From positions 1-5,627 of the IMG/VR virus record IMGVR_UViG_2534681978_000011: a DNA stretch of 5,627 bases. One strand, given 5' to 3'. How positions within the stretch are numbered: position 1 is the stretch's first letter; the number at the start of each line of letters is the position of its first letter. The DNA is from a virus (taxonomy: Duplodnaviria; Heunggongvirae; Uroviricota; Caudoviricetes). Below, piece after piece: positions 1 through 5,627 of this stretch. The notes below the pieces were generated by a model. It ran no database searches. It saw only the letters and a list, made by a program, of their open reading frames with translations, and had not been told where the DNA came from. The position numbers and the translations under genes are program-made.

Positions 1-23
1 TGCTGGTCAGCTATCAAGTACAG

Positions 24-131
24 TCATAGTCCTACGTACTTGAGCCTACGGAGTCCCTGAGACTGCCAGCGTTCAATCGTCCGCGGGTCCACGTTGAAAA
101 TTTCGGCAAGCCTCTTTTTATTAACCTTCAT
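24..131 (-). pseudogene. nohA: Small terminase subunit (Nu1/NohA-type), N-terminal fragment only; frame closes after 35 codons
   Basis: Minus-strand ATG at 131-129 gives [27 protein letters not shown], matching the N-terminus of NohA/NohB-type small terminases as I recall them (lambda Nu1 begins MEVNKKQLADIF). After about codon 27 the translation (RRLKYVGL, stop at 26-24) no longer resembles terminase. It sits directly downstream of the cos site, as in lambda. Confidence 0.5.
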
Positions 132-149
132 GAAAACAACCCATTATCA

Positions 150-380
150 AATACAAAGGCCCCGACATGAAAACGCCAGAAAAAGGCATTTTCGGACACT
201 TTCATGTCGGACCTTTACGGATGCAATATTAAAAAAAACAAAAAGTTATATTCGAGAAGTACCGACACGATTTTCCCTGAAAAATTTTCATAAATAGTGA
301 AAAACCGCGAGGTCGCCGCCCCGTAACCTGTCGGATCGCCGGAAAGGACCCACCAAAAATGATAATGATTGTCAAATACG
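150..380 (-). other. cos packaging site: cosB R-element inverted repeat (163-173 / 200-210), A/T-rich IHF-like tract (about 228-250), cosN cohesive-end sequence (310-321), cosQ-proximal segment (about 322-376)
   Basis: Minus strand reads ACGGGGCGGCGACCTCGCGGTTTTTCACTATTTATGAAAATTTTTC, near-identical to the lambda left end GGGCGGCGACCTCGCGGGTTTTCGCTATTTATGAAAATTTTCC. The upstream segment GGTCCTTTCCGGCGATCCGACAGGTTACG matches the lambda right end. A perfect 11-bp inverted repeat CCGACATGAAA / TTTCATGTCGG sits between cosN and the terminase ATG, like the lambda R2/R1 elements. Confidence 0.75.
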
Positions 381-446
381 TTTATCACACTGATATTCAG
401 AATCACTACTGAAAGACTCCCTTTGTGGTGCGCGAGGGATGCGCAT

Positions 447-473
447 AAAAAAACCACCAGCAAATGCCAGTGG
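447..473 (-). terminator. Rho-independent terminator downstream of the moron ORF
   Basis: Minus-strand RNA: 8-bp stem CCACUGGC / GCUGGUGG (two G-U pairs), 4-nt loop AUUU, then a run of 7 U (forward A-run 447-453). It lies 61 nt after the stop of the 534-938 ORF. Confidence 0.5.
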
Positions 474-533
474 CTAAAGATATTCATTGCGAATAACCAT
501 CACAAAACAACTTAACTCGTGAGGGTAGAAATT

Positions 534-938
534 TTACTCGAGGCCAAATTTCTTCTTTAAATAGGCCTTCGTTAACTCCAGCCCAACATCTTTGATTGTA
601 CTCAAAGGGGCATCGCTCATTGACTTTAATTTCTCAAAAACCGTAGGTTCATTTAATGCCTGGGCGAATTCTTGTCCCTGCGCAGATAGTCGCACGTCGG
701 TACCCATATCTAGCATATGGCCACAATGGCGCATGTAGCCCAGTTTAGTTATGTCATCCGTTATTAGATCTTTATTACTGATATAACCTTGCTCAATAAG
801 AAGTAGATAATGAAACATCCCTTCATTCGAGCAGATATCGTACCCCGCATTAGCTAAGTCTTTTGTAGATATAAAGGGAGTTTTCGCTTTCAAAAATACC
901 TCAAGCATCCCCTTCATGTATTCTAAATTTTTAACCAC
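534..938 (-). CDS. Hypothetical protein, 134 aa, AT-rich moron; possible winged-helix-like DNA-binding fold (inference only)
   Basis: ORF in the six-frame track. GTG start at 938-936 is preceded by a consensus Shine-Dalgarno (TAAGGAGGT, 5 nt spacing). GC content is visibly lower than the flanking lambda-like genes. Followed by its own terminator (447-473). Segment KTPFISTKDLAN...FHYLLLIEQGYIS resembles a wHTH recognition-helix pattern. No confident family assignment. Confidence 0.7.
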   Translation of the reverse strand: MVKNLEYMKGMLEVFLKAKTPFISTKDLANAGYDICSNEGMFHYLLLIEQGYISNKDLITDDITKLGYMRHCGHMLDMGTDVRLSAQGQEFAQALNEPTVFEKLKSMSDAPLSTIKDVGLELTKAYLKKKFGLE

Positions 939-1073
939 AAAAACCTCCTTAGGATAATTGGAGGTCTAGAATACCGTTTGCAAGCACGTTGATAAATCAT
1001 TATCACAGGCACTCAATGAATGCCTGCTGTAATTGCGTACGGTAATGAACGTAAAAAACCGCCCGAGGTATAT

Positions 1074-1298
1074 TTAGACATTAGATGGCGCTTTGTCAGT
1101 ATAGACCCGGTACGCCCTGACAAACATCCCGTTACATTCAGAGTCCGCCTTGATATACGCCAATTCGTAACCCCGATGCTTTAGCTCTTCACGAGCTCTT
1201 TTCTCTTCCTTAGCCATGAAGTTAAGATCTTTAATTTCTGAGTAGGTATATGTTCCCACTATAAAATCTCTGCCTGGCCGTCCATTTATCAGTTCCAT
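1074..1298 (-). CDS. Hypothetical phage protein, 74 aa
   Basis: The 96-aa track ORF begins at a TTG. The first in-frame ATG (1298-1296) has a strong SD (GGGAGGA, 5 nt upstream), giving MELINGRPGRDFIVGTYTYSEIKDL... No recognisable family. Confidence 0.55.
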   Translation of the reverse strand: MELINGRPGRDFIVGTYTYSEIKDLNFMAKEEKRAREELKHRGYELAYIKADSECNGMFVRAYRVYTDKAPSNV

Positions 1299-1391
1299 GT
1301 GTCCTCCCAAAAAGTTGGTAGTCAGAACATACCATGCTAAGCGAGGTGAAAGCACCTTTATCAAGCCCCCCGCAGATAGACTTTGTAATGG

Positions 1392-1679
1392 CTACTTCTT
1401 CAGAAATGATTCGATGAACTCACGCCGGGGATGACGATAGTTCAGAATATCTTCTGGCATCCTCATAAAGCGGTTGTTGCCGTCTTTGGCAGTAACGAAA
1501 CAGCAGTGAACTCCGCAGACATCCGTTTTGATCGTGTCGCCATACTCAAAAAGCAACTGCGCCATCTTCTCTTGCCATTCTTGCGGCATAGCCTCCATGA
1601 ATACTCTCGGCATCACGCAGAACGACGCATGCGTCAGGCCAAACCACAATTGCAGGTCTTTACGATATTCTTCATCCAT
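1392..1679 (-). CDS. Hypothetical phage protein, 95 aa, Cys-containing (C-x33-C-x3-CC)
   Basis: The 135-aa track ORF begins at a TTG and its N-terminal extension runs through a terminator-like hairpin. The in-frame ATG at 1679-1677 has an AAGG/AGGT SD 8-9 nt upstream, giving MDEEYRKDLQLWFGLTHASFCVMP... Function unknown. Confidence 0.55.
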   Translation of the reverse strand: MDEEYRKDLQLWFGLTHASFCVMPRVFMEAMPQEWQEKMAQLLFEYGDTIKTDVCGVHCCFVTAKDGNNRFMRMPEDILNYRHPRREFIESFLKK

Positions 1680-1696
1680 CGTCTTTACCTTTGTTG

Positions 1697-1723
1697 CAAT
1701 AAAAAGCCCCGCGAATGCGAGGC
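1697..1723 (-). terminator. Candidate rho-independent terminator or RNA hairpin between the spanin region and the 95-aa gene
   Basis: Minus-strand RNA: 7-bp stem GCCUCGC / GCGGGGC (one G-U), loop AUUC, followed by UUUUUAUU. Confidence 0.4.
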
Positions 1724-1758
1724 TAAATCCTGGTGTTTGTGATGAACTGGCTCTTATC

Positions 1759-1911
1759 TCAACGCAGCCCCTTACCGCGCGCCAGATGCTCAACTTCAAG
1801 CATCAGCAATGAGATGTTTAATCTGGATTCACTCCAGAAGTGATCACCACCCTGTCTACAGAGCCAGATGTGAAGGATGATAAGTAAAATTATCGCTATC
1901 ATCGAAGGCAT
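1759..1911 (-). CDS. Candidate small membrane protein, 50 aa (low confidence; may just be the out-of-frame tail of the frameshifted Rz region)
   Basis: ATG at 1911-1909 with AGGA 5 nt upstream. Product MPSMIAIILLIILHIWLCRQGG... has one hydrophobic helix-like segment. It overlaps the reconstructed Rz stop. Confidence 0.2.
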   Translation of the reverse strand: MPSMIAIILLIILHIWLCRQGGDHFWSESRLNISLLMLEVEHLARGKGLR

Positions 1912-2341
1912 TGCGTCCTGATGTATTCCTGAAGCGTTCTCAAACTGCGCGGTTATCCTGTCGATTCCACTTCGGAGACGGTAATAATTGAGTTCAGCAT
2001 CTGCTGTAAGTCTTGGGCTTTCTCCATCGCCCATGCTGCTGGCGTCCGGTCCGTTAGACTTTGCACAGGTGGCGGCGAACTTGCAGGCGCTTACGACCAG
2101 CAGAAACATCAGCACGGAGACTTTCGATAGTCGCATTAGCATCAGCAAGCTCCTTTGTATATCTGGCATCGAGTTCTGCTACGTCACGTTGACGCTTCTG
2201 CATGTCAGCGATGATGGATGTGGCTTTATCTCGCTGCTCTTTGTAGGCGATGGCGTTATCACGGTAATGATTAACAGCCCATAACAGGCAGACGATGATG
2301 CAGATAACCAGAGCGGAGATAATCGCGGTGACTCTGCTCAT
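1899..2341 (-). pseudogene. Rz: Rz inner-membrane spanin (i-spanin), disrupted by two +1 frameshifts in the sequence as given
   Basis: N-terminal 87 aa (frame of the ATG at 2341, [19 protein letters not shown]...AGRKRLQ) closely match lambda Rz, then stop at 2056-2054. The middle segment (ASSMGDGESPRLTADAELNYYRLRSGIDRITAQ, matching lambda ASGVDNAASPRLADTAERDYFTLRERLITMQ) is in the next frame. The C-terminus (LRTLQEYIRTQCLR-stop, matching lambda TQKYINEQCR-stop) is in the third frame, ending at 1901-1899. Removing one nt near 2081-2082 and one near 1942-1944 restores a 146-aa Rz. Confidence 0.75.
1953..2142 (-). pseudogene. Rz1: Rz1 outer-membrane lipoprotein spanin (o-spanin), embedded in Rz, disrupted by the first frameshift
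   Basis: ATG at 2142 with SD AAAGGAG. Signal peptide plus lipobox [20 protein letters not shown] (lambda: MLKLKMMLCVMMLPLVVVGC). The Pro-rich mature part ([19 protein letters not shown]...NSIITVSEVESTG, stop 1955-1953) is in the adjacent frame. The same 1-nt correction near 2081-2082 rejoins both Rz and Rz1. Confidence 0.7.
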
Positions 2342-2814
2342 ACCTCAATCTCTCTGACCGTTCCGCCAGCCTCTTTGAATTTTGCAATCAGGCTGTCAGC
2401 CTTATGCTCGAACTGACCATAACCAGCGCCCGGCAGTGAAGCCCAGATATTGCTGCAACGGTCGATAGCCTGACGGATATCACCGCGATCAATCATCGGT
2501 AAAGCGCCACGCTCTTTAATCTGCTGCAATGCCACAGCGTCCTGGCTTTTGGGAGAGAAATCTTTCAGGCCAAGCTGCTTACGATAGGCATCCCACCAAC
2601 GGGAAAGAAGCTGGTAACGTCCGGCGGCTGTTGATTTGAGTTTGGGGTTTAGCGTGACAAGTTTGCGAGGGTGATCAGAGTAATCAGTGAATAGCTCTCC
2701 GCCTACAATGACGTCATAACCATGATTTCTGGTTTTCTGTCGTCCGTTATCAGTCCCCTCTGACCACGCCAGCATATCGAGGAACGCCTTACGTTGATTA
2801 TTGATTTCCACCAT
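2338..2814 (-). CDS. R: Endolysin R (lambda-type lytic transglycosylase), 158 aa
   Basis: Protein [61 protein letters not shown]... is essentially identical to lambda R as recalled. ATGA overlap with the Rz start. Overlaps the S 3' end as in lambda. Confidence 0.95.
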
Positions 2815-3121
2815 CTTCTACTCCGGCTTTTTTAGCAGCGACGCGTTTGATAAGCGAACCAATCGAGTCAGTGCCGATGTAGCCGATGAACACGCTCGTT
2901 ATATAAGCGAGATTGCTACTTAGTCCGGCGAAGTCGAGAAGGTCACGAATGAACCAGGCGATAATGGCGCACATCGTTGCGTCGATTACTGTTTTTGTAA
3001 ACGCACCGCCATTATATCTGCCGCGAAGGTACGCCATTGCAAACGCAAGGATTGCCCCGATGCCTTGTTCCTTTGCCGCGAGAATGGCGGCTAACAGGTC
3101 ATGTTTTTCTGGCATCTTCAT
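2798..3121 (-). CDS. S: Holin S (lambda class I holin with dual-start motif MKMPEK: S107 antiholin / S105 holin), 107 aa
   Basis: Protein [64 protein letters not shown]... matches lambda S. The GGGGG SD and upstream leader match lambda. Confidence 0.95.
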
Positions 3122-3363
3122 GTCTTACCCCCAATAAGGGGATTTGCTCTATTTAATTAGGAATAAGGTCGATTACTGATAGAACAAATCCAGGCTACTG
3201 TGTTTAGTAATCAGATTTGTTCGTGACCGATATGCACGAGCAAAACGGCATGAGGTTGTTAGCGCAGCCTCTTGCCACCCGCTTTCACGAAGGTCATGTT
3301 TAGAAGGCCGCAGCGTAACTATCACTGATGAATTCAGGATAGCCAGTGGCTACGGCTCAGTTA
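3122..3363 (-). other. Lambda-type late leader upstream of S, including the S translational-control region
   Basis: Minus strand CTGAGCCGTAGCCACTGGCTATCCTGAATTCATCAGTGATAGTTACGCTGCGGCC...GATTACTAAACACAGTAGCCTGGATTTGTTCTATCAGTAATCGACCTTATTCCTAATTAAATAGAGCAAATCCCCTTATTGGGGGTAAGACATGAAGATG closely matches the lambda sequence preceding S as recalled. Confidence 0.7.
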
Positions 3364-3439
3364 TGGTGCTGGTTAACGGACTTGAACCGCTACCCATTCG
3401 CTTACAAGGCGACTGCTCTACCATTGGAGCTAAACCAGC
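3364..3439 (-). tRNA. tRNA-Thr (anticodon UGU), 76 nt including encoded CCA
   Basis: Manual cloverleaf on the minus strand: acceptor GCTGGTT/AACCAGC (7 bp perfect), D-arm GCTC-CAATGGTA-GAGC, anticodon loop CTTGTAA, T-arm AGCGG-TTCAAGT-CCGTT, discriminator A, CCA. Confidence 0.75.
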
Positions 3440-3444
3440 ATGTT

Positions 3445-3519
3445 TGGCGGGACAGCGTGGACTCGAACCACGATAAGAAGGTTAACAGCCTTCCGTAATG
3501 ACCTTTATACGACTGACCC
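3445..3519 (-). tRNA. tRNA-Asn-like (anticodon GUU), 75 nt including encoded CCA
   Basis: Manual cloverleaf on the minus strand: acceptor GGGTCAG/CTGTCCC (6 of 7 pairs, one U-U), D-loop AAAGGTCA, anticodon stem GAAGG/CCTTC with loop CTGTTAA (matches the E. coli tRNA-Asn loop), T-arm CGTGG-TTCGAGT-CCACG, discriminator G, CCA. Confidence 0.65.
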
Positions 3520-3564
3520 AAATAAAAAAGCCACCGTTGCAACTTAAGAGTCACTAACGGCAGC
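3520..3564 (-). terminator. Candidate tR'-like leader terminator immediately downstream of pR'
   Basis: Minus-strand RNA: 9-bp stem GCUGCCGUU / AACGGUGGC (two G-U pairs, so the hairpin is strand-specific), 17-nt loop, followed by UUUUUUAUUU. It ends 1 nt before the tRNA-Asn 5' end. Confidence 0.4.
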
Positions 3565-3574
3565 TTACCTGCTA

Positions 3575-3604
3575 ATTATGGCTAAATGGCTAATTGCATG
3601 TCAA
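3575..3604 (-). promoter_or_regulatory. Late promoter pR'-like sigma-70 promoter (-35 TTGACA, 18-nt spacer, -10 CATAAT), overlapping the last codons of Q
   Basis: Minus strand: TTGACA (3604-3599), 18-nt spacer, CATAAT (3580-3575). The -35 is a perfect consensus, the -10 is 5/6. Position immediately 3' of the Q gene is as expected for a lambdoid late promoter with its Q-utilisation site. Confidence 0.55.
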
Positions 3605-4100
3605 GGCTTTTAACAGCAACATGCTTAACTTTCTCAACACGTTTACGCATTTTGAAAGCATTTTGCATTGGCTGGTACAAAACAAATAACGACGCTTTCA
3701 GGATGTCGTCAATTTCGTTTCTACAGGTTGCCAGTGAAGGTTTTCTCCATCCCTCGCCACCACGTCCACACATCTTGCGTGGCTTTGCAGTCGCGTGATA
3801 GTAGGATGCAATTGCTCGCTTAGATGAACCATGAGCGTAGTAGCTGAGGAGGATGCCAAAGGCTTTCTTGTCAATGTACATGACGGAATCGACGACCTGA
3901 GAAATCAACATTCCATCATCATCATTACACATTGGCCTTGTCATAATTCTTCCCGGCTCTACGCTCTCCATGAACTTCGCTATTACGCTGCTCATGCGCT
4001 TTTCCAGACGACCTGAATAAACCCATGCGCCCCACAGTTCAAGCCAGCCATTCAGCCACTCATGCTGTTCTTTGGTGAGGTTTAGTTCTCTTATGCCCAT
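3582..4100 (-). CDS. Q: Late-gene antiterminator Q (phage-82 / DLP12 QuuD-like family, not lambda-Q type), 172 aa
   Basis: Position between ninI and the late promoter/lysis genes. Motifs [21 protein letters not shown] and [10 protein letters not shown] parallel QuuD-type Q proteins as recalled (LERWGAW, RPQCCDDDAMII, LLVDYYVVG). SD GGGAGAAGG before the ATG at 4100. Confidence 0.8.
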
Positions 4101-4762
4101 GCGCCTTCTCCCTGTACCTGAATCAATGTGAGGTTTCCGCAGAACACTGCTCCGGTATCGATATACATTTGGTTGGCAAATTTAAGTGGTTTCACTGCTG
4201 GCGTATGACCAAAGATGAACGTGTCCGCGCCTTTGATTTCTTTCACGATCCCGTCTTGTGAGTTGCTGATTCGTTCGCGGTTCCAGATTACCTGCTGATG
4301 ATCAACTGGCTTTCCAAACTCGTATTCGTCACAAGGATAATCGGCGTGGCAGATGACATATTTTTTACCTTCGCTCACCAGTTCGATGATTAACGGAAGT
4401 TCATCTGCTTTATGAGCAAGAGCTTTAGCCAGAATTTCTTTGTCGTAATCGAGATTAAAGAACCAGCCACCGCCATTAAGCATCCAGTGATTGACGTTTC
4501 CGCGCTCTGATAAGCCATCAATCATCATTTGCTCATGGTTTCCACGTACAGCTCGGAACCAGGGGAATGTGATTAATTCCAGACATTCGACGTTCTCTGT
4601 ACCGCGATCGACCAAATCGCCAACCGAGATAAGCAGGTCTTTTTTGGTGTCGAATCCTATCGTCTCCAGTTTTTTCATCAGGTTCGTGTAGCATCCGTGC
4701 AGATCGCCAACTACCCAAATATTTCGGTATTTGCTGCCATCAATTTTTTCGTAATAGCGCAT
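4091..4762 (-). CDS. ninI: Ser/Thr protein phosphatase (lambda PPase, NinI / ORF221 homologue), 223 aa
   Basis: From the ATG at 4762 (SD GGAGTGAAAGAG) the protein [29 protein letters not shown]...GNHE... matches lambda phosphatase with the metallophosphatase motifs GDLHG, GDLVDRG and GNHE. The 248-aa track ORF has a 25-codon upstream extension overlapping ninH. Confidence 0.9.
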
Positions 4763-4946
4763 CTCTTTCACTCCATCCGCGATGAACCATGAGAACGTCG
4801 TTGACGATGGCGTGCATTTTCCCGTCTTTATCATCAACGTATTTTCTGACCGTACCGCGACTACATTTCAGTCTGCGTGCTACTTCTGTCTGGTTTCCGT
4901 ATGCTTCAACGAGCATGTCTGGAATGGTTTTTACTGAGAACGTCAT
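4740..4946 (-). CDS. ninH: NinH, 68 aa
   Basis: [68 protein letters not shown] matches lambda NinH. ATGA start/stop overlap with ninG. Confidence 0.9.
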
Positions 4947-5554
4947 GCGGCCTCACTTCTGCTATTTCGCAGGTCTTTGAGTTTCTGCTGATACTCCGCC
5001 TTGATGGCCCTGCACTCTTCGACAGTCCAGCGATGGCGGTTATGGTTTGATTCGATTTCGTCTACTGCTTCCTGCCCGATGCGATTAATCAGTTCGACGC
5101 GATACGGAACGAGATTTCCGCTTTTGTGCTGGTTGCACACCACGCATTGCTTGTGAATATTGCGTTCATCAAATCGGAGTTGAGGTGCCGCAGCAGTTGT
5201 CCGGTAATGTCCGGCATCCCACTGAGCAGACGTGAGCGTTCCGCACGAGATACATGGTAAGTCGCGGTCTCTTTCTCTGATGAAGGCGTTTACGGCTTGT
5301 TGGGCTTGTTTAATCCAGTAACTGCGGGGCTTTAAGGCGAGTTTTCGAATCTTAAGTTTATCTTTCTGTTTCTGCTCCTCTCGTCGTCGTTTCTTCTCTG
5401 CTGCTTTTTCCGCTTTTTCGCGTTCTTTGCTTCGTCGTTCGAGTGCTATCTTGGTTCCACACTCTGGAGAGCACCACCACTGATTAGCGAATGCAGGGTG
5501 AAACCATTCCCGACATTCATCGTTTTTACATCGTCTTCGCGCTGGTTTAGCCAT
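4943..5554 (-). CDS. ninG: NinG (Rap recombination-associated structure-specific endonuclease), 203 aa
   Basis: [50 protein letters not shown]... matches lambda NinG across its length. SD GAGGAAG upstream of the ATG at 5554. Confidence 0.9.
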
Positions 5555-5627
5555 CGTCTTCTTCCTCGTACATTGAGCTATTCGGATCGCTCATCAGTTC
5601 TGCGCAGCAGTGCTCACACACGTGAAC
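5547..5627 (-). CDS. ninF: NinF, 3' partial (N-terminus lies beyond the window end)
   Basis: Minus-strand translation [26 protein letters not shown]-stop matches the lambda NinF C-terminus. Its stop overlaps the ninG start. Confidence 0.7.

Follow-up and report, generated by a model that had tools for sequence, protein, structure and literature searches.

Apparent truncation of a phage-21-type terminase small-subunit gene in a prophage record is probably a corrupted sequence end

The DNA analysed in this study is a stretch of 5,627 bases from IMG/VR record IMGVR_UViG_2534681978_000011, which we call the window. Read on the minus strand, it presents a lambdoid late-early region whose last gene is the start of a terminase small-subunit gene at position 131. 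The same strand carries, in order, genes for NinG (5554-4943), NinH (4946-4740), a Ser/Thr phosphatase (end at 4091), antiterminator Q (4100-3582), holin S (3121-2798) and endolysin R (2814-2338), followed by Rz/Rz1. Genes for tRNA-Asn (GTT; 3445-3519) and tRNA-Thr (TGT; 3364-3439), also on the minus strand, lie between antiterminator Q and holin S, a placement that is the same in related lambdoid prophages. Between the lysis cassette and cos are three small minus-strand ORFs (534-938, 1074-1364 and 1392-1799), none of which gives an above-threshold Pfam match. The member of this trio with 134 amino acids is a very frequent neighbour of Nu1-type terminase genes (1,911 collection blocks indexed). 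Apart from the small terminase gene and Rz/Rz1, all of the genes are intact in the window.

The cos region is of the phage 21 type. Its cosN cohesive-end bases (310-321) and the sites R3 (257-272), I1 (236-248) and R2 (200-215), all on the minus strand, are each 100% identical to their phage 21 counterparts, as is the entire segment 200..321 in which they lie. The exception is the cosB site R1 (154..172, minus strand), which carries two private single-base insertions in homopolymers at about positions 155 and 160. Both fall inside R1 as annotated for phage 21, and in the sense orientation they extend GGG to GGGG and TT to TTT. These two insertions are of the same type as the lesions elsewhere in the window. 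One 37-mer that includes them both was sought in IMG/VR, GTDB genomes and JGI metagenomes and occurs in none of the three.

Downstream of R1 on the minus strand lies the authentic 5' end of the terminase small-subunit gene (50..131), which comprises codons 1-27 plus one nucleotide and corresponds to the helix-turn-helix part of the protein. This segment is identical to nucleotides 1-82 of phage 21 gp1 and to the allele of the E. coli O104:H4 prophage. As written in the record, the apparent ORF (24..131, minus strand) has 35 amino acids, with the 27 genuine codons followed by eight spurious ones (RRLKYVGL) and by a stop as codon 36. The product passes Pfam model PF07471 (Phage_Nu1) with E=1.9e-8 and 34.5 bits against a cut-off of 30, and matches model positions 1-31 of 164. 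An earlier reading of this DNA, made from the sequence only, had described a Nu1/NohA-type N-terminus with about 27 homologous codons and a stop at codon 36, and the ORF at 131..24, the Pfam match and the identity to phage 21 gp1 all bear this description out.

In relatives, the full gene encodes 181-182 amino acids and spans PF07471 model positions 1-162. The ORF as written ends after 35 amino acids and so falls short of a full-length Phage_Nu1 member, which has about 181 residues including the C-terminal part. The C-terminal part of gpNu1 serves in self-association and in binding to the large subunit. Here, the rest of the small-subunit protein is missing because the window edge falls at gene nucleotide 131 and the bases leading up to that edge are corrupted. 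Like phage 21 gp1, lambda gpNu1 (PF07471) and the NohA/NohD-type copies, the gene is properly spaced with respect to a phage-21-type cos that lies upstream of it, with cosN, R3, I1, R2 and R1 at phage 21 spacing and the cos side as in the family, and its first 82 nucleotides are the same as in phage 21. It differs from phage 21 gp1 and lambda gpNu1 in that only 27 of about 182 codons are readable, the next 49 nucleotides are garbled, and the remaining gene lies beyond the window edge together with the large-subunit gene. The small-subunit gene is a typical representative of the phage 21 gp1/lambda Nu1 family in its normal place beside a phage-21-type cos, with nothing novel about it.

The identity to relatives breaks off exactly between positions 49 and 50. 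At the left end of the window, 4,027 E. coli genomes and 71 phage records gave BLAST matches, and every match begins at position 50; the first base leftward of the junction already differs. The boundary had earlier been placed at 52, three bases away from the actual break. In native gp1, the sequence that follows codon 27 is CCTTGCGCCTCCAAAGGTAGTAAGGGCATTGAATCTGTATTTGATACTGCCATGGCA. The minus-strand frames of positions 1-59 contain stop codons in all three registers, which upholds the earlier observation that the terminase is not continued in any frame at the left end. To the right of the break, the best of the 4,027 genomes matches at 649 of 651 positions, and the remainder corresponds exactly to the two insertions at 155 and 160.

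The gene is complete wherever relatives were inspected. A small-subunit gene of 181-182 amino acids was found in 10 of 10 contigs that have the neighbouring 134-amino-acid gene, each followed by large-terminase sequence, and a complete gene is likewise present in all 80 of the IMG/VR relatives kept (403 found). Every homologue inspected thus has a full-length gene with the normal continuation at the corresponding position. By the standard that the sequence-only reading had itself set for a refutation, this finding counts against a truncated gene.

Related prophage loci cover all bases of the window except positions 1-49, as judged by local BLAST. Searched by blastn (word size 11, E<=10), this stretch matched nothing among 5,426 complete E. 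coli genomes, 72,556 plasmids and 50,697 phage records. One exact 37-mer from it is absent from IMG/VR and GTDB species genomes, one 25-mer is absent from IMG/VR, and one 26-mer is absent from JGI metagenomes. An origin in an IS, a vector, the host or another phage was rejected on the grounds that blastn found nothing in the E. coli, plasmid and phage sets and that none of these exact 25- to 37-mers occurs in the contig collections scanned for it. The stretch is not a shuffle of the native bases, given that its mono- and dinucleotide counts differ from theirs. Nor does it appear to be a direct or inverted copy from elsewhere in the window or a related prophage, of the sort expected from a foldback or chimeric read, since the best scores on both strands gave P=0.35-0.99 against shuffles.

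Although these searches returned nothing, positions 1..49 (minus strand) can be aligned with the part of gp1 that should occupy this place. In a gapped alignment anchored at the junction, with native gp1 nucleotides 83-138 as the partner, 40 of the 49 bases keep the native order. They account for 40 of 59 columns (column identity about 68%), and the other columns hold 6 substitutions, 10 missing bases and 3 extra bases. The score of this alignment was equalled by none of 20,000 shuffles (P<5e-5) and by 4 of 20,000 real 49-mers taken from related loci (0.02%, 2e-4). When the stretch is aligned locally with the 70 bases of native sequence on the left side of the junction, it also outscores shuffles and random phage segments in each of four scoring schemes, with P values ranging from <5e-5 to 1e-2. 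Each half of the stretch is significant alone when it is divided at a point picked after viewing the alignment, with P<=5e-5 for positions 1-23 and P of about 0.006-0.012 for positions 24-49.

These alignments identify positions 1-49 as the native continuation of the gene in heavily corrupted form, with no junction to other DNA. The error density is about one per three bases, mostly small indels, and the divergence is about 32%. Because the stretch is a noisy copy of gp1 itself, it leaves no place for a deletion or insertion junction. A defective prophage joined to unrelated DNA is accordingly not what was found: the bases align to the continuation of the gene, and the IS, plasmid, host and phage searches gave no match to them. 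The statement in the sequence-only reading that the first ~50 nucleotides lack phage-like features therefore stands as far as BLAST and k-mer matches are concerned, and fails on the gapped alignment, in which a degraded gp1 continuation can be recognised. The stretch also has the marks of an artefact at a sequence end, namely a terminal place, an abrupt drop in identity, retention of the homologous register and a richness in indels.

The same data bear on whether positions 1-49 might be unrelated non-native DNA, such as an adapter, a vector, an assembly chimera or an IS/host junction, with a likeness to gp1 that arose by chance. We regard this as very unlikely. The stretch does sit at the extreme edge of the sequence, its base composition is near uniform and it has no database match, all of which speaks for such an origin. 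However, the degree to which it resembles the homologous stretch is far from random, and the resemblance involves the correct register and allele, and it finds no match in E. coli genomes or in plasmids, a set that would include many vector backbones and IS elements. It is not known to resemble any of the common Illumina, Nextera, ONT or PacBio adapters.

The choice of allele is also informative. The 49-mer was compared with 29 distinct full-length Nu1-family alleles, which comprised the phage 21/O104 type, the lambda type, alleles of other prophages and 22 distinct ones from IMG/VR. Its highest-scoring local match falls at gene nucleotides 98-133. This is the homologous position, and the allele is the same phage-21-type allele as in the flank. 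Lambda-type alleles give a lower score for the 49-mer, at a non-homologous place. A divergent Nu1 allele was rejected as the source of the stretch, as none of the 29 distinct alleles fits better than the flanking one.

Lambdoid mosaics typically show sharp boundaries at which identity changes between 99% and about 70%, and this window has such boundaries in other places. It could be argued on this basis that the drop in identity at 49|50 is one more mosaic boundary, formed by recombination with a divergent and possibly dead member of the Nu1 family. We consider this the least probable of the readings weighed here. The closure of all three frames in positions 1-59 leaves no functional allele, the phage-21-type flanking allele is unbeaten in the comparison described above, and a conserved remnant should be detectable by BLAST or k-mer matching in the 5,426 E. 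coli genomes or the contig collections, where none was.

Additional private differences occur in the interior of the window. At 1745, a single A is inserted between genes; this insertion is found neither in either parental-type relative nor in two IMG/VR contigs that have the same surrounding 80 nucleotides. Four more private single-base insertions, at 2043/44, 2051, 2056 and 2078, frameshift Rz/Rz1 (minus strand) and shorten the Rz ORF to 95 amino acids, compared with 145 amino acids in strain STEC299. Over window positions 1960-2140, the closest match among 1,926 E. coli genomes is identical at 177 of 177 bases, and the four inserted bases are the only differences. For this reason, the Rz/Rz1 lesions look like errors and not like decay, and their error signature is that of the left end.

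The interior private indels are all insertions (7/7), and private differences are nearly all indels, the only candidate substitution being at 1882, where the window is unlike both comparators that span it. Five of the seven insertions duplicate an adjacent base against a chance expectation of about 44%, an excess that is not significant and that permits no platform-specific inference. None of the lesions (the insertions at 155/160 and in Rz/Rz1, and the stretch 1-49) was found in any other genome or contig searched. Likewise, the aberrant products of 35, 95, 135 and 136 amino acids were never called on any contig of the public gene-call collection.

In a real decaying prophage, substitutions build up along with indels, and lesions are usually common to close strains. 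Neither sign of inherited decay is apparent here. Positions 50-1942 of the window are 99.5% identical to the E. coli O104:H4 prophage, and over the 1,733 nucleotides of positions 50-1782 there are no substitutions at all and three single-base insertions (155, 160 and 1745); the lesions are shared by no genome or contig. The proposal that the truncated terminase and the spanin frameshifts belong to a decaying prophage is thus at odds with flanks that are free of substitutions and with spanin lesions that consist of four private, unshared one-nucleotide insertions.

The affected sites are functionally related, in that they involve the small terminase gene, the R1 binding site and the spanins, and frameshifted prophage genes are common in real genomes, as exemplified by the Rha pseudogene in STEC299. 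On these grounds the scrambled gp1 patch, the Rz/Rz1 frameshifts and the changes in cosB R1 might be taken as a genuine biological lesion of a packaging- and lysis-defective, decaying prophage. We judge this to be unlikely. Neutral decay cannot produce an indel-rich divergence of about 32% within 49 nucleotides beside 1,733 that are free of substitutions, the interior private differences are all +1 insertions, and no related genome or contig has any of the lesions. Furthermore, the remaining genes are intact, and outside the lysis cassette the identity of the segments to relatives is at least 99.5%. A localised, indel-rich mutational burst in the prophage lineage, for example through error-prone repair at a DNA break near cos, is highly improbable; had one occurred, it would have inactivated the small terminase, the R1 site and the spanins and spared every adjacent base.

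We therefore favour, as the probable explanation, a corrupted sequence end with scattered indel errors elsewhere, which would be technical in origin and would involve no biological truncation. Under this explanation, the sequence would end 131 nucleotides into an ordinary phage-21-type gp1 (Nu1 family) gene that no foreign DNA interrupts. The outermost 49 bases would be a low-fidelity rendering of gp1, whose noise yields eight false codons and a false stop. The cause may be the end of a read or contig that was left uncorrected or had low coverage, or another corruption of the record, and the same technical cause could have given rise to the isolated one-nucleotide insertions at 155, 160, 1745 and 2043-2078. 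Forty-nine bases with about 32% indel-rich divergence abut 1,733 substitution-free bases and all lesions are private, a pattern that is the signature of errors in the record. Among the options listed in the sequence-only reading (a truncated prophage, a mosaic or assembly boundary, or a non-native edge), a technical boundary at the end of the sequence is thus favoured, and a deletion or insertion junction is not. It is well recognised that indel errors in long-read-based assemblies can produce false stops and frameshifts as artefacts (PMC6807382).

Two observations run counter to the artefact explanation. Only the left edge of the window is affected, whereas the right end is clean, with 100% identity over 5200-5627. 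In addition, the left end is biased toward missing bases (10, versus 3 extra), whereas the interior has insertions only, a difference that is not obviously predicted by one simple error process. Neither the clean right end nor the differing bias rescues the biological reading, and a technical cause, as opposed to a biological one, is most likely for positions 1-49 and for the isolated insertions.

The pattern resembles that of end errors in draft or long-read assemblies, which show the same abrupt collapse of identity confined to the end, with the register kept, many indels, few substitutions, false stops and frameshifts, and no sharing with other records. It departs from such cases in the insertion-only interior, the bias toward missing bases at the affected end and the perfect opposite end. 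The likeness to truncated terminase genes in lambdoid prophages that are cryptic or defective is superficial and consists of an N-terminal fragment with a premature stop. In contrast to those genes, there is no junction with unrelated DNA here, the lesion is unshared by relatives and the flanks carry no substitutions.

An annotation made at face value would describe the window as a cryptic prophage defective in packaging and lysis, and would bring the products of 35 and 95 amino acids into protein databases as pseudogene fragments. The truncation is best classed as not real, and no new biology is involved. The practical value of the analysis is that the record can be flagged as error-bearing and should not be counted among examples of prophage decay.

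Blemishes aside, the evidence indicates that the window joins an ordinary cos/terminase region of the phage 21 type to a Q-lysis cassette of the lambda type. It is a mosaic in which positions 50 to ~1782 are of the O104:H4-prophage type, ~1783-2626 carry a different Rz/R allele, and 2627-5627 are of the EEC_W5 type with one substitution; the joins, which may reflect either natural recombination or assembly chimerism, lie at about 1745-1783 and about 2627. Strain PSJ-07 is 97.8% identical to the window over positions 1701-5627, and strain EEC_W5 is 99.0% identical over positions 1906-5627. No complete E. coli genome covers at least 80% of the window. A simple assembly chimera of both prophages in an O104:H4-like strain is unsupported, as identity to the second prophage of NCCP15648 reaches only 96.4% over positions 1736-5627. 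Two IMG/VR contigs have the crossover region at 1718-1798, and they match the window in parts only, at 88-96% identity.

Follow-up and report, generated by a model that had tools for sequence, protein, structure and literature searches.

Positions 444-1036 (minus strand) of the viral DNA analyzed here, a 5,627-nt stretch of a Caudoviricetes genome (IMGVR_UViG_2534681978_000011; hereafter the window), form a self-contained accessory cassette that has been exchanged horizontally. It runs from a hairpin element through a short leader, a Shine-Dalgarno (SD) sequence, and a 134-aa gene to an intrinsic terminator. We put at roughly 45% the probability of the best joint explanation, namely that this exchanged cassette encodes a DUF2513 winged helix-turn-helix (wHTH) protein acting as an accessory regulator or exclusion factor, with hairpins at the points of exchange. 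The most unusual feature of the segment is its hairpin (995-1036), which is absent from an earlier reading of the window made from the letters alone (the sequence-only reading).

Architecture and boundaries of the cassette

The gene in the cassette (534-938, minus strand) encodes a 134-aa DUF2513-related (PHROG 585) winged-helix protein and is a real gene under strong purifying selection (dN/dS of 0.075-0.089, i.e., about 0.08). We read its start as the GTG at 936-938, a choice supported by the fact that homologues open with ATG at the equivalent residue. The SD sequence AAGGAGG (944-950, minus strand), which was read directly and is kept in the cassette alignment, is separated from the GTG by a 5-nt spacer. 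The 3' edge of the cassette is an intrinsic terminator (445-475, minus strand) with a 10-bp stem (452-475) and a run of seven T residues (445-451). This terminator folds with a ΔG of -13.9 kcal/mol (z = -3.3), none of 200 shuffled sequences folds equally well, and it is kept in all five cassette contexts. The sequence-only reading had the open reading frame (ORF), strand, length, GTG start, and SD sequence right, and the dedicated rho-independent terminator it had placed at 447-473 is real.

When five flanking contexts are compared, conservation extends over about 444-1036, similarity to the other contexts beginning at the hairpin; the limits of 376-1073 proposed earlier were thus slightly too wide. 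Between cassettes separated by a dS of 0.78-0.94, the leader is 79% identical and the 3' untranslated region (UTR) with the terminator is 86-91% identical. Since neutral sites are expected to be only about 46-52% identical at this divergence (a Jukes-Cantor estimate), both non-coding parts are constrained. When the cassette 3'UTR was used to scan metagenomes, three near-identical loci were found. We dropped the idea of an sRNA derived from the 3'UTR, the 3'UTR hairpin being lost in a 75%-identical cassette (L068).

The cassette is rare in Escherichia coli while its flanks are almost universal, the former being found in 49 of 5426 genomes and the latter in 5243. The lysis and Nu1 modules to which the cassette is joined are not always the same, and in the sibling phages 4A7, IdasGreatGrand, and HF4s the slot is filled by other genes; it is variable among related phages, a point that the sequence-only reading had proposed to check. 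With L002-type prophages, the window shares a block of similarity (226-1391) that ends at the 5' edge of a second hairpin copy. Nu1 of L002 presumably begins with the N terminus of lambda Nu1, and lambda itself is not known to carry the target gene. In base composition, the target gene has a GC content of 40.0% vs 48.1% for positions 1800-5627 of the window, and a GC3 of 0.43 vs 0.48-0.51 in R, S, Q, the phosphatase, and NinG; the GC3 of the adjoining 74-aa accessory ORF is 0.45. The GC content is therefore lower, as had been claimed, but to call it much lower was an overstatement.

As for the surroundings, the genome end lies a short way downstream of the cassette, marked by a cosN 12-mer (GGGCGGCGACCT; 310-321, minus strand) that matches lambda exactly with no occurrence expected by chance; a small terminase of the Nu1 type, identified by family search, starts at 131 (minus strand). 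The lysis genes (holin, endolysin, and Rz) are found at 2054-3121. The cassette had thus been correctly placed between the lysis genes and cos, although two accessory ORFs intervene between Rz and the target, one of 95 aa (1392-1679) and one of 74 aa (1074-1298, minus strand; PHROG 6100, function not known). The target has the 74-aa ORF beside it only where copies reach 99% identity or more, which rules this ORF out as a conserved toxin-antitoxin-like partner, and the ORF shares no homology with the 74-aa gene found in the same place in Citrobacter loci. None of the three accessory ORFs had a match in NCBIfam or PADLOC.

The slot and its occupants

In every phage context seen, homologues of the target lie on the late strand, after the lysis genes and before the terminase/packaging genes. 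At least six types of terminase module stand beside them, with homologues down to 30% identity: lambda Nu1/GpA (two variants), Terminase_2 (Citrobacter, E. coli, and Serratia), ParB_N with GpA, HNH with Terminase_4, and a Klebsiella TerS, while the Aeromonas homologue sits between TerS and TerL. More distant relatives occupy small integrase-associated islands that are not phages, lack a nearby terminase, and adjoin DUF2971 or T5orf172 genes. For three distant relatives (P0166, P0084, and P0128), the context matches come from short contigs only. A profile search of genome contigs returned two loci only, and no conserved partner gene was seen among the homologue loci compared. Sponge genes of the Acb2/Tad1 type (7 of 90 upstream genes) and a gene for Lar restriction alleviation are also part of the array in related phages, and the Klebsiella phages L066 and L070 have alleles of the target that are 30% identical, in a common slot and with a common promoter. 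The slot is an array of small accessory cassettes between the lysis genes and the packaging genes/cos of lambdoid phages. Of the earlier description as a single-gene moron, the exchangeable unit with its own SD sequence and terminator stands, but the slot holds an array of cassettes rather than one insertion.

In lambda, bor is oriented opposite to the late operon. The target occupies the bor slot and, unlike bor, is co-oriented with the late operon. Like lambda bor, HK97 gene 15, and phi80 cor, it is an extra late-operon gene that is absent from sibling phages, differs in GC content, and has its own terminator. It differs from classical morons in that its product is, according to the structural model, a cytoplasmic winged-helix protein and not a membrane protein or lipoprotein, and in that it belongs to an array with a conserved hairpin between successive units, its promoter being a candidate only. 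The definition of morons (PMC3594210; also PMC2629481) comprises presence or absence at the same position, a differing base composition, an own terminator, an own promoter, and expression from the repressed prophage; presence or absence and the terminator are found for the cassette, and the base composition for the target gene, while the promoter and prophage expression are putative.

A divergent DUF2513 protein with a predicted winged-helix fold

Profile comparisons indicate that the protein, which the sequence-only reading could not assign, is a divergent member of DUF2513/PHROG 585 in an enterobacterial-phage branch. It matches PHROG 585 with an E value of 3e-31, and hhalign aligns it to the distant relatives over 129 columns with a probability of 99.85% (E = 1.5e-30). 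We place it in a divergent branch because it has no match to PF10711 at E ≤ 0.1 and its close relatives fall below the gathering score of that model (29.6 bits), scoring 17-25 bits when scanned singly, except for P0195 at 34.2. PF10711 is nevertheless matched by 25 of 49 relatives in one set and by 54 of 76 in the distant set (best E value of 9e-15). Full-length relatives form about 218 clusters. With DUF2513, a family of YjcQ-like small phage proteins, the window protein shares a length of about 130-146 aa and two motifs, FH...(D/E)QG(F/Y)I of the recognition helix and RLT..G..F..AL following the wing.

The AlphaFold model, which is of high confidence (pLDDT of 95.6), predicts a wHTH (residues 1-85) followed by three helices (86-130), in line with the winged-helix-like fold suggested earlier. 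HMM and structure searches had also been proposed, and while the former identified the family, Foldseek against PDB and BFVD gave generic wHTH matches only, with E values above 0.01 and no full-length structural match (TM-scores normalized to the query, TMq, of at most 0.44). Sequence searches of PDB with two profiles returned nothing credible. The modeled fold is shared with MarR, PadR, HxlR, and TubR, but the protein is outside these families (Pfam yielded no MarR or PadR match) and is without basic residues in its recognition helix. Since it is mildly acidic (pI of 5.9) and this helix has no Lys or Arg, it would be an unusual sequence-specific DNA binder. The protein was also considered as a TerS and rejected, there being no match to TerS families and bona fide TerS genes adjoining the target and its homologues (Nu1 in the window; phrog_370/phrog_51 in Aeromonas and Serratia). 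Among relatives, P0166 is a TIR protein of the CAP12/Pycsar type (TIR E value of 7.7e-21) whose N-terminal domain is the full DUF2513 module, and in P0198 the module is weakly fused to DUF4062; such fusions are a handful among the 150 relatives listed. The PADLOC-DB 2.0 defence models gave no match to the protein at E ≤ 0.1, and in the literature and annotations consulted we found no function given for any DUF2513 protein and nothing useful on PHROG 585 or YjcQ.

Candidate expression signals

Downstream of the gene, 16 of 16 homologue contexts have a GC hairpin and a T-rich tail resembling a terminator, as counted by eye from the sequences without a scan; this is so even between TerS and TerL in Aeromonas. 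On the 5' side, the cassette has a candidate sigma-70 promoter (968-995, minus strand), composed of a -35 TTATCA (990-995), a 16-nt spacer, and a -10 TATTCT (968-973). Across five diverged cassettes, neither hexamer changes, while the spacer and the downstream leader vary. The match to the consensus is weak (8/12) and under the scan threshold, and the sense-strand promoter scan of the cassette gave no site at threshold. Upstream of the homologues, promoter-like scores are barely higher than in shuffled sequences (mean of 8.6 vs 7.8); the Citrobacter homologue carries a promoter candidate, TTAGCA-17-TGATATAAT. A putative extended -10 (TGTGATAAT; 999-1007), lying in the 3' half of the hairpin, is also conserved across cassettes. 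In Aeromonas, there are just 33 nt upstream of the gene, which may therefore be purely late in that phage.

Possible function of the protein

Our best guess is an accessory role for the protein, as a small nucleic-acid-binding regulator or exclusion factor. Its function can only be inferred because there is no solved relative, defence-database match, or literature. It would be dispensable for lysis and packaging, and probably dimeric, with His43 (invariant, on the recognition helix), Arg83 (on the wing), and a conserved C-terminal Lys cluster as the likely contacts. The Q-antiterminated late transcript would pass every terminator and so include the target gene. In the lysogen, a weak promoter of its own may drive the gene, and the terminator would halt transcription before it reached the terminase genes. 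At the 5' edge, the hairpin would be one of the sense-strand elements that punctuate the array and coincide with the points of cargo exchange.

Other roles are less probable. One is counter-defence, in which a stand-alone DUF2513 protein would mimic or titrate an immune sensor domain, or bind a signal or nucleic acid that the immune system needs. Both DUF2513 fusions (to TIR in P0166 and, weakly, to DUF4062 in P0198) point this way, as do the sponge and Lar genes in the array of related phages and the 30%-identical alleles in the same slot of L066 and L070, a pattern common for arms-race genes. We nonetheless find this role quite unlikely since the fusions are rare, a late-operon position is late for an anti-defence role, and the dN/dS shows no diversifying selection among close relatives. 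A prophage-encoded anti-phage defence or superinfection-exclusion factor acting alone would suit the moron architecture with its recurrent terminator, the prophage accessory slot, the fusion of domain relatives to TIR effectors, and the islands in which distant relatives neighbor DUF2971 or T5orf172. It seems less probable still, for the protein has neither a PADLOC match nor an effector domain, no conserved partner gene accompanies it, and its expression in the lysogen is putative.

Least probable, in our judgment, is a packaging-associated late protein that would be made from the late transcript only and would modulate terminase by binding cos/pac or TerS. There is precedent in HK97 gp74, an HNH protein encoded at the genome end and needed for cos cleavage, and the strict late-strand position upstream of packaging genes, which persists across the different terminase modules and down to 30% identity, also fits such a role, as does the Aeromonas gene lodged between TerS and TerL. 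However, phages with the same Nu1/A lack the gene, as evidenced by its rarity between near-universal flanks, and this slot has at least 55 unrelated cargo families among its occupants. Moreover, distant relatives occur in non-phage islands devoid of terminase, a terminator after the gene would be pointless for a purely late gene, and there is no TerS-like sequence match, nor one among the top fold-search matches.

Taken alone, the gene is an ordinary find, a further moron for a protein of function not known. The analysis does place DUF2513/PHROG 585 in a defined, exchangeable prophage slot beside anti-defence genes, which makes the gene a reasonable candidate for screens of phage-host conflict. 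The hairpin element matters more.

A sense-strand hairpin at mosaic junctions

The first hairpin copy (995-1036, minus strand; GCAAUUACAG-CAGGCAUUCAUUGAGUGCCUG-UGAUAAUGAUU) scores 54.1 bits with a covariance model (E = 1e-14), and its RNA is predicted to fold with -17.2 kcal/mol (z = -3.95). The element is about 42 nt long, with invariant flanks (ATTACAG...YGATAATG) and a helix of about 16 bp in total, consisting of a lower AUUA/UAAU stem and a covarying upper stem with a 2x2 internal loop between them. The sequence of the upper stem is freely variable with compensatory changes, and the gap between the conserved flanks ranges from 18 to 30 nt. Across the family, stem pairing is 97.7% on the sense strand vs 81.5% on the antisense strand, and on the sense strand G-U pairs make up 17% of upper-stem cells, vs four A-C cells. 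The two arms match in every copy, which speaks against crossovers being common midway through the site. A scan of the window with Rfam 15 at E ≤ 0.1 returned two tRNAs only and left the hairpin unmatched, and a literature search with the element sequence gave nothing useful. We rejected the hairpin as an intrinsic terminator, the stem being followed by an invariant GAUAAUG with no U run, and the LexA, CRP, Fur, sigma-54, sigma-28, and marbox consensuses, compared by eye, do not fit its dyad.

Copies of the element are confined to the post-lysis region of their carriers, which include phi80 (positions 44298-44339), Sf6, and HF4s. The canonical copy is identical over about 38 nt and stands before at least 55 unrelated cargo families. 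Flank types number 64 upstream and 77 downstream, joined by the element in 88 combinations, and mosaic junctions fall exactly at its edges. Arrays of it have a spacing of about 311 nt, and the next start codon is a median of 32 nt downstream (100 occurrences).

The hairpin may be an RNA processing signal, a recombination linker, or a promoter. One reading, which we judge less likely than not, is an undescribed sense-strand structured family that would be both an RNA signal on the late transcript and a linker for the swapping of cargos, the DUF2513 gene being one of more than 50. As an RNA signal, it might act in processing, stability, or the uncoupling of cistrons; as a homology linker, a role we propose because the canonical copy is identical over such a length, it would let Red/RecT-type recombination exchange the cargo genes. 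An unlikely alternative is that the hairpin is simply the cassette promoter, made of the extended -10 and an operator dyad, and neither an RNA element nor a linker. Conservation of the element does stop exactly at GATAATG, the next start codon lies at a fitting distance, and we read a near-perfect dyad at -34 to -14 relative to that -10. Yet the compensatory stem changes would not be tolerated by the operator of one protein, and the sense-strand bias in G-U share and pairing and the variable distance between the flanks also speak against a promoter alone. There is also no usable -35, and the Citrobacter locus has a separate, much better promoter after the element.

The element has several parallels. 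Like integron attC sites, the element is a hairpin with conserved inverted ends and a variable center that flanks single-ORF cassettes in arrays. T4-type phages have PeSLs, which are mobile promoter/stem-loop regulatory cassettes, and T7 has intergenic RNase III hairpins. The element resembles these in being a short conserved intergenic unit, with a stem-loop and a promoter-like box, among variable small ORFs in a hyperplastic region. With the T7 hairpins it also shares an internal loop and a location between cistrons of a long phage transcript. It differs from both in sequence and in its hosts, which are temperate lambdoid, P22-like, and Klebsiella phages, and from the T7 hairpins in that its helix is just about 16 bp.

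It has long been argued whether lambdoid mosaicism results from recombination at short conserved linkers or from random illegitimate joining. Here, an element with independent functional evidence (covariation, strand bias, and confinement to one region) is found exactly at dozens of junctions. If true, the linker reading would provide a concrete, testable case of the long-debated boundary-sequence model of phage mosaicism, and the roles of the element are directly testable because it is carried by the well-studied phages phi80 and Sf6. Short conserved boundary sequences or linkers have been proposed for lambdoid phages (Susskind and Botstein; Clark et al. 2001, in the passages of PMC3029335 that cite them). 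The element is likewise short, conserved, and exactly at mosaic junctions, while its covarying, strand-biased structure and its confinement to one region are properties of the element and not of that concept. It is a different site from the Sf6 boundary sequence bsq7, which lies inside Rz.

The dyad GCATTCAyTGAGTGC occurs once in the window, as found by an operator-site search. An 11-nt inverted repeat (360-370/995-1005) that overlaps the first hairpin copy is at chance level by our own estimate. The second hairpin copy (1353-1392, minus strand) is degenerate, scoring 17.7 bits with the covariance model (E = 8e-4) and folding no better than shuffled sequences (z = -0.28); the stop codon of the 95-aa ORF comes directly before it, and 55 nt separate its end from the 74-aa ORF.

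The target gene is part of an exchangeable cassette

All genes in the window lie on the minus strand, and together they make up a lambdoid late-early junction. In gene order, NinG (4943-5554) is followed by a NinH-like ORF, a Ser/Thr phosphatase, Q (3582-4100), tRNA-Asn (GTT) and tRNA-Thr (TGT) (3364-3519), the holin (2798-3121), the endolysin (2338-2814) and Rz/Rz1 (about 1759-2341). Then come three small ORFs of 95 aa (1392-1679), 74 aa (1074-1298) and 134 aa (534-938), the last of which, our target, precedes cosN (GGGCGGCGACCT, 310-321) and a Nu1-type small terminase gene whose start alone is in the window (131 downwards). The whole window was found in no complete E. coli genome and is therefore itself mosaic.

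The sequence-only reading had described the target as an ORF with a GTG start, a Shine-Dalgarno (SD) sequence, a dedicated terminator and a lower GC content than its neighbors, and our analysis strengthens this description. The ORF and its start are as described, with homologues beginning at the same residue, and the SD (AAGGAGG) lies five bases upstream of the GTG. The terminator maps to 445-475 (10-bp stem and seven T, ΔG -13.9 kcal/mol, z -3.3), and the GC content is 40.0%, versus 48.1% elsewhere in the late region. This is a real gene, since its dN/dS is 0.075-0.089 when compared with cassettes whose protein is 96% and 87% identical. The exact protein is encoded on ~1000 contigs, labeled hypothetical every time. 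Of 5426 complete E. coli genomes, 49 (e.g., O104:H4) carry the 698-nt segment that contains its gene, whereas 5243 match the window flanks. The target is joined to differing lysis cassettes and to two Nu1 types that are just 52% identical, and the slot is occupied by other genes in sibling phages.

The edges of the cassette were mapped by aligning five cassettes, each in different flanks. Similarity begins at 1035/1036 and stops at 444, directly after the T-run. The noncoding parts vary far less than synonymous sites: at a dS of 0.78-0.94, identity is 79% in the leader and 86-91% in the 3'UTR plus terminator. The cassette is thus an exchangeable unit whose leader and terminator are under constraint. 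Two leader hexamers, TTATCA and TATTCT, do not vary among the five cassettes, unlike the 16-nt spacer between them; this promoter-like pattern, although a weak match to consensus, is a candidate promoter. Conservation of the terminator would be hard to explain if only Q-modified polymerase transcribed the gene, which suggests some autonomous transcription, as expected under the moron definition (PMC3594210). The gene product would be made late via read-through, with perhaps some low-level synthesis in lysogens. The cassette is also bracketed by an 11-nt perfect inverted repeat, TGATAATGATT (360-370, plus strand; 995-1005, minus strand); by our estimate it is at about chance level for AT-rich DNA of this length (1.5 kb), and the other cassette contexts lack it.

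A structured hairpin stands at mosaic junctions

The cassette opens with a widespread element of 42 nt (995-1036, minus strand). At least 118 IMG/VR contigs contain its 29-mer CAGGCATTCAYTGAGTGYCTGYGATAATG; many of these contigs are related to one another, and they were gathered by exact-pattern scans that over-represent canonical copies. The full 39-nt element (GGCATTACAG plus the 29-mer) is found in 16 isolated-phage records, including phi80, mEp390 and ZF40, and in 94 E. coli genomes. Either flank diverges at once. In 50 of 119 cases, the stop codon of the preceding ORF ends 1 nt before GCATTACAG, and the median distance from GATAATG to the next start codon is 32 nt. Upstream genes include DUF2560 (35 of 90), Acb2/Tad1 (7 of 90 distinct genes) and Rha. 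The ORFs that follow the element belong to at least 55 unrelated families, including HNH endonucleases, BamE-like lipoproteins, DUF551, HolE, Lar and a TerS; only three are DUF2513 genes. The 117 copies compared have 64 types of upstream flank and 77 of downstream flank, which occur in 88 combinations, and in pairs with only the upstream flank in common (n = 612), identity stops 0-4 nt past the element. Many contigs contain arrays of elements spaced by ~311 nt. In related phages, this hairpin-punctuated gene array includes the Acb2/Tad1-type genes, which encode anti-CBASS/anti-Thoeris sponges (e.g., 4007-4354, minus strand, in phage locus L071), as well as a Lar restriction-alleviation gene and HolE homologues.

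A wider search defined a family in which the flanks are invariant (ATTACAN...YGATAATG) and the inner sequence takes 45 different forms; 42 of these pair at five or more of six outer positions, versus 3.9% of shuffled inners. In the RNAalifold prediction, a lower stem, (G)GCAUUA/UAAUGC, is separated by a 2x2 internal loop from an upper stem of 9 bp, with compensatory changes at 10 of 16 predicted pairs. Paired cells amount to 95.7%, a value that 0 of 500 shuffles reach, versus 81.4% upon shuffling and 33-50% with slid partners; the covariation score is 0.473 versus 0.208. Pairing is strand-biased: in the upper stem it reaches 97.7% on the gene-sense strand versus 81.5% on the opposite one, and G-U cells number 68 versus 4 A-C cells. 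A covariance model, whose E-values are rough, detects a decayed second copy in the window (1353-1392, minus strand). Across whole genomes, it finds one copy in phi80 (L192, 44298-44339) and two in HF4s (L193, 38663-38703 and 38856-38897); in Sf6, where the post-lysis stretch was searched, it finds two (L194, 1334-1374 and 1998-2042). These copies all have the sense orientation and separate small accessory genes in the region from the lysis genes to the genome end. The positions at which the window joins other contexts, 1391 and 1035/1036, lie at the 5' edges of its two copies. Together, these findings show that a structured, strand-biased hairpin stands at mosaic junctions.

The main rival explanation is that the hairpin is a plain promoter/operator. 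As a sole role, this is at odds with a stem that covaries freely, a variable spacing and a strand-biased pairing. We favor a hairpin that would act on late RNA and whose identical copies might provide homology for cargo exchange. This boundary also resembles T4 PeSL cassettes and T7 RNase III sites. It is likewise reminiscent of the proposed lambdoid boundary sequences (PMC3029335). Each of these differs from it in at least one of three respects: sequence, restriction to one region, and covariation. The element matched no Rfam family and its sequence was not found in the searchable literature, where we could not find a description of this variant of boundary either. It is not the annotated bsq7 of Sf6, an identity that we considered and rejected.

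The target is a constrained winged-helix protein of the DUF2513 family

No credible match to the target was found in Pfam (two sub-threshold chance hits only), NCBIfam or PADLOC. It matches PHROG 585 (E 3e-31), a family without assigned function. Iterated and exhaustive HMMER searches gave ~218 clusters of relatives, mostly 130-146 aa, with a DUF2513 match in 25 of 49 closer and 54 of 76 distant ones, and profile-profile comparison yields a 99.85% probability over the full length. Literature and structure searches found no work on DUF2513 and no related solved structure. The AlphaFold model (pLDDT 95.6) is a winged helix-turn-helix (helices 5-16, 25-30 and 38-49; strands 68-84) extended by helices 86-96, 98-105 and 112-130. 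H43, G67, R83, L84, G88, F91, L95 and P111 are invariant. The protein is mildly acidic, with neither Lys nor Arg in its recognition helix. The target is thus a constrained winged helix-turn-helix protein, and its gene a further member of two known kinds, moron and DUF2513.

We surveyed ~50 phage loci with homologues 30-100% identical to the target. Every homologue with identifiable neighbors lies on the late strand, between lysis and packaging genes. The latter encode lambda-type Nu1/GpA, Terminase_2 (Citrobacter, E. coli and Serratia), ParB_N plus GpA (e.g., Yersinia phage vB_YpM_39) or HNH plus Terminase_4 (Klebsiella); a further context is Klebsiella phage ST846-OXA48phi9.2, and in Aeromonas the homologue sits between TerS and TerL. 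No conserved partner gene was found in the contexts examined. More distant relatives are housed in small integrase-linked islands without terminases. In a few relatives, the whole DUF2513 module is N-terminal to a CAP12/Pycsar-type TIR domain (P0166, 278 aa), a fusion found on a single 2-kb contig; elsewhere it precedes a weak DUF4062 match (P0198, 378 aa) or an unassigned C-terminal domain (P0195, 254 aa). Our working hypothesis is that the target might be an accessory nucleic-acid-binding factor, either a regulator or an exclusion factor. Rival readings, each with some support from context, are that it might assist packaging, act as a counter-defence decoy or serve as a defence protein by itself.

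When read by eye, a terminator-like GC hairpin with a T-rich tail is present ~10-90 nt 3' of the gene in 16 of 16 contexts. In several P22-like and Citrobacter contexts, a conserved inverted repeat, TTGCCATTAC...N...GTAATGGCA, lies just after the DUF2513 terminator (L012, 5440-5480; L043, ~6420-6470; L046; L047; L052). This repeat is distinct from, although perhaps related to, the hairpin element, whose covariance model did not detect it in L012 or L043 at E < 0.05. In two Klebsiella phages, L066 (3903-4405) and L070 (3913-4402), the DUF2560 gene upstream is the same and the hairpin element is almost identical (two bases differ in L066), yet the DUF2513 alleles behind it have 83% and 30% identity, respectively, to the window protein. 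Here, the coding sequence has been exchanged behind an unchanged 5' element.

Elsewhere in the window, the Rz frame (1690-2345, minus strand) has five extra bases at four places relative to phage HF4s, to which it is ~94% identical (alignment columns 267, 290-291, 302 and 411). Consequently, the i-spanin ORF ends at 95 aa and the Rz1-frame ORF extends to 136 aa, which could reflect a decaying prophage or sequencing errors. The neighboring 95-aa ORF reaches 135 aa with an upstream TTG start (1392-1799, minus strand) and matches the C-terminal half alone of PHROG 3527 (positions 121-230 of 233), so it may be what is left of a longer gene after truncation. Just upstream of its likely start lies an intrinsic terminator (1705-1724).

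Follow-up and report, generated by a model that had tools for sequence, protein, structure and literature searches.

The window, by which we mean the whole stretch of 5,627 nt that was analysed (positions 1 to 5,627 of the IMG/VR virus record IMGVR_UViG_2534681978_000011), is the right end of a lambdoid prophage. It is given in reverse-complemented form, with every gene on the minus strand, and the gene order is lysis genes, extra genes, cos and then a Nu1 gene of the phage 21 type. The following genes and sites were placed:

Minus strand: NinG, NinH and phosphatase genes
3582-4100, minus strand: Q
3364-3519, minus strand: tRNA-Asn and tRNA-Thr
2054-3121, minus strand: holin, lysozyme and Rz
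1392-1799, minus strand: 135-aa ORF
1074-1364, minus strand: 96-aa ORF
534-938, minus strand: 134-aa moron gene, phrog_585 (function unknown), with a predicted winged-helix fold
445-475, minus strand: intrinsic terminator of the 134-aa cassette, stem 475-452 followed by a T run (terminator scan)
345-351, minus strand: cosQ (GGGTCCT on the phage strand), identical to the annotated cosQ of phage 21 (OL657228.1) and to lambda 48473-48479
310-321, minus strand: 12-nt cohesive end of cosN, GGGCGGCGACCT on the phage strand, where the ends of the phage 21 record align
131, minus strand: start of the phage-21-type small terminase gene

Base 1 of phage 21 falls on window position 321 and its last base on 322, placing the mature genome end between these two positions. 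Identity to cos and gene 1 of phage 21 amounts to 99% over positions 50-351. E. coli FORC_069 is 100% identical over 300-1400, and 376-1073 recurs with 100% identity in E. coli isolates that include outbreak strains of O104:H4. Family searches with the 134-, 96- and 135-aa ORFs gave no match in Pfam, NCBIfam or PADLOC, and PHROGs gave families of unknown function only; a PDB sequence search returned no match, and the Rfam scan of 300-1200 yielded matches at chance level only. As expected of a moron, the 134-aa gene has a promoter-like element upstream (a putative promoter), an intrinsic terminator (475-445) downstream, and is absent from close relatives.

According to the original prediction, this gene is flanked by inverted copies of a 16-17-bp motif, referred to here as copy 1 (next to cosQ) and copy 2 (upstream of the moron), which were proposed to mark the recombination boundaries of the moron insertion or to be a shared binding site for a dimeric regulator. 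Both sequences were confirmed at the stated positions: 360-375 reads TGATAATGATTGTCAA and 989-1005 reads TTGATAAATCATTATCA. Lambda carries GTGATAATGATTATCATC at the corresponding cosQ-proximal place, as had been noted, with copy 1 lying in a block common to lambda. Equally, 990-1005 is a perfect palindrome (TGATAA-N4-TTATCA), and its placement upstream of the moron start was confirmed, at a distance of 52-68 nt from the GTG at 938. An exact inverted match extends over 11 nt (360-370 versus 995-1005); over the full 16-17 bp, the copies match only if one mismatch and an indel of 1 nt are allowed. Without gaps and with up to three mismatches permitted, a search recovered only the query itself. 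The two architectures also differ: copy 1 is a 7-1-7 element (equivalent to 6-N3-6) of the form TGATAAT-G-ATTGTCA with one mismatch and its core at 360-374, copy 2 a 6-N4-6 element of the form TGATAA-ATCA-TTATCA, and pattern searches with 7-1-7 and 6-N4-6 each recovered their own copy only.

Over the whole window, four exact inverted 11-mer pairs were observed versus 4.6 expected from dinucleotide shuffles; within 1-1500 there were two versus 0.4 expected, a number reached by 10% of the shuffles. Regarded simply as a generic repeat, the pair does not stand out. When the query was fixed as copy 1, an equally good gapped match occurred in 1% of shuffles when the rest of the window was considered, and in 0.3% for 400-1500. 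We are not comfortable with pure coincidence of the pair, because a fixed-query match of this quality appeared in only 1% of shuffles. Inspection of both copies by eye for the IHF consensus WATCAANNNNTTR gave no good match, and a resemblance of TTATCACAG to a DnaA box or lambda operator was judged coincidental.

Comparison of genomes defined the segment that varies at this locus:

375-1391, minus strand: variably present two-gene unit (96-aa ORF plus 134-aa cassette), from genome presence/absence comparison

Positions 1030-1400 are held by 36 E. coli genomes, and 36 hold at least 80% of 376-1073; of 5,426 E. coli genomes, 36 to 49 carry the 134-aa cassette. In all loci inspected (L005, L008 and L009), the cassette was accompanied by the 96-aa ORF. 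The unit has three different upstream neighbours and adjoins a Nu1 gene of either the lambda or the phage 21 type, and homology among the E. coli loci bearing it stops at 1391. DNA common to the Klebsiella-type loci reaches from the terminator T run (~445) to a hairpin ending at 1036, with the homology of L019 and L024 stopping just past the T run. Homologues of the 134-aa protein (50-96% identity) are encoded in Citrobacter, Klebsiella, Pectobacterium and metagenomes, always between lysis and terminase genes.

If the copies were scars or substrates of the recombination that inserted the moron, acting as terminal inverted repeats or microhomology, one would expect them at junctions, and a comparison with moron-less prophages gave some encouragement here: BLAST homology extends precisely to where the 7-1-7 core of copy 1 ends on its outer side (374/375; weak gapped similarity may reach ~390), and copy 2 straddles a second mosaic junction at 997/998. 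These junctions, however, belong to different nested modules. Since the variable unit spans 375-1391 and the cassette ~445-1036, with copy 2 internal to both, the copies are not the two ends of one insertion. The unit ends at 1391 and not at 1005, and the cassette runs past copy 2 to 1036, its other end at ~445 falling 70 nt short of copy 1. Moreover, the Klebsiella-type phage cassettes (L019, L020 and L024) have neither a partner copy nor a Fur-like partner downstream, and no transposase or integrase is located nearby. Also at odds with an insertion boundary is the occurrence of copy 1-type sites alone, without the cassette, in thousands of prophages; besides lambda, Qin, DLP12 and phage 21, ~73% of complete E. 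coli genomes have them. Part of 300-1400 is matched by 3,959 of 5,426 complete E. coli genomes, and in most rows sampled this match corresponds to 300-374, the cosN-cosQ-Fur-box segment. Judged from this distribution, copy 1 is a conserved, ancient part of cos regions devoid of the cassette and long predates the insert. Recombination scars, a reading already largely refuted by these genome comparisons, therefore seem a most improbable origin of the pair, and a short AT-rich inverted match flanking a moron should not be taken for an insertion scar in annotation.

Copy 1 is better understood as a binding site for the ferric uptake regulator Fur. The predicted sites at the cos side are:

358-376, no strand assigned: copy 1, Fur box (19-mer AATGATAATGATTGTCAAA; 7-1-7 core 360-374, TGATAAT-G-ATTGTCA), 20.2 bits, in the same position relative to cosQ as in Qin, lambda, DLP12 and phage 21
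389-407, no strand assigned: second predicted Fur site ACTGATATTCAGAATCACT, 13.8 bits, 7-1-7 core with three mismatches

Scores were obtained with a symmetric 19-bp matrix (9-1-9, no gaps allowed) built from K-12 sites that were taken by their coordinates, leaving out nohA and nohB:

Training sites (only 14): 20.2-28.6 bits
nohA (Qin; sequence same as lambda): 22.1 bits
nohB (DLP12): 24.9 bits
Phage 21 site: 23.2 bits
Window 358-376 (copy 1): 20.2 bits

On this matrix of 14 sites, the score of copy 1 lies inside the range of validated sites, and in a K-12 background of 142 kb only 0.007% of positions reach it. Copy 1 agrees with the Fur 7-1-7 core TGATAATnATTATCA at 13 of 14 core positions and with correct spacing. 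It is, furthermore, the orthologue of sites bound by Fur according to gel shift (nohA), Fur titration (nohB) and ChIP-exo (CFT073), all of them beside cosQ; the core of copy 1 lies 8 bp from cosQ, and the orthologous sites keep a distance of 4-8 bp despite differing sequences. In the study of Chen et al. (2007, PMC2189734), the Fur clusters upstream of nohB (25.3 bits, based on Fur titration) and nohA (22.3 bits, with confirmation from a gel shift) rank among the strongest of E. coli K-12; as cited there, the nohA and nohB Fur boxes go back to Stojiljkovic 1994 and Vassinova & Kozyrev 2000. After conversion, the coordinates given by Chen et al. fall exactly on palindromes 6 bp from cosQ, namely TGATAATTATTATCA in DLP12 and TGATAATGATTATCA in Qin, the latter being identical to lambda 48452-48466. 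In CFT073, Gao et al. (2023, supplement of PMC10164565) reported the Fur ChIP-exo peak P53 next to the nohD unit, which we mapped onto AGTGATAATTATTCTCGTT beside cosQ of a prophage with a 21-type terminase. This conservation points to selection on the site, because the scores stay high though the sequences diverge. In phage 4A7, cos is shared up to 351 and the Fur site is not there.

The proposed site for a dimeric regulator thus stood for copy 1, with host Fur as the regulator and a site already known from nohA and nohB. Binding of Fur to this particular variant of the site is what we infer from the orthologous sites. What did not hold is that copy 1 shares this role with copy 2 as one operator: the half-site spacing differs by 1 bp, and the Fur matrix gives 4.0 bits for copy 2 as compared to 20.2 bits for copy 1. 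An overlapping predicted site shifted by 6 bp (352-370, 9.4 bits) accompanies copy 1, and the site at 389-407 falls in 70 nt that only the cos-adjacent version of the unit has; together, 358-376, 389-407 and 352-370 may form a cluster, with the second predicted site possibly turning the cos-side operator into such an arrangement. A candidate promoter of sigma-70-like appearance (TTGTCA-17-GATATT, plus strand, 369-397) overlaps both 358-376 and 389-407. For the genes ylcI, ynfO and nohD near the K-12 sites, the RNA-seq data of Gao et al. (PMC10164565) list changes only in W3110, at counts below ~11 and as decreases in the fur mutant; we did not accept these as evidence of regulation, given the very low counts and a sign unfit for simple repression.

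Copy 2 turned out to be a composite of two neighbouring modules, and the features overlapping here are:

998-1036, minus strand: 39-nt hairpin GCAATTACAG-CAGGCATTCATTGAGTGCCTG-TGATAATG, ending in the extended -10-like TGTGATAAT (999-1007), from sequence matches and fold
989-1005, no strand assigned: copy 2, composite palindrome TGATAA-N4-TTATCA (990-1005), with the hairpin element contributing 998-1005 and the cassette 989-997
968-995, minus strand: alternative promoter-like pair of TTATCA (990-995), 16 nt and TATTCT (968-973), hexamers and spacing kept in the window, L019 and L024

As had been noticed originally, copy 2 overlaps the extended -10-like sequence TGTGATAAT on the minus strand. 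Its half TGATAATG (998-1005) is the 3' arm of the 39-nt hairpin, and the 134-aa gene cassette begins with ATTTATCAA (989-997); 90 unrelated downstream sequences that follow TGATAATG reveal the junction at 997/998. The perfect palindrome is specific to the cassette version of the window, the arms in homologues being TAATAA...TTATCA and TGATGA...TTATCC. The palindrome of copy 2 would be an accident of the hairpin/cassette junction. The hairpin 3' arm and the cassette start together would form the promoter region of the cassette, readable as an extended -10 (TGTGATAAT) or as TTATCA-16-TATTCT. The extended -10 (TGTRATRAT) is kept in three diverged cassettes. The spacer of the TTATCA/TTTATC-16-TATTCT pair varies among the window, L019 and L024, and we regard this pair as a putative alternative promoter. 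Viewing copy 1 in turn as a decayed hairpin element was rejected, as its arm order is reversed and the TGATAATG octamer is absent in DLP12 and phage 21.

An alternative explanation of the resemblance would be that both copies are working Fur operators, Fur repressing the moron promoter at copy 2 under iron-replete conditions and binding the cos-side cluster as well. Fur boxes commonly overlap -10 elements, and copy 2 does have perfect half-sites (TGATAAT and TTATCA) over the predicted -10 and start region; copy 1 is in any case a strong predicted Fur site. Against this, the spacing of copy 2 is one base too long, its 4.0 bits are reached about once per kb in the K-12 background, and a search with the Fur 7-1-7 pattern did not recover it with up to three mismatches. 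It has no orthologue among sites shown to bind Fur, and the additional site, offset by 6 bp, that overlaps validated ones (Chen et al. 2007, PMC2189734) is missing from it. In the corresponding place, homologous cassettes carry TGTAATAATGATTTATCAC (-1.3 bits) and TGTGATGATGCTTTATCCT (-5.4 bits), and the half TGATAATG occurs in more than 100 unrelated contexts without a second half-site. We consider Fur control of copy 2 unlikely on these grounds. If it did apply, the 134-aa gene would be an iron-regulated lysogenic-conversion gene, like stx1 in Stx1 phages.

The palindrome could also serve the moron product itself: with its predicted winged-helix fold, the 134-aa protein might act as a dimeric autoregulator on the 6-N4-6 palindrome and perhaps, more weakly, on the cos-side motif. 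The protein is net acidic, however, and helix 3 (NEGMFHYLLLIEQ), the usual position of a recognition helix, is devoid of basic residues. Homologues of 83-89% identity have nearly the same helix 3, yet their palindrome arms decay; more distant homologues have no comparable palindrome, and one of them has no separate promoter region. With the deviating spacing of copy 1 and no match of the protein to a sequence family of known function, autoregulation appears more doubtful still than Fur repression at copy 2, although somewhat ahead of a recombination origin.

Our preferred account, probable when taken as a whole, is that copy 1 is a Fur operator of lambda-like phages, situated outside cosQ at the very tip of the packaged genome on its right side, and that copy 2 is a coincidental promoter/hairpin look-alike; the two copies would be unrelated features that resemble each other since both are AT-rich GATAAT-type sequences. 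Host Fur-Fe2+ dimers would be expected to bind the 7-1-7 inverted repeat of copy 1.

The hairpin contributing to copy 2 has a much wider distribution than the cassette it precedes here. Its conserved unit of ~39 nt, GGCATTACAG-CAGGCATTCAyTGAGTGCCTG-TGATAATG, was found in more than 120 viral contigs, and an exact 29-mer search detected it in 30 species-representative genomes across the Enterobacterales. Conservation stops sharply on both sides: 119 instances of the 29-nt core are flanked by 91 different upstream 40-mers and 90 different downstream 30-mers. The consensus is predicted to fold into one long hairpin (-25.4 kcal/mol, z -6.1). Two compensatory arm variants exist (CATCATCA...TGATGATG and CATTT...AAATG), evidence of covariation that is limited by the biased sample resulting from collection with a fixed core pattern. 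In 75 of 93 instances, the 60 nt preceding the hairpin contain the end of an ORF, and mostly the hairpin follows directly after the stop codon. In 69 of the 93, an ORF led by a Shine-Dalgarno sequence begins on the same strand no more than 200 nt downstream (typically at a distance of 15-90 nt), as compared to 7 of 93 in reverse orientation. One or two cargo genes are enclosed by two copies in direct orientation at ~11 loci. In many Enterobacterales prophages, the element lies between the lysis and packaging genes, right behind stop codons and a short way ahead of the following gene. Our literature search found no paper quoting the hairpin sequence.

Beyond this account, we tentatively put forward a combined proposal, which we rate as possible rather than likely and which has two parts that are to be taken together: a high-affinity Fur site would be a conserved component of lambdoid cos, 4-8 bp from cosQ, and may couple a cos step to the iron status of the host, and the 39-nt hairpin ending in TGTGATAATG may be an undescribed PeSL-like element of punctuation or shuffling that would mark cargo swaps between the lysis and packaging genes of temperate Enterobacterales phages. 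Despite sequence differences, lambda, Qin, DLP12, phage 21 and this O104:H4-type prophage all retain a Fur box beside cosQ; in the open-access literature we found no paper linking Fur with cosQ or cosN. Candidate cos steps for a coupling to Fur are a promoter directed leftward, transcription that runs across cos, or the way in which terminase reaches cosQ. A function of the hairpin as a promoter-terminator or recombination module, if borne out, would account for cargo exchange at this hotspot in prophages of pathogens.

The closest known counterparts of copy 1 are the K-12 nohA and nohB sites and the CFT073 site, with which it shares the location 4-8 bp outside cosQ and ~230 nt upstream of a Nu1-type gene, the 7-1-7 architecture, a similar matrix score and the conserved cosN-cosQ block. 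It differs in its right half-site (ATTGTCA instead of ATTATCA) and in a spacer of 8 rather than 6 bp to cosQ; in addition, the window has the predicted second site at 389-407, and the moron unit takes the place of a neighbour gene of the ylcI/ynfO type. Copy 2 invites comparison with Stx1-converting phages, in which the stx1 promoter is Fur-repressed. Both concern an accessory gene of the late phage region with a Fur-type sequence over the -10, but the spacing of copy 2 is non-canonical, its score is low, and homologous cassettes do not preserve it. As for the 134-aa gene, morons were reportedly described in the lambdoid phages HK97 and HK022 by Juhala and colleagues in 2000. The gene resembles lambdoid morons in having its own promoter-like sequence and intrinsic terminator, in its location between lysis and packaging genes and in being missing from close relatives. 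In contrast to them, it travels in E. coli with the 96-aa ORF as a 1-kb unit and is preceded by a conserved hairpin instead of a simple promoter.

For the hairpin, the closest analogue is the PeSL cassette, a combination of promoter and stem-loop in T4-type phages (Arbiol et al. 2010, PMC2839356; Comeau et al. 2014, PMC4122927). The likeness would consist in a short conserved stem-loop with a promoter-like motif between small variable genes, sometimes with a direct copy at either end of a cargo gene, which by analogy would fit a role in gene shuffling. The hairpin differs from PeSL cassettes in its sequence, in its occurrence in temperate Enterobacterales prophages rather than T4-type phages, and in its number of one or two copies per genome instead of dozens.

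The gene next to the cos region belongs to a family without known function (phrog_585), and its product is predicted with high confidence to form a winged helix in its N-terminal part, with further helices towards the C-terminus. Homologues occur in prophages of Escherichia, Citrobacter, Klebsiella and Pectobacterium, where they always lie in the interval between the lysis and terminase genes.

534-938, minus strand: 134-aa moron gene
998-1036, minus strand: 39-nt hairpin element, GGCATTACAG-CAGGCATTCAyTGAGTGCCTG-TGATAATG

In E. coli CT282, the 134-aa gene has an IS100 copy inserted directly 5' of its start codon (L005 3064-3065, corresponding to window 939), which separates the gene from its own putative promoter and the hairpin. 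The RefSeq annotation of this gene is a shorter ORF of 124 aa.

The hairpin element recurs with sharp edges of conservation in the comparison loci L003, L004, L019, L024, L025-L144 and L147-L176. In prophages throughout the Enterobacterales it is placed directly 3' of stop codons, ahead of the following gene, and in some loci two copies in direct orientation flank cargo genes. None of the papers in the literature collection searched quotes its sequence.

Further features of the window are the following:

1392-1799, minus strand: 135-aa ORF matching phrog_3527
3364-3519, minus strand: tRNA-Thr(UGU) and tRNA-Asn(GUU), between Q and the holin gene
162-210: inverted repeat of 22 nt with 82% complementarity and a gap of 5 nt, located between cosN and the start of the small terminase gene

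The match of the 135-aa ORF is limited to the C-terminal half of the family profile (positions 121-230 of 233), and the ORF may have arisen by truncation or gene fusion; homology with phage HF4s starts at window 1358. The Q-holin interval is the site of tRNAs and stx in Stx phages; no toxin gene was found at the tRNA locus of the window. The inverted repeat lies inside a stretch 99% identical to cosB of phage 21 and probably belongs to the terminase/IHF binding array of that phage.

In 21-type cos regions, a diverged Fur box still scores 23.2 bits and coincides in CFT073 with a ChIP-exo peak (Fur peak P53; Gao et al. 2023, PMC10164565).

L145 (CFT073 prophage) 795-813, also in L001 (phage 21): diverged Fur box, GAGAATAATTATCAC

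Upstream of this box, phage 21 and the L145 prophage encode a TonB C-terminal-domain protein, which further ties this corner of the genome to iron uptake.

Within the window, a promoter is predicted antisense to the moron, with no convincing gene downstream of it.

369-397, plus strand: predicted sigma-70-like promoter, TTGTCA (369-374), 17-nt spacing, GATATT (392-397)

Its -35 element lies within the 20.2-bit and its -10 element within the 13.8-bit predicted Fur site, so that window 369-407 matches the classic layout of Fur-repressed promoters.

Follow-up and report, generated by a model that had tools for sequence, protein, structure and literature searches.

The spanin genes that close the lambda-type S-R lysis cassette of a mosaic lambdoid prophage are of a known kind: an ordinary embedded two-component pair of the P22/Sf6/epsilon34 type, with a 145-aa Rz and Rz1 in its +1 frame. 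We analyzed this locus within a window of 5,627 nt, which is the whole stretch of viral DNA under study and the source of all coordinates given here. The features that frame the spanin genes are as follows.

3575-3604, minus strand: PR'-like late promoter (TTGACA-18-CATAAT) at the end of Q; 11/12 matches in a consensus scan
2798-3121, minus strand: holin S, 107 aa, with an MKM dual-start motif, intact; Pfam Phage_holin_3_1, E = 5e-30
2338-2814, minus strand: endolysin R, 158 aa, intact; phrog_90 endolysin, E = 1.6e-63
1759-1911, minus strand: conserved hydrophobic 50-aa ORF of the Sf6 gp65 / epsilon34 gp67 type, overlapping the Rz stop, intact; phrog_11822, unknown function
1705-1724, minus strand: intrinsic terminator after the lysis cassette, found by a terminator scan and annotated as the same element in epsilon34

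The position of the PR'-like promoter corresponds to that of PR' as annotated in phage epsilon34, at the start of the lysis transcription unit. Rz, which begins at 2341, occupies the position of a spanin gene, following S (2798-3121) and R (2338-2814) with the promoter upstream and the terminator at 1724-1705 behind it. Holin S has the length seen in all relatives, and the exact R and 50-aa proteins occur in 27,688 and 9,333 index blocks, respectively, of a public assembly collection. S, R, Q, NinI, NinH, and NinG are all intact and identical to those of relatives; the full-length products and Pfam/PHROG matches of S and R bear out the first-pass annotation, made from the sequence alone, which had described holin and endolysin as intact. 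The window itself is a mosaic, with an O104:H4-like left part, an Sf6-like middle, and a right part that resembles Escherichia coli EEC_W5.

Rz and Rz1 are split across reading frames

Unlike its neighbors, the spanin pair is encoded in pieces.

2054-2341, minus strand: truncated Rz ORF, 95 aa, from the ORF list; matched by Pfam Phage_lysis
1945-2077, minus strand: Rz linker and second coiled coil (...ATCAKS...SPRL...ITAQ) in a second frame; Pfam Phage_lysis positions 67-116 of 126
1899-1941, minus strand: Rz C-terminus, (L)RTLQEYIRTQCLR*, in a third frame, identified by translation; natural stop at 1901-1899
2083-2142, minus strand: Rz1 start codon, signal peptide, and lipobox (VSAC), identified from the sequence and a lipobox regular expression
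1953-2077, minus strand: Rz1 mature Pro-rich domain in the third frame, identified by translation and, after repair, by Pfam Rz1

Three-frame translation of the minus strand places Rz homology at 2341-2080, then 2077-1945, then 1941-1899. Frame 0 encodes the N-terminus and closes with ...RKRLQV followed by RRHLCKV*, frame 1 encodes the middle (...ATCAKS..SPRLTADAELNYYRLRSGIDRITAQ), and frame 2 encodes the end (LRTLQEYIRTQCLR*). The 95-aa ORF comprises 88 native residues, covering the transmembrane domain and first coiled coil, followed by RRHLCKV and a stop; it matches positions 13-69 of 126 in Pfam Phage_lysis (E = 1e-16) and is 71% identical to residues 1-96 of lambda Rz. The long alternative-frame ORF takes up the same profile at positions 67-116 of 126 (E = 8e-6). 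These matches confirm that the frame switches in Rz, which the first-pass annotation had traced through all three minus-strand frames, are real and far above chance level. An i-spanin of PF03245 has an N-terminal transmembrane domain and periplasmic coiled coil in a single ORF, whereas the longest native piece here is 88 aa and the homology extends over three frames. The C-terminal domain of Rz binds Rz1, and a Cys near its C-terminus serves for an intermolecular disulfide (PMC5295617); the corresponding ...YIRTQCLR* with its Cys is found at 1899-1941 in the third frame only, outside any Rz translated from the given DNA.

Rz1 is likewise divided. Its start codon, at 2142-2140, has the position of the annotated start of epsilon34 gene 66A and is preceded by an AAGGAG Shine-Dalgarno sequence at 2155-2150, and its lipobox Cys codon is 2085-2083. 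The mature part (SPPPVQS...PAAWAMEKAQDLQQMLNSIITVSEVESTG*) lies in the frame after that of the signal and ends at a natural TAA stop at 1955-1953. An o-spanin carries signal, lipobox Cys, and Pro-rich domain in one ORF in the +1 frame of Rz; here the mature domain is out of frame from 2077, and translation agrees with the earlier assignment of signal and lipobox (2142-2083) and mature part (2077-1953) to different frames. The DNA as written can give neither spanin subunit: Rz ends with only 88 native residues, and Rz1 leaves its frame two codons past the lipobox Cys.

Extra bases in the Rz/Rz1 overlap

Alignment to relatives reveals five extra bases in Rz/Rz1 of the window, at 2078/79, 2056, 2051/52, 2044, and 1942-44. 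They fall within 136 nt, and two of them are net frameshifts.

2078-2079, minus strand: frameshift 1, one extra T (minus-strand GT to GTT); a gap column in all alignments to 145-aa-type relatives
2044-2056, minus strand: T2056, G2051/52, and C2044, each a private one-base insertion; net +3, from alignments
1932-1944, minus strand: frameshift 2 and allele joint, net +1, from alignments with loci L006, L012, L016, and L025

Frameshift 1 is private among 22 aligned loci and, falling two codons past the Rz1 lipobox Cys, breaks Rz and Rz1 at once. Within the middle group, T2056 creates the TAA that ends the 95-aa ORF. The three insertions together change AKS-TTGA-SS to a string of ten residues, in a patch that is a perfect CGGAC-CGGAC tandem repeat at the DNA level, and their deletion returns the consensus AKSTTGASS in Rz and QSQRPEPAAW in Rz1. 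At the distal joint, sequence of the 145-aa type runs to ...GCGCAG (1945) and is followed by TT and then by an 11-nt tract, TGAGAACGCTT (1942-1932), that belongs to the 155-aa Rz allele; the last 43 nt of Rz (1900-1942) are 100% identical to the 3' end of that allele. The idea that the inserted bases are a patchwork drawn from the 155-aa allele was rejected, as it fits only the 11-nt tract at 1932-1942 and the other four insertions mismatch.

When all five bases are deleted, both overlapping frames read the commonest linker at 2044-2078 (VAATCAKSTTGASSMGDGE for Rz, CKSPPPVQSQRPEPAAWAMEK... for Rz1), with zero leftover substitutions. Because this deletion restores the commonest linker, the "NGPDA" patch appears to be consensus plus noise and not a diverged allele. 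The repaired Rz covers positions 13-125 of 126 in the Phage_lysis profile (PF03245), its C-terminus still being a 145/155-type hybrid, and the repaired Rz1 spans the full Pfam Rz1 profile (PF06085, positions 1-41 of 41, E = 8.6e-17).

These alignments refine the first-pass annotation, which had attributed the damage to two +1 frameshifts. Two net shifts do break both genes, but the extra bases number five, not two. It had also proposed deleting one base in the forward TT at 2081-2082; such a deletion restores the frames but yields LQF and ACSS where the consensus has LQV and ACKS, and homology instead puts the extra base in the forward AA at 2078-2079. The second extra base does align where it had been placed, in the AAA run at 1942-1944, adjoining the 11-nt tract of the 155-aa allele.

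The insertions are private to the window

Relatives are all exactly five bases shorter than the window over the aligned stretches (666 vs 671, 176 vs 181, and 437 vs 442 nt). We searched 5,426 complete E. coli genomes, 50,697 phage records, plasmids, IMG/VR, metagenomes, and GTDB genomes without meeting any of the five extra bases: 28-mers across the insertion sites had no match in the complete genomes or phage records, and IMG/VR, JGI metagenomes, and GTDB genomes returned 0 matches to exact patterns. An exact match to the distal joint (1932-1944) was absent from every collection scanned, and exact look-ups of the 95-aa and 136-aa products returned no record. The loci retrieved through R, the 50-aa ORF, or the downstream 95-aa ORF all have an intact Rz. 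A natural NGPDA allele or an in-frame ITAQ-LRTLQEY hybrid was found neither in E. coli genomes, phage records, and plasmids nor among the best 120 cluster representatives of 7,931 Rz hits, which stand for 90% clusters that might conceal a rare member. In all relatives inspected, Rz is one protein of 145 or 155 aa and Rz1, embedded in its gene, has 61 aa, which speaks against the idea that the 95-aa product and the long alternative-frame ORF are normal proteins of related phages. A literature search on rzpR/rzoR pseudogenes yielded nothing useful.

A second, smaller cluster of the same character lies far from the spanin genes.

154-162, no strand assigned: AA extended to AAA and CCC to CCCC by private one-base insertions (extra bases 157 and 161), non-coding, upstream of Nu1, from alignment to 10 O104:H4-type loci

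Among 532 E. coli records with at least 99% identity over this stretch, the best identity is 99.3%, which amounts to exactly two gap columns, and these insertions are the sole differences in a 281-nt stretch common to >500 genomes. Private insertions in the window total seven, with no deletions (two-sided sign test p = 0.016), and five of the seven are inside 140 nt (simulation p about 4e-5). An extra A at 1745 was considered as a further private insertion and set aside as a natural polymorphism, as locus L016 has it too. Selection on spanins is unable to account for the insertions at 154-162, and this second cluster points to a common, non-biological cause.

Consensus error or genuine lesion

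The likeliest source of the extra bases is a local sequencing error; failing that, they would be a very recent mutation of the ordinary gene-killing kind. We lean toward a local consensus error as the probable cause of the Rz/Rz1 frame breaks, in preference to a genuine recent spanin-null lesion, and we infer it from the frame breaks, the uniqueness of the bases, their insertion-only clustering, and the consensus that returns on their removal, all of which are direct observations. The record would then contain five spurious single-base insertions, and the actual phage would have a normal Rz of ~145 aa and Rz1 of ~61 aa. In keeping with the mechanism described in the literature, Rz would reside in the inner membrane and Rz1 would be an outer-membrane lipoprotein, with their C-termini binding across the periplasm; once holin and endolysin had acted, the pair would fuse both membranes and thereby finish lysis.

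Error is favored over biology because the spectrum is clustered and insertion-only without other decay: 1945-2042 has 0 mismatches against many relatives, 2627-5627 differs from E. coli EEC_W5 by one SNP, and the remaining genes are intact. Kongari et al. give sequencing error as the first reason for spanins seeming to be missing (PMC6139136). That single SNP and the intact state of the other genes also rule out a globally error-prone assembly. Several observations nevertheless sit uneasily with an error. Outside these sites the window is of very high quality, with no frameshift in ~5 kb of genes, and any error would have to be strictly local. Furthermore, two of the five insertions fail to extend a homopolymer (one T falls between C and A, one C between A and G), and the insertion sites contain only short runs, a pattern atypical of the usual platform errors. 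Finally, random noise cannot account for the 11-nt tract of the 155-aa allele, which calls for a real recombination event or for a consensus that is a chimera of two co-resident prophages.

Alternatively, the insertions may be real and the prophage a recent spanin-null mutant, a reading that we hold possible but would not expect to prevail. In such a mutant, S and R would permeabilize the inner membrane and degrade the wall while the outer membrane would stay in place without Rz/Rz1, such that induced cells would become round and would need shear or low divalent cations to release phage. The distal frameshift would be an out-of-register recombination joint between Rz of the 145-aa and 155-aa types, with the other insertions as later or associated lesions. 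Pseudogenization is frequent among prophage genes, and the sequence as given encodes just a truncated Rz and a frame-broken Rz1. Nonsense mutations throughout the periplasmic domain of lambda Rz are lysis-defective, and the last residue alone is dispensable (PMC5295617). The exact 11-nt tract of another natural allele, beside a region in which the two alleles lack homology, is what an illegitimate or edge-of-homology crossover leaves, and both the mosaic make-up of the window (O104:H4-like, Sf6-like, and EEC_W5-like parts) and the high quality of the flanking sequence fit a real event. However, five one-base insertions in 136 nt without substitutions or deletions would be abnormal for the decay of a bacterial pseudogene, particularly as a single lesion suffices to kill both genes. 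The lesions are absent from every other genome and metagenome scanned, similar private insertions occur in the unrelated non-coding DNA at 154-162, and removal of the insertions yields the exact consensus linker. Both of the options raised in the first-pass annotation, sequencing or assembly indels and a genuinely inactivated spanin step, still stand, and the private insertions and restored consensus lean to error. The accompanying suggestion of a domesticated prophage is not supported, since neither long-term decay nor selection for the lesion is in evidence.

A fusion reading frame and recoding

The frame breaks also create a reading frame that joins parts of three genes.

1759-2142, minus strand: by-product fusion ORF, 127 aa from the Rz1 start (136 aa from an upstream ATG), from the ORF list; matches phrog_3198, phrog_13, and phrog_11822 in that order

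It runs from the Rz1 signal and lipobox through Rz residues ~89-133 and 11 out-of-frame residues into the whole 50-aa ORF. One could imagine that the two frameshifts made a single-chain protein with the topology of a unimolecular spanin (u-spanin), in which the 127-aa product would tether outer and inner membranes like T1 gp11, but we regard this as highly improbable. The Rz1 ribosome-binding site and start codon are intact, as is the VSAC lipobox (residues 17-20) that would signal lipoylation, and the ORF stays open through Rz ~89-133 into the entire 50-aa ORF. By hydropathy, a strongly hydrophobic segment spans residues 78-96 (Kyte-Doolittle up to 2.95) and is followed by an Arg and a 31-aa tail. 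The arrangement matches an origin of u-spanins on which Kongari et al. speculated, from an o-spanin whose C-terminal extension gains a transmembrane domain (PMC6139136), and, if the bases were real, the 127-aa fusion might be a natural snapshot of that route, though the chance of this is very slim.

Against such a function, the fusion product is private to one sequence, with the exact product not on record, and similar proteins are singleton frameshift fusions only, which is not the pattern of a conserved gene. In other assemblies, several unrelated Rz/Rz1 frameshift fusions likewise enter the 50-aa ORF, whose frame must therefore be open well upstream at this locus, and the fusion can thus arise as a by-product of a frameshift. 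Its periplasmic part would be short, with only ~60 residues taken from the linker and coiled coil of Rz, when the span under discussion for spanins is roughly 25 nm (PMC5295617). Nor does this part resemble the periplasmic domain of a u-spanin in length, in mainly beta structure, or in lacking Cys: Cys26 is periplasmic, and 0/58 known u-spanins have a periplasmic Cys (PMC6139136). The product has zero similarity to any u-spanin family, and the reading depends on bases that are probably erroneous.

Expression of Rz/Rz1 regardless of the breaks, through programmed ribosomal frameshifting or transcriptional slippage, has nothing in its favor beyond downstream frames that stay open and is effectively refuted by comparison with relatives, all of which are single-frame and none of which has this arrangement; the first-pass annotation, finding no slippery heptamer, had called it unlikely, and we consider it most implausible: there is no X XXY YYZ heptamer, prfB-like or other known +1 site, or long homopolymer at CAA GTT CGC or CAG TTT GAG, and Rz would need two separate +1 events and Rz1 one more.

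The biological weight of the locus is small, and its lesson is methodological. If the bases are wrong, only the annotation changes, with intact calls for Rz and Rz1 and no call for the 95-aa or 136-aa ORF. Should they prove right, we would have a further defective prophage; as a natural spanin-null lysogen that retains its holin and endolysin, it could allow the arrest of lysis at the outer membrane to be observed. More broadly, private one-base insertions that cluster, that give back the consensus in two frames on removal, and that recur as a second cluster in non-coding DNA may serve as the mark of a local consensus error in an otherwise clean contig.

Comparison with known spanin systems

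T1 gp11, the prototype unimolecular spanin, bears on the fusion ORF only. Like it, the fusion ORF has an N-terminal lipoprotein signal, a hydrophobic segment near the C-terminus, a length of ~130 aa, and a place at the end of the cassette, but the two have no sequence similarity, and the fusion is unconserved, with a short, Rz-derived periplasmic part that contains a Cys and with a 31-aa tail. Public assemblies contain singleton frameshift-fusion ORFs of the spanin locus (P0121-P0139), each present in one contig only. In P0121 (from E. coli O104:H4 LB226692), P0122, and P0131, Rz/Rz1 reads into ...ENASGIHQDAMPSMIAIILL..., or the Rz1 signal is joined to the Rz C-terminus. At the two such loci inspected (L030 and L031), neighboring genes are also fragmented, as in globally error-rich assemblies, whereas the damage in the window is local.

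With lambda Rz/Rz1, the prototype two-component embedded spanin, the window shares the Pfam families Phage_lysis and Rz1. The lambda layout can be traced in its pieces: for Rz an N-terminal transmembrane domain, two coiled coils, and a C-terminal Cys (in the window only in the third frame), and for the lipoprotein partner a mature domain rich in Pro (PMC5295617). Divergence from lambda is seen in the linker, second coiled coil, and mature Rz1 sequence, and the genes in the window are not intact ORFs. A lambdoid prophage of E. coli O104:H4 with a 155-aa Rz (WP_001390466.1) is 99.8% identical to the window over 50-1750 and 100% identical over 1900-1942, including the 11-nt tract TGAGAACGCTT and the C-terminus LRTLQEYIRTQCLR; it has a class II holin and a different lysozyme, whereas the window upstream of 1945 is of the 145-aa type.

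The nearest relatives of the spanin genes are those of the 145-aa Rz type in epsilon34 (genes 66 and 66A), Sf6 (63 and 64), and related P22-like and lambdoid phages, with 94.6-96.4% nucleotide identity over 1750-2420. They share with the window the slot after a lambda-type S and R, the embedded architecture, the downstream 50-aa ORF, and the terminator. They differ in that the five private bases of the window split Rz over three frames and Rz1 over two, and in that the last 13 codons in the window follow the 155-aa allele (LRTLQEY...) where they have VNYLQEY.... Without its five extra bases, the window would carry the commonest Rz and Rz1 linkers.

Gene content and mosaic structure

The stretch corresponds to a lambdoid prophage's late region, with every gene on the minus strand, and S, R and all remaining genes outside Rz/Rz1 are intact.

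Features of the late region
4943-5554, minus, NinG
4740-4946, minus, NinH
4091-4762, minus, NinI phosphatase
3582-4100, minus, Q
3604-3575, minus, PR'-like promoter
3445-3519, minus, tRNA-Asn(GTT)
3364-3439, minus, tRNA-Thr(TGT)
2798-3121, minus, holin S
2338-2814, minus, endolysin R
2341 down to 1899, minus, Rz/Rz1 region
1759-1911, minus, conserved 50-aa hydrophobic ORF
1724-1705, minus, terminator
minus, three small ORFs of unknown function
gene start at 131, minus, Nu1, cos-type small terminase

Because the tRNA-Thr/tRNA-Asn pair (3364-3519) lies between Q/PR' and the holin gene, it is positioned for co-transcription with the late operon; EEC_W5, PSJ-07 and phage vB_EcoP-720R6 have the pair as well. 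The 50-aa ORF overlaps the Rz stop codon (ATGCCTTCGATGA), belongs to phrog_11822 (function unknown) and lacks a Pfam domain. The assembly collection lists its exact protein in 9,333 index blocks, neighboring both Rz allele types; it is a small membrane protein, very widespread, associated with lysis cassettes and with no assigned role. Further left, a 95-aa ORF at 1392-1679 matches phrog_3527 at profile positions 139-230 of 233 only and probably represents what is left of the 3' end of a longer gene, truncated at the mosaic boundary near 1745-1750; the O104:H4 prophage annotation has this truncated form too. A 74-aa ORF at 1074-1364 (MELINGRPGRDF...) matches phrog_6100 (function unknown) completely; it is unannotated in the RefSeq O104:H4 record and called by gene callers in other copies.

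Positions 2627-5627 are one SNP apart from Escherichia coli EEC_W5, and 50-1750 share 99.8% identity with a prophage of E. coli O104:H4; the R-Rz part between them is ~96-97% identical to Sf6, epsilon34, P22-like phages and many E. coli prophages. The closest relative switches sharply at about 1745-1750, 1944/1945 and 2626/2627, with the O104:H4 prophage nearest left of about 1750 and EEC_W5 nearest right of 2626. Such switches may reflect typical lambdoid mosaicism or a contig joining two co-resident prophages. An extra A shortly before the terminator, at 1745 (GATG-ACTGG to GATGAACTGG), was considered as a private insertion and rejected as a natural polymorphism because locus L016 has the same base.

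Rz and Rz1 are interrupted by five extra bases

Three-frame translation reads Rz in frame 0 as MSRVTAII...SAGRKRLQV, then RRHLCKV and a stop; its middle section is in frame 1 and its C-terminal end (LRTLQEYIRTQCLR, then a stop) in frame 2. The Pfam Phage_lysis profile matches the 95-aa ORF of this region at positions 13-69 (E = 1e-16), the alternative-frame ORF at 67-116 (E = 8e-6) and the repaired Rz at 13-125 of 126. The Rz1 start, at 2142, is preceded by an AAGGAG Shine-Dalgarno sequence; the gene encodes a signal peptide with the lipobox VSAC and loses its frame two codons past the lipobox Cys. Its mature domain (SPPPVQS...PAAWAMEKAQDLQQMLNSIITVSEVESTG, then a stop) is in the next frame, and the repaired form is an end-to-end Pfam Rz1 match. 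Translation and Pfam matches thus bear out the first-pass annotation, which had proposed frame switches in both genes beside intact S and R.

Relatives aligned across the Rz stretch were phages (epsilon34, vB_EcoP-720R6, Sf6 and others), plasmid-borne prophages and 29 fetched E. coli loci, and each of them is shorter than the window there by exactly five bases.

Extra bases in the Rz stretch
2078/79, minus, frameshift 1 (proximal): extra T (GT to GTT)
2056, minus, extra T
2051/52, minus, extra G
2044, minus, extra C
1942-1944, minus, frameshift 2 (distal): one extra base in TTT

Deleting a base from the forward TT at 2081-82, as originally proposed, does restore the frames, but homology sites the extra base 3 nt away, at 2078-79. 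The three middle bases sum to +3 and alter AKS-TTGA-SS of Rz, giving an odd NGPDA patch; the T at 2056 creates the TAA ending the 95-aa ORF. Frameshift 2 adjoins an 11-nt tract, TGAGAACGCTT (1942-1932; the 155-aa-type tract ends at 1944). It comes from the 155-aa type, the second common Rz allele, as in the O104:H4 prophage and the loci L012, L016 and L025. Upstream of the tract Rz follows the 145-aa type throughout, so its C-terminus is a hybrid of two natural alleles.

A search of 5,426 complete E. coli genomes and 50,697 phage records found no 28-mer across the insertion sites or the joint. Scans for exact patterns, permitting either state at the shift sites, likewise had no match in IMG/VR, JGI metagenomes or GTDB species genomes. 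The 95-aa and 136-aa products had no record among 153 billion gene positions, and neither NGPDA nor the hybrid C-terminus is present in any of the 120 best representatives drawn from 7,931 Rz homologues. The 20 genomic contexts listed for the exact R protein and for the exact 50-aa ORF all show Rz as one gene, of either 145 or 155 aa.

Sequence error or recent lesion

The initial alternative of sequence error or genuine inactivation holds, with small coordinate corrections, and we lean towards a local sequence or consensus error. Deleting the five bases restores the commonest linker in both frames (VAATCAKSTTGASSMGDGE in Rz, CKSPPPVQSQRPEPAAWAMEK... in Rz1) with no leftover substitutions, so the NGPDA patch represents the consensus with bases inserted into it and not a diverged allele. 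A second private pair of one-base insertions, 4 nt apart at 154-162 (ATACAAGGCCCGAC to ATACAAAGGCCCCGAC; AA to AAA, CCC to CCCC), constitutes the sole differences in a 281-nt non-coding stretch upstream of Nu1 common to >500 E. coli genomes; spanin biology cannot explain these. All seven private indels across the window are insertions, with not one deletion (two-sided sign test p = 0.016), and five of the seven cluster inside 140 nt (simulation p about 4e-5). Neither the intervening nor the flanking DNA shows decay: 1945-2042 has no mismatches, and elsewhere in 1750-3130 private SNPs number only four. The restored linker, the 154-162 pair, the insertion-only spectrum and clustering without decay all point toward artefact.

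A genuine, very recent lesion is a lesser but appreciable possibility. The window is otherwise very clean, in contrast to the error-rich assemblies L030 and L031, where frameshift fusions at the locus sit amid many fragmented genes; two of the insertions do not extend a neighboring base; and the 11-nt tract has to come from genuine recombination or from a consensus that is a chimera of two co-resident prophages.

It is very improbable that the disrupted locus encodes a unimolecular spanin-like protein. Reading from the intact Rz1 start gives a 127-aa fusion in which the lipoprotein signal is followed by Rz residues about 89-133, then by 11 residues read out of frame, and finally by the full 50-aa ORF, hydrophobic helix included. 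The fusion has the outline of a u-spanin and echoes a speculative route to u-spanins (Kongari et al., PMC6139136). However, other assemblies contain several unrelated frameshift fusions that likewise run into the 50-aa ORF, indicating that its frame is open far upstream at this locus and that the fusion can be a frameshift by-product. Moreover, its periplasmic part spans only about 60 residues and contains a cysteine, it has no conserved counterpart, and it depends on probably wrong bases. Programmed frameshifting to rescue Rz/Rz1, dismissed from the outset, is excluded for practical purposes, as it would require three separate events without a slippery site in an arrangement found in no relative.

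Public protein records include singletons (P0121-P0139) in which frameshifts have fused Rz, Rz1 and the 50-aa ORF; one of these, from E. coli O104:H4 LB226692, is named 'putative endopeptidase'. In the two inspected contigs, L030 and L031, terminase, lysozyme and Q are also fragmented, as error-rich assemblies predict.

Consequences for lysis

If the extra bases are erroneous, the phage would carry a normal two-component embedded spanin (mechanism from PMC5295617 and PMC6139136): an N-terminal transmembrane domain would anchor Rz in the inner membrane, lipoylated Rz1 would be directed to the outer membrane, and the two would join via their C-termini and, once holin and endolysin have acted, fuse the membranes. 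If the bases are real, both subunits would be lost and lysis would halt at the outer membrane. Rz1 as written lacks its whole mature domain, and in lambda Rz nonsense mutations anywhere in the periplasmic domain, the last codon excepted, abolish function (PMC5295617). The locus is an ordinary P22/Sf6-type Rz/Rz1 pair. A local sequencing artefact is the likeliest explanation of its apparent disruption; failing that, it would be a recent pseudogenisation of a commonplace kind.
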